This document shows, piece after piece, positions 1 to 64,000 of a DNA stretch of 64,000 nucleotides. Numbering within the stretch: position 1 is the first letter of the stretch; each line of letters begins with the position of its first letter. Below the pieces are notes generated by a model, which worked only from the letters and a program-made list of their open reading frames with translations, was not told the origin of the DNA and ran no database searches. Made by a program: the position numbers and the translations under genes. This DNA is from Firmicutes bacterium HGW-Firmicutes-9. Lineage in GTDB: Bacteria > Bacillota > Clostridia > Christensenellales > CAG-138. The DNA is taken from positions 142,556 through 206,555 of the forward strand of contig PGZM01000005.1 in assembly GCA_002841395.1 (NCBI GenBank), written 5' to 3'.

Positions 1-351
1 TATGAGAAGAAGCGCTTAATCGATGAAGGACGTGATGACCTGGTGGCTATTATCGAGCATACTTCTCAAGAAAAGGGTGATGGAACTGGTTATGATATTC
101 TATCCTTTGATAAAAATGGCAACAGAAAGTACATAGAGGTCAAAACAACAGTTGGTGGAGAAGATACGCCATTTTTTATTACAGATAATGAACTGCAATT
201 CTCGATTTTAAATAGCGATAATTATACGCTATATAGACTTTACGAGTTTAACGCAAAGAAAAGAACTGCCTCATTTTACATTTTAGAAGGAGATATGACA
301 CAGGCAATTAAATTCAAAGCAACAACCTATTTAACTGATGAATTTATTTGA
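1..351 (+). CDS. DUF3883-like (restriction-endonuclease-fold) domain protein, 5'-truncated by the window edge
   Basis: Frame 1 is open from nt 1 (YEKKRLIDEGRDDLVAIIEH...), with the stop at 349-351. The pattern GYDILSF..R.YIEVKTT...FFITDNE...YTLYRLYEF matches my memory of DUF3883. The gene is AT-rich (121-180 has 21 G+C of 60). Confidence 0.55.
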   Translation, partial: YEKKRLIDEGRDDLVAIIEHTSQEKGDGTGYDILSFDKNGNRKYIEVKTTVGGEDTPFFITDNELQFSILNSDNYTLYRLYEFNAKKRTASFYILEGDMTQAIKFKATTYLTDEFI

Positions 352-518
352 GAGGCAGCTAGTAAAGTTAAATATGCCGAAACATAGCTGGCGGATGCGG
401 CGAGAGTAAGAACGGGACTCAGTTTGTTCGTAAAGATGTGAGCTCAATCCTGGCAAGAAATTGGCAAAAAAGGGCAAGAAAACCCACATTATCGTACGTG
501 ATTGTACGCGACATGAAA

Positions 519-546
519 CAAAAAAAGACCCTCGCGGGTCTTTTTT
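519..546. terminator. Bidirectional intrinsic terminator (GACCCTCGCGGGTC hairpin flanked by A-run and T-run)
   Basis: Hairpin at 527-540, T6 at 541-546 and an A-rich run at 516-526. It lies 2 nt downstream of the tRNA 3' end on the minus strand. Confidence 0.6.
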
Positions 547-548
547 CA

Positions 549-625
549 TGGTAGCGGCGATCTGATTCGAACAGATGACACTCCGGGTATGAACCGAATG
601 CTCTAGCCAGCTGAGCTACGCCGCC
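549..625 (-). tRNA. tRNA-Met (anticodon CAU), elongator-like, CCA encoded
   Basis: The reverse complement is GGCGGCGTAGCTCAGCTGGCTAGAGCATTCGGTTCATACCCGGAGTGTCATCTGTTCGAATCAGATCGCCGCTACCA. It folds as a cloverleaf with a 7-bp acceptor stem, anticodon stem TTCGG/CCGGA, loop TTCATAC, and T-arm ATCTG-TTCGAAT-CAGAT. I cannot exclude a lysidine-modified tRNA-Ile2. Confidence 0.9.
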
Positions 626-666
626 ATATGCTGTTTTTTGTGCCGATTTTCGGCGGCACATGGTGT

Positions 667-695
667 ATTATAACCGTCCGTCAAACCCATGTCAA
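667..695 (-). promoter_or_regulatory. Consensus sigma-70 promoter for the tRNA (TTGACA-17-TATAAT)
   Basis: The minus strand reads TTGACA (690-695), a 17-nt spacer, then TATAAT (667-672), about 40 nt upstream of the tRNA 5' end. Confidence 0.6.
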
Positions 696-871
696 GAGTA
701 ACATCAGCGAATCTTTCCGTCAGAATTTTTTCACGCGGATCGCGATAATATACCCTCGTTTCGGCTTTCCTTGCGGCTAGAGGCATGGTACAATTTTATA
801 AGTGGGAGTTTCCGCCCTAATATCCCCTTAGGGGAAAGATTACTCACGGTATGTCCGTCAAGGAGGAGCCA

Positions 872-3112
872 ATGATTCGCTATCATGACCATCCGGTGAC
901 CCTGCACAATGGCAGGCCGCATCCCGCCGGCAAAGACCAGGCAGCCGCGCGCGAGAAGACCATCGCGTATTCCATTCTCCGCGCGCACAACACATCCGGT
1001 GACATGGAGAAACTGCGTCTGCGCTTTGACGCGCTGATTTCGCACGATATCACCTATGTCGGCATCGTGCAGACCGCGCGCGCAAGCGGACTCACCGAAT
1101 TCCCCGTGCCGTATGCGATGACCAACTGCCACAACAGCCTCTGCGCCGTCGGCGGCACAATCAATGAGGACGACCATGTCTTCGGCCTCTCCGCCGCGAA
1201 GAAGTACGGCGGCATCTATGTGCCGGCAAACCTCAGCGTCATCCACAGCTACGCGCGCGAAGAGCTGGCGGGCTGCGGACGGATGATTCTGGGTTCGGAC
1301 AGCCACACGCGCTACGGCGCGCTGGGCACGCTCGCGGTCGGCGAAGGCGGGCCGGAGCTGGTGAAGCAGCTCTTGAAAAACACCTACGATATCGCAGCGC
1401 CTGAAGTCGTGCTCTGCTACGTGACAGGCAAACCCCGCCGCGGTGTTGGCCCGCATGACGTAGCGCTCGCGCTCGTCAAGGAAGGCTTTGCCGAAGGCCG
1501 CGCGAAAAACAAGATTCTGGAGTTCGTGGGTCCGGGGATTAAATACCTCTCCGCGGACTATCGAAACGGCGTGGACGTGATGACCACCGAGACCACGTGC
1601 TTAAGCTCCATCTGGGAGACCGACAGCGAAACCGCGGAGTTCTTCCGCGCGCACGGTCGTCCGGAAGCCTACGCAAAGCTCGCGCCGGAAGAGGGCGCAT
1701 ACTATGACAGCATGATGACCATCGAGCTGGACAAGGTGGAGTGCATGATTGCGCTTCCGTTCCACCCAAGCAATGCCTATCCCATCCGCGAGTTTATCGA
1801 GCGAGCGGACGAGCTGCTGGGCAAGGTGGAAGAGGAAGCAAAGGCGACCTTCCCGAAAGTCACACTCGATCTCAAGAGCAAGATCAAGCCGGACGGCGTT
1901 TATGCCGATCAGGGCATCATCGCGGGCTGCGCAGGCGGACTGTTTGACAACATCATCGAAGCCAGCGAGATTTTAGAGGATGGTTCAACGGGGAATGACG
2001 AGTTTTCGCTCTCCGTTTATCCCACCAGCGTGCCGGTCAGCCTCGCGCTCACCAGAGCGGAAGCGACCGAGAAGCTCATGCGCGCGGGCGCAGTCATGAA
2101 GCCCAGCTTCTGCGGCCCGTGCTTCGGCGCGGGAGATGTGCCCGCTAATAACGGTTTCTCGATCCGCCACACCACGCGCAACTTCCCCAACCGCGAAGGC
2201 AGCAAACCCGGCGAGGGCCAGCTTTCCTATGTTGCGCTGATGGACGCGCGGAGCATCGCGGCGACCGCGGCAAACGGCGGCAGGCTCACCCCCGCGACCG
2301 ACGTGGTCTACCGGAAACGCCGCATCCGCTATCGCTACGACCGTTCCAGCTATGAGAAACGCTGCTACAACGGCTTCGGCAAACCCGATCCCAGTGTGGA
2401 ACTCGTGTTCGGGCCGAACATCGCCGACTGGCCGAAGATCTACCCGCTTACGGACAACATGCTTGTGGAGCTCTCCGCCGTGATTCGCGACCCCGTGACC
2501 ACCACGGACGAGCTGATCCCATCCGGCGAGACCAGCTCCTATCGTAGCAACCCGCTTCGCCTTGCGGAGTTTGCGCTATCGCGCAGGGCTCCGGACTACG
2601 TCGGCCGCAGCAAAGCGGTTGCTAAGGCGGAAACCGCGCGCAGGGAAGGCGCTGCTCCGGACGCGCTCAAGTCGCTGCTTGGTAAAGTCGGCGACGCAGA
2701 CAAGCTCCTGAAAAACACCGCCTATGGCTCCTGCGTGTTCGCCAACAAACCCGGCGACGGCAGCGCGCGCGAACAGGCCGCTTCCAGCCAGCGCGTGCTC
2801 GGCGGCTCTGCCAACATCTGCTACGAATACGCGACCAAGCGCTACCGCAGCAACTGCATCAACTGGGGCATTCTGCCGTTTACGCTGCCCGCGGGCGCAA
2901 GCTTCCCCTACGAAGTGGGCGACCATGTTTTCGTGCCTAATGTGCGCGAAGCGATTGAGGAGCAGAAGGATACGCTTCCAGCCGTTGCGATCAAACAGGA
3001 CGGCACGACGGAGAATATCACGCTCAACCTGCCGCCGCTGACCGCGGACGAGCGCGAAATCCTGCTCGAAGGATGCCTGATGAACTACTACGCCGCGCAC
3101 GCCGGCAAGTAA
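872..3112 (+). CDS. Aconitate hydratase (aconitase family, clostridial ~750-aa type)
   Basis: Long ORF containing GSDSHT, CGPCFG and swivel-domain-like sequence. I chose the ATG at 872 because AAGGAGG lies 5 nt upstream; the track start at 851 has no RBS. The next gene is icd. Confidence 0.85.
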   Translation: MIRYHDHPVTLHNGRPHPAGKDQAAAREKTIAYSILRAHNTSGDMEKLRLRFDALISHDITYVGIVQTARASGLTEFPVPYAMTNCHNSLCAVGGTINEDDHVFGLSAAKKYGGIYVPANLSVIHSYAREELAGCGRMILGSDSHTRYGALGTLAVGEGGPELVKQLLKNTYDIAAPEVVLCYVTGKPRRGVGPHDVALALVKEGFAEGRAKNKILEFVGPGIKYLSADYRNGVDVMTTETTCLSSIWETDSETAEFFRAHGRPEAYAKLAPEEGAYYDSMMTIELDKVECMIALPFHPSNAYPIREFIERADELLGKVEEEAKATFPKVTLDLKSKIKPDGVYADQGIIAGCAGGLFDNIIEASEILEDGSTGNDEFSLSVYPTSVPVSLALTRAEATEKLMRAGAVMKPSFCGPCFGAGDVPANNGFSIRHTTRNFPNREGSKPGEGQLSYVALMDARSIAATAANGGRLTPATDVVYRKRRIRYRYDRSSYEKRCYNGFGKPDPSVELVFGPNIADWPKIYPLTDNMLVELSAVIRDPVTTTDELIPSGETSSYRSNPLRLAEFALSRRAPDYVGRSKAVAKAETARREGAAPDALKSLLGKVGDADKLLKNTAYGSCVFANKPGDGSAREQAASSQRVLGGSANICYEYATKRYRSNCINWGILPFTLPAGASFPYEVGDHVFVPNVREAIEEQKDTLPAVAIKQDGTTENITLNLPPLTADEREILLEGCLMNYYAAHAGK

Positions 3113-3202
3113 GACGGTACGCGAGTAACAGTAGTCTGCAATTGCGACAACGCAATTGAATAGAAGCAGTAAAACAAAACCACAAGCCGAAAGGAAACGG
3201 AT

Positions 3203-4414
3203 ATGGATTTGATCAAGATGAAAACCCCGCTCGTCGAGATGGACGGAGACGAGATGACGCGCATCCTCTGGCAGCAGATCAAGGACGAGCTGATCCTGCC
3301 GTTCGTCGATCTGAAATCGGAGTACTACGATCTGGGTCTTACGGAACGCGAAAAGACAAAGGATCAGATCACGACGGAAGCCGCCAACGCGATCAAAAAG
3401 TACGGCGTCGGCGTGAAATGCGCAACCATCACGCCCAACGCCCAGCGCGTGCAGGAATATAACCTGAGCGAGATGTGGAAGAGCCCCAACGGCACCATCC
3501 GCGCGATTCTCGACGGAACCGTCTTCCGCGCGCCGATCCTGATCGACAGTGTGAAGCCTGTGGTCAAAACCTGGAAGAAGCCGATCACCATCGCGCGTCA
3601 CGCCTATGGCGACGTTTACCGCGCAACGGAATACCGCGTGCCGGAAAAGGGTAAAGCGGAGCTCGTATTCACAGGCGATAACGGCGCCAGCTTCCGCAAG
3701 ACCATCTATGATTTTGAGTGCCCCGGTGTGATTCAGGGCATGAGCAATAAGGACACCTCCATCCGCTCCTTTGCGCACAGCTGCTTCCAATACGCGCTGA
3801 GCACCAAGCAGGACGTTTGGTTCTCCACCAAGGACACGATCAGCAAGATCTACGATCATACGTTCAAAGATATCTTTGAGGAGATCTTCGAAGCGGACTA
3901 CAAAGCGAAGTTTGAAGCGGCTGGCTTAACCTACTTCTACACGCTGATCGACGACGCGGTCGCGCGCGTGATCCGCTCCGAAGGCGGCTATATCTGGGCG
4001 TGCAAAAACTACGACGGCGACGTGATGAGCGACATGGTCAGCACGGCGTTCGGCAGCCTTGCTATGATGACCAGCGTGCTCGTCTCTCCTGACGGCAACT
4101 TTGAGTACGAAGCGGCGCACGGAACCGTTACCCGTCACTACTACAAATACCTGCAGGGCGAAGAGACCAGCACCAACCCCATGGCGACCATCTTCGCCTG
4201 GAGCGGCGCCATGCAGAAGCGCGGCGAGCTGGACAAGCTGCCTGAACTGTCGGTCTTCGGCAAAAAGCTCGAAGAAGCGTCCATCGAGACGCTCGATGCG
4301 GGCATCATGACCAAGGACCTTGTGGGGCTCTGCGAGGGCATTACGCCGACGGCGGTGACGAGCATCGTGTTTATCCGCGAAATTCGCAAACGCCTCGAGG
4401 CAAAATACGCGTAA
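3203..4414 (+). CDS. icd: NADP-dependent isocitrate dehydrogenase (eukaryote-like homodimeric type)
   Basis: The N-terminus [20 protein letters not shown], plus KCATITPN and 403 aa length, are typical of IDH1/2-like enzymes. Confidence 0.9.
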
Positions 4415-4432
4415 AAGCAGCACAAATGAAAG

Positions 4433-4462
4433 ACTCGCGGGTTAACTCGCGGGTCTTTTTTT
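4433..4462 (+). terminator. Intrinsic terminator after icd
   Basis: An 8-bp stem GACTCGCG/CGCGGGTC with an 8-nt loop, followed by T8. Confidence 0.6.
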
Positions 4463-4581
4463 GACAGAACATTCATACATGCGTCATGCGCCCGACACAA
4501 GTGTTTACTAAGATCATATCGTGTGATATTGTGTCACAAACAACTAGAACAATGACAACTGCACAAGGAGTGTGACAGTAT

Positions 4582-5583
4582 ATGAAACGATCCATTTTGA
4601 AACGCATCCTTCCGGTAATGATGGCGCTACTATTGTTTCTTGCAGCTGGCTGCGGCAAGTCTCCCATCAAAGAAGCAGCGGAAGAAGTGGCGGCGCAGGA
4701 ACCCGTCGTCATCGGTACAGAGCCGCAGACGGACGCATCCACCGTGGACCACAGCAGCCTTTATGCCGTGGATGGTACCACGGAGAGTTCCGATAACGAA
4801 TCGTATGCCTCCGACACGGCGAACGTCAACACCGTGCTCGTGCAAAACGCGGGTGTACTCGCGATGACAAGCGCGGATATCAACAAAACCGGCGATTCCG
4901 CGGGCGACCTTTCCGGCGGGCAGAATGCTGCAGTCGCCGTGCTGACCCGTGGACAGATGACGCTGAATGGAAGCAACATCACCACCAACGCCATCGGCGC
5001 GTTCGGGATGTTTGCCGCGGGCAACGACTCCACGTTGATCCTCAGCGGAACCTCGGTCTACACCTCTGGCGATTCTTCGCCCGCGCTGGCCCTACGGGAT
5101 GGCGCAATCGCAATCCTCACAGGCAGCTCACTCTCCACGGAAGGGATGGATTCACCCGCGCTGCTCCTTTCTGGCGGAAGCCTGACGCTTTCCGCGGTAA
5201 CACTCTCGGCAAAAGGCGGCGAATTATTGCGCATTCTTGCGGGCGAAAATGAGCTGACGCTGGACAACGTGCTGATCCCGTCGACATCGATCTTTGGCGA
5301 GGAAGCGACGTTGATTCTTCGTCTTACAAACGGTTCCTCGTTTGGCGGCGCGCTCGGCAGCACCTTACCCGCGCGGGCATCGGTCTATCTGGATGCCTCC
5401 AGCAAACTCATTCTGACGGCGGAGACGTACCTGTCCGCTTTCGTCAACGCGGATCTGACGCACGCAAACATCGAGTCCAACGGATTCAACCTCTACTATG
5501 ATTCGGAAGCGGCCGACAACGCGTATCTGGAGAGCCAATCGTTTATGCTGCCCGGCGGCGGATTCCTTGCCCCGATCATCTGA
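4582..5583 (+). CDS. Putative lipoprotein with beta-helix-like Ser/Gly/Thr-rich repeats
   Basis: Signal peptide with lipobox LAAGC, RBS AAGGAG, and repetitive L-x-G-S/T segments. I recognise no specific family. Confidence 0.65.
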   Translation: MKRSILKRILPVMMALLLFLAAGCGKSPIKEAAEEVAAQEPVVIGTEPQTDASTVDHSSLYAVDGTTESSDNESYASDTANVNTVLVQNAGVLAMTSADINKTGDSAGDLSGGQNAAVAVLTRGQMTLNGSNITTNAIGAFGMFAAGNDSTLILSGTSVYTSGDSSPALALRDGAIAILTGSSLSTEGMDSPALLLSGGSLTLSAVTLSAKGGELLRILAGENELTLDNVLIPSTSIFGEEATLILRLTNGSSFGGALGSTLPARASVYLDASSKLILTAETYLSAFVNADLTHANIESNGFNLYYDSEAADNAYLESQSFMLPGGGFLAPII

Positions 5584-5697
5584 ACGGCTACATGCGCAAT
5601 TTTCCGCGGATTTACTCGCTTTTTTCATCGACCCGTGTTATAATCAAGCGCTAAAATAAGAAAAGACCCGCACAGGCGGGAGAGGAGATAAACAAAC

Positions 5698-5970
5698 ATG
5701 AACGGAGCGGAGCGCGCGGAATACCGGAAGCTTGCAAATACGCTGAAGCCCATTTTCCAGATTGGCAAAGAGGACATCGGCGAGAATCTGATCAAGAGCG
5801 TGGATGAGGCGCTGAATAAGCGGGAGCTGATCAAGTTCGCCGTGCTGGAGTCAAGCACACTTTCCACCAAGGACGCGGCGGGAACGCTCGCGGAGGCGCT
5901 GGGAGCTACGGTCATCCAGAGCATCGGCAGAAAGTTTGTCCTCTACCGGAAAAAGCCGGAAGAGATGTAA
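5698..5970 (+). CDS. yhbY: YhbY-type CRM-domain RNA-binding protein (ribosome assembly)
   Basis: 90 aa; the pattern LANTLKPIFQIGKEDI...ELIKFAVL...IGRKFVLYR is typical of YhbY. Confidence 0.85.
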   Translation: MNGAERAEYRKLANTLKPIFQIGKEDIGENLIKSVDEALNKRELIKFAVLESSTLSTKDAAGTLAEALGATVIQSIGRKFVLYRKKPEEM

Positions 5971-5976
5971 GAAACA

Positions 5977-6006
5977 CAAAAGATCGGGCATTGCCCGATC
6001 TTTTTA
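5977..6006. terminator. Bidirectional terminator between convergent genes
   Basis: AGATCGGGCA/TGCCCGATCT hairpin with A and T runs on both sides. Confidence 0.6.
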
Positions 6007-6025
6007 TTTGTAATTGTTATTTTGA

Positions 6026-6754
6026 TTAGAAGAGCTTGAACACGTTCTGGTTAAACCAGGTGAAACCAAGATCGTAATACGGCAGCCATTGTAACGTCAT
6101 CGCGACGCCCGCGACCACCCAAAGCAGCAGCAAACTCACGATGATCAGCAGAACGATCGAAAGTCCGTGTCCTCCGCTGCGCTTCGCCTTTTTCTGATAG
6201 GACTCGTCGAAGATTTCATCCCGGATGCTGTCCTTCTTCGGACGCGGTTCCTGTTTTGCGTCGCGCTTTTTCCCTTTGGTTTTTTCTTTTTTTTGCGGTG
6301 GCAGCGGATCAAGCTCGGAGCGCCAAGAGAGGGGATCCGGTTCGTCCGGCATCGACGGTTCTTCGGGCTCTTCTACCTCTTCACGCCAAACGGGCGGTTC
6401 CGGCTCTTTTTCGGGCTGCGGGCGCGTGATCGACGAAACAGGCATATTGCCGGTGATTTCGTGATCCAGCTCGCTTTCGATGGTGCGCATATCGGTGCTG
6501 ATCTGCGCATAGGTAGCGATGTTTCTTTCGATCAGGTCGCCGAACCAAAGGTTCCAGCCGTCGTCTTCCGGCTGCTGCTGCACAATTGCAACAAACTGAC
6601 CAAAGGTCTGTCGGGCTGCTTCGCGCGCAAGGTCTTTGTCTCCCGTGCGCTCAAAAGCGCGCTGGAAAACAGCGCTGCCATAGGTTGCAACGAGCTCCTT
6701 GACGGCTTCTTTTTCACCGCTCCGGATGCGGCGGACCAATTCTGATAGCTGCAT
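6026..6754 (-). CDS. Hypothetical C-terminally membrane-anchored protein with a sigma-70 region-2-like N-terminus
   Basis: The N-terminus (RIRSGEKEAVKELVATYGSAVFQRAF) resembles the start of sigma70_r2. It is followed by a Pro/Glu-rich linker, a Lys-rich segment and one transmembrane (TM) helix. RBS AGGGAG. Confidence 0.55.
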   Translation of the reverse strand: MQLSELVRRIRSGEKEAVKELVATYGSAVFQRAFERTGDKDLAREAARQTFGQFVAIVQQQPEDDGWNLWFGDLIERNIATYAQISTDMRTIESELDHEITGNMPVSSITRPQPEKEPEPPVWREEVEEPEEPSMPDEPDPLSWRSELDPLPPQKKEKTKGKKRDAKQEPRPKKDSIRDEIFDESYQKKAKRSGGHGLSIVLLIIVSLLLLWVVAGVAMTLQWLPYYDLGFTWFNQNVFKLF

Positions 6755-6989
6755 GCCTGTGGCGCTCCCTGTTAAAAAGATAGATTATTATAACATGCTT
6801 TGTACCATCTGAAAAGAGCGGACGCAACATCTTGGTCACAAAGTGGTGATAAACAGGTTTATATTGACAAAACGGGTGTTTTCTGATAAATATATTACTT
6901 TGTTGGTTGGCGCAGGCTGGTAAAAATGTTACTTGCATGCCGCCAAAGAAACGACTATTTTATCGGAAACTGATTTGGGAGGAATACAC

Positions 6990-8390
6990 ATGCAGACAGA
7001 CGTTGTGATCGTTGGCGCAGGCCCTTCGGGCATTTTTACCGCACTTGAGATGATCAAACGCGGCACAAAACAGCGCATCGTCATCGTGGAAAAAGGCCTC
7101 GCGGTGGAACAACGCCGCTGCCCCAAGGCCGTCACCGGTCGTTGCGTCAACTGCAAACCATACTGCCATATCACGACCGGTTTTTCCGGTGCGGGCGCGT
7201 TTTCGGACGGCAAGCTCTCGCTCTCGTTTGAAGTAGGCGGTGATTTGCCGAGCCTGATCGGCCCCGACAAGGCGCAGGCTGCGATTGACTATACCGACGG
7301 CATCTATCTGGAGTTTGGTGCAGACGACCACATCGAAGGCATTAACAACACGTCCGCCGTCAAGGAGATCCGTCGCCGCGCAATTCAGGCTGGGCTCAAG
7401 CTCGTTGACTGCCCGATTCGCCACCTCGGCACCGAGAAGGCGCAGGACATCTACTATGCCATCGAGCAGTATCTGCTGGAACACGGCGTGGAGATGCTCT
7501 TTGGTCACGCCTGCGAAAACCTGATTCTCGAAAACAACGTCTGCAAGGGCGTTCTGCTCAACGACGGTAAGCAGGGCTTTGAACTATTTGCCAAGACCGT
7601 TGTCATCGCGACCGGCCGCCGCGGCGCGGACTGGCTGGAGAGCATCTGCGCGGAGCACAGCATCGCGCATCAGCCGGGCACGGTCGATATCGGTGTGCGC
7701 GTCGAGGTGCGTAACGAGGTCATGGAGACCGTGAATGAGGTGCTTTACGAGAGCAAGCTCATCGGCTATCCGCAGCCGTTCCGCAACAAGGTCCGCACCT
7801 TCTGCCAGAACCCCGGCGGCTTTGTCAGCCAGGAAAACTATGACAACGATCTTGCCGTGGTCAACGGACACGCATATAAAGAGAAGAAGTCCAACAACAC
7901 GAACCTCGCGATTCTCTGCTCGCACAACTTTAATGTACCGTTCGATCAGCCGATCGCCTATGCGCAGAAGGTCGGCGAACTGACCAACATGCTTGGCGCG
8001 GGGCACATTCTCGTGCAGCGCTACGGCGACATCCTCGACGGCAAGCGCACCTGGCAGAGAGAGCTTTCGTTCTCCAACGTGGTGCCGACTCTGCCGGACG
8101 CGATCGCGGGAGACATCACCGCGGCGATGCCGTATCGCGCGATGACGAACATCATCAACTTCATTCAGGCGGTCGATCAGGTTGTGCCGGGTTTTGCCGC
8201 GGCAGAGACGCTGCTCTATTCGCCGGAGCTGAAGTTCTACTCTAACCGCGTGAAGATGGACGACAACTTCACGACCAACATTCAAGGGTTCTACACGCTG
8301 GGCGATTCCAGCGGATGGACACGGGGACTGATGATGGCTTCGGTCATGGGCGTTCTGATGGGACGCAGGCTCGCAACGGAAGAGAAGTAA
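6990..8390 (+). CDS. FAD-dependent oxidoreductase (COG2509-like NAD(FAD)-utilizing dehydrogenase)
   Basis: Dinucleotide fold DVVIVGAGPSGIF immediately after the ATG at 6990, with GGGAGG 7 nt upstream. The track start at 6933 lacks an RBS. Confidence 0.8.
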   Translation: MQTDVVIVGAGPSGIFTALEMIKRGTKQRIVIVEKGLAVEQRRCPKAVTGRCVNCKPYCHITTGFSGAGAFSDGKLSLSFEVGGDLPSLIGPDKAQAAIDYTDGIYLEFGADDHIEGINNTSAVKEIRRRAIQAGLKLVDCPIRHLGTEKAQDIYYAIEQYLLEHGVEMLFGHACENLILENNVCKGVLLNDGKQGFELFAKTVVIATGRRGADWLESICAEHSIAHQPGTVDIGVRVEVRNEVMETVNEVLYESKLIGYPQPFRNKVRTFCQNPGGFVSQENYDNDLAVVNGHAYKEKKSNNTNLAILCSHNFNVPFDQPIAYAQKVGELTNMLGAGHILVQRYGDILDGKRTWQRELSFSNVVPTLPDAIAGDITAAMPYRAMTNIINFIQAVDQVVPGFAAAETLLYSPELKFYSNRVKMDDNFTTNIQGFYTLGDSSGWTRGLMMASVMGVLMGRRLATEEK

Positions 8391-8400
8391 CAAACACAAA

Positions 8401-8430
8401 GGGCTGTCCGAAAAGCGGACAGCCCTTTTT
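8401..8430. terminator. Bidirectional terminator
   Basis: GGGCTGTCCG-aaaag-CGGACAGCCC followed by T5. Confidence 0.65.
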
Positions 8431-8445
8431 AAACGTGAATTACGA

Positions 8446-8868
8446 TTATCGGGTGCGGCTGGAAAGATTTACCGTGATGTTCCCGCGTGTCGCGTGGGAA
8501 TAGGGGCAAACCTGATGCGCTTCCTGCGTGAGCGCTTCGGCAAGCGCGGCATCGTCCGTGTCGATGATGGCGACGAGATTGACCTCCAGCTGGAAGTTTC
8601 TAGCTTCATTGCGACCGATGCCGACGGTCGCCTGGACGTCCGGCGCGGGCAGGTTCAGCCTGCGGACGCGGATTGCGTGCTGCAAGGCGCTGCCGAAGCA
8701 CGCGGCGTATCCTGCCGCGAACAGCTGCTCCGGGTTGACGCCGTCGAGTTTTTTTCCGCCCATAGAGGGAGGAAGCGCCATCTCAAAATCGATCGGGCTG
8801 TTTTCCACCTTGACGTGTCCGTCCCGTCCGCCGGTTGCGTATGCTGTCGTTTTATAATCTATGTTCAT
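8446..8868 (-). CDS. ohr: Organic hydroperoxide resistance protein (OsmC/Ohr family)
   Basis: 140 aa with NPEQLFAAGYAACF and VCPYS, the two conserved Cys motifs. Confidence 0.9.
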   Translation of the reverse strand: MNIDYKTTAYATGGRDGHVKVENSPIDFEMALPPSMGGKKLDGVNPEQLFAAGYAACFGSALQHAIRVRRLNLPAPDVQATVGIGRNEARNFQLEVNLVAIIDTDDAALAEALTQEAHQVCPYSHATRGNITVNLSSRTR

Positions 8869-8978
8869 AAAAACACCTCCATCGTTGTGATATCTTGATT
8901 ATACGCCTTAAAATACAATATGATGATGACTAACGCACATAAGATCCTTTTATTTCAGCGTTTTTTACGGAGGAACCT

Positions 8979-9353
8979 ATGGAAAGCCTGTTTTCGGAGT
9001 TTGAATTGTGCGAGGCCGCGCGGGCGATTGCCTCCACGCGGATGAAGAGCGAGAAAACGATTCTCAAGCTCAAGGACGGTTCCGCGCAGCAACGCATGAC
9101 CGCGCGCGGCATCGCAGCATATTCTCTTGCGCTCCAACTCATCGCGCGGGAGCTTGGCGAACCGTGTGAGCCGATCGCGTGCGACAAAGTATCTCTGGAT
9201 CATGCGACAGAAGTGTATGCGTCTATGACCACCCGCGTGGAAGCAATCCTGCCAAAGTTTGCCGCAGGCACGCCGCAGCATACGCTCGCGGTGAGACGAC
9301 TCAGGGCGTTTGAGATTGCGCGGGCGTTGATTCGACGGGAGCAGGGGCAGTAG
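8979..9353 (+). CDS. Hypothetical protein
   Basis: GGAGGA RBS 6 nt upstream and flank-like codon usage. I recognise no family. Confidence 0.55.
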   Translation: MESLFSEFELCEAARAIASTRMKSEKTILKLKDGSAQQRMTARGIAAYSLALQLIARELGEPCEPIACDKVSLDHATEVYASMTTRVEAILPKFAAGTPQHTLAVRRLRAFEIARALIRREQGQ

Positions 9354-9481
9354 CAGCTCTTAGATTTTATATTTTTCTGCGGTCTTGTTATTTTCTGTAC
9401 ATCGGCATACGATGAAAGCAGAAACACACGGAGGTGGTTGCACGCCGTGTGCCGACACAACACACAAAGGAGAGTATTCTT

Positions 9482-10123
9482 ATGAAGATAGCACTCATTG
9501 GCGCGACCGGCAATGTCGGGTCGCATGTATTAAAGGAAGCGCTCTCGCGCGGTCATCAGGTGACAGCGATTGCGCGCGACGCGGGGAAGCTTTCCGCGGG
9601 ACAGAGCAATCTCAACGTAGATGAGACAGACGTTTATGATACCGATGCGCTGGCAACGGCGCTGCGCGGGCACGACGCGATCATCAGCGCGTTCAACTCC
9701 GGCTGGCAGAACCCGAATCTCTACGCGGACTACAAGCGTGGCTATGCGTCCATACTCGCTGCCGCCAACCGATCCGGCGTGAAGCGGATTCTCGTCGTCG
9801 GCGGAGCGTCGAGCCTCGTGCTGCCGGATGGCAGGCGCGTGTTTGACGCGTATATTCCGCCGGAGTTTGTCAACGCGGTGCGCGGAGCAATGGACTTACT
9901 GGAGGATATCCAGAAGGAGAACGAGCTCGACTGGACGTTCCTCAGTCCCGCGATCGAGTTGCGTCCTGGGGAGCGCACCGGCAAGTTCCGCCTCGGCACC
10001 GACAACCCCGTCATGGATGCCGAGGGCAAGAGCGGCATCACAGTCGCGGATATGGCTGTTGCCATCGTCGACGAAATCGAAAACGGTCAGTTCATCCGCA
10101 GGCGTTTCACGGTCGGATATTAA
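9482..10123 (+). CDS. NAD(P)H-binding atypical SDR (YwnB/NmrA-like)
   Basis: MKIALIGATGNVGSHV Rossmann motif at the ATG at 9482, with an AAAGGAGAG RBS. Confidence 0.85.
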   Translation: MKIALIGATGNVGSHVLKEALSRGHQVTAIARDAGKLSAGQSNLNVDETDVYDTDALATALRGHDAIISAFNSGWQNPNLYADYKRGYASILAAANRSGVKRILVVGGASSLVLPDGRRVFDAYIPPEFVNAVRGAMDLLEDIQKENELDWTFLSPAIELRPGERTGKFRLGTDNPVMDAEGKSGITVADMAVAIVDEIENGQFIRRRFTVGY

Positions 10124-10160
10124 CGATCCTACTTCTGCTTAAAATTGCGAAACACAAAAA

Positions 10161-10186
10161 GCCCGCCTTTCGGCGGGCTTTTGTTT
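10161..10186 (+). terminator. Intrinsic terminator
   Basis: GCCCGCC-tttc-GGCGGGC followed by TTTTGTTT. Confidence 0.65.
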
Positions 10187-10330
10187 GCCATTATCGGCAA
10201 AAAAGGGATAGAAATGCATTTTCACGCGAGAAACCATGCCGGTACCGGCAAGAAACAAGATGAATAGAAGAAAAATTGCTATATTTCTTGCCGATAGAAT
10301 CCGAAGTTTCGGAAATGCTGATGTATTTGG

Positions 10331-10354
10331 ACAAGAAACCCGCCGTTTGGCGGG
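10331..10354 (-). terminator. Intrinsic terminator for the DUF4236 gene
   Basis: The minus strand reads CCCGCC-aaac-GGCGGG followed by TTTCTTGT. The stem is nearly identical to the terminator at 10161. Confidence 0.5.
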
Positions 10355-10377
10355 TATTGTTTTGATTGATCGATTTA

Positions 10378-11445
10378 TTACAACTTCTGACTACTCAGAA
10401 AGTCAGAATTAGGATACGAACGCATAGCCCTTTCCAGCTGCGAACCGACATCAGGTTTGGAAAGTAGAAACATCACCTTGAACCCGTTCGAGCTTGTCAT
10501 AGTTAGCTCTGAGTACAAGAGCATCGGGAGTTCACGGTTACTCTTAAATCTTCGATCCGGACCTCCATCTATATTAACAAATCTCCAAGTCCGACCAATT
10601 TTCTTGCTGTCCGGCGCGATCCGCTGTTCTTCGATGAATTTTATGTTTTTTTGCCGAATCGTTAACTTCGAGTAAGGTATTGCAAAGATGTTTGAATGCT
10701 TTTGAATTAAAACTTGATCAGGCAAGAAATACAACTTTTGTTTCCCTAGGGTGAGACACGGAACAAGAATATTTGTTTTGAGCAACGGTGGGACTCGATA
10801 CTGTATCTTGAGTCGACGTCGTTTCACCAACCAAGAAGCGCCAGCGTTATACTTAACCACGTCAACCTTCTGCTCCGATACAACGTACCAAGCTGAACGA
10901 CATGTAGCCAATTCATTGAAGTTTCGATAAAAGAGTTGAACTTCTTCTTCAACATCTGGAGTAATATCGTAGTAAAGTAGTGTCGTTTTTCGCGGTTTAT
11001 CCACAAAATAATACAGGATTGGTATTAGAAGTATACAGAGTAGGAATCCGTATTTGGGAACAAGTGTAAGTAATATAGCGAAAGGCCACACAGGGAATCT
11101 TTTTTGTTTGTCTTGCAATTGTTTCACCAGTTCCCGAAAAGAGGAAATAGAGAAGTTTGCGTTATATTTGCTATTGCGGTCTAGAAATAAATTTCGCTGA
11201 TTGCTTTGCTTGTGTGGTGGAGCTTTATCTTCGTCCGTGGGAGTGTATAAACGGGATTTTCTACGGTTTTGCAGTTTGGTGGCTGTGTAATAATACTTAT
11301 CATCTTTTCCGAGGTGAATAAAGTTTCCTTTTGCGCCCAAATCAAAAGATAGTCCCTCAAACCCAATGGATGTTTCAAATCCTTGAGATGAGGGACTGAA
11401 TCGAATGTCTCCAAGTTGAAGAGGTTTTCGAGAATAGAACTTCAA
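10378..11445 (-). CDS. DUF4236-like N-terminal domain protein with two central TM helices and a conserved C-terminal domain
   Basis: LKFYSRKPLQLGDIRFSPSSQGFETSIG resembles DUF4236. The TM pair is FPVWPFAILLTLV and GFLLCILLIPILYYF. I suggest a TTG start at 11445 (AAGAGG 6 nt upstream); an ATG at 11478 is the alternative. Strongly AT-rich (10921-10980 has 20 G+C of 60). Confidence 0.6.
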   Translation of the reverse strand: MKFYSRKPLQLGDIRFSPSSQGFETSIGFEGLSFDLGAKGNFIHLGKDDKYYYTATKLQNRRKSRLYTPTDEDKAPPHKQSNQRNLFLDRNSKYNANFSISSFRELVKQLQDKQKRFPVWPFAILLTLVPKYGFLLCILLIPILYYFVDKPRKTTLLYYDITPDVEEEVQLFYRNFNELATCRSAWYVVSEQKVDVVKYNAGASWLVKRRRLKIQYRVPPLLKTNILVPCLTLGKQKLYFLPDQVLIQKHSNIFAIPYSKLTIRQKNIKFIEEQRIAPDSKKIGRTWRFVNIDGGPDRRFKSNRELPMLLYSELTMTSSNGFKVMFLLSKPDVGSQLERAMRSYPNSDFLSSQKL

Positions 11446-11461
11446 GCTGCGCCTCTTTTCG

Positions 11462-11887
11462 CTATTGCTTCTCCACATATCTCCGGTAGCTGTCCAGAAT
11501 CGCCTGCCAGCCTTGCTGCTGCAGCTCCACGGTGTTTTCGCCTTCCGCTTCAAACGTTTCGACGATGTGGGTGCCGGAGGCGACGGGTTCGAACGTCACG
11601 TGGACCTTGCGATCGTCTCCGAGTGTGGAGTTGAGGGTGCGATAAGGCTCAACCTCATCATAAATGCCCCAGAAGTCAAAGCCCATTTTACCGTCCTTCG
11701 ACTCCATGCGCGAGGAGAATTTTCCTCCGACGCGGACGTCGTTTTCCGCCCGGGGCGTGTGCCAATCCTCCGATGCCTGATTCCACTGCGTAATATGCGC
11801 AGGTTTTGTCCAATATTCCCAAGCCAGCTCCGGCGAAACGGGAACTGTCGTTTCCACGGTAATGCTGATGCGCTCTTTCTGTTCCAT
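11462..11887 (-). CDS. SRPBCC-superfamily protein (AHSA1/Aha1-like)
   Basis: 141 aa with the pattern VSPELAWEYWTKPAHITQW...GGKF...DGKMGFDFWG. Confidence 0.8.
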   Translation of the reverse strand: MEQKERISITVETTVPVSPELAWEYWTKPAHITQWNQASEDWHTPRAENDVRVGGKFSSRMESKDGKMGFDFWGIYDEVEPYRTLNSTLGDDRKVHVTFEPVASGTHIVETFEAEGENTVELQQQGWQAILDSYRRYVEKQ

Positions 11888-11956
11888 TGCGGATACCGCC
11901 TTTCTGAGCGATTGTGCGCTCTTGTTGTTCTGCGGCAGCCGTCTTTGCGGGTTGGA

Positions 11957-13222
11957 TTAATCGACGAAGTCGAACTCCCACTCGCCGAGGCGAATGCTGT
12001 CGCCGTCCTTCGCGCCCATTTCGCGGAGCGCGGAGATGATGCCGTTTTTGACCAGCAACTGCTGGAAGCGGCGCATGGAGATTTCGTCGTCGGGGTTCGT
12101 GGAGTCCAGCAGCTTGTCGATATCGCCACCGGAAACGTCGAACACGCCGTCGTCTCCGCGCTTGATCTTGAATCCCGGCTCGTAGCCGACGCTTTCCACA
12201 AGGTCGGTCTCTTCATAGCGCAGCACAGGCGGGAGCGTATCCAGCACCTGTACGACGCGGTCCAGCAGTGCTTCAAATCCTTGTACGGTCGCGGCCGAAA
12301 CGGGGAACACTTCCACGTCGGGATAGGCCTCTTTAAACCGGGCAAGGTTTTCTTCCGCCTCCGGCAGGTCGGTTTTGTTTGCCGCGACCAGCTGCGGAAT
12401 CTCGCCGAGCACGGGCGAAAACTTCGTCAGCTCGTCGTTGATCTTTTGATAATCTTCCACGGGATCGCGCATCTCGCTGCCGGAGATATCGACAACGTGC
12501 ACCAGCATGCGCGTGCGCTCGATGTGCCGTAAGAAGTCGTGTCCAAGGCCTGCGCCTTCCGCAGCGCCTTCGATGAGGCCGGGAATATCCGCAAGCACGA
12601 ACGAGCGGTTGTGGCGGGACGCCACACCGAGGTTCGGGGACAACGTTGTAAAATGATACGCCGCGATCTTCGGCTTTGCCGCCGTGAGCACGGAGAGAAT
12701 TGTCGATTTGCCGACGGAGGGAAGCCCCACGAGGCCGACGTCCGCGATGGACTTGAGCTCCAGCTCGACTTCGTATTCCGCGGTTTTGATCCCTGGCTGC
12801 GCAAATCTCGGCGCCTGATGCGTTGCGGTCGCAAAACGCGCGTTGCCCTTGCCGCCGCGTCCGCCGTGCAGTATGACGCGCTCCTTGTTGCCTTCGCTCA
12901 TATCCGCGAGGATTGCGCCGCTCTCAAAGTCCCGCACGATGGTGCCGACGGGTACGCGAATGGTGAGCGGTTTGCCGTTTTTGCCCGTGCAAAGTGCCGC
13001 GCCGCCAGCGCCGCCGTTTTCCGCGCGGTAAAAACGCTGAAACTTAAAATCCAGCAGCGTGGACATATGCGGGTCGGCTAAAAACACAAGATCGCCGCCG
13101 CGTCCGCCGTCTCCGCCGTCGGGACCGCCCTGTTGTACATATTTTTCGCGGTGGAAGGATGCGTGTCCGTCTCCGCCGTTGCCGGCCTTGATAACGATGC
13201 GCGCTTTATCGACAAATTGCAT
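11957..13222 (-). CDS. obg: GTPase Obg/CgtA
   Basis: MQFVDKARIVIKAGNGGDGHASFHREKY and a Gly-rich Obg fold, G1 motif GLPSVGKST, and a C-terminal OCT domain. Confidence 0.95.
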   Translation of the reverse strand: MQFVDKARIVIKAGNGGDGHASFHREKYVQQGGPDGGDGGRGGDLVFLADPHMSTLLDFKFQRFYRAENGGAGGAALCTGKNGKPLTIRVPVGTIVRDFESGAILADMSEGNKERVILHGGRGGKGNARFATATHQAPRFAQPGIKTAEYEVELELKSIADVGLVGLPSVGKSTILSVLTAAKPKIAAYHFTTLSPNLGVASRHNRSFVLADIPGLIEGAAEGAGLGHDFLRHIERTRMLVHVVDISGSEMRDPVEDYQKINDELTKFSPVLGEIPQLVAANKTDLPEAEENLARFKEAYPDVEVFPVSAATVQGFEALLDRVVQVLDTLPPVLRYEETDLVESVGYEPGFKIKRGDDGVFDVSGGDIDKLLDSTNPDDEISMRRFQQLLVKNGIISALREMGAKDGDSIRLGEWEFDFVD

Positions 13223-13230
13223 GGTGTAAC

Positions 13231-13956
13231 CTAATCTTTCTTACTGGTTTTGGTTGCTTTGGTTTTACTTGCCGCGGTTTTCTTTGCGACAGGTTTTTTT
13301 GCAGCGGGCTGTTTTCCAGCCTGCTTGCCGCCTTTTACATAAAGGCAAAGGTGGTTGAGCGGACAAATGTCGCACTTCGGCTTTCGCGCGTCGCAAATCT
13401 GCCGCCCGTGATAGATGAGCCAGTGGTGCGCCTGCGTCCAGTGCTCGCGGGGAATCGCTTTTTGCAGCTGCTCTTCGGTCTTCTCGACGTTCTTCGCGTC
13501 GGCTAGCCCGATTCGGTTGCTGACGCGGAACACATGCGTATCCACCGCGATGGCGGGGATGCCAAAGGCGTTGCTCGCGACCACGTTCGCGGTCTTTTTG
13601 CCAACGCCCGGCAGGGTTTGCAGCGTCTCGATGCTCGCGGGTACCTCTCCGCCGTATTCGGCAACGAGGATGCGCGCGGTCTCGAGGATGTGCCGCCCTT
13701 TCGTGTTGAAAAAGCCGCAGCGCTTGATGTAAGGGAAGAGCTCCTCTTCCGTCATCGCGGCGATCTGCTCCGGCGTGTTTGCCACAGGGAACAGCTCTGC
13801 CGTGCATTTGTTGACCATCACGTCCGTACTCTGCGCGGAGAGAATCGTCGCCACCAGCAGCTCAAACGGAGACGTGAAATCCAGCGCGGGTTTCGCGTCC
13901 GGATAGGTCGCGGCCAATATCGCGAGCGCTTCGGTTTTCTGTGCGCGCGTCAGCAT
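13231..13956 (-). CDS. nth: Endonuclease III with a Lys/Ala-rich C-terminal tail
   Basis: HhH-GPD motif LPGVGKKTANVV and Fe-S motif CDARKPKCDICPLNHLC. Confidence 0.9.
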   Translation of the reverse strand: MLTRAQKTEALAILAATYPDAKPALDFTSPFELLVATILSAQSTDVMVNKCTAELFPVANTPEQIAAMTEEELFPYIKRCGFFNTKGRHILETARILVAEYGGEVPASIETLQTLPGVGKKTANVVASNAFGIPAIAVDTHVFRVSNRIGLADAKNVEKTEEQLQKAIPREHWTQAHHWLIYHGRQICDARKPKCDICPLNHLCLYVKGGKQAGKQPAAKKPVAKKTAASKTKATKTSKKD

Positions 13957-14011
13957 TTCAATAACATCTTTCTCGTCCGTTCAGCCGGCAGCGGGTGAAT
14001 TTCAACAAACT

Positions 14012-15370
14012 TTACGTACGGATTTTACCGTTGTATTTGCGCACGATGATGTGCGCGAGCGACAGCGCCTGGTCGAGGATGGACTTCTCGTCCTGTCCCT
14101 CGATCATGATGCGCACGAGCGGCTCGGTACCGCTGGCGCGGATGAGCACGCGCCCGTTTTTGCCGAGCAAGCCCTCGATCTCTTTCGTGAGCGCGGAGAG
14201 TTCCGTGTCCGCAAGCGCGGCTGCTTTCACATCGTTATCTACCGTGACGTTGACGAGCACCTGCGGATATTGCGGAATCTGCGCTGCGAGCTTGCTCAGG
14301 CGTTTTTTCGTCTCCGCGACGACACCGAGCAGCGCAATCGCGCTCATGATGCCGTCTCCGGTGGTGTTTTTCGTGAGCTGGATGATGTGTCCGCTCTGCT
14401 CGCCGCCGATGGAGTAACCGTTTGCCAACATGCTTTCGAGTACGTAGCGATCGCCAACCTTCGTCTCCACGATGCTGATGCCCGCTTCCTTGAGCGCGTT
14501 TTTCAGGCCCAGGTTGCTCATGACGGTCAGCACCAGCGTGTCTTTTGCGAGCGAACCCTTGCTGTGCATATGCATGGCAAGGATGCCCATCGCCTGATCG
14601 CCGTCCACGATATTGCCGTATTCGTCGCAGGAGATCAATCGATCTGCGTCGCCGTCAAACGCAAAGCCGAGGTCCGCGCCGTAGTTGACGACCATCTCCT
14701 GCAGGCGTTCGGGATGCGTACTGCCGCACTGATCGTTGATGTTGATGCCGTCGGGCGCGCAGGATTTTGCGATGACTTCCGCGCCAAGGCGTTCAAACAC
14801 TTCTTTGGCGATAAAGGACGACGCGCCGTGTGCGCAGTCGAGCACGATCCGCAGCCCCTCAAAGCGATACTCCGACTGCTCGACGAGATAGTCGCAATAG
14901 TCTTTTTTCGCGCGGACGGCGGAGATGATGCGGCCGACGTCGCGTCCTTCGGGGCGCGGCAGTTCTTCGCCGCTCTGGATGATGGTTTCGATGCGGTCTT
15001 CGATTTCGTCGAGCAGTTTAAAGCCGCTCTTGTCGAACCATTTGATACCGTTGTATTCCATCGTATTATGGCTGGCGGAGATCATAACCGCCGCGTCCGC
15101 CTCGTAGAGACGAACGAGATATGCCATCGCTGGTGTGGGCAAGATGCCGACATCCAGCACGTCGCCGCCGACGGAGCAGATGCCCGCAGACAGCGCTGCG
15201 CCCAGCATGGTGCCGGATTTTCGCGTGTCCATGCCGACGAGAATGCGCGGGGAATGCACTTCGTTGGTGAGCACATATGCGCCAACCGCGCCGATTTTGA
15301 AGGCGAGTTCGCAGCTGAGATCGCGATTCGCGATGCCACGCACGCCGTCGGTTCCAAATAGTCTACCCAT
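14012..15370 (-). CDS. glmM: Phosphoglucosamine mutase
   Basis: MGRLFGTDGVRG and the active-site sequence SASHNTMEYNGIK. Confidence 0.95.
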   Translation of the reverse strand: MGRLFGTDGVRGIANRDLSCELAFKIGAVGAYVLTNEVHSPRILVGMDTRKSGTMLGAALSAGICSVGGDVLDVGILPTPAMAYLVRLYEADAAVMISASHNTMEYNGIKWFDKSGFKLLDEIEDRIETIIQSGEELPRPEGRDVGRIISAVRAKKDYCDYLVEQSEYRFEGLRIVLDCAHGASSFIAKEVFERLGAEVIAKSCAPDGININDQCGSTHPERLQEMVVNYGADLGFAFDGDADRLISCDEYGNIVDGDQAMGILAMHMHSKGSLAKDTLVLTVMSNLGLKNALKEAGISIVETKVGDRYVLESMLANGYSIGGEQSGHIIQLTKNTTGDGIMSAIALLGVVAETKKRLSKLAAQIPQYPQVLVNVTVDNDVKAAALADTELSALTKEIEGLLGKNGRVLIRASGTEPLVRIMIEGQDEKSILDQALSLAHIIVRKYNGKIRT

Positions 15371-15430
15371 TGAGTATATGTTCTCCTGTTTCGTCAGTTT
15401 GTGTTCCGCGCGGTGCGGAATAGATCTGCC

Positions 15431-16345
15431 TCAATGGCAGGAGATGAACTCCAGCGCGCTGGTCGCGGCGACCGCGCCGTCCGCGCAGGCGGTGATCACC
15501 TGACGAAGCGGCGTATTGCGGATATCGCCTGCGGCATAGACGCCGGGGAGATTCGTCTTCATGAGCTCGTCGGTCACAATGCTTCCGCTCTCATTCAATA
15601 TGACGATGTTCTTAACAAGGTCTGATTGCGGTGTAATGCCGACCGCGACAAACACACCGGATGCCGGTACAACGCGCGTTTGCCCGGTCTTCAGGTCGCG
15701 GATTTCGAGGCCTTCCACATGGCTCTCTCCGGCGAAAGAAACCGGGACGCAGGACAACGCCATATGAATATTTTCGGTCTGCTTGGCTTTTTCCACCAAT
15801 ACGGCCGCCGCACGGAACTCATCTCTGCGGTGCACGATGGTGACATTGGTGCAAAAACGCGAGAGATAGAGCGCGTCCGAAACAGCGGTATCTCCGCCGC
15901 CGACCACAACGACATCCTTTTCTTTAAAGAATGCGCCGTCGCAGGTTGCGCAATAGCTTACGCCAGCGCCGACAAGCTCTTCCTCACGCGGGATGCCGAG
16001 GGAGCGGGCATGCGCACCCATGCAGAGAATAACGGTTTTTGCGGTGTCTTCGCGATCCGGCAGCAGGATACGCTTGGGATCCTCACACAGCACGAGCCCC
16101 GTTGCGCCCGCGTACTCAACCTTTAAACCGAATTTTTCCGCCTGCTTTTGAATCAGCGAGCCGACCTCGTAGCCGACCACGCCATCCGGAAAGCCGGGAT
16201 AGTTTTCTACCAGCGGTGTCTTTGCAATCTGTCCGCCGGGAAAGAGTTCTTCATAGAGGGTGACGCTTGCGCCACCGCGCGCGGCGTATAAGCCAGCGGT
16301 CAATCCAGCGGGGCCGCCGCCGATGATTGCGATATCTGAATGCAT
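15431..16345 (-). CDS. trxB: Thioredoxin-disulfide reductase
   Basis: IIGGGPAGLTAG and redox motif CATCDG. I prefer the ATG at 16345, which has a GGAGG upstream, over the track start at 16369. Confidence 0.9.
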   Translation of the reverse strand: MHSDIAIIGGGPAGLTAGLYAARGGASVTLYEELFPGGQIAKTPLVENYPGFPDGVVGYEVGSLIQKQAEKFGLKVEYAGATGLVLCEDPKRILLPDREDTAKTVILCMGAHARSLGIPREEELVGAGVSYCATCDGAFFKEKDVVVVGGGDTAVSDALYLSRFCTNVTIVHRRDEFRAAAVLVEKAKQTENIHMALSCVPVSFAGESHVEGLEIRDLKTGQTRVVPASGVFVAVGITPQSDLVKNIVILNESGSIVTDELMKTNLPGVYAAGDIRNTPLRQVITACADGAVAATSALEFISCH

Positions 16346-16562
16346 ACGAAAAAAACCTCCACGATTCACTCAAAAAGTACTTATTAGTATAGCGAGACTT
16401 TGGTAAAAAAGCAATTCACGCGGGGGAAACCGCGTGTGACTAGCGCACAGACCCCCCGAAACGGGTGACGATTTTCCGTGCGAAACGTTTGACGCAGGTA
16501 TACACAATCTCGTATACTGACGACATGTGGTCTCGTAAGCAGACCCGATGAAGGAGCGGCGC

Positions 16563-18086
16563 ATGCGCCCGGAAAGCCTGTTTTTTGACCGCGGTGGCAA
16601 GCAGGGGCTTGCAAGAGCGGTATCGATGGTCGTCACGATTGCATTTCTCGTGCTGACCGGATACAGTATCATCCGTTACAAACACTTTGCCTATCTGTTG
16701 CGCACGGAGCTATTGACCACGCCGCAATTCGGCTGGCTGCTGATTTCGTATGCTGTGCTTGCGCTGTTGACCATCGGTATCATCCGCTGGGCAAACTGCC
16801 GCGTGAAGCGCATGCCCGCGCTCTGGGCTGTCGGCATATTCATCATCGCTCTGCTGCCGCGACTGTTCGTCCTGCTTACGCTGCGCGCGCCCGCGTTCGG
16901 TGGCGTGCTGTTCGGTCGGGAGAATCTCTCGGCGTTCGTTCTGCCGGAAAACCTAGCTGCAATTCTATACTCTGCAATTTCTGCGCTCTCAGCCGCGGTC
17001 GTCTATTTGATCGCGCGCCGGTTTGACGACGGCAGCGCACCCGCAGCCGGGTTGCTGTTTGCGCTGTATCCTGCGAATATCATACTTTGCGCGTCGCAGC
17101 CTGTTCTGCAGAGCGCGTTATTGCTTGTGTTGCTGTCCGTACTGTTTGCGATTCGCGCGCTCTCTGCGTTCCGGCGCGGACAGGCGATTCTGTTTGCAGC
17201 ACTGGGCGGGCTTGCGCTGGGTGTGTGCGCGGTAGTGCTCGTGTCTGCCTGGGTGGTGGCGCTCGCGTTCGGCGCATTCTGGGCGGTGCTGTTGCTCTCC
17301 TCGTTCCGAATCGAAAAAGAGCCACTTCGGCTGCTGCTGATCGCGCTTGCGTTTATTGCCGTGTTTTTCTCGCTCCGTGTGATCGTGCTGATACCATCCG
17401 CGGGCGGGATGCTGGACGGCAACCTCACTGCCGTAAACGCGGCGGGTGCCGCCGAGCAGGCGCGGGAGGGTCAGGCGATTCTGGATTCACTGGACTGGGA
17501 CACGGTGAAGCAGGGTTATAATCTCGTTGGAAAGCCTGTACGGCTGGATGCAAACCTCACGCAGCTCTGGTTGGAGAAGGATGGAGCATTGCAAATCGCG
17601 ACAAGTGTCCCTGCATTCTCCGCCTCAAAACTCGCTCCATTTGCCGATGCAATCCGTTTGATGGACTTCTTCTACATCGCGGTGATTTTCCTGTTTGCAT
17701 GGATCGGCGGCTTGCTTCGCAAGCGCGGCGGTGCGGGCGACCTGCTACTTTGGGTGTTTCTCGTGTGGGCGGTTGCGCATCTCTTCAGCGACCTGCAGAT
17801 GATCACGCGTGCGCTGGGGATGCCGCTTCTGATGATCTTTGCGTCGTTCGGCGTGTTCGCCATCGTCGGCGCGGAACCGCGTCCAAAGGAACGGGGGAAG
17901 TACGACGCCTGCGTTAATCGCGGCGCGCTCAACCTCGGTTGCATTCCTGCAACGGACGGGGATGCCTGCGTTTCCGGCGCGTTTCATCCGGCAACCGGCG
18001 GGACAAAGCACGCAGGCGGCGGAGTGTATGCCGCGATGGAAGCGGATCTCGCGAAACAGGAACCGCAGGAGCCGGAACGAATTTAG
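16563..18086 (+). CDS. Polytopic membrane protein (possibly GT39/ArnT-like glycosyltransferase)
   Basis: At least 10 hydrophobic segments. AAGGAG lies 6 nt before the ATG at 16563, and TTGACG-18-TATACT lies upstream (about 16488-16517). The functional call is weak. Confidence 0.6.
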   Translation: MRPESLFFDRGGKQGLARAVSMVVTIAFLVLTGYSIIRYKHFAYLLRTELLTTPQFGWLLISYAVLALLTIGIIRWANCRVKRMPALWAVGIFIIALLPRLFVLLTLRAPAFGGVLFGRENLSAFVLPENLAAILYSAISALSAAVVYLIARRFDDGSAPAAGLLFALYPANIILCASQPVLQSALLLVLLSVLFAIRALSAFRRGQAILFAALGGLALGVCAVVLVSAWVVALAFGAFWAVLLLSSFRIEKEPLRLLLIALAFIAVFFSLRVIVLIPSAGGMLDGNLTAVNAAGAAEQAREGQAILDSLDWDTVKQGYNLVGKPVRLDANLTQLWLEKDGALQIATSVPAFSASKLAPFADAIRLMDFFYIAVIFLFAWIGGLLRKRGGAGDLLLWVFLVWAVAHLFSDLQMITRALGMPLLMIFASFGVFAIVGAEPRPKERGKYDACVNRGALNLGCIPATDGDACVSGAFHPATGGTKHAGGGVYAAMEADLAKQEPQEPERI

Positions 18087-18122
18087 TGACGAACAACATA
18101 AACATAACGGGGGAATAACAAT

Positions 18123-18884
18123 ATGAAAGAATCTTATCAAGATATCAACGCCAAGACGGTCGATCAATGGGTCGAAGACGGTTGGGAATGGGGCACACCG
18201 ATTACGCATGAGCAGTTCCTTGCGGCAAAAGCGGGGGATTGGAGCATCGTGCTTACACCGACCAAGCCCGTTCCGCGCGACTGGTTTCCCGATCTGAAGG
18301 GCAAAAAACTCCTTGGTCTTGCGTGCGGCGGCGGCCAGCAGATGCCGATCTTCGCGGCAGCGGGCGCTGTCTGCACCGTGCTGGACTATTCCGAACGGCA
18401 GCTAGAGAGCGAGCGGATGGTAGCCGCGCGCGAGGGATACGAGATCGATATCGTGCGCGCGGACATGACCAAGCCCCTACCGTTTGCGGATGAAAGTTTC
18501 GACATCATCGTGCATCCTGTTTCCAACTGCTATATCCGCGAGGTAGAGCCGGTTTGGCGCGAATGCTATCGCATCCTCAAGCCCGGTGGTGTGCTGCTCG
18601 CGGGCGTGGACAACGGCATCAACTACATCTTTGATGAGACGGAGACGACGCTGACGCACAGTCTTCCGTTTGATCCGCTGAGCGATCCCGCGCTGATGGA
18701 AGTGCTGCAGAAAACCAACGACGGCGTGCAGTTTTCGCATACGTTTGAAGAGCAGGTCGGAGGACAGCTCAAGGCGGGTTTTGTGCTGACGCATCTGTTT
18801 GAGGATGTCAACGGCTATGGCAAGTTGCATGAGATGAACATTCCGACCTTCCTCGCCACGCGCGCGATCAAGCCGAGCATCTAA
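18123..18884 (+). CDS. Class I SAM-dependent methyltransferase
   Basis: Motif I LGLACGGGQQ and an acidic loop VLDYS. Confidence 0.85.
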   Translation: MKESYQDINAKTVDQWVEDGWEWGTPITHEQFLAAKAGDWSIVLTPTKPVPRDWFPDLKGKKLLGLACGGGQQMPIFAAAGAVCTVLDYSERQLESERMVAAREGYEIDIVRADMTKPLPFADESFDIIVHPVSNCYIREVEPVWRECYRILKPGGVLLAGVDNGINYIFDETETTLTHSLPFDPLSDPALMEVLQKTNDGVQFSHTFEEQVGGQLKAGFVLTHLFEDVNGYGKLHEMNIPTFLATRAIKPSI

Positions 18885-18909
18885 GCTCCTGAAGCAGACA
18901 ACGTAATAA

Positions 18910-18935
18910 GCCGCCGGATTATCCGGCGGCTTTTT
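18910..18935. terminator. Bidirectional terminator overlapping the stop codon of the Crp/Fnr gene
   Basis: GCCGCCGGA-tta-TCCGGCGGC followed by T5. Confidence 0.6.
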
Positions 18936-19572
18936 CGCGCAGCTTAGTTTCATTTATTATGTGGTATCCGTCAGAGTGCTTCTTCAACAATCCTTCTTCG
19001 CCAAATGCTTTGAGCGAGCGGAGCAGATGGCGATAACTCACGCCCAGCTGTTCCGCAACGTCGATCAACCGCTCGGAGAACACGCCGTTTTGCGCGCTTA
19101 GCAGCAAGTATTCGCTCAGCCGCGCTTCAAACGGCCGCAATATGATCGCCGTCGTGCTTGATACGCTCGTATGCAACTTGACGGAGAGTCCCTTTGCCAC
19201 GCGCAGCACAAACGGAAGGTGCGCGAGGATCGCGCTCGCGTAAACCTGCAGCGGCAGCGCGATGCAGACCACAGGCGTCACTGCCTGCACGGAGGAGATC
19301 GCCTCTTTACGACACATCATCAGCTCGACATCGCCCATGATGCCCTCGGAGATGTAGTAACACAAGAGCAGATTTCGCCCGCTTTCGTCGCTCATGCAAA
19401 CCTTTGCCTTGCCCGAGAGCAGGATGTAAAGATACGGAATCTCCTGCTCGGCGTGCATCATCCATTCGCAGCGTTCAAAGCGGAGCAGCATCGCCGCGGA
19501 GAGATCCAGCCAGTCCAGCGCGTATTCCGCGAGCGCAGGCGCATATTGTGCTGGCAGCTTTTGTTTTTGCAT
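18919..19572 (-). CDS. Crp/Fnr-family transcriptional regulator
   Basis: cNMP-binding-like beta-barrel region plus a C-terminal HTH (VAEQLGVSYRHLLRSLK). The ATG at 19572 has GGGAGG upstream. Confidence 0.85.
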   Translation of the reverse strand: MQKQKLPAQYAPALAEYALDWLDLSAAMLLRFERCEWMMHAEQEIPYLYILLSGKAKVCMSDESGRNLLLCYYISEGIMGDVELMMCRKEAISSVQAVTPVVCIALPLQVYASAILAHLPFVLRVAKGLSVKLHTSVSSTTAIILRPFEARLSEYLLLSAQNGVFSERLIDVAEQLGVSYRHLLRSLKAFGEEGLLKKHSDGYHIINETKLREKAAG

Positions 19573-19602
19573 GCTGTTATCCTCCCGAATATTTATATTT
19601 AG

Positions 19603-19618
19603 TGTGACATATGTCATA
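19603..19618. promoter_or_regulatory. CRP/FNR-type palindrome TGTGA-N6-TCATA in the divergent promoter region
   Basis: TGTGACATATGTCATA, whose core TGACATATGTCA is a perfect 12-bp palindrome. It lies 31-46 nt upstream of the regulator start codon. Confidence 0.5.
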
Positions 19619-19719
19619 TGCCGCGTCAAGCATTCGCTCTATACTCAGGGTGTCAATCTACGCGTTTTGCGCGCAAATCCCGCGGATATGGCGAAATCGG
19701 CCCTTGGAGTGAACCCATA

Positions 19720-20619
19720 ATGTATTATTTTTTATCCCTGCTCATCGGTATTTTCGTCGCCGTGATGATCACCGTCAACGGCGGCTTAACGTCGCTCTAT
19801 GGCATCTATTCCGCGGCGGTCATCATCCATATCGTGGGGCTGATTCTGATCGGAACGATTATCCTCTTCCGCCGGGAAAAACCGTTTGCCAAGCGGTTCC
19901 CGTGGTATTTCTATATCGGCGGCGTGCTTGGCGTCGGCACCACCGCAAGCACCAACTTCGCCTTCGGTCAAATCAGCATCTCCGCAATTCTTGCGGTTGG
20001 GCTTTTCGGAATGAGCATCGCGGGCGTGTTGACGGATCAATTTGGTCTGTTCGGCATGAAGAAGCACCCGTTTCGCGCCTACCAAATACCAGGCATTCTG
20101 CTCGTGCTCAGCGGCATCATCTGGATGATGAATGGCGGGTTCTCCCTCTGGCCCGTGCTTGCCGTGTTTGGCTCTGGATTTCTGATCGTCGTTGCGCGCT
20201 CCTATAATGCGCGTCTCGCGAGCGAGACCAGCGTGTTTGTCAGCACATTCTATAACTATGTGTGCGGGCTTGCGACGGCTTTTCTGGTGTTCCTCTTCTT
20301 TGGGCTGGAGGAACCGATCTGGATGGAGTTTCGCCTTTCGCCGCATTTCTGGACGTATCTCGGCGGCGCGATCGGCGTATTCACCGTATGGCTGAGCAAC
20401 GTCGTTGTGGTGAAGATACCGCAGTTGTATATCACGCTGCTGATGTTTGTAGGTCAGGTGTTTACGGGTGTACTGATGGATGCGCTCATCGACGGCGCGG
20501 TTTCCACACAGAATATCATCGGCGGGGTGTTGGTGTCCCTCGGACTTGCGCTGAATCTGCTGTTTGAGCGGCGCGCCTCCCGGCGGCTGACGGCTCAGCG
20601 CAATCTCGTCGAGGAGTAA
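19720..20619 (+). CDS. DMT-superfamily membrane protein, duplicated DUF606 (YdcZ-like)
   Basis: About 10 TM segments and an N-terminus VNGGLTSLYG typical of DUF606. I chose the ATG at 19720. Confidence 0.75.
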   Translation: MYYFLSLLIGIFVAVMITVNGGLTSLYGIYSAAVIIHIVGLILIGTIILFRREKPFAKRFPWYFYIGGVLGVGTTASTNFAFGQISISAILAVGLFGMSIAGVLTDQFGLFGMKKHPFRAYQIPGILLVLSGIIWMMNGGFSLWPVLAVFGSGFLIVVARSYNARLASETSVFVSTFYNYVCGLATAFLVFLFFGLEEPIWMEFRLSPHFWTYLGGAIGVFTVWLSNVVVVKIPQLYITLLMFVGQVFTGVLMDALIDGAVSTQNIIGGVLVSLGLALNLLFERRASRRLTAQRNLVEE

Positions 20620-20769
20620 CGTCCCGCATCATTGAAAAAACCGGCGCGTTTGTACCAACGCGTCGGTTTTTTGTTTGCCTACGTTCTTTCAACATATCAT
20701 GAATTTGATGATGCGCGCATCGCAAAACGATGATATGATCGACGCAGATCAACCGCGGGGGAACTTCGC

Positions 20770-21636
20770 ATGAATTTCTATGTGTCCGCAATTCGCGATA
20801 CCGTCGAATATATCGAATGCAACCTGGGCGATAGCCTGTCTCTCGCTGCGCTTTCGGCGCAGGCCGGGATTTCAGACTTTCACTTTAACCGGATGTTCAA
20901 GACCGTATCCGGCATGACCCTCAAGCAATATGTGCTTGGCAGAAAACTCTCCAGAGCGTGTCAGCAGATCGCGTCAACGGATCAGACGGTGCTCGATATC
21001 GCGCTGAATCTGGGGTTTGAGTATCCGGAGGTGTTCAGCCGTGCGTTCAAAAAACAGTTCGGCATCGCTCCCTCCGAAGTCCGGCGAAAGCGGGCACGCG
21101 TGCAAGAGATTAAAAAAGCGTCGATTGTCGAGCGGGATATCGTCAATTATCGCGGGACGCTCGCGCTCAAGGGAAACTGTGTGTTTCTCGACGAACTCAC
21201 GCTCTGTGGTGTGTTCACCCGGGCGGACACGAACGCCGGGACGTTCGAGCGCGATCTGCGTCAGCGAAACGGGGCGTTTCTTACGCAGTCGGCGGAAGAC
21301 GAAACATTCCGGCAGGATTTGTTCTACACCGTTGTCAGCTGCGGCGGCAGGGAGAACGGTGAATACGACGTGTTCTGCGGAAAATCACCCGTGGGCGAAG
21401 TAAGTATGGATGGGTATGATTCTTTTCACGTGCCGGGAGGCTGGTACGTCAATTTTAGCTATCACGGGGATATGTTCGACATCAGCGACGTGTTCATCGA
21501 CGACCTGTACAAATGGATCATGGTCAAAGAGGCGCAGATCAACCCGAACGGCATCGGCATGTTGAATATCTACCGCAGCGATTATCTGGAGAACAACGCG
21601 GTGCGAATGTTGGTGCCGATCAAAAAGCCCGTATAG
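20770..21636 (+). CDS. AraC-family regulator with a GyrI-like effector domain
   Basis: N-terminal HTH_18 pattern (FHFNRMFK...GFEYPEVFSRAFKKQFG) and a C-terminal GyrI-like half. Confidence 0.85.
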   Translation: MNFYVSAIRDTVEYIECNLGDSLSLAALSAQAGISDFHFNRMFKTVSGMTLKQYVLGRKLSRACQQIASTDQTVLDIALNLGFEYPEVFSRAFKKQFGIAPSEVRRKRARVQEIKKASIVERDIVNYRGTLALKGNCVFLDELTLCGVFTRADTNAGTFERDLRQRNGAFLTQSAEDETFRQDLFYTVVSCGGRENGEYDVFCGKSPVGEVSMDGYDSFHVPGGWYVNFSYHGDMFDISDVFIDDLYKWIMVKEAQINPNGIGMLNIYRSDYLENNAVRMLVPIKKPV

Positions 21637-21682
21637 TCAGCAAGATTTGTCATGAAGCAAACAGCTTAACGTCATAGAATCA

Positions 21683-21709
21683 ATACCGGGGAGACAACCC
21701 GGTATTTTT
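21683..21709 (+). terminator. Intrinsic terminator
   Basis: ATACCGGG-gagacaa-CCCGGTAT followed by T5. Confidence 0.6.
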
Positions 21710-21732
21710 ATGACAGGAAAGGATGCGTTTGT

Positions 21733-22611
21733 ATGGGCAGCTTGCAGGCCTCGATCACGAGGGCAATGATCAAAAAATCCGACATGTGGAATCATCCGCT
21801 GGACGAGATTCGAAAAACGATGGAGGCGATACCGGATTCGGAGGGGATTCCGGAAGGGATATTGCAGGAATTCTCGATACTCAACGGCGTTTCAATCGAG
21901 ATGTTTCGGCACGCGGAGAAAAAACATGACAAAGTGATGCTCTATTTCCACGGCGGCGGATTCTGCCTCGGCGTCTATCCTGCGAATCGCGCGTTCGCGG
22001 CGACGCTTGCAAAAGAAACGGGGATGGACGTGGTGCTGCCGGACTATCGCCTTGCGCCGGAGCATCCGTTTCCCGCCGCGCTGGAGGATGCGATTGCGGT
22101 CTACAAGGGACTTTTGCACAGCGAAGGCTACCGCGCAGAGGATATCGTGATTGCGGGGGATTCCTCCGGCTGTGCGCTGGCGCTTTCCGCACTGATGGTG
22201 CTCCGCCGAAGCGGCGAACCGATGCCGGAACGGTGCGCGTTCATCACGCCGGTGTTTGACCTGGCGGGTACGGGCGAGAGCTTCCGCACCAAGGCCGCAA
22301 AAGACCCGTTTCAGCTCCGTGACCCGCTTGGCATCGCAAAGATTTATGTTGGGGATAACACGCCGACGATGCCGGAGCTTTCGCCGCTGTTCGGCTCGCT
22401 GTCGGGGTTGCCTAAGATACTGATTCAAGCCGCGGAGCATGACGTGTTCCTGAGCGACGCGCAGCGAATGACGGAGCGGGTGAACAAGATGGGCGGACAG
22501 GCGGAGCTGCGGCTTTGGAAACGGATGTGGCATGTGTTCCCGATGCAGCATGCGTTTGTGCCGGAGGCGAAGCAGGCGCTTAGCGAGTTTTGCGCTTATC
22601 TGCGCGACTAA
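21733..22611 (+). CDS. Alpha/beta hydrolase (hormone-sensitive-lipase-type esterase)
   Basis: HGGGF oxyanion motif and GDSSG nucleophile elbow. Confidence 0.85.
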   Translation: MGSLQASITRAMIKKSDMWNHPLDEIRKTMEAIPDSEGIPEGILQEFSILNGVSIEMFRHAEKKHDKVMLYFHGGGFCLGVYPANRAFAATLAKETGMDVVLPDYRLAPEHPFPAALEDAIAVYKGLLHSEGYRAEDIVIAGDSSGCALALSALMVLRRSGEPMPERCAFITPVFDLAGTGESFRTKAAKDPFQLRDPLGIAKIYVGDNTPTMPELSPLFGSLSGLPKILIQAAEHDVFLSDAQRMTERVNKMGGQAELRLWKRMWHVFPMQHAFVPEAKQALSEFCAYLRD

Positions 22612-22639
22612 ACTCATCTGTAGGCACAGCGCAAAAAAA

Positions 22640-22676
22640 CCTTGAACCGCCGGGGGGACGGTTCAAGGTTTTTTGT
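22640..22676. terminator. Bidirectional terminator
   Basis: CCTTGAACCG...CGGTTCAAGG flanked by A7 and T6. Confidence 0.65.
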
Positions 22677-22712
22677 TTCGTCTGTAGGTTGCGTTGTTTC
22701 TGACTATTATAA

Positions 22713-23126
22713 TTAATCAGACAAGGAAGCCAGATCAAGCTTATTGATATCATCCAAAACGGATGGCACCATACGGTATTGATCCAGTTCGTCGAATGTA
22801 GTCCAGGAAAACGCGTCGTGCTCGCTGGACAATTGAACGGTATCCGAATCGGCTTTACACAAGAACGTGATGCCGACGATCTGCGTATCGTCGCCGCGGA
22901 AAAAGCTCCAAGTTTGGAGCGGACGGATGATTTTTGCAGTTAGACCGGTTTCTTCTTTTAGCTCTCTGGCAAGAGCTTCTTCTGGCGTTTCTCCAAACTC
23001 CAATCTTCCGCCGGGGAATTCCCAATAGCTGTGCTCGCCTCTTGCATTGCCAGAGCGCTTAACGAGAAGGAACTTACCATCGAAAAACAGTAGCGCTTTG
23101 ACAGCGACAAAAAATAGACGATCCAT
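22713..23126 (-). CDS. NUDIX hydrolase
   Basis: Nudix box GGRLEFGETPEEALARELKEETGL. Confidence 0.9.
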   Translation of the reverse strand: MDRLFFVAVKALLFFDGKFLLVKRSGNARGEHSYWEFPGGRLEFGETPEEALARELKEETGLTAKIIRPLQTWSFFRGDDTQIVGITFLCKADSDTVQLSSEHDAFSWTTFDELDQYRMVPSVLDDINKLDLASLSD

Positions 23127-23167
23127 TTGCTACTCCTGCTGCGTTGCTGGCAGGTGAAAGATCGAAA

Positions 23168-24367
23168 TCAATAACCCGCCAGAATATCCCCGATATGATT
23201 CTTCAGATATTTATCCTTGGTGTAGACAAAGTTCTGCGAAACGATGTAGTTCTGCCCGTCGTCCCAGAGGATAGTCTCGGTTTTATCGTCGGGGTTTGCG
23301 CGTCCGGTGACAGTTGTGGCACGGTTGTGGATGCGGTTGGCGAGCAGAATCATAAACTGGTTCTTCTCCGGATCGACCGAGAAGTGGTTGCCGGTAAATC
23401 CGTTGAGCGCGATGGTCTTGTGCCCGAAATACGCAGGCACTTCGCTGAAGGTTTGATCCGGCTGCTTGGAATAGCAAAGATAGCCCATATACTGCGAATC
23501 CGTGCCGTTCGGCAGCTTTCCGCCCGTACGGTTGACGCCGATTTCGAGCAGGGTCTTGCGGCTGAGCAGCGCGTCGTCCAACAACCCGCGCGCGAGAATT
23601 GTCATGTCGTCGAGGCTGGCGAACACGCCCGCGTGTCCGCAGGGAGCGGGACGCTCGGCATTTAGTACTCTCGCTTTCGGGTCATGTACCGTTCCCGGCG
23701 GGCAGGCGGTGTCCAGAAAGAAAGCGCCGTTGACAATCCTTCGCTCATAGTTGCAGTTCACAGTCTCGGATAAAAGCGCTTCCGGCACCTCGGCAAACGT
23801 GCGCGTCATGCCGAGCGGACGCACGATATTTTCGCGGAGGAAATCCCAGAAGAGCGTGTCCGCCGCAGACTCGACGATGTATTTAAGCACCATCGATCCC
23901 ATATCGGTATAGTATTTTCGTACCGCAGGAGGCCCAAGCCGGATATCAAACAGCAGCAGTTCCGCTTCGTCGGCGGAGGAAGCCGCGTCCATGCGCGCGG
24001 TGGTTTGCAGCTGCGCACGGAAGCACAGTAAATCTTCGATGGACACATCCTGTATCTGGATAAAACGCTTATCCACGCTGCCGACGGTCTGGTCGAGCCG
24101 GAGCTTGCCGCGCTCCATGAGCTGCAGCACCGCGATGCACGTGAAGAGCTTTGTGACGGAGGCAAGATCGAAGACGGAGTCGGTCTCAAGTGGAGCCATG
24201 TCCGGCACGAACGCGCCGTTTTTCAGCCGCACTTCGCGCAGATTTCCGCGGCAAAACGCTTCTCCGCGCGTGCGATCTCCATAGGAAATCGCGATGCCGC
24301 TGATGATTTTCCGCTCGTCCACCAGATGGCGGACGCCCTCTTCCAGCCGTTGTCTCGGATCTGTCAT
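23168..24367 (-). CDS. Serine hydrolase, beta-lactamase/PBP4*-like family
   Basis: S-x-x-K motif SVTKLFT and family-typical length. Confidence 0.8.
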   Translation of the reverse strand: MTDPRQRLEEGVRHLVDERKIISGIAISYGDRTRGEAFCRGNLREVRLKNGAFVPDMAPLETDSVFDLASVTKLFTCIAVLQLMERGKLRLDQTVGSVDKRFIQIQDVSIEDLLCFRAQLQTTARMDAASSADEAELLLFDIRLGPPAVRKYYTDMGSMVLKYIVESAADTLFWDFLRENIVRPLGMTRTFAEVPEALLSETVNCNYERRIVNGAFFLDTACPPGTVHDPKARVLNAERPAPCGHAGVFASLDDMTILARGLLDDALLSRKTLLEIGVNRTGGKLPNGTDSQYMGYLCYSKQPDQTFSEVPAYFGHKTIALNGFTGNHFSVDPEKNQFMILLANRIHNRATTVTGRANPDDKTETILWDDGQNYIVSQNFVYTKDKYLKNHIGDILAGY

Positions 24368-24415
24368 GCCTGTGTGAGATCTCCTATCGTTTGGCGCAAA
24401 GCGCCTGTTATTTCG

Positions 24416-25642
24416 TTAGTGGTTGGTATCTTCTTTTCGTAAAATCAACGCTTCGTTCTTCTTTGCCCAGTTCTTCGCAAACGCCTTTTTCACGGGAACA
24501 TCTTCAAAATTTTTGGGATCATACTTGCCGTAAAATGCGGCTTCTTCAATCAGCGCGCGGATCAACAGCTCGTCCATGCTTGCTGCGGCCTGCGAAACAG
24601 CCGCCATCCAACTCTTCTCCAGCGCGTCGCGCTCGGCGTAGAACTCCGCGGGAACAGCTTTGCCGATCAGTGCGCGGCGGAAACGCTCCCCTTCGCGCCA
24701 GTAGCGCGCGGCGGATTCGTCGTCCGGCTTGACCACGGGGCCGCGCGTGGGATTGCCGAAGCGATATGGTTTATAGAGTGAGACGCAAGGCGTCGACGTG
24801 CCCGTGAGGAACACCGTCGGCGCGCCGTCGTCGAGGCGGATGACCATGCTCGCGGTGGAATGATCGCCCACCATGCCGCCGTAGTGCATGCAGCAGCTGG
24901 AGACAGACCCTTCCGCAAAGGGGTTTTTGACGCGCTCGTCGTGGCTTCGCAGCGCGCGCATGATGTCCTCCTCCGCATTTGCGGTGGGCAAGGCGCAGCC
25001 GCTCGCGGATTTTCTTTGCTTGCTGCCGGAAAAGTAGCTGTACAGCGGGTCGGAATGGGTCTTTGCAAAGTCGCAAACCCCGCCGCCGTAACGCTCGCCG
25101 TCCGCGTGGATGCTCAGGCGGTTGCTGATCGAGGCACGCGGATAGCTCTTTACCACCCAGCTTTTACGGCAGGTTTCAAGCACGAAGAGCTTGTTCTTGT
25201 CCATGACGAGAAACGCGTTATCATAATAAAACGTATGATCAAAGCCGCAGTTGCCGCCCTGACCATAGGTTTCCAATAGCTCGATGATCACGTTGACCGC
25301 GCGCTCCGCGCTCTCCGCGCGTTCCAGCGCGAGTCGTAATAGATCCATGCCCGTCAGGGACGGTTGCCCGTACTTCCCTTTGGTAAACACCGCCTCGTTG
25401 CCAATGGCGACACCCGCTTCGTTGACGCCGATCTCCGCACCCCACATCCAGACCGGACGCGAGAGCAGAACGCTCAGCGTTTCCCGCGCCTGCGGAATCA
25501 GCCGGTAGGTGCAGGCAACCTCTCCGCCGTCATAGATTTGTGCGGGATAGAGCTCTGTGACCTGCGCCTCATTCGGGCTGCGGTCGCTGTTTTTGCCAAA
25601 GAGCGCATAGGAGCCGTGGAGAACGCCGAGCGTATCACACAT
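24416..25642 (-). CDS. C69-family (secernin-like) Ntn peptidase
   Basis: Starts MC (nucleophile Cys2). FGKNSDR, RPVWMWGAEIGVNE and GQGGN match the secernin/C69 pattern. Confidence 0.8.
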   Translation of the reverse strand: MCDTLGVLHGSYALFGKNSDRSPNEAQVTELYPAQIYDGGEVACTYRLIPQARETLSVLLSRPVWMWGAEIGVNEAGVAIGNEAVFTKGKYGQPSLTGMDLLRLALERAESAERAVNVIIELLETYGQGGNCGFDHTFYYDNAFLVMDKNKLFVLETCRKSWVVKSYPRASISNRLSIHADGERYGGGVCDFAKTHSDPLYSYFSGSKQRKSASGCALPTANAEEDIMRALRSHDERVKNPFAEGSVSSCCMHYGGMVGDHSTASMVIRLDDGAPTVFLTGTSTPCVSLYKPYRFGNPTRGPVVKPDDESAARYWREGERFRRALIGKAVPAEFYAERDALEKSWMAAVSQAAASMDELLIRALIEEAAFYGKYDPKNFEDVPVKKAFAKNWAKKNEALILRKEDTNH

Positions 25643-25874
25643 AGGTTACTGCCTCCTGACGAAAATTGTTTGCGGTTGTGTATCGGAAGTGCCAATCAAG
25701 CGGGTGTGTGTAGATCAGGGATAGATTGTATTCAGTATACCATATGTGAGCAATGTAACAAAACGAAAACAGGCGCGAGATAGTGATTGCGCGACACCCG
25801 AATCGCGGCGCGAACGGTTGTGAGAAGGTGTCAGGTATGATACAATACCCAGCGGAAAGATCAGGAGGCGGCAC

Positions 25875-26768
25875 ATGGATTTAGACCCGTTGGCGATCCG
25901 AAATTTGATCATCTGGATTGCGCTTGCGCTGTTGAGCACAATCCTCCTTGGCGGTGTACCGAGCTGGATTCGCTGCGCTGCGAGAAGGGCGGACCCCTCC
26001 GCGGCATCGGCGATGTTTGCGCTGCTGCTGACGGTTTCCTGCGTCGTGCTATTGCAGTTTACCGGCGGCATTCCGCGCGTAGTCATGATCACGCCGATGC
26101 AGCTTGTTTGGATCTGCGTTTGCGGCCTGCTTTCCGCGCTTGCCTGGCTGAGTCTGTTTACCGCGCTCACGGGCGGCAAGGTCAGCAAGGTGATGCCCGT
26201 GTACCTGATCTCGCACCTGATCGTGCTCTCGGCGTCTCATTTTCTGTTTGGCACGCCGATGGGATTGTGGAAAATTTGCTGCATGGTGCTGATTTTGTTG
26301 GGCATCGTGTTTATCGAGAGCAGCACCCAGCAGCTGCAGAACCAGCTCTGGTTTGTCTACGCGCTGATCGCGGTGTTCGCGACCGTGGGGTCGCAGCTGG
26401 TACGGCGAGGTCTCGTCGGTGAGACCATCGACACAACCGTGTTTGAAACCTGGCGTGCGGCGTCCGCGAGCGTTTTTCTCTGGCTCTTCGTGTTTCTGCG
26501 CAAAAAGCAGAAGACGCTTGGCGATTTTACCCCGCGCGCATGGCTTGGCGTGTTATTCTCCGCCGTGTTCCTTGCGGGAAGCTTCGCCAGTACGCACTTT
26601 TCATCACTGCGCGGGGACATGAGCGATCTTGCGCCAATCGGCATCCTCACGAGCGTGTTTGTGATGCTCTTTGCCCGTATGTTTCAAAAGGAAAAGCAGC
26701 CCGGCGCGTCGCTCTTCGGCACACTGTTGGTCGTTCTCGGTCAGTTTGGCATTCTGATGGGATTGTAA
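25875..26768 (+). CDS. EamA/DMT-type transporter
   Basis: Ten hydrophobic segments in two halves. AGGAGG RBS. Confidence 0.7.
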   Translation: MDLDPLAIRNLIIWIALALLSTILLGGVPSWIRCAARRADPSAASAMFALLLTVSCVVLLQFTGGIPRVVMITPMQLVWICVCGLLSALAWLSLFTALTGGKVSKVMPVYLISHLIVLSASHFLFGTPMGLWKICCMVLILLGIVFIESSTQQLQNQLWFVYALIAVFATVGSQLVRRGLVGETIDTTVFETWRAASASVFLWLFVFLRKKQKTLGDFTPRAWLGVLFSAVFLAGSFASTHFSSLRGDMSDLAPIGILTSVFVMLFARMFQKEKQPGASLFGTLLVVLGQFGILMGL

Positions 26769-26847
26769 ATGTGTCTGCGCCTTCGGCGCGGGATAATTTA
26801 AGTTGAAAATAAGTTCGCAAGAACAAGAAGGATAGAAAGAAGCAATC

Positions 26848-27519
26848 ATGGTAAAACTTTGCGTATTCGACCTTGACGGGACGCTCGTCAACACCCTGCA
26901 TGACCTCACAAACAGCCTCAACTACGCGCTCACAGCGTGTGGTTTTCCCACGCTGTCGGAGTCTCGCGTTGCCGCAATCGTCGGCCACAGCGTCAACTAT
27001 ATGTGCGAGCACGCGGTGCCGCCGGAACATAAAGATCAGGCGGAAACCGTGCTCAACTTGTATCGGGAACATTACAAAGAACATAGTCTCGATCTTTCGC
27101 ATGCCTACGACGGCATGATCGAAGCGGTGCAGAAGATCAAAGCCGCTGGTGTCACGGTCGCGATTGCAAGCAACAAACCGCACATGGATACGGTCAAGGT
27201 AGTGGAGACGCTCTATCCCAAAGACCTGTTCTCCATTGTGCTTGGGCGCATGGATAAGTTCGCCATAAAGCCCGCGCCGGACGTGCTGTATTTCATCATG
27301 GACTTCTTCGGCGTCACGGCGGAAGAATGCGTCTACGTTGGGGATTCGGATGTCGACGTCCAGTTTGCGCACAATGCCGGCATGCGCTGCGTCTCCGTCA
27401 ACTGGGGATTCCGTTCCGAGGAGGAGATTCTCGCGGCGGGTGCAACCTGCATCACGGGCGATCCGAAACGGGTGCCGGAGCTCGTGCTCAACGACCCGGG
27501 TAAAGACAGCGCCTGCTGA
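26848..27519 (+). CDS. HAD-superfamily phosphatase (phosphoglycolate-phosphatase-like)
   Basis: Motif I FDLDGTLV and motif IV GDSDVD. Confidence 0.85.
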   Translation: MVKLCVFDLDGTLVNTLHDLTNSLNYALTACGFPTLSESRVAAIVGHSVNYMCEHAVPPEHKDQAETVLNLYREHYKEHSLDLSHAYDGMIEAVQKIKAAGVTVAIASNKPHMDTVKVVETLYPKDLFSIVLGRMDKFAIKPAPDVLYFIMDFFGVTAEECVYVGDSDVDVQFAHNAGMRCVSVNWGFRSEEEILAAGATCITGDPKRVPELVLNDPGKDSAC

Positions 27520-27581
27520 CGCGCTTGATCAAATGATTACGTTCCGGTGCGGATTAGCCGCAATCCGGGAAAGGGCAACAC

Positions 27582-28148
27582 TTGCTGAGAAACGTTTACG
27601 ATTTTGACAATACGATCTATCGCGGGGATTCCAGCGTGGACTTCTTCCGTCATTGCGCGGTCAAGTTTCCGCGCATCTACTTCTGCGCCGTCGCATCCGC
27701 ACCGTGGTTTTTGCTGATGCTACTGGGGCTTGCGGACAAGACGCGCGTCAAAGAGCGCTTCTATCGCTACTTACGGCATGTACCGGATGTGCGCGAGGAA
27801 GTCGAGCGCTTCTGGGTGACACACGATAAGAACCTCAAGGATTGGTATTTTGCGCAAAAACGCGAGGATGATCTGATCATCTCCGCTTCGCCGGAATTTC
27901 TGCTGGAGCCGCTGATGAAGCGGCTGGGGCTTACCATGCTCGCCTCCCGCGTGACGCCCGAAACAGGCGTATATGAAGGAAGAAACTGCCACGGCGAGGA
28001 GAAGGTGCGCCGCATGCGCGAAGCGTACCCGGAAACGCAGATCGATCGCTTTTATTCCGACAGCATGAACGACCTGCCGCTGGCGCGGCTCGCGCGCGAG
28101 GCGTTTATGGTCAAAGGCGATGCGCTTTCGCCGTTTCCATTGGATTGA
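27582..28148 (+). CDS. HAD-IB-like hydrolase
   Basis: YDFDNTIY motif I. It uses a TTG start, so the start is uncertain. Confidence 0.65.
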   Translation: MLRNVYDFDNTIYRGDSSVDFFRHCAVKFPRIYFCAVASAPWFLLMLLGLADKTRVKERFYRYLRHVPDVREEVERFWVTHDKNLKDWYFAQKREDDLIISASPEFLLEPLMKRLGLTMLASRVTPETGVYEGRNCHGEEKVRRMREAYPETQIDRFYSDSMNDLPLARLAREAFMVKGDALSPFPLD

Positions 28149-28185
28149 CAGAGCACGAAAGACACGACAGGTAAGGAGAGAAACT

Positions 28186-28812
28186 ATGAAAGTAATCGCA
28201 ATCAACGGTAGCCCGCGCTTCAACGGCAACACGTCTATGGCGCTCAAGGCGATGACCGACGAGTTGGAACGTCAGGGGATTGAGACCGAAACGATCCAGA
28301 TCGGCAACCTCAGCATCCGCGGCTGCATCGCCTGCGGGCATTGCAGAACATCCGAAGGCAACAAATGCGTGTTTAAGGACGACTGCGTGAACGATGTCGC
28401 ACAGAAGATGCGCGAGGCGGACGGGTTTATCCTCGGGTGCCCGACGTATTACGCTGGCATTCCCGGCACGATGAAATCCTTCCTCGACCGTGTGTTTTAT
28501 AGTAGCACGCCCTATTTCCGGCTCAAGGTCGGCACAACCACTGCCGTCGTGCGCCGCGCGGGCGGCGTGGACGTCGTCCACCAGCTCAACAACTACCTCA
28601 ACCTTGCGCAGATGGTGATTCCGCCGTCGCAGTATTGGACCATCGCTTATGGGCGGGACAAAGGCGAAGTGGAAGGCGACGGAGAAGGCATGCAGACGCT
28701 CGTGAAGAACGCCCGCAGCATGGCGTGGCTGCTCAAGCTCATCGAAGCAGGCAAGGATAGCATCCCGTTGCCGGAAAACGAGCCGAAGGTCGTTACCAGC
28801 TTTATCCGATAA
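28186..28812 (+). CDS. Flavodoxin-like FMN reductase / iron-sulfur flavoprotein-like
   Basis: MKVIAINGSPR, and Cys cluster CIACGHC-x7-C. AAGGAGAG RBS before the ATG at 28186. Confidence 0.8.
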   Translation: MKVIAINGSPRFNGNTSMALKAMTDELERQGIETETIQIGNLSIRGCIACGHCRTSEGNKCVFKDDCVNDVAQKMREADGFILGCPTYYAGIPGTMKSFLDRVFYSSTPYFRLKVGTTTAVVRRAGGVDVVHQLNNYLNLAQMVIPPSQYWTIAYGRDKGEVEGDGEGMQTLVKNARSMAWLLKLIEAGKDSIPLPENEPKVVTSFIR

Positions 28813-28829
28813 GATTTCACGTAAGCGAA

Positions 28830-28853
28830 AGCCGCGCATATGCGCGGCTTTTT
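28830..28853 (+). terminator. Terminator hairpin, copy 1 of an identical 24-bp repeat
   Basis: AGCCGCGCATATGCGCGGCTTTTT. Confidence 0.65.
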
Positions 28854-28868
28854 TATGTCCTGCTATAA

Positions 28869-28925
28869 AATAGTTGACATAGTCCACCAAAATGACTATC
28901 ATGAAAGTGGACAGAGTCAACTATT
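28869..28925 (+). promoter_or_regulatory. Sigma-70 promoter (TTGACA-17-TATCAT) bracketed by an 18-bp imperfect inverted repeat (candidate MarR operator)
   Basis: TTGACA at 28874-28879 and TATCAT at 28897-28902. The arms ATAGTTGACATAGTCCAC and GTGGACAGAGTCAACTAT match at 15 of 18 positions. Confidence 0.6.
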
Positions 28926-28938
28926 ATGGAGGGACAAC

Positions 28939-29862
28939 ATGGGATTCGATCAGGATATGGTAGCCGATATTCGACAGTTCAACCGTTTCTACACGGACAT
29001 TTTAGGGCTGATCGATCAAGACATATTGGATTCCGGATTCTCGTTAACAGAGGCGAGAATACTATACGAACTATCCCTGGCGGGCGAAGCAACGGCGAAT
29101 CAGATTGCATCGCAGTTGCGTCTCGACAAAAGCTATATGAGCCGAATGGTTGCCGGCTTTGTTCGCGCCGGGCTTGTTACGCGAAGAGTATCGGATCAGG
29201 ATAATCGTGCTCTATTGCTGGAGCTGACGGAAAAAGGCAAAAAGACCATGGCGGAGCTTTCGGAACGATCCAACCTGCAGGTAAAAACATTGCTTGCTCC
29301 ATTGAAGGAAGAAGAGCGGCAGGAGCTTAAGGCTTCGATGCAAACGATTCAAGGTCTGTTGAAACAGTCCACGGAACGGTTTCAACTGCGCAGATTTGAA
29401 AATACGCCGCTCGAAGGCGCGTTCATTCTGCAAAAACAGCTGGAGATCTACGAGCGGGAGAACGGGTTCATATCGGACGTATGGAAGACCTTTCTTTCGG
29501 ATAGCGTGACAGAGATGCTGAAGAATTATAAGCCGGAGCGGGAGCGTGTCTGGTTGCTCGAGGTGGATGGCGTCTTAAGCGGTTGCATCGCAATCGTGCA
29601 GGCGGCGGAAGAAACGGCACAGCTTCGGTTCTTCTTTGTCGATTCCGGTTTACGTGGATTTGGTGCGGGAGAGTTGCTGATCAGTTCCGCGCTGCTGTAT
29701 TGTCGAGAGAAACAGTATCGAAGCGTTTTTCTTTGGACATGTGCTGATCTCAAAGCGGCCCGGCATCTCTACGCGAAGCACGGGTTTGTCATCACCGAAT
29801 CGCATGAGAATCAGGATTGGGGCGTTCCGGCTATCGAGGAACGTTGGGAACTGAAACTATAG
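28939..29862 (+). CDS. MarR-type HTH fused to a GNAT N-acetyltransferase
   Basis: The N-terminal part has a winged helix (LTEARILYELS...ANQIASQLRLDKSYMSRMV). The C-terminal part has GNAT motif A (FFFVDSGLRGFGAGELL). GGAGGG lies 5 nt before the ATG at 28939. Confidence 0.85.
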   Translation: MGFDQDMVADIRQFNRFYTDILGLIDQDILDSGFSLTEARILYELSLAGEATANQIASQLRLDKSYMSRMVAGFVRAGLVTRRVSDQDNRALLLELTEKGKKTMAELSERSNLQVKTLLAPLKEEERQELKASMQTIQGLLKQSTERFQLRRFENTPLEGAFILQKQLEIYERENGFISDVWKTFLSDSVTEMLKNYKPERERVWLLEVDGVLSGCIAIVQAAEETAQLRFFFVDSGLRGFGAGELLISSALLYCREKQYRSVFLWTCADLKAARHLYAKHGFVITESHENQDWGVPAIEERWELKL

Positions 29863-29881
29863 CCGAGATATTCGTTGCAGC

Positions 29882-29905
29882 AGCCGCGCATATGCGCGGC
29901 TTTTT
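29882..29905 (+). terminator. Terminator hairpin, copy 2 of the identical 24-bp repeat
   Basis: AGCCGCGCATATGCGCGGCTTTTT. Confidence 0.65.
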
Positions 29906-30112
29906 CTTGCGTTCTATACACGATCAAGAAGATATATTTACGTGTTTTTCACACAATGCATAAAATACCTGATAGAATAAGGATATGCGTTGAAAAACGT
30001 GATATTTTGCGGAATCCTCGTTTCACGTAAAATACATACGAAAGTTTTATACGCAAGAAGTAAACAACAAATCGATTTTCGTTGTTGAATATCCCAGTTC
30101 AGGAGGAAATGC

Positions 30113-31321
30113 ATGGATTCACCCATCCGGGTCAAAAGTGAAGTCGGAACACTCAAGCGCGTGCTGCTGCACCGTCCGGGGCAGGAGCTTGAGAATCTGA
30201 TGCCGCAATATCTCTCTCGTCAGCTGTTTGAGGACATCCCGTATCTCGTGCACGCACGCGAGGAGCACGATCAGTTTGCCGAAACGCTGCGTCAAAGCGG
30301 AGTTGAGGTGGTGTATCTGCTCGACCTTGTCGCAGAGGCGGTCAAGGAACCCGCGGTCAAGGAGCAGATCATCGCGGACTTCATCTCGGAGATCGGTATC
30401 TCCGCGCGCGGCGTTGAAGAGCGCGTGCGGGAGTATCTGCTGAGCCTGCCCGTACCGCAAATGCTTGCGAGCATGGTGCGCGGTGTTAGAAAGAGCGACC
30501 TCGGCAGCCGCGAGCCGATCCACCTTGTGGATTATATCGACGATGCGTATCCCTTCTTCGTCGATCCCATGCCGAACCTGTATTTTACCCGCGATCCGTT
30601 CTTCATGATCGACGGTGGGGTCTGCATCTCCAGCATGGCAAACAACGTGCGCGCGCGGGAGACCCTCTTTGGGCAATATCTCTTTACGCATCACCCGCTC
30701 TATAAAAACACGCCGATGCTGCATACGAGAAACGATCCGTTTTCGATCGAGGGCGGAGATGTGCTCGTGCTCTCAAGTGAGGCAGTCGCGATCGGCATGT
30801 CCCAGCGCACCGATCCCCACGCGGTGGAAGCGCTCGCAAAGCGGCTGATCTGCGAGGAGACCGGGATTCAGCGCGTGCTTGCGATCGATATTCCCAAGAC
30901 GCGCTCCTATATGCACCTCGACACGGTCATGACGATGGTGGATGTGGATAAGTTTACGATCCATCCGTCGATTCTGCCTGCGGTGCGGACATTCCTGCTC
31001 AAGAAAAAGGACGGGGCTCTCGTCATCGAGCCGCAGAAGCGCAAGCTGGCGGAGTCGCTGGCAGAAACGCTGCATCTCGATAAAGTAACCATGATCCACT
31101 GCGGCGGTCCGAGCGCAATCGACGCCGCGCGCGAGCAGTGGAACGACGGCACCAACACCCTAGCGGTCGCGCCCGGCGAGATCATCGCGTTTTCTCGCAA
31201 CTATGTGACCAATGGCATCCTGCGTGAGCACGGGGTAAAGGTGCACGAAATCCCGTCCGCGGAGCTCTCCCGCGGACGCGGTGGGCCCAGATGTATGAGC
31301 ATGCCGCTCTGGCGGGAATAA
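30113..31321 (+). CDS. arcA: Arginine deiminase
   Basis: VKSEVGTLKRVLLHRPG at the N-terminus and a catalytic-Cys region GGPRCMSMP at the C-terminus. Confidence 0.9.
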   Translation: MDSPIRVKSEVGTLKRVLLHRPGQELENLMPQYLSRQLFEDIPYLVHAREEHDQFAETLRQSGVEVVYLLDLVAEAVKEPAVKEQIIADFISEIGISARGVEERVREYLLSLPVPQMLASMVRGVRKSDLGSREPIHLVDYIDDAYPFFVDPMPNLYFTRDPFFMIDGGVCISSMANNVRARETLFGQYLFTHHPLYKNTPMLHTRNDPFSIEGGDVLVLSSEAVAIGMSQRTDPHAVEALAKRLICEETGIQRVLAIDIPKTRSYMHLDTVMTMVDVDKFTIHPSILPAVRTFLLKKKDGALVIEPQKRKLAESLAETLHLDKVTMIHCGGPSAIDAAREQWNDGTNTLAVAPGEIIAFSRNYVTNGILREHGVKVHEIPSAELSRGRGGPRCMSMPLWRE

Positions 31322-31430
31322 GCGCAACTGACTATAAAATGGCAGATGAGCATGCTGCTCTTGAGAGAGTAAACGTGACCGTCCGCAAAACGGCAGATGC
31401 GCCAGTTGTTTGAAGAGAGTAATTCACAAC
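31286..31430 (+). repeat. Three degenerate tandem copies (~50-bp period) of the arcA 3' terminus
   Basis: CCAGATGTATGAGCATGCCGCTCTGGCGGGAATAAGCGCAACTGAC, then GGCAGATGAGCATGCTGCTCTTGAGAGAGTAAACGTGAC, then GGCAGATGCGCCAGTTGTTTGAAGAGAGTAATTCACAAC. Confidence 0.6.
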
Positions 31431-31521
31431 GCGTTCAAATGAGTGATACTTTTGTTGTGGTAGAATGAATCGGGTAGATGCAGAAAAAAGCGCCCGAATT
31501 CAACAGAAAAGGTAGTCCCGC

Positions 31522-32118
31522 ATGTATGGTTTGATTCGTATCGTGATCGCGATTCTGTTCGCGTCACCGTTTATCCTGATTCCCGTGTTCCGGCATACTT
31601 TCCAGAACCGCAGGGCATTTTTCATCGTGTCTGCGGTTTCTTTGGCGCTTGTGCTCGGCGTGTTCCTCTATCAGTGGCCGTTTGAGAACCAGTTCGGCGG
31701 CTTCGGCACGGCGCAGCAGGCGTTTGAATATCAGTACGGCGAGTCGGCATATATCTACACGCTTGAAGGAGAAGAAACGGCGCTCGTCCTCACGGAACGG
31801 GACGGCGATGTACTCCGCAAAGAGGGCGATCGCTTTTACCTGATCAGCCCGCGGTATACGGCGCGCGTCAACGCGTTTTCCGCGGACACCAGCGTCATCA
31901 TCCGTGGCGATCAACGCACGCAGGAGCGGTTTGTCCAGCTGACCATGATCGAGACGGATCGAAACCCCGCGACGATTACGGACAGCAAGGGAACCGACTT
32001 TGAAACGGCGTTTAACGACAAAGGCCTTACCTATTTTGCGGGTATGTTTATCGAGGATAGCGAGAAATACACGCTCTATATCGATGGCATGGACGTCGGC
32101 CTGATGAAACTGCAATAA
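31522..32118 (+). CDS. Hypothetical membrane-anchored protein (two N-terminal TM helices)
   Basis: ORF between arcA and the ornithine carbamoyltransferase gene. I recognise no family. Confidence 0.55.
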   Translation: MYGLIRIVIAILFASPFILIPVFRHTFQNRRAFFIVSAVSLALVLGVFLYQWPFENQFGGFGTAQQAFEYQYGESAYIYTLEGEETALVLTERDGDVLRKEGDRFYLISPRYTARVNAFSADTSVIIRGDQRTQERFVQLTMIETDRNPATITDSKGTDFETAFNDKGLTYFAGMFIEDSEKYTLYIDGMDVGLMKLQ

Positions 32119-32165
32119 GCGTTTAGAAAAGAACTTGTATCATAATATTATTTTTGGAGGAACGT

Positions 32166-33149
32166 ATGAACCTGCACGGAAGAAGCTTTTTGACCCTGCT
32201 TGATTATTCCCCCGAAGAGATCCGTTACCTGCTCGACTTGAGCCATGCGCTCAAGCGCGAAAAGATCGCGCGCGCATTCCCCGAACGCCTGAAGCATAAG
32301 AACATCGTGCTGATCTTTGACAAGACCAGCACCCGCACGCGCTGCGCGTTTGAGGTTGCGGCGCTCGACGAAGGCGCGCATGTCACGTACCTGAGCAACA
32401 GCCAGATGGGCAAGAAGGAATCGCTGGAGGACACGGCGAAGGTGCTCGGACGCTATTATGACGCGATCGAGTATCGCGGCTTTGGCCAGCAGATCGTAGA
32501 AGACCTCTCGCGCTATTCCGGCGTGCCGGTTTGGAACGGGCTGACGGACACCGACCATCCGACGCAGATTCTCGCGGATTTCATGACCATCGAGGAGCAT
32601 GCGAAAAAGCCGCTGAACGAAATTCACCTCGCCTACGTGGGCGATGCGCGCAATAACATGGGCAATTCGCTCATGATCGGCTGCGCGAAGATGGGTATGC
32701 AATTTACCGCGATTGCGCCCCGCGCACTCTGGCCGGAAGAGGGCCTGACCGCGCGGATGAAGGAGCTCGGCAAGATGACCGGCGCCGTGATCGAGTTTTC
32801 CGAATCGCTCGACGCGGTTGCGGGCGCGGATGCCGTCTATACCGACGTGTGGGTGTCCATGGGCGAAGAAGCGCAGTTTGCGGAGCGCATCGAGCAATTG
32901 GAGCCGTACCGCGTGACGATGGACTTGATGAAGAAGACCGGCAATCCGGACGCGCTGTTTTTACACTGCCTGCCGAGTTTTCATGACCTGGAGACGGTCG
33001 TCGGCAGGGAGATTTTCGACAAATATGGCTTAAAAGAGATGGAAGCAAGCGACGAAGTGTTCCGTTCGAAGAACAGCGTGGTATTCGACGAGGCTGAAAA
33101 CCGCATGCATACGATCAAAGCCGTTATGGTTGCAACGCTCGGAGATTAG
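32166..33149 (+). CDS. arcB: Ornithine carbamoyltransferase (catabolic arcB by context; anabolic argF not excluded)
   Basis: STRTR and HCLP motifs. GGAGG lies 5 nt before the ATG at 32166. Confidence 0.9.
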
Positions 33150-33231
33150 TCAAATTTTGCTTCTATGCCTCACAGAATATGCAGATATATCGAATAAATC
33201 TGCAAATAGGCAGAAAAAGCGATAGATATTA

Positions 33232-33260
33232 TTGAAAGCAAAAAAAATATAAGGTATAAT
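33232..33260 (+). promoter_or_regulatory. Sigma-70 promoter TTGAAA-17-TATAAT upstream of DUF1015
   Basis: TTGAAA at 33232-33237 and TATAAT at 33255-33260, leaving a leader of about 100 nt. Confidence 0.55.
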
Positions 33261-33359
33261 ACCCGCATTACGTTCAAAATGTGGAACTATGCCGCGGAGA
33301 GCCGGAGGAGCGACCGGAGGCGGCAGAACAATACATAACAGAGTTTAAGAGGGGAAAGA

Positions 33360-34691
33360 ATGACTATGGAAGACCGGTATCGTAACGACGTCGCGGTGCA
33401 GGTGCCGCGCGTATTACTGCCGAAAAAGGGCACCGACTACTACAAGTGGGCGGTTGTTGCCTGCGATCAGTACACCTCCCAGCCGGCCTACTGGGAAGAC
33501 GCCAAGCGCATCGTCGGCAAAGCGCCGTCTACGCTGGAACTGATCCTGCCGGAAGCGTATCTGGAAAAGCCCGGCGAAGCAGAGCGCATCGTGAGCATCA
33601 AACAGCACATGCGCGAATACCTCGACAAAGGCATTCTGGAAGAGAAGCCGCAGGGTTTTGTGCTCGTCACCCGCACGGTTGAGGGAAACACCCGCACCGG
33701 CCTTGTGATGGCGCTGGACCTTGAAGCATACGATTATTCTAAGGGCTCCACGACGCTGATTCGCGCGACGGAGGGGACGATCGTCTCCCGCATTCCACCG
33801 CGTCTCAAGATTCGCGAAGGCGCGCCCATCGAGCTGCCGCACATTCTCGTGCTGATCGACGACCCGGACAAGACGGTCATCGAACCGCTCGCGCAGAAGA
33901 AGGCGAAGCTGACCAAGCTGTATGATACTGACCTCATGCTCGACGGCGGTCACATCACCGGTCACCTCGTGGATGGAGAAAACGATATTCTGGGCGTGCT
34001 CAACGCGCTCTCCGCACTCAAGGATGAAGAACGCTTCTCCAAGAAGTATGGCAACCGCGCACCGATGCTCTTTGCCATGGGCGATGGCAACCACAGCTTC
34101 GCCACCGCGAAAGCCAACTGGGAAAAAATCAAGGAAACACTTTCGGAAGAAGAGCGCGCGGATCATCCCGCCCGCTATGCGCTGGTCGAGGTGGAGAACG
34201 TGCACGACGAAGGCATCGTCTTTGAGCCGATTCACCGTGTGATGTTTGGTGCTTCCGGCAACCGCGCAATCGAAACTATCCTGCGTCACTTTAAGTCGCA
34301 TTATTCCTGCGCAAAGGTGGAGCTTGGACGCATGCCCTGCGCACAGGGTGGCGACACGCATATCCTGCCGTTTATCACGGGCGAAGTGGAGGGCGCATTC
34401 ATCATCAGCTGCCCGACGTCTCAGCTCGCGGTCGGCACGCTGCAGTCCGCGCTGGACGAATCAGCGAAAGAGATCTGTGGTTGTGAAATCGACTATATCC
34501 ACGGCGCGGATGTGGTCAAGGAACTCGCGAGAAAGGGCGGCGCAATCGGATTCCTGCTGCCCGCGCTCAAGAAGGATGAGTTCTTCTCCACAGTCATCTT
34601 CGACGGCGCGCTGCCGAGAAAGACCTTCTCCATGGGCGAAGCGAATGAGAAGCGTTATTATCTCGAATGCCGCTCGCTGGAAAAGAAGTAA
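33360..34691 (+). CDS. DUF1015-family protein
   Basis: The N-terminal pattern VLLPKKGTDYYKWAVVACDQYTSQP and the length match my recollection of DUF1015. Confidence 0.75.
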   Translation: MTMEDRYRNDVAVQVPRVLLPKKGTDYYKWAVVACDQYTSQPAYWEDAKRIVGKAPSTLELILPEAYLEKPGEAERIVSIKQHMREYLDKGILEEKPQGFVLVTRTVEGNTRTGLVMALDLEAYDYSKGSTTLIRATEGTIVSRIPPRLKIREGAPIELPHILVLIDDPDKTVIEPLAQKKAKLTKLYDTDLMLDGGHITGHLVDGENDILGVLNALSALKDEERFSKKYGNRAPMLFAMGDGNHSFATAKANWEKIKETLSEEERADHPARYALVEVENVHDEGIVFEPIHRVMFGASGNRAIETILRHFKSHYSCAKVELGRMPCAQGGDTHILPFITGEVEGAFIISCPTSQLAVGTLQSALDESAKEICGCEIDYIHGADVVKELARKGGAIGFLLPALKKDEFFSTVIFDGALPRKTFSMGEANEKRYYLECRSLEKK

Positions 34692-34830
34692 GAGAAAGAA
34701 CAAGAACAAGATACAGGCGGTATCTCTTGGCAAATCTTTCAAGATTGATGCCATAACATTGAAAACAGGCGGTATCTCACGGCAGGGCTATACACATAAC
34801 CTGCTGTAACATAGAAACGGGGGAATACCA

Positions 34831-36147
34831 ATGGCGGTCAAAACAGTCAAATTCGGCGGAACCAGCCTCTGCAACGCCGAGAACTTCACAAAGGTCAAGA
34901 ATATCATTCTGGCCGACAAGGCGCGTAAGTACGTCGTACCCTCCGCGCCGGGCAAACGTTTCCCCGGCGATGAGAAGATTACCGACCTGCTGTATCTTTG
35001 CTATGCCAAAAACTCCAACGGTCTTTCGTTTGACGACACATACGAGCAGATTGCCGAACGTTATGTCGGCATCGAAAAGGATCTGGGGTTAAAGACCAAC
35101 ATCACGCTGGAACTTTCTGCGATCAAGAAGAACATCCTCTCCGGCGCAAGCGAAGACTATATAGCGAGCCGCGGAGAATATCTTAGCGGACTCTTATTGG
35201 CGGACTATCTCGGGTTTGATTTCTACGACGCGGCGGAGCTCATCAGCTTCCACGCGGACGGAACCTATGACGACGAGACCACGCAGAAGTGGACGCAGAA
35301 GCTCGCCGAAACGCAGAATGTCGTCGTACCCGGCTTCTACGGCAGAAAACGCGATGGCAGCATCAAGACGTTTTCCCGCGGCGGCAGCGACATCACGGGC
35401 GCGATTGTTTCGCGCGCGGTGCAGGCGGACGTCTACGAAAACTGGACCGACGTAAGCGGTTTCCTTATGGCGGACCCGCGCATCGTCGACAACCCCAAGG
35501 TGATCTCGGTGGTCACGTATTCCGAGCTGCGCGAGCTGAGCTATATGGGCGCGACCGTGCTGCACGAGGATTCGATTTTCCCCGTGCGCCGCGCGCAGAT
35601 TCCGATCAATGTGCGCAACACCAACCGCCCCGAGGACGAGGGCACGATGGTCATTCCCGACGCGTTTTTGAAGTATTACAAGCGCGACGGCGTGCTCACC
35701 GGCGTGGCGGGACGCAAGGGATTCACGGTCATCACCGTCTACAAGGACAACATGCACAACGAGGTCGGCTTCGGCTACCGCATGCTGCGCGTGCTGGATC
35801 GCTACAACATCTCGTTTGAGCATATCCCGAGCGGCATCGACACCATGAGCCTCGTTATCTCGGACAGCAAGCTCAAGGAGCACCTCGAGCAGGTGCTGCG
35901 CGAGATTCAACACGACTGCGAACCGCAGAGCATTGAAGTCTACTCCAACATGGCGCTGGTCGCCACGGTTGGTAAGGGCATGATCCGCTCCCTCGGCGTT
36001 GCGGCGCGGCTCTTCGGCGCGCTGTATGAGGCGGGCGTCAACGTCCGCATGATCGACCAGGGTTCCTCGGAGATGAACATCATCGTCGGCATCGAAAACG
36101 ACGATCTCAACACCGCGGTCAAGGCGATCTATCACGCATTCGCGTAA
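34831..36147 (+). CDS. lysC: Aspartate kinase (monofunctional, with C-terminal ACT domains)
   Basis: VKFGGTSL at the N-terminus, and ACT-like sequence VATVGKGM...GVNVRMIDQGSSEMNI. Confidence 0.85.
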   Translation: MAVKTVKFGGTSLCNAENFTKVKNIILADKARKYVVPSAPGKRFPGDEKITDLLYLCYAKNSNGLSFDDTYEQIAERYVGIEKDLGLKTNITLELSAIKKNILSGASEDYIASRGEYLSGLLLADYLGFDFYDAAELISFHADGTYDDETTQKWTQKLAETQNVVVPGFYGRKRDGSIKTFSRGGSDITGAIVSRAVQADVYENWTDVSGFLMADPRIVDNPKVISVVTYSELRELSYMGATVLHEDSIFPVRRAQIPINVRNTNRPEDEGTMVIPDAFLKYYKRDGVLTGVAGRKGFTVITVYKDNMHNEVGFGYRMLRVLDRYNISFEHIPSGIDTMSLVISDSKLKEHLEQVLREIQHDCEPQSIEVYSNMALVATVGKGMIRSLGVAARLFGALYEAGVNVRMIDQGSSEMNIIVGIENDDLNTAVKAIYHAFA

Positions 36148-36164
36148 AAGCATTAGCATCAGAA

Positions 36165-36192
36165 AGCTCCTCCAATCGGGGGAGCTTTTTTC
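36165..36192 (+). terminator. Intrinsic terminator after lysC
   Basis: AGCTCCTCC-aatc-GGGGGAGCT followed by T6. Confidence 0.65.
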
Positions 36193-36302
36193 TATCCGCG
36201 AAGCATTGGCAATTGACAAATTAAATACGTGTTAACAGACAAAAGCGGTGATATAATTAATATTGCATTTGATCAAAGTTGAAGGAAAAGGGGTATTCAG
36301 GG

Positions 36303-37664
36303 ATGGCACTTCGGGATTTGTTGCATGCAAAGGAAAACCGGATCGAAAATGAACGACTGAATCGACTCGTAGAAGAACTCGGCGCTCTCGAGTACGCTGA
36401 AGTACAGAAAAAGACTATTGAAGCCAAAGCAAATTTAAGTGATTTACTTGTTGAAAAGAAAAAGTGTGAAGAAGAAAATGCCGAACTGGAACGCCGGAGG
36501 GAAGCTCTTGAGCTAGTTGTGGGCGAGCTCCAAAAACGACTAGAGCTTTCTGAGACTATTGAAGAACTTCAAAAATCCATCGCTGCAAAAAGAAGAGAAT
36601 TGATTATCGCGGATGAAGCGGTTTTGATGGAAAGTTTTGCATTATATAAACCTACTTATGCGTTTACTAAAGCTGATGCATATAAGGAGAAACTCGACAA
36701 AGTCCGTTCGCAACAGAAAGACATGATAAAGAACAATATTGCTGCTTTTGGGTCGGATCAATGGACTGTGAATAATAGTCTGTCGCAGGGCAAAAAACTA
36801 GTCGGAGATATGAAGAAACTTTGCTTGCGATCGTTTAATAATGAGTGTGATGCGGCAGTAGATGAAGTAAAATTCAACAACTTCGAGCGATGTGAAGCTC
36901 GTATTGAGAAGTCTGCTGAGGCAGTTGAGAAACTCGGCAAAATGATGGGCGTTCGAATTAATCCGCGATTTGTACAGTTAAAAAAGGATGAGTTGAGAGT
37001 AGCGCTCGAGTATCAAATTCAAAAGCAACGTGAGAAAGATGAGCAAAAAGAACTCCGTGCGCAACAACGTGAAGAAGCGCGTGTCGCAAAGGAACTTGAA
37101 GAAGCTAGAAAAGAAGCATTGAAAGAACAGCAACACTATCAAAATGCAATCGATAAAATCAACAAGCAAATTGATGCATGCAAGAGTGAAACGGAGCTAG
37201 AAGTTCTAAAGGAGAAACTTGAAGACCTTACTTCAAAACTCGATGTGATTACGGAGAACATCGCTCAGATTGATTATCGCCAAGCAAACCAGAAGGCTGG
37301 ATATGTGTATGTGATTTCAAATCTTGGTGCGTTTGGTGAAAATGTTTATAAAATTGGAATGACTCGCCGTCTCGAACCGCAGGAACGAGTAGATGAATTA
37401 GGGGATGCATCTGTCCCATTCAATTTCGATGTTCATGCTATGATCTTTTCAGACAACGCGCCTGCCTTAGAGGCGGTTCTTCATCACACTTTCTCAGAAC
37501 GCAGATTAAACTATATCAATAATCGGCGTGAATTCTTCCAGGTAACATTAGACGAGATTAAGAAGGTTATCAAAGAGAATCATGATAAGACAGTAGAATT
37601 TGTTGAGATTCCGCCTGCAGAGCAGTATCGTGAGACCCAGAAAATGAAAGAAGTAGGTGCATAA
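36303..37664 (+). CDS. Coiled-coil / DUF4041-like protein with a C-terminal T5orf172 (MUG113, GIY-YIG-like) domain
   Basis: C-terminal GYVYVISN...NVYKIGMTRRLEPQERVDELGDASVPFNFDVHAMIF...LEAVLHHTF...RREFFQV, preceded by long Glu/Lys coiled coils. AT-rich (36421-36480 has 17 G+C of 60). The start could be the ATG at 36303 or the TTG at 36279. Confidence 0.7.
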   Translation: MALRDLLHAKENRIENERLNRLVEELGALEYAEVQKKTIEAKANLSDLLVEKKKCEEENAELERRREALELVVGELQKRLELSETIEELQKSIAAKRRELIIADEAVLMESFALYKPTYAFTKADAYKEKLDKVRSQQKDMIKNNIAAFGSDQWTVNNSLSQGKKLVGDMKKLCLRSFNNECDAAVDEVKFNNFERCEARIEKSAEAVEKLGKMMGVRINPRFVQLKKDELRVALEYQIQKQREKDEQKELRAQQREEARVAKELEEARKEALKEQQHYQNAIDKINKQIDACKSETELEVLKEKLEDLTSKLDVITENIAQIDYRQANQKAGYVYVISNLGAFGENVYKIGMTRRLEPQERVDELGDASVPFNFDVHAMIFSDNAPALEAVLHHTFSERRLNYINNRREFFQVTLDEIKKVIKENHDKTVEFVEIPPAEQYRETQKMKEVGA

Positions 37665-37677
37665 TCAGCCTTAGATG

Positions 37678-37710
37678 CAAAAAGCCCTTCCGATCGGAAG
37701 GGCTTTTGTT
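37678..37710. terminator. Bidirectional terminator
   Basis: GCCCTTCCG-at-CGGAAGGGC flanked by A5 and TTTTGTT. Confidence 0.65.
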
Positions 37711-37734
37711 GATGCTTGCGTGATTGAGAATCTC

Positions 37735-39183
37735 TTACAAACTCTCGCCCAAATCCTTGCGGAACTTGGCGACGAGCTGCTCCTGCCAGTCTCCGATGGG
37801 CTCGAGGCGGCCGAAGAAGAAGCGAAGGGTCGCGGGTTCTTCCACGAAGTTCAACCCGCCGATGAGATGGCGGTTTTCATACAGCCAGCTGATGCGGTCG
37901 ACCGCGTAGAGCACCTGACTCATGGTAAACACGCGCCGCGGGAGCGCAAGACGCAGCAGCTCCATGCTCGCGATGGGCTCCGTGCCGTCCGGCTCGCGCT
38001 GCTCGGAGAGCGTGCCGCGTTCCATGCCGCGCACACCGCTGGCGATATACAAAGCTGATGCCAGCGCAGCCGCAGGGTACGCGTGATCGTCCACATGCGA
38101 GAGGAACTTTCTTGCGTTGATGTGGCAGCCGAGACCGCCCGCAGGGGTGACGACGGGTACGCCGCGCTTTTGCAGCTCCGCCACCATGAACTCGATAAAC
38201 TGCGGACCCTGCGAGATCACGCTTTCGTCCATTGTCTCCTCAAGGCCGACGGTCATCGCCTCCATCTCGCGTACGCTCATGCCGCCGTAGGTTAAGAATC
38301 CCTCAAACAGCGGGATGAAATCTTTCATCTTCTCATAGTAAGCGCGGTCGTTCATCGCCATGCCGCCGCCGCGCGCGAAACCGAGCTTGCGTGCGGAGAA
38401 GTAGATGATGTCTGCGTTCGCGCAGACCGCGCGCGTGATCTCGCGGATGGACATATTCTTGCAAGCGGCCTCTCGTACCTTGATGAAGTGGAGGTTGTCC
38501 TGCAGAAGGCTTGCGTCCAGCACTACCATAATGCCGTTGTCGTGCGCGAGCTTCGCGGTCGCGGTCATGTTCTCCAGCGAGAAAGGCTGGCCGCCGATGA
38601 GGTTTGTGCCCGCCTCAAGACGCACGAACGGAATATTCTCTTTGCCGTTTCGCGTGATGCATTCGCGGAGCTTGTCGAGATCGATGTTACCCTTGAACGG
38701 AAGATCGCTCTCCGGCTCAAGTCCCGCGTCCGAAACCAGCTCTTCCACGCGTCCGCCGACGCGCGTGATGTGCGCCTTTGCCGTGGTGAAATGGAAGTTC
38801 ATCGGCACCACGTCGCCGGGTTTGACAAACGAGCTCGCGAGGATGCTTTCGCAGGCGCGGCCTTGATGCGCCGGGAGGAAGTAGCTTGTGCCAAACAGCT
38901 CGCACACCTTCTTCTCAAGGCGGTAATACGTTGCGCTGCCGGCGTAGCTGTCGTCCGCAACCATCATGGAGGCGACCGCCTGGTCGCTCATCGCGTTGAC
39001 GCCGCTATCGGTGAGCATGTCCAGATAGACATCCTCGTTTCGAAGTAGAAACGTGTTGTTGCCCGCTTCCGCCATCGCCTTTTGACGCGCCTCTACGGGA
39101 AGCAGGTTGAGTTTCTGTACCACACGCACTTTGTGCATTTCGAGCGGGAGCTTTTCTCCCGAATACAGTTTGACTTCGCTCAT
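37735..39183 (-). CDS. Beta-eliminating PLP lyase, tryptophanase / tyrosine phenol-lyase family (divergent)
   Basis: NTFLLRNEDVYLDMLTDSGVNAMSD, HQGR and LRLALPRRV align with TnaA/TPL as I remember them. The ATG at 39183 has a GGAGGA upstream. Confidence 0.85.
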   Translation of the reverse strand: MSEVKLYSGEKLPLEMHKVRVVQKLNLLPVEARQKAMAEAGNNTFLLRNEDVYLDMLTDSGVNAMSDQAVASMMVADDSYAGSATYYRLEKKVCELFGTSYFLPAHQGRACESILASSFVKPGDVVPMNFHFTTAKAHITRVGGRVEELVSDAGLEPESDLPFKGNIDLDKLRECITRNGKENIPFVRLEAGTNLIGGQPFSLENMTATAKLAHDNGIMVVLDASLLQDNLHFIKVREAACKNMSIREITRAVCANADIIYFSARKLGFARGGGMAMNDRAYYEKMKDFIPLFEGFLTYGGMSVREMEAMTVGLEETMDESVISQGPQFIEFMVAELQKRGVPVVTPAGGLGCHINARKFLSHVDDHAYPAAALASALYIASGVRGMERGTLSEQREPDGTEPIASMELLRLALPRRVFTMSQVLYAVDRISWLYENRHLIGGLNFVEEPATLRFFFGRLEPIGDWQEQLVAKFRKDLGESL

Positions 39184-39253
39184 GTTGTTGTCTTCCTCCA
39201 TCTGTTTTGAATCGTGTTGAAAATCGTCGCCGGAATCGGCAAAGACAAGCAAT

Positions 39254-39560
39254 AAAAAAACGCCCTCTGCTCAAGCAAGAGGGCGAATAGTTCGCGGTAC
39301 CACCTCGGTTCGCCGTTCCCTTGCGGGAAGCGGCCTTATTGGGTACAGACGGCGTTGCAAAATTGGAGCCTGTCGATACCCTGCCTTTGATAACGGGAGG
39401 AATCCCGGCGCGTCCCTACTGAAGCGATCGACAGTTCTCGATTTACTCGTTCAGGCGGCGGCTGTTTGCGCGTATTCGCGGGTGCTCCCGGCTGCCTTGC
39501 ACCATCCGGCAGTTCTCTTGCGGGCGCTTGGCGGTACAGTGCCGCCGGGACCGTTACTTC
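39254..39560 (-). promoter_or_regulatory. T-box riboswitch leader, candidate Tyr (UAC) specifier
   Basis: On the minus strand: AG-bulge-like AAGAGAA plus hairpin CUGCC-GGAUGGUGCAA-GGCAG. GAA-UAC-G follows on the 3' side of Stem I (UAC is plus 39472-39474). The T-box motif GGUGGUACCGCG is plus 39293-39304. The terminator CGCCCUCU-N9-AGAGGGCG-U7 is plus 39254-39285. Confidence 0.75.
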
Positions 39561-39646
39561 TTCGCAGTCATGGCCTTTGATGTTGTGTTTTCAAGTGGAG
39601 AGGCCCGATTTCGCCAACAAAAGAAGCGCGAAACCGATTACTAAGG

Positions 39647-39676
39647 AGTATAAAATAATATAAGATATATTGTCAA
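39647..39676 (-). promoter_or_regulatory. Sigma-70 promoter TTGACA-18-TATACT for the T-box leader
   Basis: On the minus strand, TTGACA is at 39671-39676 and TATACT at 39647-39652. Confidence 0.55.
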
Positions 39677-39861
39677 GGTCAAATACGTGTGTTGCACGAA
39701 ATATTACTAGAAAATGAATTATACCAAACGCGCGCGAGTTACCGAAAAGTTCACGAAATGTTCTTTGCAGAGTTCATAAGCGGGTTGTATAATAGTTGCG
39801 ATATATTGGTTGAAATATGCGATTCAGAATACTCTCGCTTCAGAACGGAGGAAGTGGATAG

Positions 39862-42024
39862 ATGGTATGCAAAGAATGCGGCTCGTATAATGCCGAGAAC
39901 CTGAGCGTCTGCAAAGAATGCGGTGCGAAGCTTCGCGACGACGATACGAGCTCCAACAGCGTGGAGCAGGCAACCGCCAACGAAGAAGGAAGACCCGCGC
40001 GTGATTTTGTGAAACCGCCGGCCTGGCCTAAGAGCGCTTTTGCAGGTGCTCCCGAGAAACCCGCCGGTTCGGCTTCCGCAAGCGCGCCCGTGCCTTCCGG
40101 TTCGTTTCGCCCCACCATTCCGCCGCGTGCCGCGGCAACGCCGACCTGCCCGCATTGCGGCAAGCCGGTGCTCTCGGATGCGCCGTTTTGCGCCTATTGC
40201 GGCCAGCGCGTCGCCGGGGAAGCCCCCGCGGCCGTGCCCGTGCCCGTCCCCACGCGTCCCGCAGCAAAACCCGCTGCCGTACAGCCGTCCAGACCGAGTT
40301 ATGCAGCGACGGACTTTGACGACGAAGACGATGACGATTACGAAGCGGACGACGAGGAAGATTACAGGCCCGCAAAGGCAAGTAAGCGTCCCGGTAAACT
40401 CGCGCGTCATCAGGAAGACGACTTCGACGAGTACGACGAGGATGACGAGGAGTACGACGACGAATATGATGACGAAATGCCCGCCAAACGCGGCAAGGGT
40501 ACGACCATTCTCTTCTGGGGTTTGATCGCGCTTCTGCTTGCGCTCATCGTGGTGTTTGGTCTCTATATCGCGAGAAAGAACTTCGACGGCGACGTCGGCA
40601 AGATGTTCTCTTCGATCGGTACGATCTTCAACAAAGGCAATTCGGACGACCTCAACGCCGCCGATCCTTCGTCGACCACCGATCCGAACAGCCAGATGTA
40701 CACCGCGACCATCACCGAGTCGACCGACGCCGCGACAAACGAAGTCTGGTACGACATCGATATCGTTGCCCCGACCGGCAGCGCAATCCGCGTGGTAACG
40801 GACGCGACGCTCACGCAGGACACCGTCAAGGTTCCGGCGAACGATCGCATCGTGCTCCATATCCCGCGTGATGTGTTCATGCCCAACGCGCCGGTGGACA
40901 GCGAGACCGTGACATTGCAGCCGAACATCCAGGCGATTTCGCCGGATGGACAGACCATGCAGGTTGCAGTCCCGGCGATCACGGTTACCGTTCCGGTTCT
41001 TTCGATGACCGTTACGGAGCCCATGGGCGGCACCGTCAACGCAACGTTTGACAACAGCCCGATCGCGATCATCGGTCAGGTGAATAACTATGACGGCGAG
41101 ATTGCGGTCTACGTCAACGACGAACAGGTCTATGTGGACAGCACCGGTATGTTTACCGCGAGCTATACGCCCAAGCAGGTCGCAGCCGTGCAGACGCTGC
41201 CGACAGCTCTGCCGGAAGCCACCACGGATCCTTCCGTAACGCCGGATCCTGCCGCGAGCACCTCGCCGGATGCGACAACCGAAGACGTGACAGCGACCGA
41301 AGAGCCGCTCGTAGACGAAACCGCCGCGACGGATACACTTCCCACGGGCAGCACAGAGACCATCACCATCGAAGCGCGCAAGAACAACTGCGTGACCGCG
41401 AGAACGGTGATCACCGTCGAGCCGTATGTCATGCAGACCATGTCGTTCACGATTGATAACGATCTGAAGAGCCTCTCTTCCGACTCGGGCAGCGTGACCA
41501 TCACCGGTACCTGCACGCCAGGCGCCGTGATCACCGGCAAGAGCGCTTCGCCCGATGTAACCTTCGGCGAGGCGACCGTATCCGATACGGGTACGTTCTC
41601 CATGCTTGTGACCATCGCGAAGGTTGGCGGATTTGATATCAGCCTCGAAGGCAAGCTCCAGGGCTACTACGACGGAACCGCGAACGCGATTGTCGAGCGT
41701 CCGCCGACGGTATCCTCCAGCTCGTTTAAGAAGGCTGCAGCCGACATTGCCAAGAACATGGACAAGATCAAGTCCGGCGCAACCACGAGCGGAGACTTTG
41801 TTGTCACCGGCAGAATCACCGAGATCATCTCCACCGATCCGTACACGATCTTCCGGGTGCAGATTTCCGAAGGTGTTGAAGTGATCGTTTACAACCGCAG
41901 CGCGAAGTCCACGATTAACTCCTCCGACCTGAAGGAGAAGAAGCAGGTCGCGGGTACGCTCAAGGGACTTTATACAGATGGTGTCACTCCGGTTCTCTGG
42001 GGTTGGTTCATCTGGAACAAGTAA
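39862..42024 (+). CDS. Double zinc-ribbon, acidic-tract, single-pass membrane protein with a ~480-aa extracytoplasmic domain
   Basis: CKECGSYN..CKECG and CPHCGKPV..CAYCG ribbons, a D/E/Y-rich tract, TM helix ILFWGLIALLLALIVVFGLYI, and a GGAGGAAG RBS. Confidence 0.7.
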   Translation: MVCKECGSYNAENLSVCKECGAKLRDDDTSSNSVEQATANEEGRPARDFVKPPAWPKSAFAGAPEKPAGSASASAPVPSGSFRPTIPPRAAATPTCPHCGKPVLSDAPFCAYCGQRVAGEAPAAVPVPVPTRPAAKPAAVQPSRPSYAATDFDDEDDDDYEADDEEDYRPAKASKRPGKLARHQEDDFDEYDEDDEEYDDEYDDEMPAKRGKGTTILFWGLIALLLALIVVFGLYIARKNFDGDVGKMFSSIGTIFNKGNSDDLNAADPSSTTDPNSQMYTATITESTDAATNEVWYDIDIVAPTGSAIRVVTDATLTQDTVKVPANDRIVLHIPRDVFMPNAPVDSETVTLQPNIQAISPDGQTMQVAVPAITVTVPVLSMTVTEPMGGTVNATFDNSPIAIIGQVNNYDGEIAVYVNDEQVYVDSTGMFTASYTPKQVAAVQTLPTALPEATTDPSVTPDPAASTSPDATTEDVTATEEPLVDETAATDTLPTGSTETITIEARKNNCVTARTVITVEPYVMQTMSFTIDNDLKSLSSDSGSVTITGTCTPGAVITGKSASPDVTFGEATVSDTGTFSMLVTIAKVGGFDISLEGKLQGYYDGTANAIVERPPTVSSSSFKKAAADIAKNMDKIKSGATTSGDFVVTGRITEIISTDPYTIFRVQISEGVEVIVYNRSAKSTINSSDLKEKKQVAGTLKGLYTDGVTPVLWGWFIWNK

Positions 42025-42031
42025 CGATAGC

Positions 42032-42334
42032 GTGAGAATCTGGGCAAAAGTACTCAAACAACATAAAATCAAACTGGAGGCCGTGCGGGAGTTCCCCGCG
42101 CGGCCTTCGGATGCAGAGGACTGGTCGCGGCTGATTGCGGAGATCGTAAAGCCGCTCGATCTGGCCAGCCCCGTGCTGCTCAACAAGCACGTACAAGAGC
42201 TGGAGCGGTTTAACCGCACATGGTTTACACAAGCGGATTTCATCGAGAGCATTTCGTTTGACCGCTTTGAACTCGAAATATTCCCCGAGAAGAAAAAGGA
42301 CAGGAAAGTGGACTATATCTTCGGGGACGACTGA
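42032..42334 (+). CDS. Small conserved hypothetical protein
   Basis: The ORF runs on to the flavin-reductase gene with a 2-nt gap. I chose the GTG at 42032 to avoid overlap with the upstream stop, so the start is uncertain. Confidence 0.5.
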   Translation: MRIWAKVLKQHKIKLEAVREFPARPSDAEDWSRLIAEIVKPLDLASPVLLNKHVQELERFNRTWFTQADFIESISFDRFELEIFPEKKKDRKVDYIFGDD

Positions 42335-42336
42335 TC

Positions 42337-42873
42337 ATGATGCAGGAGGACAATCGCATGGATAACAAGGAATTTTCCGCACTGCTTCCGCAGGCGAACG
42401 AACAGCTCTCGCGCGGTGTGTTTCTGACCGCAGGCGGGGAAATCTGGAACCCGATGACCATCGGCTGGGCGCAGTTCGGCGTGGTCTGGGCGCGACCCGT
42501 CGTCACCGTGATGGTGCGAAAAAGCCGCTATACCTATTCATTGATGGAAAAGACAGATGTGTTCACCGTCAGCTTCCCGCGTGCAAAAGAGATGGGCAAA
42601 GAGCTCGCGTTTTGCGGCGTACGCTCCGGCAGGGACGTCAACAAAGAGAAAGAAGCGAATCTGACCCGTCTTGCGCCCCGCGCAGGCGGCGCGGAAGCGG
42701 TCGCAGGCTGTGGCATCGTCATGGAGTGTCGCATTGTGCAAAAGCAGTTGCTCGATCTCAACACGTTCGATCCGGAGTTTCGCGAGAAGTATTATGGCAG
42801 CAATCAGGCATTGCCGGACGGCGACCCGCATGTGCTATATGTCGGAGAGGTGCTTGCAGCCTACGAGCTGTAA
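42337..42873 (+). CDS. Flavin reductase-like (FMN-binding split-barrel) protein
   Basis: The pattern NPMTIGWAQFGVVWARPVVTVMVRKSRYT is typical of flavin reductase-like domains. Confidence 0.75.
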   Translation: MMQEDNRMDNKEFSALLPQANEQLSRGVFLTAGGEIWNPMTIGWAQFGVVWARPVVTVMVRKSRYTYSLMEKTDVFTVSFPRAKEMGKELAFCGVRSGRDVNKEKEANLTRLAPRAGGAEAVAGCGIVMECRIVQKQLLDLNTFDPEFREKYYGSNQALPDGDPHVLYVGEVLAAYEL

Positions 42874-42902
42874 TCGCACGTAAGAGCCATATAGCTTAAA
42901 AC

Positions 42903-42947
42903 AAACATCGCTTCGCTGGAAGACCGGCGAAGCGATGTTTTTTGTTT
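42903..42947. terminator. Bidirectional terminator
   Basis: AAACATCGCTTCGC...GCGAAGCGATGTTT followed by T6. Confidence 0.65.
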
Positions 42948-42981
42948 GCGTGTTTTTCTGCGGAATGAATAGTGTGTTCTC

Positions 42982-43449
42982 TTACGCGGTTTTGTTGACA
43001 AAATCGATCTCGTTGCGGATGCCCTTGTGCGCGTCGTTCCACAGACCCTTGGTCATGCGAATGCGCACGAGACAGGTGTTCGTGTCCTCATCGTTGTTGG
43101 CGTCGTTGTACCATCCGGCAAAGATGGGGCGAATCTTGTCCATGAGCGCTTTGTTCCTTTCGTCACACACCCAACCGAGGTTTTCGGCGATGCCATTGGC
43201 GGTGAAGTTTTCTACGATGTAGCAGATGGCAACTTCGGGATTCGCTTCGATCTGCTTCACCTTGTCCGTGGTGGCATAGGTGACGGTGTAAAAGCAGCCG
43301 TCCTCATAATAGACGTTAACCAAACGCGCAGCAGGCACGGGCTTGCCCTGCTCGTTGGACGAGAGCGAAATGGTGGACAGCGAAATCAGCGCATCCTGAT
43401 TGCCAAATTTTTCCTGCAGCTGGCGCATGGCTTCTTCATAGGTGTTCAT
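42982..43449 (-). CDS. Pyridoxamine 5'-phosphate oxidase-family (general-stress-26-like) protein
   Basis: Split-barrel-like pattern. The ATG at 43449 has a GGAGGAA RBS. Confidence 0.7.
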   Translation of the reverse strand: MNTYEEAMRQLQEKFGNQDALISLSTISLSSNEQGKPVPAARLVNVYYEDGCFYTVTYATTDKVKQIEANPEVAICYIVENFTANGIAENLGWVCDERNKALMDKIRPIFAGWYNDANNDEDTNTCLVRIRMTKGLWNDAHKGIRNEIDFVNKTA

Positions 43450-43574
43450 ACGGTTCCTCCGAATAATTGATTGTAAACAACACGGTGTATTGTAACACAC
43501 GTGATGATTGCGATGGAATCGCCTTTCGGTAAAATAATTGCTGACGGTTTTCGTTTGATCCTAAAAAAGAGCTT

Positions 43575-45161
43575 CTAATCGATCGGATGCTCTAGTGCTG
43601 ATTTTTTGGAAGCCAGAATGCCGATCATAACGATCAGCAGCGGCGTGGTCATGGGCTGGGCGATGTTGACCGCGGCTTGCACGGCATAGGCCGCGACAGC
43701 GAGCGTCAGCCCGCGATAGACCGGGTTGGTGCTGCTGCGGTGAACGCCTTCCCGAATCGCGAAAAAGAGAACAGCAAGATAGCTAACGAGCCCCAGCGCG
43801 CCATTGGTGACGAGATATTGCAGATACTCGTTGTGCGCGGTGTCCAGCCCCGCATCGGAGAAGATCGGCTTCACCGCGTCCGCGTGGAACAGTGCGCCGG
43901 AGGACGCGCCGAAGATCTTCTGCGCAAACGGCAGCTTCTCGTATACGCTGATGACAAACGTCCAAATCTTGCCGCGGTCGGTACCCCAACTCTCAGAGAA
44001 ACGCAGATATCGCTCCAGTCCGCCCAGCGGCAGTTCGCGCAACGCCGTATTGATCAACACGAGCGCGAGGATGCCGAGCAGCAGCGCGGCGATCAGCGCA
44101 GCCGTATACGGCCGCTTGGCGCGCGCGAGTCGCTCCGGCGAAGCGCGCCGGAGCACGAGCCATAGCGCGATAGAGACAGCGAGCAGCGGCAGTGCAAAGA
44201 CAGGACGGCACACCGCGGCGAAGAATGTGGAAAGATACGTTTCGGTGGGCAAGCTGGAGAACAGTCCGAACACGAACGCGCAGAGGGAAAATATCGCCCA
44301 CGTTAGCGGCAAGCGCCGCATCGCAACGGAATCGGAAAACAGCAGCAGCGGAACGATTGCCGCCGCGGCAATCAACCCCAGCGCCGCACTGTCGCTGCCC
44401 GCGACCAGCGTGCCAAACGACACCATGACGAGCGCGATGGCTGCAAAGACTTGCTCACCGCGCTGCCTGGCGCGCAGGAAGAAGCCGAGCGTGACGGAAA
44501 ACGCCAGCACCATATAAGCACCGTAAAAATCCGCGTTGCCGATGGTGGAGAGAAATCGTCCGCGGTCGCCTGCGTTCAGATTCTCTTTGAATCCAATCGG
44601 GTCTAGGCCGAAGTGATGCAGCACACCAAAGAGGCTGACGGTGCAGGCGGCAATCATAAACGCCCGCTCCGGCCACGTGAGATCGATTTTACGCCGCGAG
44701 AGCGCGAAGATGAGACAGGCATAGCAGAACAGCGTCAGCAGGCCCTGATAGCGATTATTCTCGCCGAAGAACGTCTCGCCTCGATAGTGGCTGATCAACC
44801 CGCCAACCAGGCTCACGACGAACAGCAGGAGCATCGCGATCACGGCGGGATGTATCTTCACTTTTTCTCGCGCAACGCCATAGTCCGGCGGCAGCGCAAT
44901 CCGCGCAAACAGCAGCGCGAGTAGATAGACCCCGCTTGCGGCTAAAAAGAATATATGCTTGGTCTCGGTGATGTTGAAGTAGAGATTGCTGAATACGAGC
45001 GGATGCAGCAGAAACACCGTGCAAAGATACGCGGTGGTCAGAACCGCTGCGAAACGCAGATATTTTTGTTGAAGGGAAAGAGGCGCGCAGTCGGCCTCGC
45101 CGGAAAGCGCGACGGGATTATCTGGCGCGTTTTGCTCCGGAATGATGTTCTGATCCTGCAT
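43575..45161 (-). CDS. O-antigen ligase/polymerase-like (Wzy_C) polytopic membrane protein
   Basis: At least 10 TM segments and the loop GTDRGKIW...LDTAHNEYLQYLVTNG. The start is uncertain: ATG at 45161, or the TTG at 45242 used by the track. Confidence 0.75.
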   Translation of the reverse strand: MQDQNIIPEQNAPDNPVALSGEADCAPLSLQQKYLRFAAVLTTAYLCTVFLLHPLVFSNLYFNITETKHIFFLAASGVYLLALLFARIALPPDYGVAREKVKIHPAVIAMLLLFVVSLVGGLISHYRGETFFGENNRYQGLLTLFCYACLIFALSRRKIDLTWPERAFMIAACTVSLFGVLHHFGLDPIGFKENLNAGDRGRFLSTIGNADFYGAYMVLAFSVTLGFFLRARQRGEQVFAAIALVMVSFGTLVAGSDSAALGLIAAAAIVPLLLFSDSVAMRRLPLTWAIFSLCAFVFGLFSSLPTETYLSTFFAAVCRPVFALPLLAVSIALWLVLRRASPERLARAKRPYTAALIAALLLGILALVLINTALRELPLGGLERYLRFSESWGTDRGKIWTFVISVYEKLPFAQKIFGASSGALFHADAVKPIFSDAGLDTAHNEYLQYLVTNGALGLVSYLAVLFFAIREGVHRSSTNPVYRGLTLAVAAYAVQAAVNIAQPMTTPLLIVMIGILASKKSALEHPID

Positions 45162-45235
45162 CCAGTTCGTTCCTTTATTCGACACAAGCAAGTGTGTCTC
45201 TTTTGTGAATCTTCCCGAAAATGGACGGTTTTGGT

Positions 45236-45264
45236 TTGACAAACGGGTGCGATTCGATTATTAT
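45236..45264 (+). promoter_or_regulatory. Sigma-70 promoter TTGACA-17-TATTAT upstream of the small lipoprotein
   Basis: TTGACA at 45236-45241 and TATTAT at 45259-45264. Confidence 0.5.
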
Positions 45265-45331
45265 GCATGTGTACTAACACATATAGTACACTTAGTGCGT
45301 AAGAAATACAATACATTCGGAGGTTATTAAC

Positions 45332-45484
45332 ATGAAAAAAAGTCTGATTCTCTTGGCCATGGTTGTGATGAGCGTATTCTTCTTTGCGGCATGCGGCCCG
45401 AAGGTCGCGTCCAGCGGCAACGTCGCATCCTTTGGCAACGTCGCTTCCAGCGGCAACGTCGCGTCCGCAGGTAACGCGGGCTAA
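45332..45484 (+). CDS. 50-aa lipoprotein with four VAS(S/F/A)GN hexapeptide repeats (below the ORF-track cutoff)
   Basis: GGAGG lies 8 nt upstream. The product is MKKSLILLAMVVMSVFFFAAC|GPK(VASSGN)(VASFGN)(VASSGN)(VASAGN)AG. The 18-bp DNA period spans 45404-45475, and a terminator follows at 45553. Confidence 0.6.
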   Translation: MKKSLILLAMVVMSVFFFAACGPKVASSGNVASFGNVASSGNVASAGNAG

Positions 45485-45552
45485 GCAACCCTGGGTTTCA
45501 TGGACGAACAGAATCTGTGCTCGGGAGGCGCAGGTTCAGGTGAAAAAAAGAG

Positions 45553-45586
45553 CGGGTGCGGCATTCTGTCGCACCCGTTGTTTTTT
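45553..45586. terminator. Bidirectional terminator
   Basis: CGGGTGCG-N9-CGCACCCG flanked by A7 and T-rich runs. Confidence 0.6.
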
Positions 45587-46511
45587 AGTCCAGCAGCTTT
45601 TTGCTGGGATACGCACCCGCGTCGGTCAAGTCGCTCAGCGCCTTCATGACCTCCGGCTTGTCCTCGCGATACGTGACCCCATACCAGCGATCCGGCGAAC
45701 TAAGCACGCGCACGGTTGCTTTACCGGCTTGCAGCATGCGTCCGACTTCCTGCGGAATCAGGAACTCGCCTTTCAGCGGATTTTTCTCCATCGCTTCGGC
45801 GAGAAACTCCGGGAAGCGCGCTTCCAGCGCGGGGAACAGCGACGGCGTAAAGCCAAAGAAGTTCATCGAGACGAGGTTGTCCGCAGGGAAATGCACCATC
45901 GTTGCGCCGTCGTCCTCGGTATACGCAGGGCCTTCGGGCGTTTTGTAGATTTTCAGCCGCTCGACGATATTGACGAGCTCGCCGTTTGCGTCCACCTCGC
46001 AGACGCCGCGCGCGACGGAGCCGTGCTCGGTCAGCGTGTTTGAGGCGTGGTAACCGACCATCGAAAAATCAGACTTCGCGCCGTCTTTGGCAGTCTTGAG
46101 ATAGTCATACAGCACCTTGAACGCGCGCTTGCCGTAGTAGTCGTCCGCATTGATTGCGGCGAATGGCTCGTTGACCACGTCCTTGCAGCAAAGGATTGCG
46201 TGCGCGGTGCCCCAGGGCTTCACGCGATCGGCAGGAACGGAAAAGCCAGCGGGCAGCATGGCGTCCGGCTGCTGGAAGACATAGCGCACTTCCATGTGCT
46301 TCTCTGCTCTGCGGCCGATGACATCGTAGAAATCCTGCTCGATTTTGCGGTTGATGATGAAGACAACTTTCTCAAAGCCCGCTTCCAGCGCGTCATAGAG
46401 CGAATAATCCATGATGATTTCGCCGTGGCGTCCGATGGGATCGATCTGCTTGAGTCCGCCGTAGCGGCTGCCCATGCCTGCCGCCATGACGACGAGAGCC
46501 GGTTTCTGCAT
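45585..46511 (-). CDS. Sugar-phosphate nucleotidyltransferase (NTP_transferase fold)
   Basis: The VVMAAGMGSRYGGLKQ signature at the N-terminus. Confidence 0.8.
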   Translation of the reverse strand: MQKPALVVMAAGMGSRYGGLKQIDPIGRHGEIIMDYSLYDALEAGFEKVVFIINRKIEQDFYDVIGRRAEKHMEVRYVFQQPDAMLPAGFSVPADRVKPWGTAHAILCCKDVVNEPFAAINADDYYGKRAFKVLYDYLKTAKDGAKSDFSMVGYHASNTLTEHGSVARGVCEVDANGELVNIVERLKIYKTPEGPAYTEDDGATMVHFPADNLVSMNFFGFTPSLFPALEARFPEFLAEAMEKNPLKGEFLIPQEVGRMLQAGKATVRVLSSPDRWYGVTYREDKPEVMKALSDLTDAGAYPSKKLLD

Positions 46512-46649
46512 AAGAAAATCTCCTTTGATTCAATAAAAACTAATTTGAAACTTTTACACTTCTATTGTAACCGATCAAGAACGTTTTTAAAACCAACCGG
46601 ATAAAGTCGCGTAAAAAAGACAAACAGAACGCGAAAATCAGCCAGTAGA

Positions 46650-47663
46650 TTAGCCTTCGAACCCATTCGGGTTCTGTGACTGCCAGCGCCAGGCATCCGC
46701 GCACATGCGCTCGATGCCGAATTCCGCGCGCCAGCCGAGCTCGGATGCCGCCTTCTCAGGGTCGGCGTAGCAGGCAGCGATATCGCCGGGGCGACGAGCA
46801 ACGATCTCATACGGCAGCGTTTTCCCGCAAGCCTTTTCAAAGGCATGCAGCATGTCGAGTACAGAGTAGCCAACGCCTGTGCCGAGGTTATAGGTATAAA
46901 CGCCTGCGCCGCTTTCGAGCTTTTTCAGCGCGGCGACGTGCCCTTTGGCCAGATCGACCACATGGATATAGTCGCGCACACCCGTGCCGTCAGGCGTCGG
47001 GTAATCGTTGCCGAAGACGCGGAGCGCGGGGAGCTTACCGACGGCGACCTGTGCGATATATGGCATCAGGTTATTCGGGATGCCGTTGGGGTCCTCGCCG
47101 ATCTTGCCGGAGATGTGCGCGCCGACGGGGTTAAAATACCGCAGCAGGCAAATGCGCATATCCGGCTGCGCGATGGAGACATCCCGCAGCATATCCTCGA
47201 TCATCAGCTTGGTTCTGCCGTAGGGGTTTGTGGCGGAGAGCGCAAAGTCCTCGCGGATGGGTACGCTGACCGGGTCGCCATAGACCGTCGCGCTGCTGGA
47301 GAAGACAAACTTCTCTACGCCGTGCTTTTGCATCGAGATGAGAAGGTTGAAGGTAGAAGTCAGGTTGTTACGATAGTATTCCAGCGGCAGCTGCACGCTC
47401 TCACCGACGGCCTTGAGCCCGGCGAAGTGGATCATCGCATCGATTGGATACTTTTGAAAGAGCGCGTCGGTGGCGGCAGCGTCTGTCAGGTCGACTTCCT
47501 CGAATTGAAACGGCTTGCTCGCCAGCGTGCAAAGACGGTCGAGCGCCGCAGGTTTGCTGTTGACAAAATTGTCCGCGATGACGACGTCATAGCCCGCGTC
47601 CAACAATTCCAATACGGTGTGGCTGCCGATATATCCGGCGCCGCCGGTCACGAGAATGCGCAT
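46650..47663 (-). CDS. galE: UDP-glucose 4-epimerase
   Basis: [15 protein letters not shown], the YGRTK catalytic motif, and 337 aa length. Confidence 0.95.
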
Positions 47664-47930
47664 AAAGACAAAAAGTCTCCTTTCGGTTTATCTGCCGTAA
47701 CAGAACAGTTTTCAGTGATAATAAATAGGTAGGTTGTCCATACAAGCGCTGATGGATCACAAGAACAACGATTCGTGTGAAAAAAGGCGTTCAGAGCCGC
47801 TTCAGCGCACCTCTATTATAGGCGCATGGATAAAGTCTGTCAAAGGCGTGAATAAATACAGGAAAATCGATAAAAGATGACGGATTTAACCCGAAAAATC
47901 GATTTTCAGCTTTCCTAAATAATATTGCTA

Positions 47931-47939
47931 TGTTATAAT
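47931..47939 (+). promoter_or_regulatory. Extended -10 element TGtTATAAT upstream of the hydrogenase operon
   Basis: TG at 47931-47932 and TATAAT at 47934-47939. There is no good -35 element. Confidence 0.45.
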
Positions 47940-47997
47940 TCACCTTGGCTTATACCGGTCTGGACCGGGTTTTTGAATCACGCCGAGGAGGAAGATT

Positions 47998-48492
47998 ATG
48001 GCAAAGCAGAAAACTGTCGTTCCCTTTCGCGGAACGCAGGAGCAGGAAAAACAGCTTTTACAGATCATCGCGGACAACAAGGATGTTCCGGGCGCATTGA
48101 TGCCCGTGCTCCAGCAGGCGCAGGAGCTTTACGGCTATCTGCCCATCGAAGTGCAGACCAAGATTGCAGAAGGTCTTGGCATCTCGATCGAAGAAGTGTA
48201 TCAGGTTGTGACGTTTTACGGGCAGTTCTCGCTCAACCCCACGGGCAAACACCGCGTTGCGGTCTGCCTTGGCACGGCTTGCTACGTCAAGGGAGCGCAG
48301 AACATTCTCGAAGAGCTCGAAAAACAGCTCGGCGTCAAAGCGGGCGGCACCACGCCGGACGGCGTGTTCACGCTGGAAGCCACGCGCTGCCTCGGCTGCT
48401 GCGGCCTTGCCCCGGTCATCGTTGTCGATGAGGACGTCTACGGACGCCTGGTCAACGCGGACATCAAAGGCATCCTCGCGAAATATAACTAA
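47998..48492 (+). CDS. hydC: NuoE-like [2Fe-2S] subunit of the bifurcating [FeFe] hydrogenase (HydC)
   Basis: The pattern VCLGTACYVKG...CLGCCGLAPV. Strong GAGGAGGA RBS. Confidence 0.85.
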   Translation: MAKQKTVVPFRGTQEQEKQLLQIIADNKDVPGALMPVLQQAQELYGYLPIEVQTKIAEGLGISIEEVYQVVTFYGQFSLNPTGKHRVAVCLGTACYVKGAQNILEELEKQLGVKAGGTTPDGVFTLEATRCLGCCGLAPVIVVDEDVYGRLVNADIKGILAKYN

Positions 48493-48551
48493 GCCTTAGG
48501 ACCTTGAGCGCAATCCTGCCTCAAGAAGCCGGAACGAAGGGACGGAGTCGA

Positions 48552-48908
48552 ATGAAAATTCGTGAAATCGCGACGCTGCTCGGTGCGGATGTCCTCTGCG
48601 GAGAGTCACAGCTCGACGAAGAGGTGCAGAGCGCCTGCGGAAGCGACATGATGAGCGACGTGCTGGCCTTTGTCAAGGATCAGGGCGTGCTTGTCACGGG
48701 GCTTGTGAACCCGCAGGTGATTCGTACCGCCATGATGATGGACATGCACTGTGTCGTCTTTGTCCGCAGCAAGCGGCCTACGCCGGAGATGCTGGAACTT
48801 GCCAAGGAGCACCACATCGCGGTTCTTGCAAGCTGCAGCCGGATGTATGAAGCCTGCGGCAAGCTCTACGCGAGCGGCCTGGGCAACGAGGCCTGCGCCA
48901 ATGGCTGA
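48552..48908 (+). CDS. DRTGG-domain protein
   Basis: About 118 aa with the pattern SDMMSDVLAF...VLVTGLVNPQVIRTA...VVFVR typical of DRTGG. ATG at 48552. Confidence 0.7.
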   Translation: MKIREIATLLGADVLCGESQLDEEVQSACGSDMMSDVLAFVKDQGVLVTGLVNPQVIRTAMMMDMHCVVFVRSKRPTPEMLELAKEHHIAVLASCSRMYEACGKLYASGLGNEACANG

Positions 48909-49368
48909 GGCACTTCGGTTTCACTATGAAGTAGACGGCGATAACTTCACCTCCGCGGGTGCGGCCTCCGTCGAAGTCAAGCGAAAGCTCCGGCAGCTCG
49001 GCTTTGACGCGGAGTTGATCCGCAGGGTGTCCATCGCCATGTACGAAGGCGAAATCAACATGGTCGTACATGCGCGCGGCGGCAGCGCCGACGTGTATGT
49101 AGACAAGGATTGCGTCACGATTATCCTTGCAGACCGGGGCCCGGGCATACCCGATATCGACCTCGCGATGCAGGAAGGCTATTCAACCGCTCCCGATAAC
49201 ATCCGCGCGCTGGGCTTTGGCGCTGGCATGGGCCTGCCGAACATGAAGCGCTATACGGATGAAATGAAGATCGAAACCGTGCTCAAACAGGGCACCACCG
49301 TGACCATGAAGGTCTATATCAACCACACGAAACAAACGGAAAAAGGCACATCTGAAGAGGGCAAATAA
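48901..49368 (+). CDS. HATPase_c-type ATP-binding protein (anti-sigma/serine-kinase-like)
   Basis: DRGPGIPD and GFGAGMGLPNMKRY (G1/G2 boxes). Its start overlaps the upstream stop (ATGGCTGA). Confidence 0.75.
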   Translation: MAEALRFHYEVDGDNFTSAGAASVEVKRKLRQLGFDAELIRRVSIAMYEGEINMVVHARGGSADVYVDKDCVTIILADRGPGIPDIDLAMQEGYSTAPDNIRALGFGAGMGLPNMKRYTDEMKIETVLKQGTTVTMKVYINHTKQTEKGTSEEGK

Positions 49369-49506
49369 CGATTATCCCATTTTGCCGCATCCATTCCACA
49401 GGCGCGCGGGAGAAACATGAGAACGGCGCGCCGGAGAATACGCAGGCGGGCAACGGCAACGGAGCCGTAGCACGTCAGAGCCTGCGGAAAGGCGAAGAAC
49501 GCGCGC

Positions 49507-50790
49507 ATGAAGCAATACAAGCATTCGGTTTCGCTCGACCTTGAAAAATGCAAGGGCTGTACCAACTGCCTCAAGCGTTGTCCGACCGAAGCCATCCGCA
49601 TTCGCGACGGCCACGCCGTGATCAATTCTGATGTTTGCATCGACTGCGGCGAGTGTATCCGCCGCTGCCCGTATCAGGCGAAGAAAGCGAACTTCGACCA
49701 CTTTGAGGACATCGACGACAAGAGATACCGCATCGCGCTGCCTGCGCCTTCGTTTTATGGGCAGTTCGTGGATCTGGACGACGTAGACTATGTGCTGCAG
49801 GGGCTACTGGACATCGGCTTTGACGATGTGTTCGAGGTAGCCCGCGCCGCGGAGATCATTACGGAGTATACGCGCCGCTATATGCGCGAAGAGAACATCG
49901 GTTATCCCGTGATCAACTCCGCCTGTCCCGCGGTTGTGCGGCTCATCACGCTGCGCTTTCCCTATCTTTGCGATCACGTCATCCCCATGATGCCACCGAT
50001 CGAGCTGGCGGGAAAGATCGCACGTGAAGAAGCGCTGAAAAAGCACCCGGAGCTCAAGCCGGAGGATGTCGCGGTCGTGTTTATCTCTCCGTGTCCCGCA
50101 AAGGCGAGCTACGTCAAAAACGGCTTCTTAGGCGAGAAGAGCCACGTAGACTATGTTGTCTCCATGAGCGACATCTACTTCAAGCTCATCAGTGTCATGA
50201 AGAAAAACGTAGCCCCAAAGGCCGTGAGCCAGAGCGGCATGATCGGCATGAGCTGGGCGAGCACCGGCGGCGAGGCAAGCGCGCTGTTCAACGATAAGTA
50301 CCTGGCCGCGGACGGCATAGAGAACGTCATCCACGTACTGGACGAAATCGAGACCGGACACTTCCCGATGCTGCAGTTTGTAGAGCTCAACGCGTGCCCC
50401 GGCGGCTGCGTCGGCGGGGTGGCGACGGTGGAAAATCCGTACATCGCGCGCGTACGGCTGCAAGCGCTGAGACGCTATTTGCCGGTATCGCAGAATCGAT
50501 TAGAGAAGGACGATTCAGAGGGCTATCCGGAGGAAATCCTCTTCCCGAAAGACCTCGAATATCGACCGGTTGGCAAGTTTGACGAGGATTTGACCACGGC
50601 GATGCAGAAGATGAGCGAGATCGAGGGTCTCGCGGCCTCTCTGCCCGCGCTGGACTGCGGCTCCTGCGGCGCGCCGACGTGCCGTGCCTTTGCCGAGGAC
50701 GTCGTGCTCGGCGGACGCAGCATCGACGAGTGCATCGTCTACATGCGCGAACGGATCCAGACGCTGGTCAAGTGTCCCGGGGAGGAATAA
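49507..50790 (+). CDS. HydS-like putative sensory [FeFe]-hydrogenase-domain protein with two ferredoxin clusters and a C-terminal Cys motif
   Basis: CKGCTNCLKRCP and CIDCGECIRRCP at the N-terminus. The H-domain motifs are NSAC(140)P, SPC(196)PAK and ELNAC(297)PGGC(301)VGG. The C-terminal motif is C384-x2-C387-x4-C392. Confidence 0.75.
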   Translation: MKQYKHSVSLDLEKCKGCTNCLKRCPTEAIRIRDGHAVINSDVCIDCGECIRRCPYQAKKANFDHFEDIDDKRYRIALPAPSFYGQFVDLDDVDYVLQGLLDIGFDDVFEVARAAEIITEYTRRYMREENIGYPVINSACPAVVRLITLRFPYLCDHVIPMMPPIELAGKIAREEALKKHPELKPEDVAVVFISPCPAKASYVKNGFLGEKSHVDYVVSMSDIYFKLISVMKKNVAPKAVSQSGMIGMSWASTGGEASALFNDKYLAADGIENVIHVLDEIETGHFPMLQFVELNACPGGCVGGVATVENPYIARVRLQALRRYLPVSQNRLEKDDSEGYPEEILFPKDLEYRPVGKFDEDLTTAMQKMSEIEGLAASLPALDCGSCGAPTCRAFAEDVVLGGRSIDECIVYMRERIQTLVKCPGEE

Positions 50791-50793
50791 AGA

Positions 50794-51120
50794 ATGACAG
50801 TGCTCGGCCTGAAAGAAACGCTCAACCTAACCGCGTTTGCCCTGCCGCAAGGTGAGCGGCACGTACGCGGCGGATACGCGGGCGATCTTTTGAGCTGGGT
50901 GATGGGCAAGGCCGAGGCGGACGACGCATGGCTGACCATCATGAGTAACCCGAACATCCTTGCGGTGGCGACACTGACGGACGTGAGCTGCATCATCCTC
51001 TGCGAGGGCGTTGTGCCGGATGCGGGGGTAGCGAACCTAGCCGCCGAGAAAGAGATCAACCTGCTCGGCAGCGAATCTTCCGTCTTCGCGCTCGCGGCGC
51101 AAATAGCTCGCCTGCTATGA
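50794..51120 (+). CDS. DRTGG-domain protein (second copy)
   Basis: 108 aa with the pattern GDLLSWVMG...LTIMSNPNILAVA...IILCEG. GGGGAGGA RBS. Confidence 0.7.
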   Translation: MTVLGLKETLNLTAFALPQGERHVRGGYAGDLLSWVMGKAEADDAWLTIMSNPNILAVATLTDVSCIILCEGVVPDAGVANLAAEKEINLLGSESSVFALAAQIARLL

Positions 51121-51857
51121 GCACGTATCGGTGCGATCTGCACATACATTCCTGCCTCTCGCCCTGTGCGGAGGAGGAGATGACGCCGGGCAACATCGCG
51201 GGTGTGGCGAGGCTCAACGGTCTCGACATTGCCGCGCTGACGGACCACAACACCTGCGGCAACTGCGCTTCGTTCTTTGCCGCTTGTGAGAATTACGGTG
51301 TGGTGCCGGTTGCGGGCATGGAACTGACCACCAGCGAAGATGTGCATCTGTTGTGCCTCTTCAAAACCCTTTCGGATGCAACCGCCTTTTCCGCGGCGGT
51401 CAACGATAAACGCATCAGGATCAAGAACAAGCCGGAAATCTTCGGCAGACAGCTTTTGATCGATCTGGACGATGAACCCTGCGGCGAGGAAGCGTTTCTG
51501 CTCCTCAACGCGACGACGCTCTCGCTGGAAGACGCAGCAAACCTTTGCGCTTCCTTCCGCGGCGCATACATCCCGGCGCATGTCGATCGCGAGTTCAACG
51601 GCATGCTCTCCGTTCTCGGCGGCGTGCCGGAGACGCCGGAGCTGCCGACCGTCGAGGTACGCAATCCCGAAAGCCTGCCGGAGCTCGAGCGCGGGCACCC
51701 GCTGCTCAAGAGAAAGCGCGTGATCGTCTCCTCGGATGCGCATCGCCTCTGGGAGATTGCGGAGAAGGGCTTTCCGATCAACCTGCACTGTGAACGCGGG
51801 GCAAGCGCGCAGAACGTGCGCGACGCGCTGATCGATTATCTGAGCGGGCGGCGCTGA
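51117..51857 (+). CDS. PHP-domain metal-dependent phosphoesterase
   Basis: CDLHIHSCLSPC and ALTDHNT motifs. Its start overlaps the upstream stop (ATGA). Confidence 0.8.
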   Translation: MSTYRCDLHIHSCLSPCAEEEMTPGNIAGVARLNGLDIAALTDHNTCGNCASFFAACENYGVVPVAGMELTTSEDVHLLCLFKTLSDATAFSAAVNDKRIRIKNKPEIFGRQLLIDLDDEPCGEEAFLLLNATTLSLEDAANLCASFRGAYIPAHVDREFNGMLSVLGGVPETPELPTVEVRNPESLPELERGHPLLKRKRVIVSSDAHRLWEIAEKGFPINLHCERGASAQNVRDALIDYLSGRR

Positions 51858-51865
51858 GGTATTAT

Positions 51866-52408
51866 ATGAAAGAACTCTCGCTCAATATCCTCGATATCGC
51901 GCAAAACTCGATCAAAGCGAACGCCGCGCATGTGACCATCCGGCTGACGCAACGGGAGAACTGGCTCACGATCGAGATCGCCGACGACGGCACGGGCATG
52001 AGCCCGGATTTTGCGCAACATGCCGCAAACCCGTTTACCACCACGCGCACGACGAGAAAAGTCGGCATGGGATTGCCGCTGTTTAGGATGGCGGCGGAGC
52101 AGACGGGCGGCAGCTTCTCACTGGTTTCACACCAGGCGCTGCGCGAAAGTGACGCGCATGGAACAACCGTGACGGCAACGTTTGATACCGCGCATGTGGA
52201 CTGCGAGCCGCTGGGCGATATCACGGAGACGATACTAACCCTGATTCAGGGCAACCCCGATCTTTCGCTGACGTATGTCTATCAGACCGAAGCGGGAGAA
52301 CTGCGGCTCAGTACCGATGAAATGCGGGAAATTCTTGGGGAAGATGTTCCGCTGAACAGTCCGGAGGTACTCGCCTGGGCGCGGGAGTTCCTGAACGGAG
52401 AAGAATGA
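51866..52408 (+). CDS. HATPase_c-type ATP-binding protein (second copy)
   Basis: N-box NILDIAQNSIKA, then DDGTGM, then GMGLPLF. Confidence 0.75.
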   Translation: MKELSLNILDIAQNSIKANAAHVTIRLTQRENWLTIEIADDGTGMSPDFAQHAANPFTTTRTTRKVGMGLPLFRMAAEQTGGSFSLVSHQALRESDAHGTTVTATFDTAHVDCEPLGDITETILTLIQGNPDLSLTYVYQTEAGELRLSTDEMREILGEDVPLNSPEVLAWAREFLNGEE

Positions 52409-52541
52409 CCCTGCGGCAAACGATGCCGCCTCAACCGTGTCAAGCATGAGCAGAATTGCTTGTTTTATACACCAACGCGCCAAGCGTGCGGCAGCAGTTA
52501 ATAATTTGGGATCAATCATCAGTGAGGAAGGAACGAAGAAC

Positions 52542-52907
52542 ATGAAATCATTGCAGGAACTGGCAGAAATTCGCGAGAGAAGCAAGAGCAAGGTTGCGCT
52601 CCGTGAAGGGCACAACGACATTCGCATCGTCGTCGGCATGGCGACCTGCGGCATCGCGGCCGGCGCGCGTCCGGTGCTCAGCGCACTCGTAGAAGAGGTA
52701 GAGAAGCAGGGCGTCAGCGAGAGGGCGACCGTTTCGCAGACGGGCTGCATCGGCATCTGCCGTCTTGAGCCTATCGTAGAAGTGTTTGAGTCGGGCAAAG
52801 AGAAGGTCACCTACGTCAAGATGACACCCGAAAAGGCAAAGCAGGTTGTCAGCGAGCACATTAAGGGCGGCAAGCCCGTTTACGAATACACGATCGGTGA
52901 GAAATAA
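52542..52907 (+). CDS. Thioredoxin-like [2Fe-2S] ferredoxin
   Basis: The pattern GMATCGIAAGA...QTGCIGICRLEP. ATG at 52542 with a GAGGAAGG RBS. Confidence 0.8.
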   Translation: MKSLQELAEIRERSKSKVALREGHNDIRIVVGMATCGIAAGARPVLSALVEEVEKQGVSERATVSQTGCIGICRLEPIVEVFESGKEKVTYVKMTPEKAKQVVSEHIKGGKPVYEYTIGEK

Positions 52908-52922
52908 GCGGAGGAGTAACCA

Positions 52923-54716
52923 ATGATTCGTTCACACGTATTAGTCTGCGGCGGCACCGGCTGCACGTCCAGCGGGAGCCCCGCGATTCGCGAGCATCTC
53001 GAAAAAGAGCTTCAGAAACAGGGTCTTGACGAGGAGATCAAGGTCGTCCAGACCGGTTGCTTCGGCCTCTGCGCATTGGGTCCGATCATGATCGTCTACC
53101 CGGAAGGCACGTTCTATAGCCGCGTTACGGAAGATGACGTTACGGAGATCGTCAGCGAGCATCTGCTCAAAGGCCGTCCCGTCGAGCGCCTCGTCTACAA
53201 CCCCAAGACCGAAGAGATGCCCCACGGCGTCACCTCGCTCAACGAAACGCCGTTCTATAAGAGCCAGGAGCGCATTGCGCTGCGCAACTGCGGCGTGATC
53301 AACCCCGAAGAGATCGACGAATACATCGCGCTCGACGGCTATCTCGCGCTTGGCAAAGCACTGACCGAGATGAAACCGCAGGAGGTCATCGACCTGATCA
53401 AAGCCAGCGGCCTGCGCGGTCGCGGCGGCGCGGGTTTCCCGACCGGTACCAAATGGCAGTTTGCCGCCAACAACGCGTCGGACGAGAAATTCGTCATCTG
53501 CAACGCGGACGAGGGCGACCCCGGCGCGTTCATGGATCGTTCCGTGCTCGAAGGCGACCCGCACGCGGTGCTGGAAGCCATGGCGATCGCGGGTTACGCC
53601 ATCGGCGGTACCCACGGCTACATCTATGTCCGTGCGGAGTACCCTATCGCGGTCAAGCGCCTCAAGATCGCAATCGACCAGGCGCGCGAATACGGCCTGC
53701 TCGGCAAAAATATCTTCGGCACCGACTTCAGCTTTGACATCGACATCCGCCTTGGCGCGGGCGCGTTCGTCTGCGGCGAAGAGACGGCGCTGATGACCAG
53801 CATCGAAGGCTTCCGCGGCGAACCGCGCAACAAGCCCCCGTTCCCGGCGGTCAAGGGTCTCTTCGGCAAGCCCACGATCATCAACAACGTCGAAACGTTT
53901 GCCAACATCCCGCAGATCATCGTGAAGGGACCGGAATGGTTCTCCTCGATGGGCACGGAGTGCAGCAAGGGCACCAAGGTGTTCGCGCTCGGCGGTAAGA
54001 TCAACAACACCGGCCTTGTGGAAATTCCGATGGGCACGACGCTTCGCCAGATTCTCTTTGAAATCGGCGGCGGCATCCCCGGCGGCAAAAAGTTCAAGGC
54101 CGCGCAGACCGGCGGTCCTTCGGGCGGCTGCATCCCGGCGGAGCACCTCGACACGCCGATCGACTATGAAAACCTCAAGGCCATCGGCTCGATGATGGGC
54201 AGCGGCGGCTTGATCGTCATGGACGAAGACAACTGCATGGTCGACGTCGCGCGCTTCTTCCTCGAGTTCACGGTGGACGAGAGCTGCGGCAAGTGCACGC
54301 CGTGCCGCATCGGCACACGTCGCCTGCTCGAAATGCTCAACAAGATCACCGAAGGCAACGGCACGCTCGAAGACCTCGACAAGATGGAAGAGCTCTGCCA
54401 CTACATCATGAACAACGCGCTGTGCGGACTGGGTCAGACCGCGCCGAACCCCGTGCTCTCCACGCTGAAGTATTTCAAAGACGAATACATGGCGCACGTG
54501 GTAGACAAGCGCTGCCCGGCAGGCGTTTGCAAGAAACTCCTGCAGTATGTGATCGATCCTGCCAAGTGCACGGGCTGTACGCTCTGCGCGCGCAAGTGCC
54601 CCGTGAGCTGCATCGCCGGTAAGGTGAAGGAGCCGCACGTCATCGATCAGAGCAAGTGCATCAAATGCGGCGCCTGCATGGATAACTGCAAGTTCGGCGC
54701 CATTTCCAAGAAGTAA
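52923..54716 (+). CDS. hydB: NuoF-like NADH/FMN flavoprotein subunit of the bifurcating hydrogenase (HydB)
   Basis: N-terminal 2Fe-2S motif (VCGGTGC...GCFGLC), GRGGAGFPTG, and two C-terminal CxxCxxCxxxC motifs. Confidence 0.9.
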   Translation: MIRSHVLVCGGTGCTSSGSPAIREHLEKELQKQGLDEEIKVVQTGCFGLCALGPIMIVYPEGTFYSRVTEDDVTEIVSEHLLKGRPVERLVYNPKTEEMPHGVTSLNETPFYKSQERIALRNCGVINPEEIDEYIALDGYLALGKALTEMKPQEVIDLIKASGLRGRGGAGFPTGTKWQFAANNASDEKFVICNADEGDPGAFMDRSVLEGDPHAVLEAMAIAGYAIGGTHGYIYVRAEYPIAVKRLKIAIDQAREYGLLGKNIFGTDFSFDIDIRLGAGAFVCGEETALMTSIEGFRGEPRNKPPFPAVKGLFGKPTIINNVETFANIPQIIVKGPEWFSSMGTECSKGTKVFALGGKINNTGLVEIPMGTTLRQILFEIGGGIPGGKKFKAAQTGGPSGGCIPAEHLDTPIDYENLKAIGSMMGSGGLIVMDEDNCMVDVARFFLEFTVDESCGKCTPCRIGTRRLLEMLNKITEGNGTLEDLDKMEELCHYIMNNALCGLGQTAPNPVLSTLKYFKDEYMAHVVDKRCPAGVCKKLLQYVIDPAKCTGCTLCARKCPVSCIAGKVKEPHVIDQSKCIKCGACMDNCKFGAISKK

Positions 54717-54728
54717 GGAGGCAGGAAC

Positions 54729-56471
54729 ATGGATCAGGTAACAGTCAAAATCAACGGGATCGAAACAAAGGTTCCCGCCGAATCTACCATTCTCGAAGCT
54801 GCTCACATTGCGGGTATCCGTATCCCGACGCTGTGCTACCTTCGTGAGATCAACGCCATCGCGGCGTGCCGTATCTGCCTTGTGCAGGCGACGGGCGTGC
54901 GCGGTCACGCGGCTGCCTGCGTTCAGAAGGTCGCCGACGGCATGGAGATTCAAACCAACACGCCCGGCCTGCGCGACGCGAGAAAGACCACGCTGGAGCT
55001 CATTTTGAGCAACCACCGCATGGACTGCCTCAGCTGCGATCGCAGCCCGGACTGCGAACTGCAGTCTCTCGCGCATGAGTATGGCGTAGACCAGTATAAG
55101 TACATGGGCAGCGAGAACCTCAAACCCCAGTATGAGAGAAGCGCGCCGCACCTCGTCCGCGACAACAGCAAGTGCATCCTGTGCCGCCGCTGCGTTGCGG
55201 TCTGTGATGCAAACCAGCATTGCGCGGTCATCGGCACCAACGAGCGCGGTTTTGACACGCATGTCGGCAGCGCGTTCGATATGCCGCTGAATGAGACCAG
55301 CTGCATCAACTGCGGTCAGTGCATCTCGGTCTGCCCGACGGGCGCGCTCTGCGAGCGTGACGACACGCATCTCGTCTGGGATGCGCTTGCCGACAAGACC
55401 AAGCATGTGATCGTTGCGCCCGCGCCTTCCGTGCGCGTACAGCTCGGCGAATGCTTCGGTATGCCGATCGGCACCAACGTGCAGGGCAAGCTCGTCACCG
55501 CGCTTCGCCACCTCGGCTTTGAGAAGGTGTTCGACGTAGACTTTGCAGCCGACGTCACCATCATGGAAGAGGGCACGGAGCTCTTAAACCGCCTGCAAAA
55601 CGGCGGCAAGCTCCCGCTGATCACGTCCTGCTCGCCGGGTTGGATCAAGTTCTGCGAATATTACTTCCCGGATATGGTCGAGAATCTTAGTAGCTGCAAG
55701 AGCCCGCAGCAGATGTTTGGCGCGCTTGTGAAAACCTATTACGCCGAGAAGATGGGCATCGATCCCAAGGATCTCTACGTCGTCTCCATCATGCCCTGCA
55801 CCGCGAAGAAATTCGAGTGCACGCGTGATGACCAGAGTGCGGCGGGCGTGCCGGATGTCGATATTTCCCTCACCACGCGCGAGCTTGCGAATATGATCAA
55901 GCGCTCGGGCATCCGCTTTGCGGAGCTGCCGGACGAAGAGTTCGATCCGATGCTGGGCGTTGCCTCTGGTGCTGCACATATCTTCGGCGCAACCGGCGGC
56001 GTTATGGAAGCGGCGCTTCGCACCGTTGCCGAAATCGTTACCGGCAAACCGCTGGATAACGTGGACTTCACGGCCGTTCGCGGCGTCGAAGGCTGCAAAG
56101 AGGCGGAATACGACCTCGCGGGCACCAAGGTGCGCGTTGCGGTCACCAGCGGTACCGAAAACGCCTACCAGCTCCTCGAGATGGTCAGAAAAGGCGAGGC
56201 GGACTATCATTTCATCGAAGTCATGGCCTGCCCGGGCGGCTGTGTCAACGGCGGCGGACAGCCCCATCAGCCGGGCGAAGTGCGTAACTTCATCGACCTG
56301 CGCGCCGAGCGTGCCAAGGGTCTCTACGGCCAGGACAAAGAGATGAAGCTCCGCAAGAGCCACGAGAATCCCTTCGTCAAGGAACTGTATGATACCTACC
56401 TTGAGAAGCCGGGTTCGCACAAAGCGCACCACATCCTGCACACGACCTACGTCAAGCGCAAGGTGTATTGA
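54729..56471 (+). CDS. hydA: [FeFe] hydrogenase catalytic subunit, group-A3-type (HydA)
   Basis: N-terminal 2Fe-2S and 4Fe-4S domains. The H-cluster motifs are TSCSPGW, MPCTAKKFE and EVMACPGGCVNGGGQP. Confidence 0.9.
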   Translation: MDQVTVKINGIETKVPAESTILEAAHIAGIRIPTLCYLREINAIAACRICLVQATGVRGHAAACVQKVADGMEIQTNTPGLRDARKTTLELILSNHRMDCLSCDRSPDCELQSLAHEYGVDQYKYMGSENLKPQYERSAPHLVRDNSKCILCRRCVAVCDANQHCAVIGTNERGFDTHVGSAFDMPLNETSCINCGQCISVCPTGALCERDDTHLVWDALADKTKHVIVAPAPSVRVQLGECFGMPIGTNVQGKLVTALRHLGFEKVFDVDFAADVTIMEEGTELLNRLQNGGKLPLITSCSPGWIKFCEYYFPDMVENLSSCKSPQQMFGALVKTYYAEKMGIDPKDLYVVSIMPCTAKKFECTRDDQSAAGVPDVDISLTTRELANMIKRSGIRFAELPDEEFDPMLGVASGAAHIFGATGGVMEAALRTVAEIVTGKPLDNVDFTAVRGVEGCKEAEYDLAGTKVRVAVTSGTENAYQLLEMVRKGEADYHFIEVMACPGGCVNGGGQPHQPGEVRNFIDLRAERAKGLYGQDKEMKLRKSHENPFVKELYDTYLEKPGSHKAHHILHTTYVKRKVY

Positions 56472-56491
56472 TCCCAATCAACCAAACAAAG

Positions 56492-56523
56492 GCTCCCGCA
56501 ACTTGTGTGCGGGAGCTTTTTTG
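56492..56523 (+). terminator. Intrinsic terminator after hydA
   Basis: GCTCCCGCA-N7-TGCGGGAGC followed by T6. Confidence 0.7.
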
Positions 56524-56641
56524 TTCAGCGGGATAGGATTTCTGTTATATTTATGATATATCTGAAAAAAGATTCCAGATTTTTGAAATTCTTATGCAAT
56601 AAATGCCCTTCTTTTCCGTCAATATAGCATAAGGGGAAACG

Positions 56642-57190
56642 ATGGCGATGGATCAAAGCGAAAACAGCAAGTGGTATGCGTTCTTCACCCGCGACGGGGA
56701 GAAGCTCGTTCACTTTGCCAGAAACCACGCACGTCGCATCAGCGAAATGGACGCGGAGGATATCGTCGCGGACGTGATGCTGCAACTCGTGAGCCGCCTC
56801 GAGACCAACGGCCCCGTGGAGAACATCGCAGCCTATGCCTACCGCGCCGTGCGAAACAAGATCGCAGACTACGAGCGGAAGCGCGCGAAGGAGACGAGCC
56901 TCGACGGCATGGCGGACGCGGACGGGGAGCTGCCGCTTCTGAGCATGCTGGCCGCGGAAAACGAGGAGCCGTTTGCGCAGGAAGAACGGGTGGAACGCAT
57001 GCACCGCCTGACGGACGCCATCGGCAAACTGGAACCCAGACAGCGCGCGATCCTGATCGCGACCGAACTTAAGGGGAAATCCTTCCGCGAACTTGCCGAG
57101 GAGTGGAATGAACCCATCGGTACGCTGCTCTCACGAAAGAGCCGCGCTGTCAAGGCCCTGCGGCAAATGTTGGAAGAACCTGAAATATAG
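56642..57190 (+). CDS. ECF-type RNA polymerase sigma factor
   Basis: Region 2 (DIVADVMLQL...YAYRAVRNKIADY) and region 4 (LEPRQRAILIATELKGKSFRELAE...GTLLSRKSRAVKALR). Confidence 0.85.
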   Translation: MAMDQSENSKWYAFFTRDGEKLVHFARNHARRISEMDAEDIVADVMLQLVSRLETNGPVENIAAYAYRAVRNKIADYERKRAKETSLDGMADADGELPLLSMLAAENEEPFAQEERVERMHRLTDAIGKLEPRQRAILIATELKGKSFRELAEEWNEPIGTLLSRKSRAVKALRQMLEEPEI

Positions 57191-57238
57191 TTACGCCTCA
57201 ATGCAAAACAAAAAGACAAGAAAAATGGGAGAATCAAT

Positions 57239-57685
57239 ATGAGCAAAATCAAGAAACAATGGGACACCGTTCCCAACTGGGCAAAGTATACGCTATACAC
57301 GGTGCTCGGCATCGCGGGCGCATTCCTGCTGGGGTTGCTGTTCGGCAACCTGATCATGTGGCTCTGGAACTGGCTGATGCCGAGTCTCTTCGGACTTCGC
57401 ACCATCGGCTTCTGGGAAGGCCTCGGCATCTTCCTGCTGGCAAAGCTGATTTTCGGCTTCGGCGGCTCGAGCAGCTCCGGTGAAGGGGATAAAAAGCACC
57501 ATCACGGCAAGCGGCATTATCACCGTCGCAGCGGCGAGGGCGAGAAGCATGACTGGAAAGACTGGGAGTATTATGACGACTGGTGGGAAGCGGACGGCAA
57601 GACCGCATTCCATGCCTATGCTGAGAACATGAAAAAGGAATCGGCAGACAAGACCGAAGAGAAATCCGAAGAAACGACGAAATAA
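57239..57685 (+). CDS. Membrane protein (3 TM helices) with a His/Arg-rich and Trp/Asp-rich tail; candidate sigma partner
   Basis: It follows the sigma gene after 48 nt. It has no zf-HC2 motif. The tail reads KKHHHGKRHYHRR...DWKDWEYYDDWWEADGK. Confidence 0.6.
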   Translation: MSKIKKQWDTVPNWAKYTLYTVLGIAGAFLLGLLFGNLIMWLWNWLMPSLFGLRTIGFWEGLGIFLLAKLIFGFGGSSSSGEGDKKHHHGKRHYHRRSGEGEKHDWKDWEYYDDWWEADGKTAFHAYAENMKKESADKTEEKSEETTK

Positions 57686-57710
57686 TCCAAATTTGGAATC
57701 ACGCAAAAAA

Positions 57711-57738
57711 GAACGGGGCAACCGCCCCGTTCTTTTTT
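57711..57738. terminator. Bidirectional terminator
   Basis: GAACGGGGC-aacc-GCCCCGTTC flanked by A6 and T6. Confidence 0.7.
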
Positions 57739-57739
57739 G

Positions 57740-58945
57740 CTATCTTTGCCGCCTGTTCAACGCTCTCGCGGTGAAATATACGGCAATGCCCAACACTCCC
57801 AATCCGACGAATACCAGCGCCCACGGGAAGGCTGACCCATCATTCAGGCTCGCGACCGTCGGCACATCCGCAACCACGTCGCTTGTGAAATTCACTTTGG
57901 TGGAGGAGGACGCCGTGCGTGTGCGGCGCGTGCTCAGCTGCGTGGCGTTTTGATCCTGTGCGGCTGCCTGATCCTGTTGTGTCTGCGCGTCGTCCGTCGT
58001 CGTACCGGACGTAGTCGAGCCTGCGCTGCCGCCGGAGCCGACGTTCATTCCGCCGCCACCCGTCGGGGCTTCCTCCCAGATGGCGATCAGCGTCAGGTCT
58101 CCCGTCGTGCCTTCGGGGATGACGAGTTTATCTTGCGGGACAGTGACGCCGAGAGATTCACAAATCCACCCCGCGAACACGAACCCGTCCTTGACAGGAT
58201 TGTTGAGCAAAATCGCCGCATCGCTGGCGGTATAGCTCGTCGGGTTCAGCGCGGAGAGCGTAGATCCCGTCAGTCCGCCGTAGGTCAGCAAGTAGGAAAG
58301 CGAAAGCGTATCCGTGTTTTTGGTGACAAGTCGAAAGACGTTTCCCGCATCGGTCACCACCGTCTCAATCGAAATATACGAAGCGAAATTGCCACCGCCC
58401 ATCTTCACGTAAACAACGCCGGTTGCGGGACGCGCAACATATGCGCTCGTGTCCGCGCCGGAAGTGCCTTCGTAGTACAGCGCGGAGATGCTTTCTCCGC
58501 TCGTTGCGTTGAGGTTTTCGAGCGAGAGCACCCGTGCTCCGCGCACGGTTCCGCCGCCACTTGCGGTAATGGTCGCAGTAATGCTGCTGCCAAACTCACG
58601 CAGAAGCGTCCCGCCCGCAACCTCAATCGCGCCGCCGGTGATGCTGCCGCCGACGTCCAGAAGACCTGTGATACGGAGCACGCCGCCTGTGCTCAAATCC
58701 AGCGTGACGTTGGAAGGGATCACTGCCGAGCCGGAAAGCTCAATCTCCACCGTACCCGGTGTATAGTAAATCGTGGTCGGTGTACCGCTCGTCGCGGCGT
58801 CGCTCAGCGCGGTTCTAAGCTCGTCCGCGCTCGTGACAAGCACCGTATCCGGCAAGGTACCCGCAAAGAATAAGCTCATGAAAAGCGTACAGAGCATCAA
58901 GGCGATCAATGTGCGGGGAATCGGATTGGATGGTGTATTTCTCAT
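57740..58945 (-). CDS. Surface protein with a signal peptide, beta-rich domain, InlB-B/Flg_new-like repeat and C-terminal TM anchor
   Basis: KDGFVFAGW repeat signature, a Gly/Ser/Thr/Gln linker and the C-terminal helix WALVFVGLGVLGIAVYF. The ATG at 58945 has an AGGAGAGGG RBS. Confidence 0.65.
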   Translation of the reverse strand: MRNTPSNPIPRTLIALMLCTLFMSLFFAGTLPDTVLVTSADELRTALSDAATSGTPTTIYYTPGTVEIELSGSAVIPSNVTLDLSTGGVLRITGLLDVGGSITGGAIEVAGGTLLREFGSSITATITASGGGTVRGARVLSLENLNATSGESISALYYEGTSGADTSAYVARPATGVVYVKMGGGNFASYISIETVVTDAGNVFRLVTKNTDTLSLSYLLTYGGLTGSTLSALNPTSYTASDAAILLNNPVKDGFVFAGWICESLGVTVPQDKLVIPEGTTGDLTLIAIWEEAPTGGGGMNVGSGGSAGSTTSGTTTDDAQTQQDQAAAQDQNATQLSTRRTRTASSSTKVNFTSDVVADVPTVASLNDGSAFPWALVFVGLGVLGIAVYFTARALNRRQR

Positions 58946-59186
58946 ATATGTCCCTCTCCTGAAAGGATTGCGCTCGCGCGCATGATTCGATTCTTTTTTC
59001 CTATCGTATACGGCGAAGTTGGCACAATCTTGACAAAAACCCGACGCTTTATCGGGAGTTTTATAGGTCGCATGCAATTTTCTCAATCTGTCGAAATGCT
59101 ACATATTTGTCGCAACCGTGTGCCACGTTTGTGCCACACCAGCCCAATATGATCAAAGGCGAATGAAATTGGGAGGCGAAAACCGT

Positions 59187-60848
59187 ATGGAATCGATCGA
59201 CACATCATTTAACGCAGCAAAGCAAAAGAAAAAGAAGCAGAAGCGCACGCGCACCATCATAATCATCGGTGCGGTGGTAGTGCTTGCAGTCGTTGGAACA
59301 ATCATAGCCATCTCGTTCTCGCAGAAGAGCAGCAGGGGCACCAGCACGCTATCATATCGCGCGACCGCTGTCTCCAGCGGCGAAATCAGCACGACGATCG
59401 ACGGCAGCGGCACGCTGGCAGCACTCGAAAGCCAGGACGTCATCACGACGGAAGAATCCACCGTTACCGCAGTGAACTTCAAGCCGGGCGACGCGATCAA
59501 GGCAGGCGACGTGGTCATGACCATGACTTCTTCCGAGGTGGAGAGTCAGTTGGACGATCTGAACGATCAGCTCAGCGACACGCGCACCTCACTTGCCACG
59601 GCAAAGCAGCTGTTGACCAATCTGAACGTTACCGCCAGCAAGGGCGGTATCGTTAAGGATATTCAGGCGCTGGTTGGCAGCATCGTGGACGACATGGACT
59701 ATCTTTGCCTGATCGCAACTGACGGCAAGATGCAGGTCTTGATTCCGGCGACCGACGAGATGGAGCAGTATGACGCCGTCATCGTGCAGGTCGGTGAGGA
59801 TACGCAGGAAGGCTATATCACCAAGATTGTAGACGGCATGGCGACGATCGTGTTTACCGACAACTACTATCCTGTCGGCACCTCGGCTACCGTATTAAAC
59901 GAGAGCGGAGCCACGCTCGGCACGGGCAGCATCGACGTCAACGAATACGTCGAGGTCACCGCAGCATCCGGCAAGATCGCCAAAGTCAAGGTGACGGATA
60001 ACCAGAAGATCAGCAAGAGCTCGACGGTATTTACGCTTGCAGAAGGCGCGCCGACGGCGACCTATACCGCGCTGAAGAATACGGAAGCAGAGCTTTTGAC
60101 GCAGATTGCTGAGCTGGAAGCGCTGCTGACCGTGAAAGCGGACACCGACTGTACGCTAACCTCTCTCTCTGTGGAGCCGGGGGATACGGTCGCAGCGGGC
60201 ACTACGGTCTGCTCAATGACCGGCACGGGCGGGTTTACCATCGCGCTGTCCATCGATGAGCTGGATATCGCAAGCGTGAAACTCGGCCAGAACGCGACCG
60301 TCACGCTCGACGCACTCAACGGTGAATTCACGGGAACCGTGACCAACATCTCGTACTCTGGAAGCGGCAGCTATGTTACGAGCTTTACCGCGACCATCTC
60401 CACCGAGCCGATTGACGGCGCATACCCCGGCATGAGCGCTTCCGCGGAGATCATCACTGATACCAGCGGCGAGACGTTGATCGTTCCTGTGTCGGCGGTG
60501 CAGTATGAAGGCGACAGCGCGTTTGTCTATCTCGCGGACGATGGCGTGAAGATGGGCGCAATGCTCGGAGACGGTGCGCTTGATCTCGATAAGCTCACGA
60601 AGGTGACCATCACCACCGGCATGTCGGACGGTTCCTACATCGCCATCTCGGCGGAAGGACTCGCGGCGGGCGACGTGATCTGGGTGCCGGAACGCACGAG
60701 CAGTGCAACCTATACCGCAGACGACTCGACGACAGCCAACTACTTCATGACGCAGGGCGGCATGACAATGCCGAGCGGAACCAGCGGCACATTCCAACCG
60801 CCGAGTGATATGGGCGGTGGCAACTTCCAACCCCCGAGCGGCAATTGA
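59187..60848 (+). CDS. HlyD/MacA-like periplasmic adaptor (membrane fusion) protein
   Basis: An N-terminal TM helix after a Lys-rich segment, a coiled-coil hairpin, beta-barrel segments, and position upstream of the ABC pair. Confidence 0.7.
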   Translation: MESIDTSFNAAKQKKKKQKRTRTIIIIGAVVVLAVVGTIIAISFSQKSSRGTSTLSYRATAVSSGEISTTIDGSGTLAALESQDVITTEESTVTAVNFKPGDAIKAGDVVMTMTSSEVESQLDDLNDQLSDTRTSLATAKQLLTNLNVTASKGGIVKDIQALVGSIVDDMDYLCLIATDGKMQVLIPATDEMEQYDAVIVQVGEDTQEGYITKIVDGMATIVFTDNYYPVGTSATVLNESGATLGTGSIDVNEYVEVTAASGKIAKVKVTDNQKISKSSTVFTLAEGAPTATYTALKNTEAELLTQIAELEALLTVKADTDCTLTSLSVEPGDTVAAGTTVCSMTGTGGFTIALSIDELDIASVKLGQNATVTLDALNGEFTGTVTNISYSGSGSYVTSFTATISTEPIDGAYPGMSASAEIITDTSGETLIVPVSAVQYEGDSAFVYLADDGVKMGAMLGDGALDLDKLTKVTITTGMSDGSYIAISAEGLAAGDVIWVPERTSSATYTADDSTTANYFMTQGGMTMPSGTSGTFQPPSDMGGGNFQPPSGN

Positions 60849-60907
60849 GGCGCGTATGATGCGAACAATCAAACAAGCACCATTGTTGTGCGGGAAAGGA
60901 GCGCGTC

Positions 60908-61594
60908 ATGCTGATCCTCGAACACCTGTATAAGACCTACTATGTCGGCGACGAGACCGTTCACGCGCTGGACGATGCCTCGCTGCATGTGAAACCCGCG
61001 GAATTTGTCGCGATCTGCGGACCCTCCGGCTCCGGTAAGACGACGCTGATGAACGTCATAGGCTGTCTCGACCAGCCGGATTCCGGCCGCTACATCCTAG
61101 ACGGCGTGGATGTCGCGGAGTGCAGCGACAATGAGCTCTCCATGATTCGCAGCGAGAAGATCGGGTTTGTGTTTCAGCAGTTCAACCTGCTGGACTCCAT
61201 GAGTGCGCTGGAGAACGTGGAACTCCCGCTGATCTATCAGAAGCTCTCGCAAAAAGAGCGAATCGAACGCGCGAAAGCAGCGCTTGATCAGGTGGGGCTA
61301 TCAAATCGCATGCTGCACCGTCCGAGCCAGCTGAGTGGCGGTCAGCAGCAACGCGTGGCGATCGCAAGAGCGCTTGCCAGTAACTCCCGCGTGATCCTTG
61401 CGGATGAACCCACCGGCAACCTGGACAGCAAGAGCGGCAACGACGTGATGCGCATGATCCAGCGGCTCTCGAGCGAGGGATATACCATCGTGTTGATCAC
61501 CCACAACGAAGAGATCGCGCGGCAGGCGCAGCGGACGGTCTATGTCCGCGACGGGCGGCTGTTCCGCTCGCTGGAGGAGGCGGAGCAGCTATGA
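60908..61594 (+). CDS. ABC transporter ATP-binding protein (MacB/LolD-type)
   Basis: Walker A GPSGSGKTT, signature LSGGQQQR and Walker B ILADEPTGNLD. Confidence 0.9.
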   Translation: MLILEHLYKTYYVGDETVHALDDASLHVKPAEFVAICGPSGSGKTTLMNVIGCLDQPDSGRYILDGVDVAECSDNELSMIRSEKIGFVFQQFNLLDSMSALENVELPLIYQKLSQKERIERAKAALDQVGLSNRMLHRPSQLSGGQQQRVAIARALASNSRVILADEPTGNLDSKSGNDVMRMIQRLSSEGYTIVLITHNEEIARQAQRTVYVRDGRLFRSLEEAEQL

Positions 61595-62745
61595 CGATGT
61601 TTTTTAATTCTCTTCGCCTCGCGATGCGTTCAACGCTCGCGAACAAGATGCGCTCGTTTTTGACCATGCTGGGCATCATCATCGGCGTGATGAGCGTGAT
61701 CATACTCGTCTCCATTGCGCAGAGCACGACAAGCAGCATCACCAACGCCATCTCCTCGATGGGCTCGGACCTCTTGACCGTCAGCGTGACGGACGAAGAC
61801 ATCACGCTCGATCTGGACGACTTCATGACGCTTGCGGACTACGATGGGATTGCGGGTGTCGCGCCGTATCTGACCGTGAGCAGCACCGCGCGCAGCGGGT
61901 CGACCTACACGAGCGTCTCCGCGGTCGGCGTAACCGGAGACTATATGGAGATCGCGGGCAGCGATCTGGAATCCGGCAGAGGTATCGTGGCGTCCGATCT
62001 GGAATGGCGGACGTACACCGCAGTGATCGGCTCCGGCGTTGCGGGAGATCTGTTTGAAAGCTACGACGTCATCGGCAAAACCTTCAAGATGAGCGGGCAT
62101 ACGTTCACGGTGGTGGGTTTGCTTTCCGAGAGCGGGTCGAGCAACGATTCGCAGATTCTGATTCCGCTGACCACGGCGCAGCGCATCGCGGACAGCACCG
62201 CGATCACGAGCGCCTATGTGCAGGCGACGTCCACCAACACCGTGGATATTGCGCAGGCGCAGGCGGAGTATCAGATGCTCCTCTTGACGAGGGATGAAGA
62301 CAGCTATGACGTTTACAACATGAGCGAACTGCTGGATACGCTGGACGACGTGATGAGCACGCTCTCGCTGATGCTCGGTGGTATCGCGGCAATCTCGCTG
62401 CTCGTCGGCGGCATCGGCATCATGAACATCATGCTCGTCTCGGTCGCTGAGCGTACACGGGAGATCGGAATCAGAAAGGCCATCGGCGCGCGCAGAAGCC
62501 ACATCATGATGCAGTTTCTGATTGAGGCGTGCGTGCTATCGATCCTCGGCGGACTCATCGGCCTAGGCCTCTCCGCACTGGGATTGCAGATCTTCGGCAT
62601 GATTGCGGACATGACCATCGCCATCGAGTGGCGGGCTGCAATCATCGCGCTGCTGTTCTGCGTGGTGATCGGCGTAGCGTTCGGCAGCTATCCTGCGGCA
62701 AAGGCGAGCAAGATGACGCCCATCGAAGCGCTGCAGAGGAACTAA
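61591..62745 (+). CDS. ABC transporter permease (MacB_PCD plus FtsX domain)
   Basis: An N-terminal TM helix, a periplasmic domain, and the C-terminal FtsX sequence GGIGIMNIMLVSVAERTREIGIRKAIGA. Its start overlaps the ATPase stop. Confidence 0.9.
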   Translation: MTMFFNSLRLAMRSTLANKMRSFLTMLGIIIGVMSVIILVSIAQSTTSSITNAISSMGSDLLTVSVTDEDITLDLDDFMTLADYDGIAGVAPYLTVSSTARSGSTYTSVSAVGVTGDYMEIAGSDLESGRGIVASDLEWRTYTAVIGSGVAGDLFESYDVIGKTFKMSGHTFTVVGLLSESGSSNDSQILIPLTTAQRIADSTAITSAYVQATSTNTVDIAQAQAEYQMLLLTRDEDSYDVYNMSELLDTLDDVMSTLSLMLGGIAAISLLVGGIGIMNIMLVSVAERTREIGIRKAIGARRSHIMMQFLIEACVLSILGGLIGLGLSALGLQIFGMIADMTIAIEWRAAIIALLFCVVIGVAFGSYPAAKASKMTPIEALQRN

Positions 62746-62892
62746 GCATTCCATTCTCCTCATAAGCCCCGTTGGAATTGTTCCGCGGGGCTTTCGCGCG
62801 CGCGGGGCAAATACACCATGCCGCAATGTTCTTTGACAGTACCATGACGGCAGGCTATAATGAACTCATCCGCACAAAGGAGCATTTCTGAT

Positions 62893-63423
62893 ATGACGCA
62901 ATTCTCCCATACGTTTACCATTACGAAAAAGGACAATCTGCGCTATAACTTCTTTCTGATGCAGAAAAAACTCATCGCAACGAGCGCGCTGGTGTTTGTC
63001 ATCATCGCAGCGATGATCGGGCTGCTCAAATATGCGCAGACCCAGAGCGTATCCATCGCGCTGATCAACGCGCTGATCATGTCGGTTGCCGGCACGCTGG
63101 TGCTCATCGGCATCAACATCATTACAACGGTGACGCGCATCAACGGCTACTACAAGCAAAAGAAACTCACGGACTTCACCGTGACGTTTACGACGGACAA
63201 AGCTGGCATCCACGCCACGAGCGAGCGCGGGAATTCCGACCTTGACTGGAACAGAATCGTCGAAGTGCGCGAAACCAAGCATGCGTTCTATGTGTTCATC
63301 ACGGATTCGCACGCAAATGTGCTGCCCAAAGATCAGTTTTCGAATGAAGCCGAGATTGTGACATTCCGTGCGCTCTTGGAAAAGAACGTCGAAGCCGCGA
63401 GATTGAAGATCAAACACGCATAA
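62893..63423 (+). CDS. YcxB-like membrane protein (2 TM helices plus bacterial PH-like domain)
   Basis: The pattern FTITKKDNLRYNFF, two TM helices, then W..I.....K.AFYVFI. AAAGGAG RBS before the ATG at 62893. Confidence 0.65.
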   Translation: MTQFSHTFTITKKDNLRYNFFLMQKKLIATSALVFVIIAAMIGLLKYAQTQSVSIALINALIMSVAGTLVLIGINIITTVTRINGYYKQKKLTDFTVTFTTDKAGIHATSERGNSDLDWNRIVEVRETKHAFYVFITDSHANVLPKDQFSNEAEIVTFRALLEKNVEAARLKIKHA

Positions 63424-63464
63424 CGGGAGATTATTACGTCTATCCGCGAAAACGAGGTGTAATC

Positions 63465-63986
63465 ATGACCTACTCCGGCAGGTTTACGATCACCAAGCAG
63501 GACAATATCCAATACAACTATTTCCGCATGAAGCGTAAGCTCGCGGGGATTGCGATCATGACGTTTGTCATCCTTGGCGTGCTGGTCACGTTGATTCGCT
63601 ACGGGCAAGGCATTTCTGTAGCCAATGCGGGCGGAGTCGGGTTCATCGCAGCTGCGACTGGCGCAATCGCGATGATCGCATTTAATCTGATCTCGGTCGT
63701 GGTGCGCGTCAACAACCACTACAAAAAGGGTGAGATGAGCGACTTTTCCGTGCAGTACAGCATCGACCGCAACGGCGTGCATGCAAAAAGCGACCGCGGG
63801 GACACGGATTTTACCTGGAAGCAGATCTATCTCGCGCGGGAAACGCGAAACGCCATCTATCTGATCGCAGGCGAAAAGCGCGCTGTGGTGATCCCAAAAG
63901 CGCAGATCGCGAGCGAGAGTGAGCTCACGAACCTTCGCAGTCTGTTGCGTAAATACGTCGTCGCGGGCCGGGCGAAAGTCGCATAA
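63465..63986 (+). CDS. YcxB-like membrane protein, tandem paralog
   Basis: Same architecture as the previous gene: FTITKQDNIQYNYF, two TM helices, then WKQIYLARETRNAIYLI. Confidence 0.65.
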   Translation: MTYSGRFTITKQDNIQYNYFRMKRKLAGIAIMTFVILGVLVTLIRYGQGISVANAGGVGFIAAATGAIAMIAFNLISVVVRVNNHYKKGEMSDFSVQYSIDRNGVHAKSDRGDTDFTWKQIYLARETRNAIYLIAGEKRAVVIPKAQIASESELTNLRSLLRKYVVAGRAKVA

Positions 63987-64000
63987 CTAAAAATTCATCG

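What the first reader, a model, noticed from the sequence alone, without database searches (positions are those of the whole stretch)
37735..39676. T-box antiterminator with a probable Tyr (UAC) specifier controlling a tryptophanase/tyrosine-phenol-lyase family gene
A near-consensus promoter on the minus strand (TTGACA-18-TATACT) starts a leader of about 380 nt that ends at the lyase start codon. The leader carries T-box hallmarks in the right order. First comes an AG-bulge-like AAGAGAA followed by the hairpin CUGCC-GGAUGGUGCAA-GGCAG, which resembles the Stem I distal loop GGUGNNA. On the 3' side of the same stem, closed by GGCGGC/GCCGCC, is GAA-UAC-G, the usual GAA-codon-purine specifier context. 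Further on are the T-box sequence GGUGGUACCGCG and a strong terminator, CGCCCUCU-N9-AGAGGGCG-U7. The variable base in UGGU is U, which pairs with discriminator A73. That fits tRNA-Tyr and not bacterial tRNA-Trp, which has G73. T-boxes switch genes ON when the cognate tRNA is uncharged and normally control aminoacyl-tRNA synthetases, biosynthesis and uptake. Here the target belongs to a family known for degrading Trp or Tyr, which makes sense only if the enzyme runs in the synthetic or salvage direction (phenol plus pyruvate plus ammonia to Tyr) or has a new activity. The protein is also divergent. Its PLP-lysine context is FSARKLG rather than MS(G/A)KKD, PAHQGR replaces PTHQGR, and it has an extra tail of about 20 aa. 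I am not aware of a described Tyr T-box on this family.
Basis: partly seen in the sequence, partly recalled or inferred. Interest (0 to 1): 0.7.

Follow-up and report, generated by a model that had tools for sequence, protein, structure and literature searches.

The report
Tyrosine-starvation switch on a phenol-lyase-like gene
A tRNA-sensing RNA switch that turns genes on when tyrosine runs short controls a gene labelled 'tryptophanase'; the gene really belongs to a separate, widespread branch of the tyrosine phenol-lyase family, so this branch probably makes tyrosine (most likely from phenol) rather than destroying it.

Summary
On the minus strand, a near-consensus promoter (39676-39647) drives a transcriptional T-box leader (39580-39254). 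Its specifier is UAC (Tyr), its tRNA-acceptor bulge reads UGGU, and a strong terminator overlaps a weak antiterminator. A monocistronic 482-aa PLP enzyme gene follows (39183-37735). Rfam's T-box model scores the window's leader below its curated threshold (56 vs 93 bits) because of a covarying hairpin inserted in Stem I. Eight orthologous leaders pass it (94-154 bits).

The protein belongs to a tight clade found in many phyla, sister to canonical tyrosine phenol-lyase (about 40% identity). The clade keeps every tyrosine-specific and catalytic residue but has its own invariant substitutions and a C-terminal helix. A Tyr T-box precedes this gene in 44 loci; UAC was read in 39, and no other codon was seen. 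In relatives without a T-box, five unrelated leader peptides with 4-7 consecutive Tyr codons plus terminators sit in the same place.

Two independent sensors of Tyr-tRNA charging therefore point to induction by tyrosine starvation, the opposite of the tyrosine-activated canonical TPL. A tyrosine-forming role, probably phenol salvage, is the best reading. That role is inferred and has not been tested biochemically.

The parts
39647..39676 (-). Sigma-70-type promoter: TTGACA (39676-39671), 18-nt spacer, TATACT (39652-39647). Inferred transcription start near 39640.
   Evidence: 11 of 12 consensus matches. The same promoter sequence is conserved in L002 and L003.
39276..39580 (-). T-box leader, full-length match to Rfam RF00230 (Stem I, Stem II region, Stem III, antiterminator).
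   Evidence: 56.2 bits, E = 1.4e-11, model positions 1-219. Homologous leaders in L066, L067, L054, L075, L070, L020, L034 and L060 pass the gathering score. nhmmer shows homology to these leaders.
39555..39566 (-). 5' strand of the helix closing the specifier loop (UGCG, 39566-39563), followed by the S-turn motif AAGAAGUA (39562-39555).
   Evidence: CM alignment. The 4-bp helix is fully paired in 33 of 40 leaders, in 13 covarying versions.
39530..39546 (-). Subgroup-specific hairpin inserted in Stem I (GGCGG-CACUGUA-CCGCC).
   Evidence: compensatory changes among 10 related leaders. Shown as an insertion in the CM alignment.
39492..39518 (-). AG bulge (AGAGA, 39518-39514) and distal hairpin CUGCC-GGAUGGUGCAA-GGCAG (39512-39492). 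These form the platform that stacks on the tRNA elbow.
   Evidence: aligned to the consensus cAGAGAgcuggcGgUUGGUGaaAgccagc. Invariant in the subgroup.
39467..39477 (-). Specifier: GAA (39477-39475), UAC Tyr codon (39474-39472), purine G (39471), then the 3' strand of the closing helix, CGCA (39470-39467).
   Evidence: UAC followed by a purine was read in 39 leaders.
39312..39334 (-). Stem III hairpin (GCCGCUUCCC-GCAA-GGGAACGGC).
39279..39306 (-). Antiterminator: GAGG / 7-nt bulge UGGUACC / GCGAA-CUA-UUCGC / CCUC. It contains the T-box sequence GGUGGUACCGCG (39304-39293). UGGU (39302-39299) pairs with the tRNA 3' end ACCA (A73).
   Evidence: -6.4 kcal/mol for this structure.
39254..39285 (-). 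Intrinsic terminator CGCCCUCU-UGCUUGAGC-AGAGGGCG followed by U7. Its 5' arm overlaps the 3' arm of the antiterminator.
   Evidence: -16.8 kcal/mol. The consensus scanner missed it only because its loop is 9 nt, above the scanner's limit of 8.
39195..39199 (-). Shine-Dalgarno sequence GGAGG, 11 nt upstream of the ATG.
   Evidence: Read from the sequence.
37735..39183 (-). Gene for a 482-aa TPL-like PLP enzyme, a member of a distinct clade. The PLP lysine K266 is the codon at 38388-38386. The family-specific C-terminal tail (residues 462-482) is encoded at 37800-37738.
37679..37707 (-). Hairpin AAAAGCCCUUCC-GAUC-GGAAGGGCUUUUU after the stop codon. It is a likely bidirectional terminator, which makes the gene monocistronic.
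   Evidence: Read from the sequence. The next gene (36279-37664, + strand) converges on it.

Best explanation
A class-I (transcriptional) T-box riboswitch specific for tRNA-Tyr controls a single gene. RNA polymerase starts near 39640. Stem I reads the GUA anticodon of tRNA-Tyr with its UAC specifier.

If the tRNA is uncharged, its free NCCA end pairs with the UGGU bulge. That pairing stabilises the weak antiterminator (-6.4 kcal/mol) against the strong terminator (-16.8 kcal/mol), and transcription runs into the gene. Charged tRNA cannot do this, so transcription stops at 39254. The gene is therefore ON when tyrosine is scarce.

The product is not a tryptophanase and not a canonical catabolic tyrosine phenol-lyase. 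It belongs to a separate, highly conserved clade found in many phyla. The clade keeps the TPL tyrosine pocket and catalytic residues but has remodelled the cofactor surroundings.

I infer that it supplies tyrosine. The most likely routes are condensing phenol with pyruvate and ammonium, or condensing phenol with serine by beta-replacement. Either would be phenol salvage, in anaerobic habitats rich in phenol and ammonium.

What is shown and what is inferred:
- Shown: the RNA anatomy, its conservation, the separate clade, and the parallel Tyr-codon leader peptides.
- Inferred: induction in vivo, and the direction and substrates of catalysis.
For: RNA evidence:
- Full-length RF00230 alignment with UAC in the specifier slot.
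- Eight orthologous leaders pass Rfam's gathering score at 94-154 bits; UAC is in the specifier slot in all four alignments printed.
- A T-box precedes the gene in the window, in 25 of 80 genome loci, in 5 of 5 contig look-ups and in 13 metagenome loci. UAC followed by a purine was read in 39 of these leaders, and no other codon was seen.
- The helix that fixes the codon register is fully paired in 33 of 40 leaders, in 13 covarying versions.
- The terminator is much more stable than the antiterminator.
- T-box-bearing members are scattered across the whole family tree.

Independent sensor:
- Among 98 family loci without a T-box, 8 loci (5 unrelated leaders: L049, L074, L105, L116/118/124/168, L121) have a short upstream ORF with 4-7 consecutive Tyr codons, followed by a strong terminator. 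Four of the five leaders have a recognisable Shine-Dalgarno.
- Three control regions gave 0, 0 and 0 for Tyr, and no other amino acid is enriched.
- The two leaders tested against shuffled sequence (L049, L074) are far more structured than their shuffles (z = -5.0 and -5.6).
- In L121 and L116, masking the Tyr codons with a ribosome footprint lets an upstream segment capture the terminator's 5' arm: 0.62-0.78 against 0.15-0.30.

Protein evidence:
- 81 of 81 members keep F36, Y71, R100, T124, N185, D214, K257, M379, R381 and R404; F448 and F449 are kept in 80 of 81 (one gap) (TPL numbering). T124, R381 and F448 are the TPL-type residues where TnaA has D, I and H.
- The best solved relatives are TPLs, by sequence and by fold.

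Context and controls:
- In L054 the order is T-box(Tyr), lyase, then DAHP synthase 61 nt on, same strand.
- Canonical TPL is catabolic and TyrR-activated (PMC1173090).
- Two canonical TPL loci and 11 TnaA-type loci have no T-box.
- Known Tyr T-box targets all raise the Tyr supply: tyrS, transporters, tyrA/aro genes, phhA (PMC2494555; PMC3766115).
- TPL does make tyrosine derivatives from phenols inside cells (PMC13174591).
Against: - No biochemical or expression data exist for any member.
- The TPL equilibrium favours breakdown, and synthesis normally needs about 1-10 mM substrates (PMC13174591). Simple reversal may therefore be too weak unless serine is the C3 donor, or unless charging by TyrRS pulls the reaction forward.
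- The family occurs in organisms that very probably have normal tyrosine biosynthesis, for example Rhodopseudomonas palustris (my own expectation, not checked here). It is therefore not a simple replacement for TyrA.
- About a third of the Bacillota members, and all members from other phyla, show neither sensor.
- Association with aromatic biosynthesis genes was seen in only 2 of about 146 loci, which is near chance.
- The window's own leader is below Rfam's gathering score.
- The attenuator switching model is ambiguous in 3 of 5 leaders.
- The effect of the invariant substitutions (R217L, K256R, D258L, E69D, H343L) on catalysis is unknown.
Confidence: 0.6

Rival explanations
1. The enzyme does supply tyrosine under starvation, but not by the plain reverse TPL reaction with free phenol. 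It might release or form tyrosine from another precursor, for example by beta-replacement on serine, cysteine or O-acetylserine with a different phenolic donor. Alternatively it might act in an unrecognised de novo branch, for example chorismate to 4-hydroxybenzoate to phenol to Tyr.
For: - The regulatory evidence is the same as for the main explanation.
- The invariant remodelling around PLP is seen in neither TPL nor TnaA: R217L, K256R, D258L, N262R, E69D, plus a new C-terminal helix. This suggests altered chemistry.
- Thermodynamics disfavour the plain reverse reaction (PMC13174591).
- A DAHP synthase is co-transcribed in L054, and the gene neighbours DAHPS and PheA in L025.
Against: - The whole tyrosine/phenol pocket and the acid-base residues for C-C cleavage and formation (Y71, R381, T124, F448) are invariant. 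That fits phenol itself as the substrate.
- No partner gene recurs next to it, such as a decarboxylase or chorismate lyase.
Confidence: 0.2
2. The enzyme is an ordinary catabolic tyrosine phenol-lyase (or a general beta-eliminating lyase). Under this reading the T-box is a regulatory oddity: for example a way to scavenge pyruvate and ammonium, or a relic of recombination with a tyrS leader.
For: - Closest solved relatives are catabolic TPLs.
- The catalytic residues for beta-elimination are intact.
- Thermodynamics favour cleavage.
- The gene stands alone, as catabolic tpl and tnaA genes often do.
Against: - Degrading tyrosine exactly when tRNA-Tyr is uncharged would be self-defeating.
- The association is conserved in 44 loci across many Bacillota lineages and scattered over the protein tree, so it is not a relic.
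- An unrelated mechanism, Tyr-codon leader peptides, imposes the same logic.
- Canonical TPL is induced by tyrosine through TyrR, and the controls have no T-box.
Confidence: 0.1
3. The enzyme destroys tyrosine analogues or antimetabolites (such as meta-tyrosine, halogenated or nitrated tyrosines, or DOPA). These compete with tyrosine at TyrRS, so they become harmful when tyrosine is low.
For: - TPL-type enzymes accept many ring-substituted tyrosines (PMC13174591).
- Induction when tRNA-Tyr is uncharged would fit relief of such competition.
- The pocket substitution M288F could shift ring specificity.
Against: - No direct evidence supports it.
- The residues that hold the 4'-OH, and the rest of the pocket, are identical to TPL, so tyrosine itself would also be destroyed.
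- Such broad and strong conservation across phyla is easier to explain by a core metabolic role.
Confidence: 0.06
4. The T-box reads a different codon through a shifted frame (ACG/ACA for Thr, or AUA for Ile), so the regulon signal is not tyrosine.
For: - The overlapping triplets ACR both encode Thr.
- The UGGU bulge (A73) does not by itself exclude other tRNAs with A73.
- No tRNA-Tyr gene was within reach to check the discriminator.
Against: - The covariance-model alignments place UAC at the specifier positions and the following purine at the conserved post-codon position.
- The closing helix starts right after that purine in 33 of 40 leaders.
- The independent leader peptides are runs of Tyr codons, not Thr or Ile.
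- The enzyme pocket is tyrosine-type.
Confidence: 0.02

Closest known systems
Bacillus subtilis tyrS T-box leader (the founding T-box; Rfam RF00230)
   Same: A transcriptional T-box with a UAC specifier followed by a purine, AG bulge, distal loop, UGGU bulge for A73, and competing terminator and antiterminator. It is ON when tRNA-Tyr is uncharged.
   Different: The downstream gene is a TPL-like lyase, not tyrosyl-tRNA synthetase. The window's subgroup has an extra covarying hairpin in Stem I and GC-rich insertions, which push it below Rfam's gathering score.
Tyr T-box on phenylalanine-4-hydroxylase (phhA) and on the tyrosine biosynthesis operon in the Bacillus cereus group (Wels 2008, PMC2494555)
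   Same: A Tyr T-box driving an enzyme that makes tyrosine by a non-standard route. This is the closest conceptual precedent for a salvage-type Tyr supply under T-box control.
   Different: The enzyme family and the substrate differ (phenylalanine rather than phenol). phhA makes tyrosine unambiguously, whereas this family is known only for degradation.
Citrobacter freundii / Erwinia herbicola tyrosine phenol-lyase (PDB 2ez1, 1c7g; TIGR02618)
   Same: Same fold (TM 0.75-0.80). About 40% identity. Identical PLP lysine, Y71, R100, T124, N185, D214, M379, R381, R404 and F448/F449.
   Different: It fails the TPL equivalog cut-off (415 vs 720.7 bits). It has invariant R217L, K256R, D258L, N262R, E69D, T216S and M288F, has H343L relative to the Citrobacter, Erwinia and B. 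cereus TPLs, and has an extra C-terminal helix. Canonical tpl is activated by TyrR with tyrosine, which is catabolic logic (PMC1173090), whereas this clade carries starvation sensors.
Escherichia coli tryptophanase TnaA with the tnaC leader
   Same: Same Pfam family (PF01212). The public annotation of this clade is 'tryptophanase', and it passes the broad NCBIfam subfamily model NF009709. tnaA is also controlled through a leader peptide.
   Different: The specificity residues are TPL-type, not TnaA-type: T rather than D137, R rather than I396, F rather than H463. It fails both TnaA equivalogs. tnaC induces tnaA when tryptophan is abundant, which is the opposite logic.
Leader-peptide transcription attenuators of amino-acid biosynthesis operons (E. 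coli trpL, pheL, hisL)
   Same: A short ORF with a run of codons for the regulated amino acid (a Shine-Dalgarno is recognisable in four of the five leaders), followed by overlapping hairpins and an intrinsic terminator upstream of the regulated gene.
   Different: The regulatory codons are Tyr. I know of no described Tyr-codon attenuator; Rfam has no match and one literature search found none. The hosts are Bacillota-type organisms, and the target is this lyase. The switching logic could be modelled in only 2 of 5 leaders.

Membership tests
T-box leader (Rfam RF00230) | Score at or above the curated gathering threshold (93 bits) | tested here: not met
   The window scores 56.2 bits and does not appear in the default scan. 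Eight orthologous leaders upstream of the same gene pass at 94-154 bits. The window's leader is homologous to them (nhmmer). The shortfall is explained by an inserted Stem I hairpin and GC-rich insertions.
T-box leader (Rfam RF00230) | Stem I with a specifier loop (S-turn, codon plus purine at its 3' end), an AG bulge and a distal loop | tested here: met
   AAGAAGUA, GAA-UAC-G, AGAGA and GGAUGGUGCAA all align to the consensus. The closing helix covaries, with 13 versions in 33 of 40 leaders.
T-box leader (Rfam RF00230) | Conserved T-box sequence forming an antiterminator with a 7-nt bulge (UGGN pairs with the tRNA NCCA end), mutually exclusive with an intrinsic terminator | tested here: met
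   GGUGGUACCGCG lies at 39304-39293. The antiterminator is -6.4 kcal/mol and the terminator -16.8 kcal/mol, and they share the segment UUCGCCCUC.
T-box leader (Rfam RF00230) | Binding of uncharged cognate tRNA causes read-through | not testable with these tools
   This needs in vitro transcription with tRNA-Tyr. No tRNA-Tyr gene lies in the window or the loci, so even the discriminator base could not be read.
Tyrosine phenol-lyase (TIGR02618 equivalog; EC 4.1.99.2) | Score above the equivalog cut-off (720.7 bits) | tested here: not met
   415.4 bits. The clade is a separate sister group of canonical TPL in the tree.
Tyrosine phenol-lyase (TIGR02618 equivalog; EC 4.1.99.2) | PLP lysine plus the tyrosine-specific and catalytic residues (Y71, R100, T124, R381, R404, F448, F449, M379, F36) | tested here: met
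   Present in the window protein. Invariant in 81 of 81 family members, except F448 and F449, which are kept in 80 of 81 with one gap.
Tyrosine phenol-lyase (TIGR02618 equivalog; EC 4.1.99.2) | Cofactor and cation environment shared by TPL and TnaA (K256, R217, D258, E69) | tested here: not met
   K256R, R217L, D258L and E69D, invariant in 81 of 81 members.
Tyrosine phenol-lyase (TIGR02618 equivalog; EC 4.1.99.2) | Catalyses Tyr <-> phenol + pyruvate + NH3 | not testable with these tools
   An enzyme assay is needed.
Tryptophanase TnaA (TIGR02617 / NF053783 equivalogs; EC 4.1.99.1) | Equivalog score and indole-specific residues (D137, I396, H463 in E. coli numbering) | tested here: not met
   323 bits (cut-off 825.8) and 378 bits (cut-off 750). 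The residues are T, R and F, which is TPL-type. Only the broad subfamily model NF009709, named 'tryptophanase', is passed.
Leader-peptide transcription attenuator (in related loci, not in the window) | Short translated ORF with a run of regulatory codons, followed by an intrinsic terminator | tested here: met
   Five unrelated leaders have 4-7 consecutive Tyr codons and terminators with U-tracts. The feature is specific to Tyr and to the upstream sense strand: 8 loci against 0, 0 and 0 in controls.
Leader-peptide transcription attenuator (in related loci, not in the window) | An alternative antiterminator whose formation depends on ribosome position | tested here: inconclusive
   The expected switch appears in the co-transcriptional model for L121 and, partly, L116. 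It is ambiguous for L049, L074 and L105. Equilibrium folds always keep the terminator.

The most novel reading that the evidence does not exclude
This clade, annotated 'tryptophanase', is a previously unrecognised anabolic 'tyrosine synthase' that assimilates environmental phenol into tyrosine. It is spread across many phyla of anaerobes and phototrophs.

Two convergently recruited sensors of tRNA-Tyr charging control it. One is the Tyr T-box. The other would be the first tyrosine-specific leader-peptide attenuators.

Phenol, a fermentation end product and uraemic-toxin precursor, would then be a cross-fed nutrient in gut and digester communities. A share of the 'tnaA' and 'tpl' gene counts in metagenomes would be consumers of phenol rather than producers of indole or phenol.
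Probability: 0.45. Interest if true: 0.85.

Novelty: new variant of a known kind. Interest (0 to 1): 0.72.

Why it matters
T-boxes and TPL-type enzymes are both well known, but pairing them reverses the accepted role of this enzyme family.

- **Function.** If the clade makes tyrosine, a large protein family found in many phyla (more than 8,000 database hits, all labelled tryptophanase) is misannotated. A cheap one-step route from phenol to tyrosine would join the known pathways.
- **Microbiome studies.** Work on the gut-kidney axis infers production of indole and phenol (precursors of indoxyl sulfate and phenyl sulfate) from counts of tnaA and tpl homologues. A phenol-consuming clade hidden in those counts would bias such estimates and would point to natural phenol sinks.
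- **RNA biology.** The Tyr-codon leader peptides extend classical attenuation to tyrosine. They show two unrelated charging sensors converging on one gene, which is unusually strong comparative evidence for function.
- **Biocatalysis.** A TPL relative shaped by evolution for synthesis could be a better catalyst for tyrosine and L-DOPA analogues.

Tried and rejected
- **Default Rfam scan of the window.** It found no T-box. Permissive mode on the leader alone was needed.
- **Strict regex for the T-box core.** It missed 12 leaders that carry the GGUGGUAACACG variant. A profile built from the confirmed leaders recovered them.
- **Gene-neighbourhood clustering over 80 loci.** No neighbour recurs. 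The weak clusters are generic: ABC ATPase, response regulator, SDR, sigma-54 activator, DUF554.
- **DAHP synthase linkage.** Seen in only 2 of about 146 loci, so I do not use it as statistical evidence.
- **Contig and cluster look-ups.** The exact window protein is not on record. The cluster-member look-up timed out.
- **TyrR/PhhR box scan upstream of all loci.** Background level only.
- **Rfam on Bacillota loci that have neither device, and on the Tyr-leader loci.** Nothing was found upstream of the lyase.
- **Equilibrium folding of attenuators with ribosome masks.** The terminator always persists, so this was uninformative. The co-transcriptional version was informative for only 2 of 5 leaders.
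- **Tyr-rich short frames after the T-box terminator in L031 and L076.** Judged to be chance.
- **tRNA-Tyr search in the window and 22 loci.** None found, so the discriminator could not be checked.
- **Literature.** Vitreschak 2008 and Gutierrez-Preciado 2009 are not held in the library, so an earlier mention there cannot be excluded.
- **Metagenome scan for close relatives of L074.** None is closer than 71% identity, so that one leader could not be tested for covariation.
- **AlphaFold model.** Moderate confidence only (pLDDT 72.5). It confirms the fold and the tail helix and nothing more.


Full report
**1. What is in the window**

All features below are on the minus strand.

- A promoter lies at 39676-39647: TTGACA, an 18-nt spacer, then TATACT, matching 11 of 12 consensus positions.
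- A long leader follows it.
- The gene has a GGAGG ribosome-binding site at 39199-39195, an ATG at 39183 and a stop codon at 37737-37735. It encodes 482 aa.
- A hairpin with flanking A and U runs (37707-37679) follows the stop codon. The next gene converges on it.
- The neighbouring genes are unrelated: a DUF4041/T5orf172 protein, an 833-aa ORF with no Pfam match, an aspartokinase-like protein, DUF1015, an OTCase and an arginine deiminase.

The unit is therefore monocistronic.

**2. The leader is a T-box**

- A default Rfam scan of the whole window reports only a tRNA-Met.
- With permissive filters on the leader alone, RF00230 aligns end to end at 39580-39276. The score is 56.2 bits with E = 1.4e-11, which is below the gathering score of 93.
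- The alignment places every hallmark:
  - the S-turn AAGAAGUA;
  - the AG bulge AGAGA (39518-39514);
  - the distal loop GGAUGGUGCAA;
  - GAA-UAC-G at the specifier positions (39477-39471);
  - Stem III;
  - the T-box sequence GGUGGUACCGCG (39304-39293).
- The antiterminator is GAGG, a 7-nt bulge UGGUACC, the helix GCGAA-CUA-UUCGC, then CCUC. It is worth -6.4 kcal/mol.
- The terminator is CGCCCUCU-N9-AGAGGGCG followed by U7, and is worth -16.8 kcal/mol. The two structures share a strand.
- This gives a default-OFF switch that needs a tRNA acceptor end to hold the ON state.

**3. Why the window's leader scores low, and one correction**

- I aligned ten leaders of the window's subgroup.
- The GGCGG at 39546-39542 pairs with CCGCC at 39534-39530 as a local hairpin inserted into the 5' strand of Stem I.
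- This hairpin shows compensatory changes between loci: GGUGC/GCACC, GGGCG/CGCCC and AAAGAAA/UUUCUUU.
That pairing is not supported.
- The specifier loop is closed by UGCG/CGCA.

**4. Conservation of the T-box and its codon**

The protein has thousands of close relatives, all about 482 aa long and labelled 'tryptophanase'. I collected related loci from three sources and searched each set for T-boxes.

| Source | Loci with a T-box | Specifier read |
|---|---|---|
| Window | 1 | UAC |
| Representative genomes, 80 loci | 25: 13 by a core-motif regex and 12 more by a profile of confirmed leaders, carrying a GGUGGUAACACG variant | UAC in all 25 |
| Contig look-ups, 5 loci | 5 | UAC in the 2 examined |
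| Metagenome loci | 13 | UAC in 11; the other 2 are truncated or partial |

- In total, 44 loci have a T-box. UAC followed by a purine was read in 39 leaders, and no other codon was seen.
- Eight of the orthologous leaders pass Rfam's curated threshold at 94-154 bits. GAA-A-UAC-A sits in the specifier slot in all four alignments printed.
- In 33 of 40 leaders, UAC plus the purine is followed directly by a 4-bp helix. This helix pairs with the 4 nt just 5' of the S-turn, and it comes in 13 covarying versions. That fixes the reading register.
- All hosts of T-box-bearing loci are Bacillota: Oscillospiraceae, Christensenellales, Tissierellaceae, Halanaerobiales, Tepidanaerobacteraceae, Eubacteriaceae, Alkaliphilus and others.
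- T-box-bearing members are scattered across the protein tree.

**5. The protein**

- It matches Pfam PF01212.
- It passes only the broad NCBIfam subfamily model NF009709, named 'tryptophanase'. It fails the TPL equivalog (415 vs 720.7 bits) and both TnaA equivalogs.
- The best solved relatives are Erwinia and Citrobacter TPLs, at about 40% identity and TM 0.75-0.80. TnaA structures come next.
- In a tree of 81 members with two canonical TPLs and E. coli TnaA, the family forms a tight clade sister to TPL.
- Members are 65-70% identical across Bacillota, Spirochaetes, Bacteroidota, Alpha-, Beta- and Gammaproteobacteria, Acidobacteriota, Planctomycetes, Verrucomicrobia, Fusobacteria and Actinobacteria.

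Residues, in TPL numbering:

| Class | Residues |
|---|---|
| Kept (81 of 81 members; F448 and F449 in 80 of 81, one gap) | F36, Y71, R100, F123, T124, N185, D214, K257, Y291, M379, R381, R404, F448, F449 |
| TPL-type where TnaA differs | T124 (TnaA has D), R381 (I), F448 (H), M379 (V) |
| Different from both TPL and TnaA, invariant in the family | E69D, T216S, R217L, K256R, D258L, N262R |
| Other changes | H343L relative to the Citrobacter, Erwinia and B. cereus TPLs; M288F, which is TnaA-like |
| New feature | A conserved tail of about 21 residues, predicted as a confident helix (residues 466-478) |

The pocket and the machinery for breaking or forming the C-C bond to phenol are intact. The surroundings of the cofactor and the cation site have been remodelled.

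**6. A second, independent sensor**

I asked whether members lacking a T-box sense tyrosine in some other way.

- Among 98 such loci, eight carry a short upstream sense-strand ORF with at least 4 consecutive Tyr codons. They represent five unrelated leader sequences:

| Locus | Leader peptide |
|---|---|
| L049 | MKNLFLTNCYYYYKQHSRT |
| L074 | MTNNRITKLNSYYYYGLR |
| L105 | MNTKKYYYYYYYCQLRSHS |
| L116, L118, L124, L168 | MKFSNFYYYYYAVN |
| L121 | MFNTIFKNTLANYYYYYTECSVL |

- A promoter-like sequence is apparent in four of the five leaders and a Shine-Dalgarno in four (L105's is weak). All five have overlapping hairpins and a strong terminator with a U-tract before the lyase.
- The codons mix TAT and TAC. 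What is conserved is therefore tyrosine coding, not a simple DNA repeat.
- The three controls (upstream antisense, downstream sense, downstream antisense) gave 0, 0 and 0 for Tyr. No other amino acid rose above background.
- The L049 and L074 leaders, the two tested against shuffled sequence, are far more structured than their shuffles (z = -5.0 and -5.6).
- They match no Rfam family.
- Equilibrium folding always keeps the terminator.
- I then built a co-transcriptional model, folding the RNA only up to the terminator loop. With a ribosome stalled on the Tyr run, an upstream segment captures the terminator's 5' arm in two leaders:
  - L121: 0.62-0.67, against 0.30 in the free or replete state;
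  - L116: 0.78, against 0.15 for the free RNA.
  - L049, L074 and L105 are ambiguous.
- I therefore regard the anatomy and the Tyr specificity as shown, and the exact switching mechanism as inferred.

**7. Context and controls**

- No gene neighbour recurs across the loci.
- In L054 the Tyr T-box is followed by the lyase and then, 61 nt further on the same strand, a DAHP synthase.
- In L025 the lyase lies upstream of DAHP synthase and prephenate dehydratase/chorismate mutase.
- Two such cases in about 146 loci is near chance. The L054 operon is still informative on its own.
- Canonical TPL loci (a B. cereus plasmid and Pantoea) and 11 TnaA-type metagenome loci have no T-box.
- Canonical tpl is described as catabolic and TyrR-activated. 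Clostridium tetani tpl sits next to a PhhR-like activator (PMC1173090).
- The Tyr T-box targets listed in the catalogues I could read are tyrS, NhaC/TyrT transporters, tyrA/aro genes and phhA (PMC2494555; PMC3766115 supplement). No TPL or TnaA-family gene appears there.
- Full-text searches pairing 'T-box' or 'T box' with tyrosine phenol-lyase or tryptophanase found nothing relevant.
- Two key T-box reviews are not held in the library, so an earlier mention cannot be excluded.

**8. Interpretation**

- Two mechanistically unrelated devices have been recruited repeatedly to this one gene family. Both read the charging state of tRNA-Tyr, and both switch ON when it is low.
- That is the signature of a gene that raises the tyrosine supply. 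It is the opposite of canonical TPL regulation.
- The phenol/tyrosine pocket is intact. The simplest chemistry is therefore tyrosine formation from phenol, either with pyruvate and ammonium or with serine by beta-replacement.
- TPL is already used this way inside cells. However, its equilibrium favours cleavage, and synthesis usually needs millimolar substrates (PMC13174591). This is the main argument against plain reversal.
- Three things could tip the balance:
  - the family-specific changes around PLP;
  - the high ammonium and phenol levels of the source habitats (digesters, and rumen, termite and animal guts; these habitat levels are my own background knowledge, not tested here);
  - continuous removal of tyrosine by TyrRS.
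- The alternatives are a different Tyr-forming chemistry, removal of tyrosine analogues, or a true catabolic role. They are listed with their weights in the rival explanations.
- A shifted specifier frame (Thr or Ile) is excluded by the covariance-model register, the closing helix and the Tyr-codon leaders.

**9. Verdict**

- The T-box and its Tyr specificity are confirmed. I put this at about 0.97 for the family and the window together, even though the window's own leader falls below Rfam's threshold.
- Control of the clade by tyrosine starvation is strongly supported (about 0.9).
- The tyrosine-forming, phenol-salvage function is the best-supported inference (about 0.5-0.6 for phenol specifically) and can be tested directly.
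- The protein should not be filed as tryptophanase or as an equivalog of TPL.

Noticed in passing
L049:5683-5840; L074:5743-5912; L105:2258-2405; L116:2356-2482 (same in L118, L124, L168); L121:2208-2400: Short ORFs with 4-7 consecutive Tyr codons, followed by strong terminators, lie upstream of the same lyase family in loci without a T-box. They are candidate tyrosine-specific leader-peptide attenuators. No Rfam family matches them, and one literature search found no description.
   Followed up: yes
L054:357-3344: The order here is T-box(Tyr), an unexplained spacer of about 400 nt, the lyase (1054-2502), then a DAHP synthase 61 nt downstream on the same strand. This is the only locus where the T-box would also control a shikimate-pathway gene.
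   Followed up: partly
L025:6001-12379: In a Kiritimatiellia-type MAG the lyase lies about 830 nt upstream of DAHP synthase, prephenate dehydratase/chorismate mutase, proC and a proB-like kinase.
   Followed up: partly
window 39530-39546 (-): The window's subgroup of T-boxes has an extra hairpin inserted in the 5' strand of Stem I. It shows clear compensatory changes among relatives, and it helps explain why these T-boxes fall below Rfam's gathering score.
   Followed up: yes
window 39751-42252 (-): An 833-aa ORF with no Pfam hit lies directly upstream of the promoter. Homologues with an N-terminal CxxC zinc-ribbon occupy the same position in L001, L003-L005 and L084. This is local synteny of unknown meaning.
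   Followed up: no
window 36279-37664 (+): A protein with DUF4041, T5orf172/MUG113 and DUF7902 domains converges on the lyase gene. This domain set is often linked to phages and mobile elements.
   Followed up: no
window 33360-34691 (+); L016:1792-3105: A DUF1015 protein lies 31 nt downstream of the lyase in L016. A DUF1015 gene also lies about 3 kb from the lyase in the window, on the other strand. The two are too divergent to hit each other by tblastn at E = 1e-6, so this is probably coincidence.
   Followed up: partly
L027:91-408; L030:5341-5910: In Spirochaetaceae loci a TetR-family regulator gene sits 91-96 nt upstream of the lyase on the same strand. It may be the regulator of the gene in that phylum.
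   Followed up: no
L031:5300-5376; L076:5928-6000: Short Tyr-rich reading frames (MESDYYYFKLD..., MDHMDDDYYKYIM...) lie between the T-box terminator and the lyase start. There is no clear ribosome-binding site, so I judged them to be chance in AT-rich sequence.
   Followed up: partly
L070:5671-5771; L070:5425-5498; L075:8423-8496: A NiCo riboswitch (71 bits) in L070 and a tRNA-Cys in both loci lie a few kb downstream of the lyase. They are unrelated to the finding.
   Followed up: no
window 30113-33149 (+); window 549-625 (-): Arginine deiminase and ornithine carbamoyltransferase genes (part of an arginine deiminase pathway), and a tRNA-Met (CAU). This is the only tRNA in the window.
   Followed up: no

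Follow-up and report, generated by a model that had tools for sequence, protein, structure and literature searches.

The window, by which we mean the whole stretch of 64,000 nucleotides that was analysed, contains on its + strand a ten-gene operon (47998-56471) encoding an A. woodii-type electron-bifurcating [FeFe]-hydrogenase (HydC, HydD, HydB and HydA), in which six genes of the same strand, here termed g1 to g6 (48552-52408, +), lie between hydC and hydD-hydB-hydA:

47998..48492, + strand: hydC, NuoE-like [2Fe-2S] subunit (Pfam 2Fe-2S_thioredx, 6.6e-51; NCBIfam NuoE/HoxE-type matches)
48552-48908, + strand: g1, single-domain DRTGG protein, 118 aa (Pfam DRTGG, 2.8e-8)
48901-49368, + strand: g2, SpoIIAB/RsbW-type Ser-kinase or anti-sigma-fold protein, 155 aa (Pfam HATPase_c_2, 1e-9)
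49507-50790, + strand: g3, group D (M2e) HydS-type [FeFe]-hydrogenase, 427 aa (Pfam Fer4 twice, Fe_hyd_lg_C 2.2e-32, PF04060 FeS 4.4e-13)
50794-51120, + strand: g4, second DRTGG protein, 108 aa (Pfam DRTGG, 1e-4, below the Pfam cut-off)
51117-51857, + strand: g5, PHP-family metallophosphoesterase, 246 aa (Pfam PHP, 4.2e-8)
51866-52408, + strand: g6, stand-alone GHKL ATP-binding protein, 180 aa (Pfam HATPase_c, 4.6e-16)
52542..52907, + strand: hydD-like thioredoxin-fold protein, 121 aa (Pfam 2Fe-2S_thioredx, 1.1e-5)
52923..54716, + strand: hydB, NuoF-like FMN/NADH subunit (Pfam Complex1_51K 2.7e-46, NADH_4Fe-4S 2.2e-35; NCBIfam nuoF 6.3e-151)
54729..56471, + strand: hydA, catalytic [FeFe]-hydrogenase subunit of the A. 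woodii HydA1 type (NCBIfam NF040763 scored at 891 bits, where the cut-off is 765)

All six genes were found on the + strand at the positions that the initial annotation had given, Pfam HMM searches confirmed their domains, with the sub-threshold DRTGG match of g4 backed by hhalign, and Pfam and NCBIfam agreed with its reading of the flanking genes as a NuoE-like hydC, a thioredoxin-like 2Fe-2S protein, a NuoF-like hydB and hydA. The top PDB match of HydA is A. woodii HydA1 (7q4v, E 3.5e-209) and its L1 motif reads TSCSPGW; HydB carries a 2Fe-2S domain at its N-terminus and 2x[4Fe-4S] at its C-terminus; and the translation of the hydD-like gene, whose start was set by the lengths of its homologues (121-123 aa), has just three Cys at the [2Fe-2S] positions. 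The tight packing previously described for all six genes holds at g1/g2 (an 8-nt overlap, ATGGCTGA), g3/g4 (a 3-nt gap), g4/g5 (an ATGA overlap) and g5/g6 (an 8-nt gap) but not at g2/g3, where the spacer is 138 nt rather than 3-8 nt. A neighborhood survey established strict co-conservation: the six genes keep their order across 80 related loci, in one operon with the NuoE/NuoF genes, and wherever the contig is long enough the same ten genes are present in the same order. The commonest spacing at g1/g2, g3/g4, g4/g5 and g5/g6 in these loci is a four-nucleotide overlap, and this, together with the recurrent order, argues that the ten-gene arrangement is not due to chance. The cassette also occurs in six more distant contexts, beside FeFe-HydABC, beside NiFe-HydABCSL-type clusters in which the HydA-like subunit lacks the H-domain, and beside a molybdopterin enzyme, all of them NuoEF complexes.

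The g3 protein combines a 2x[4Fe-4S] N-domain, an H-domain and a C-terminal Cx2Cx4Cx16C domain, an architecture found in more than 8000 homologues. Its identity to the TamHydS coding sequence is 44% (E 5e-82), every defining motif is common to the two, and by this sequence comparison it is an ortholog of TamHydS, the characterized prototype of the group D (M2e) putative sensory [FeFe]-hydrogenases. The ligand-Cys motifs noted earlier (NSAC-P, SPC-PAK and NAC-PGG-C) are all present, Ala occupies the position of CpI C299, GGGQP is missing, and the C-terminal Cys motif takes the exact form Cx2Cx4Cx16C (C384, C387, C392 and C409). The likeness to TamHydS and these motifs thus support the identification of g3 as a PAS-less HydS-type sensory hydrogenase, sensing itself being a hypothesis in the field. 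That TamHydS binds an H-cluster is established; it turns over H2 slowly and with high affinity, and its secondary structure reportedly changes when it reacts with H2. The sensor class is already named and partly characterized, and its genomic link is likewise published, group D sensors having been described upstream of bifurcating hydrogenases and beside "kinases" in print since at least 2012. TamHydS also works reversibly, and electrons have a normal transfer path through its N-terminal clusters; as NuoE/NuoF genes always adjoin HydS, whatever the catalytic partner, one could envisage HydS docking on HydBC as a second, low-rate, high-affinity hydrogenase head, with the kinase and phosphoesterase choosing between heads. 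We regard this as very unlikely, given the very low rates and missing proton pathway of TamHydS and the lack of such a subunit in the purified HydABC(D) and NiFe-HydABCSL enzymes.

The family of g1 comprises 1434 cluster representatives at E<=1e-3 and has the invariant motifs GSDMMSDVLA and LxTGLxNxQ; in a profile search of the PDB it weakly matched entry 3l2b, a CBS-pyrophosphatase, and AF1212, which Pfam classes as DRTGG. In g2 the N, G1 and G2 boxes are invariant, and the NCBIfam model spIIAB is matched at 1.5e-15, under its cut-off. In at least 120 protein clusters, spanning 44-100% identity, a g1-type DRTGG domain and a g2-type kinase are established as one chain; the kinase half of such a fused ortholog superimposes on SpoIIAB with TM 0.82-0.84 and rmsd 2.2-2.4 A, and the model of the fusion reaches pTM 0.77 despite a disordered linker. 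Where the two are separate genes, the commonest spacing in the family is a 4- or 8-nt overlap. The fusion fits a regulatory domain as well as a substrate, which counts against a phospho-switch. The second DRTGG protein, g4, is a paralog of g1 (hhalign probability 98.9%, E 3.9e-17) that has invariant DLLSWVM and TIMSN motifs and the D-[LM]-[LM]-S motif common to both, and its gene is most often coupled to g3 and to g5 by 4-nt overlaps. A minimal module at one locus (L083) consists of a DRTGG protein, a DRTGG-kinase fusion and HydS, without the PHP protein and without g6, and its lone DRTGG protein is of the g4 type.

The g5 protein is predicted to be a competent enzyme, as all its metal ligands are invariant. 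Residues H9, H11, C13, C17, D43, H44, E69, H77, H155, D207 and H209 persist in homologs down to 32-34% identity, and the protein displays an invariant HxH[ST]CLSPC motif. Among solved structures its closest relatives are TM0559, EndoQ, RNase AM (7ug9) and Cv1693, a bisphosphate phosphatase, matched at the level of the PHP superfamily only (E 1e-5 to 1e-8). The solved relatives nearest g5 act on nucleotides or nucleic acids and not on phosphoproteins, which sits uneasily with a switch built on the latter. These relatives and an NCBIfam hint would fit a system in which the substrate hydrolysed by g5 is a small nucleotide, be it pAp, a dinucleotide or an oligoribonucleotide, and HydS tunes the level of this ligand rather than of a phosphoprotein, with the DRTGG proteins acting as nucleotide- or metabolite-binding regulatory domains comparable to those of CBS-pyrophosphatases, whose regulatory regions contain DRTGG, and of Pta; a weak similarity to the ligand-sensing N-domain of PucR points the same way. 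However, the matches of g5 are superfamily-level, the cluster has neither a cyclase nor a nucleotide synthase, a complete SpoIIAB-type protein kinase is always there, fused to DRTGG, and the PHP protein is missing from the minimal module. Hence, we consider nucleotide signaling improbable.

An AF2 model of g6 (pLDDT 86.6, pTM 0.84), which includes a small alpha/beta part at the C-terminus, was matched by Foldseek to MutL, PMS2 and TopoVI-B (TM 0.49-0.62 over 160-197 columns), with the CA domains of histidine kinases ranking lower (about 0.4 over about 105 columns). On this model g6 is closer in appearance to a GHL-type ATPase than to a kinase, a resemblance that runs counter to a phospho-switch. 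In operon position and description it matches A. woodii HydE, Tte0891 and the 'HisK' of A. mobile, homologs reported in hyd operons and absent from the purified enzymes. As that gene has been described in hydCDBA-type operons in papers that mention no cassette, the six-gene module of the initial annotation is more aptly described as a cassette of five genes, g1-g5, with g6 added. For the g6 homolog, those who studied A. woodii and A. mobile suggested a part in 'assembly or signalling' and in 'maturation and/or regulation', and its GHL (MutL/Hsp90-like) ATPase fold and absence from purified enzymes would suit an aid to assembly, whereby the ATP-binding proteins, possibly with HydS as an H-cluster carrier, build or repair HydABC without any signaling. 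This is very unlikely: the cassette also stands beside NiFe-type complexes in which the HydA-like subunit carries no H-domain, which rules out H-cluster delivery as a shared role, and a SpoIIAB-type kinase with a phosphoesterase is a signature of signaling.

The non-coding elements of the operon are as follows:

47862..47907, + strand: two AAATCGAT boxes, candidate operator upstream of the promoter (sequence reading)
47931..47939, + strand: extended -10 promoter element TGtTATAAT of the ten-gene operon (sequence reading)
47955..47978, + strand: leader hairpin CCGGT-CTGG-ACCGG, then GTTTTTGAAT (terminator-like match)
49369..49506, + strand: g2-g3 spacer, 138 nt, with GC hairpin GGCGCGC (49401-49407) / GCGCGCC (49426-49432)
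56492..56525, + strand: intrinsic terminator at the operon end (GCTCCCGCA...TGCGGGAGC, then TTTTTTGTT)

Box 1 (47862-47875) is kept in the window and in its relatives L001-L017, and box 2 (47893-47907), a perfect palindrome GAAAATCGATTTTC, in most of these. The promoter element, not among the listings of a two-hexamer promoter scan, is near-invariant across the same set. The leader hairpin, about 20 nt 5' of the hydC ribosome-binding site, recurs at the equivalent place in L001-L010, and in L007 it shows a compensatory change (CCAGCC/GGCTGG); a 5' stabilizer or an attenuator are candidate roles. The g2-g3 spacer measures 69-291 nt in 15 of the 16 L001-L017 loci in which both genes were called and about 9-30 nt in most others; an in-frame stop lies 13 codons 5' of the only possible start of g3, and the spacer hairpin is conserved with one compensatory pair and has no Rfam match.

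Pfam and NCBIfam revealed no PAS, DHp, receiver or DNA-binding domain in any of the six proteins, so that the reported lack of a recognizable output domain stands in the window, and across the 63 loci with an upstream flank and the 47 with a downstream flank the cluster has no conserved regulator gene as a neighbor. Nevertheless, in loci of the Thermoanaerobacterales type the first gene of the cassette is overlapped by a rex gene, and in T. mathranii an AraC-type regulator adjoins HydS; therefore, some lineages have a DNA-binding output nearby, which counts against a switch that acts by protein-protein control. The H2-sensing cassette might act through an unlinked regulator, or one linked in some lineages only, with the SpoIIAB-like g2 sequestering a sigma factor or repressor (Rex, an AraC-type protein or a group-3 sigma), in which case the levels of hyd and other fermentation genes would track H2 pressure; a comparable proposal exists for the group C HydS of Ruminococcus albus, and group C sensors are presumed to act on transcription. 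The complete anti-sigma-factor kinase fold of g2, the AraC regulator flanking TamHydS, a Rex site 5' of the five-gene hyd operon of C. bescii and the AAATCGAT boxes conserved upstream of the promoter in the window's clade are consistent with this. Transcriptional autoregulation would equally place a sensor gene beside its target operon. Against a transcriptional output stand the missing conserved regulator, the result of a search for a Rex box upstream of hydC in the window, where none was found, and the position of the downstream ECF sigma gene, which lies beyond a terminator and recurs in only 2 loci. SpoIIAB-type proteins are moreover known to target group-3 sigmas rather than ECF ones. Overall, we deem a transcriptional output somewhat unlikely.

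Taking these lines together, we tentatively propose, with a probability of roughly 0.4, that the cassette is an H2-controlled, ATP-dependent phospho- or partner switch among DRTGG proteins that acts on the neighboring bifurcating enzyme. The H2-dependent state of g3 would be read by a switch that replaces the usual parts of SpoIIAB systems. Within it, the SpoIIAB-fold kinase g2 and the DRTGG protein g1 would constitute one working unit, as suggested by their 8-nt overlap, by the fusion family, in which they are a single chain in many bacteria, and by the fusion model. The role of phospho-acceptor or switching partner probably falls to the second DRTGG protein, g4, given that it is a paralog of g1, is coupled to g3 and g5 and is retained in the minimal module, and the PHP enzyme g5 would reset the switch. 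As output, the switch may control the bifurcating enzyme of NuoE/NuoF type that is encoded in cis through protein-protein interaction, probably mediated by the GHKL ATPase g6 and HydD rather than by a DNA-binding domain; the invariable NuoE/NuoF linkage with varied catalytic partners, the lack of a conserved regulator and the occurrence of g6 homologs outside the purified enzymes favor such an output. While the identity of the parts is established, we infer the kinase-substrate pairs, the PHP substrate and the output target. DRTGG and STAS are different folds in fold classifications, which counts against the phospho-switch. In line with the initial annotation, which had called the mechanism uncharacterized, literature searches turned up no paper describing a signaling mechanism and none linking DRTGG to hydrogenases. 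A 2026 paper still asked for identification of the interaction partners. The locus names likely partners of a sensor-type hydrogenase, in the form of a widespread gene set beside an energy-conserving hydrogenase.

Gene calls, with assignments from Pfam and NCBIfam, place ten genes in one orientation at 47998-56471, preceded by an extended -10 element and followed by a strong intrinsic terminator:

Features of the hyd operon and the region directly downstream
47931-47939, plus strand: extended -10 element, 5' of the operon
47998-48492, plus strand: hydC, NuoE-like (Pfam/NCBIfam)
48552-48908, plus strand: g1, DRTGG protein (Pfam)
48901-49368, plus strand: g2, HATPase_c_2; its top NCBIfam model is the anti-sigma F factor SpoIIAB, under that model's cut-off
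49507-50790, plus strand: g3, two ferredoxin motifs, Fe_hyd_lg_C and the PF04060 four-Cys domain
50794-51120, plus strand: g4, DRTGG protein, under Pfam's cut-off
51117-51857, plus strand: g5, PHP protein (Pfam)
51866-52408, plus strand: g6, HATPase_c protein (Pfam)
52542-52907, plus strand: hydD-like, thioredoxin-like 2Fe-2S protein
52923-54716, plus strand: hydB, NuoF-like
54729-56471, plus strand: hydA, NCBIfam "NADH-dependent [FeFe] hydrogenase" (NF040763), 891 bits against a cut-off of 765
56492-56525, plus strand: strong intrinsic terminator, operon 3' end
56642-57190: ECF-type sigma gene, past the operon terminator, with a small membrane protein adjoining (stretch to 57685)

These profile searches bear out the initial annotation in placing six genes with the domains claimed for them between hydC and hydD-hydB-hydA, and in that neither Pfam nor NCBIfam matched a DHp, receiver, PAS or DNA-binding domain in any of the six proteins. 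Its description of the genes as tightly packed held at four of the five internal junctions, where the overlaps and short gaps it quoted are right, and failed at g2/g3, since the sole usable start of g3 is preceded 13 codons upstream by an in-frame stop, leaving a spacer of 138 nt. Based on the match of HydA to NF040763, of the NuoF-like HydB to Complex1_51K and of the NuoE-like HydC to 2Fe-2S_thioredx, as well as the bifurcating HydA1 of Acetobacterium woodii being the best solved match of the window HydA, the surrounding enzyme is predicted to be an electron-bifurcating HydABC hydrogenase. The L1 motif of hydA (54729-56471) reads TSCSPGW and not TSCCPGW, with the Ser aligned to cluster ligand C300 of CpI, the hydrogenase used here for residue numbering, and a Cys, within LSSCKSPQ, takes the place of CpI Ala321. 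Because the solved A. woodii HydA1 (7q4v) shows the same, as do all 53 L1 motifs of HydA proteins that were counted across the window and its relatives, we regard it as a feature of the subtype and not an error. Of the four Cys that a thioredoxin-like [2Fe-2S] site should have, the hydD-like product (52542-52907) retains only three (TCGIAAG, CIGIC), in agreement with a published statement that no cofactor site is apparent in A. woodii HydD.

The central member of the six-gene stretch, g3, is predicted from its sequence to be a group D (M2e) HydS-type [FeFe]-hydrogenase, H-cluster binding and reaction with H2 having been seen in TamHydS, the characterised prototype from Thermoanaerobacter mathranii, only. 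Its 427 residues comprise Pfam Fer4 families at residues 6-64, an H-domain (Fe_hyd_lg_C, 2.2e-32) with the four H-cluster Cys of CpI positions 300, 355, 499 and 503, and a PF04060 domain (4.4e-13) at residues 379-410, with no PAS match in Pfam. The segments SACP, SPCPAK and NACPGGC line up with motifs of HydA, and every related locus retains them; as had been read from the sequence initially, the residue of SACP opposite CpI C299 is Ala, SPCPAK and NACPGGC occur and GGGQP does not, and the C-terminal motif is exactly Cx2Cx4Cx16C. Loss of the proton-relay Cys299 to Ala is accompanied by a Ser at position M353, the group D criterion of the TamHydS paper, and all the group D features checked fit g3. 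In a tblastn comparison against the TamHydS coding sequence from that paper's supplement, a text with OCR frameshifts, the two proteins are 44% identical over 337 aa (E 5e-82), with the same L1, L2, L3 and C-terminal cluster motifs. They further share the order of two [4Fe-4S] motifs, H-domain and Cx2Cx4Cx16C, the lack of a PAS domain, the non-Cys at position 299 and the Ser at position 353, and in both cases the gene lies upstream of a bifurcating HydABC and adjoins an HATPase gene. The two differ in lineage, that of the window being Christensenellaceae-like, in the residue at the M497 position (Asn in g3, Leu in TamHydS), in the site of the cassette g1-g5, which lies between hydC and g6 in the window and upstream of hydC around TamHydS, and in an AraC gene that is found near TamHydS and not by g3. 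TamHydS incorporates the H-cluster and shows low turnover and high affinity for H2; it lacks the group A proton pathway, and its C-terminal cluster is not reduced by H2. The g3 family as a whole yielded more than 8000 matches with the same architecture. Carere et al. (2012) listed "monomeric sensory" hydrogenases of group D M2e whose genes lie five genes ahead of those for trimeric bifurcating enzymes, and noted protein kinases nearby, in Caldicellulosiruptor, Caldanaerobacter, Thermoanaerobacter, C. thermocellum and C. phytofermentans. The locus is a further example of this known group D HydS/HydABC gene cluster and is not new in kind.

Two other assignments of g3 were rejected. A group A catalytic enzyme is contradicted by SACP, ...GGCVGGVA, SPC and ELNAC in place of Cys299, GGGQP, Met353 and Met497, and the score against the NCBIfam group A model (98.6 bits) falls far under its cut-off of 405.95. 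The group C (M2f) sensory proteins, namely TmHydS of Thermotoga maritima, Ruminococcus albus HydS and HfsB of Thermoanaerobacterium, resemble g3 in an H-domain without the proton-relay Cys, in the same C-terminal four-Cys cluster, in their location beside hydrogenases with a phosphatase and in their proposed role in H2 sensing. Group C HydS proteins pair with a Ser/Thr kinase partner. However, they carry a PAS domain and are accompanied by a Ser/Thr phosphatase, whereas the window combines a PHP-type phosphoesterase with DRTGG proteins, and g3 both lacks a PAS domain and is too short to accommodate one after its C-terminal cluster.

We then examined how strictly the six genes accompany the hydrogenase. 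A degenerate-pattern scan of one genome per species found a relative of g3 in at least 540 genomes, and in the best 80 loci (60-93% identity), the closest of which belong to Christensenellaceae-type MAGs, tblastn with twelve window proteins recovered these genes with unchanged order and strand in 80 of 80, as far as the contigs reach. Thus, the co-occurrence with hydABC that the initial annotation had left to a neighborhood survey holds in all of these best 80 loci, and the six genes travel together with NuoEF enzymes as one inherited unit. At g1/g2, g3/g4, g4/g5 and g5/g6 the two neighbours most often overlap by 4 nt, and two arrangements occur, the first two listed here together with more distant ones:

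Gene orders of the cassette and its relatives
Arrangement A, window and majority of the 80 loci: hydC-g1-g2-g3-g4-g5-g6-hydD-hydB-hydA
Arrangement B, loci L025, L029, L042, L058, L065 and L069: g1-g2-g3-g4-g5-hydC-g6-hydD-hydB-hydA
Thermoanaerobacterales-type loci L085, L086 and L089: rex-fusion-HydS-DRTGG-PHP-hydC-g6-hydD-hydB-hydA; the end of rex (L085 3224-3853; L086 9372-10001; L089 8372-9001) overlaps the start of the DRTGG-kinase fusion gene
Loci L081, L082, L087 and L088: Hdr-like genes-fusion-HydS-DRTGG-PHP-g6-NuoE-HydD-NuoF-(585-aa HydA-like), then FlpD and the NiFe small and large subunits
Locus L083, 9611-19098: DRTGG (g4 type)-fusion-HydS-NuoE-NuoF-molybdopterin enzyme-Nfn-like pair; PHP gene and g6 absent

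The fusion in these distant loci came to light through the DRTGG proteins. The products of g1 and g4 are paralogues (hhalign 98.9%) with the invariant segments D-[LM]-[LM]-S-x-V-[LM] and T-x-x-x-N in common, and their matches in the PDB are weak and confined to DRTGG-containing entries. A search of the full protein library with g1 gave 1434 cluster representatives, nearly all of them stand-alone proteins of about 115-125 aa; one, P0215 (275 aa), joins a DRTGG domain to an HATPase_c_2 domain in a single chain, and a search with it recovered at least 120 clusters of full-length fusions (P0215 and P0271-P0389; 249-305 aa, mostly 264-278; 44-100% identity). Apparent fusions of DRTGG to a peptidase M3 domain or ArgJ (P0156, P0160) have a truncated DRTGG part and were set aside as chimeric assemblies. 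In light of so large a family of fusions, we propose that g1 and g2 act as one functional unit. The N, G1 and G2 boxes of g2 are invariant, and the spIIAB NCBIfam model matches it at 1.5e-15, under the equivalog cut-off. In an AF2 model of the fusion (pLDDT 86.8, pTM 0.77, disorder in the linker only) the kinase half superposes on SpoIIAB with a TM of 0.82-0.84, and also on RsbW and UsfX, while the N-terminal half matches the DRTGG protein AF1212; g2 is accordingly modelled with a complete Ser-kinase/anti-sigma fold.

Genomic contexts were examined for six fusion proteins (loci L081-L083 and L085-L089), and in six of six the fusion gene stands directly upstream of a HydS-type gene, whose product in all these distant loci keeps the cluster Cys and has a non-Cys at position 299. 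In L081, L082, L087 and L088 the [FeFe]-type HydS cassette is embedded in a NiFe-HydABCSL-type cluster, with Hdr-like genes directly upstream; the L087 contig stops short of the NiFe large subunit, and Pfam finds no H-domain in the HydA-like protein of L088. Across these contexts the constant neighbour of the cassette is therefore the NuoE/NuoF module and not the [FeFe] HydA. That an [FeFe]-type protein is found next to a NiFe enzyme points to a regulatory function of the HydS cassette, rather than a catalytic one or one in H-cluster delivery, and we consider both an assembly role and service as an alternative catalytic head less likely. The minimal three-protein module of L083 suggests control of a formate-dehydrogenase-type complex.

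The kinase and its neighbours invite comparison with the SpoIIAB-SpoIIAA-SpoIIE and RsbW-RsbV-RsbU systems, in which likewise a gene for a small kinase of the same fold overlaps that of a small partner and a phosphoesterase is encoded in the same operon. The GHKL Ser-kinase fits this scheme (HATPase_c_2, TM 0.82-0.84); STAS, PP2C and a cognate sigma factor are absent, Pfam matching no STAS domain in any operon product and the related loci sharing no sigma gene with the cluster. Unlike those systems, the window has DRTGG in place of the STAS partner, PHP in place of the PP2C phosphoesterase and no sigma factor in the operon, and its input is a hydrogenase-like protein. A low-activity regulatory [NiFe]-hydrogenase, HoxBC of Cupriavidus necator, acts with HoxJ/HoxA as an H2 sensor and is encoded with the enzymes that it controls; however, its metal centre is unrelated, and its classical histidine kinase and response regulator are both lacking in the window.

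The predicted phosphoesterase g5 has the full set of PHP metal ligands and an invariant HxH[ST]CLSPC, even in homologues at 32-34% identity, from which its metal site appears intact. A PDB profile search returned TM0559, EndoQ, RNase AM, the nucleoside-bisphosphate phosphatase Cv1693 and PolC PHP domains; the first four are its nearest solved relatives and are not protein phosphatases. A CpsB/YwqE-type protein phosphatase was rejected, this search having given no CpsB/YwqE entry at E<=1. Signalling through a nucleotide is a less likely reading of the module. Within g5 (51117-51857) an invariant C-x3-C (HSCLSPC) replaces the usual HxHTxxSDG or S-x-H segment, and these two Cys could serve as a metal ligand or form a redox-sensitive pair by the active site.

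The last gene of the stretch, g6, encodes a protein that begins with the N box. A two-component system was rejected since the DHp/His-phosphotransfer and receiver domains are absent, with no HisKA, HPt or Response_reg match in Pfam or NCBIfam. An AF2 model based on a shallow alignment (pLDDT 86.6, pTM 0.84) matches the ATPase domains of MutL, PMS2, topoisomerase VI-B, GyrB and Hsp90 over 160-197 columns, with a TM of 0.49-0.62 for MutL, PMS2 and topoisomerase VI-B, versus about 105 columns only for histidine-kinase CA domains; by its modelled fold g6 probably binds ATP. Going by its place in the operon and by how the proteins are described in print, and not by sequence, we equate it with HydE of A. 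woodii, the "hypothetical protein Tte0891" of Caldanaerobacter subterraneus, the "histidine kinase" Cthe_0339 and "HisK" of the Acetomicrobium mobile NiFe-HydABCSL operon. HydE, Tte0891 and HisK are likewise stand-alone histidine-kinase-like ATP-binding proteins of hyd operons, encoded between hydC and hydD where the order is given, and HydE and HisK are missing from the A. woodii and A. mobile enzymes as purified. The operon descriptions list them without g1-g5, whereas the window g6 directly follows the PHP gene.

The main rival concerns how a signal might leave the module: the same sensor would control transcription, with Rex, an AraC-type protein or a sigma factor from elsewhere in the genome as its effector. 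In its favour are the operons that begin with rex and the anti-sigma fold of the kinase; clustering of all ORFs within 5 kb on either side of the 80 loci found no conserved regulator, the flanking families being confined to the closest clade (at most 17 loci), and two consensus searches at 3 mismatches found no Rex operator upstream of hydC or near the operon. On balance, we consider transcriptional output somewhat unlikely. The downstream ECF sigma gene was rejected as an output, being of the ECF type, separated by the strong terminator after hydA and recurring in only two related loci, in one of them non-adjacent; the small membrane protein beside it likewise recurs in two close relatives only, and both lie outside the conserved cluster. 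Ahead of hydC, at 47862-47978, there is a pair of AAATCGAT boxes, of which one forms a perfect palindrome of 14 bp, together with an extended -10 and a leader hairpin that runs into a U-run. Most of loci L001-L017 share the boxes and the -10 element with the window; the hairpin is shared by L001-L010, among which L007 has a compensatory change. These may be a candidate operator and a 5' stabiliser or attenuator of the hyd operon. The g2-g3 spacer (49369-49506) holds a GC hairpin (GGCGCGC 49401-49407, GCGCGCC 49426-49432), conserved in the L001-L017 loci with one compensatory pair. Spacers at this junction measure 69-291 nt in 15 of the 16 L001-L017 loci with both genes called and about 9-30 nt in most others. 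RNAalifold support for the spacer hairpin is weak, the leader loops do not align, and Rfam contains nothing credible for the two long spacers and the leader.

As the most likely mechanism, to which we assign a probability of roughly 40%, we propose a switch made of HydS, the DRTGG proteins, the kinase and the PHP enzyme, which would signal its state to the bifurcating enzyme by way of g6 and/or HydD. H2 would alter the conformation of HydS and thereby its binding to a DRTGG protein or to the DRTGG-kinase unit. The second DRTGG protein would then be phosphorylated by the kinase or swap partners with it, a step that the PHP enzyme would undo. A bolder proposal, which we hold to be unlikely, is that DRTGG in place of STAS, a SpoIIAB-fold kinase and a Cys-containing PHP in place of PP2C form an undescribed module of the partner-switching type, by which an [FeFe] H2 sensor directs the ATP-dependent gating of flavin-based bifurcating NuoEF complexes with FeFe, NiFe or molybdopterin heads, and not gene expression. 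We found no paper linking DRTGG to hydrogenases in this sense, and none that assigns a role to the PHP or kinase genes or describes a signalling mechanism, in accord with the initial view of the mechanism as uncharacterised. What is added here to the known cluster is the division of the block into a five-gene cassette and a HydE-type ATPase, the natural g1-g2 fusion, the minimal three-protein version, the reach of the cassette to NiFe and molybdopterin NuoEF complexes, and the lack of a conserved linked regulator.

Among the fermenting bacteria of guts, rumens and digesters, electron-bifurcating hydrogenases determine the balance of H2 and redox state. The 2026 TamHydS paper calls the identification of interaction partners "evidently critical"; the locus and its relatives give a short, fixed list of candidate HydS partners, with a natural fusion and a minimal version, so that pairwise binding and phosphorylation experiments can be designed directly. 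Should bifurcation prove to be controlled post-translationally, energy conservation would be regulated in a way that is new, and such an output would provide the first function for single-domain DRTGG proteins.
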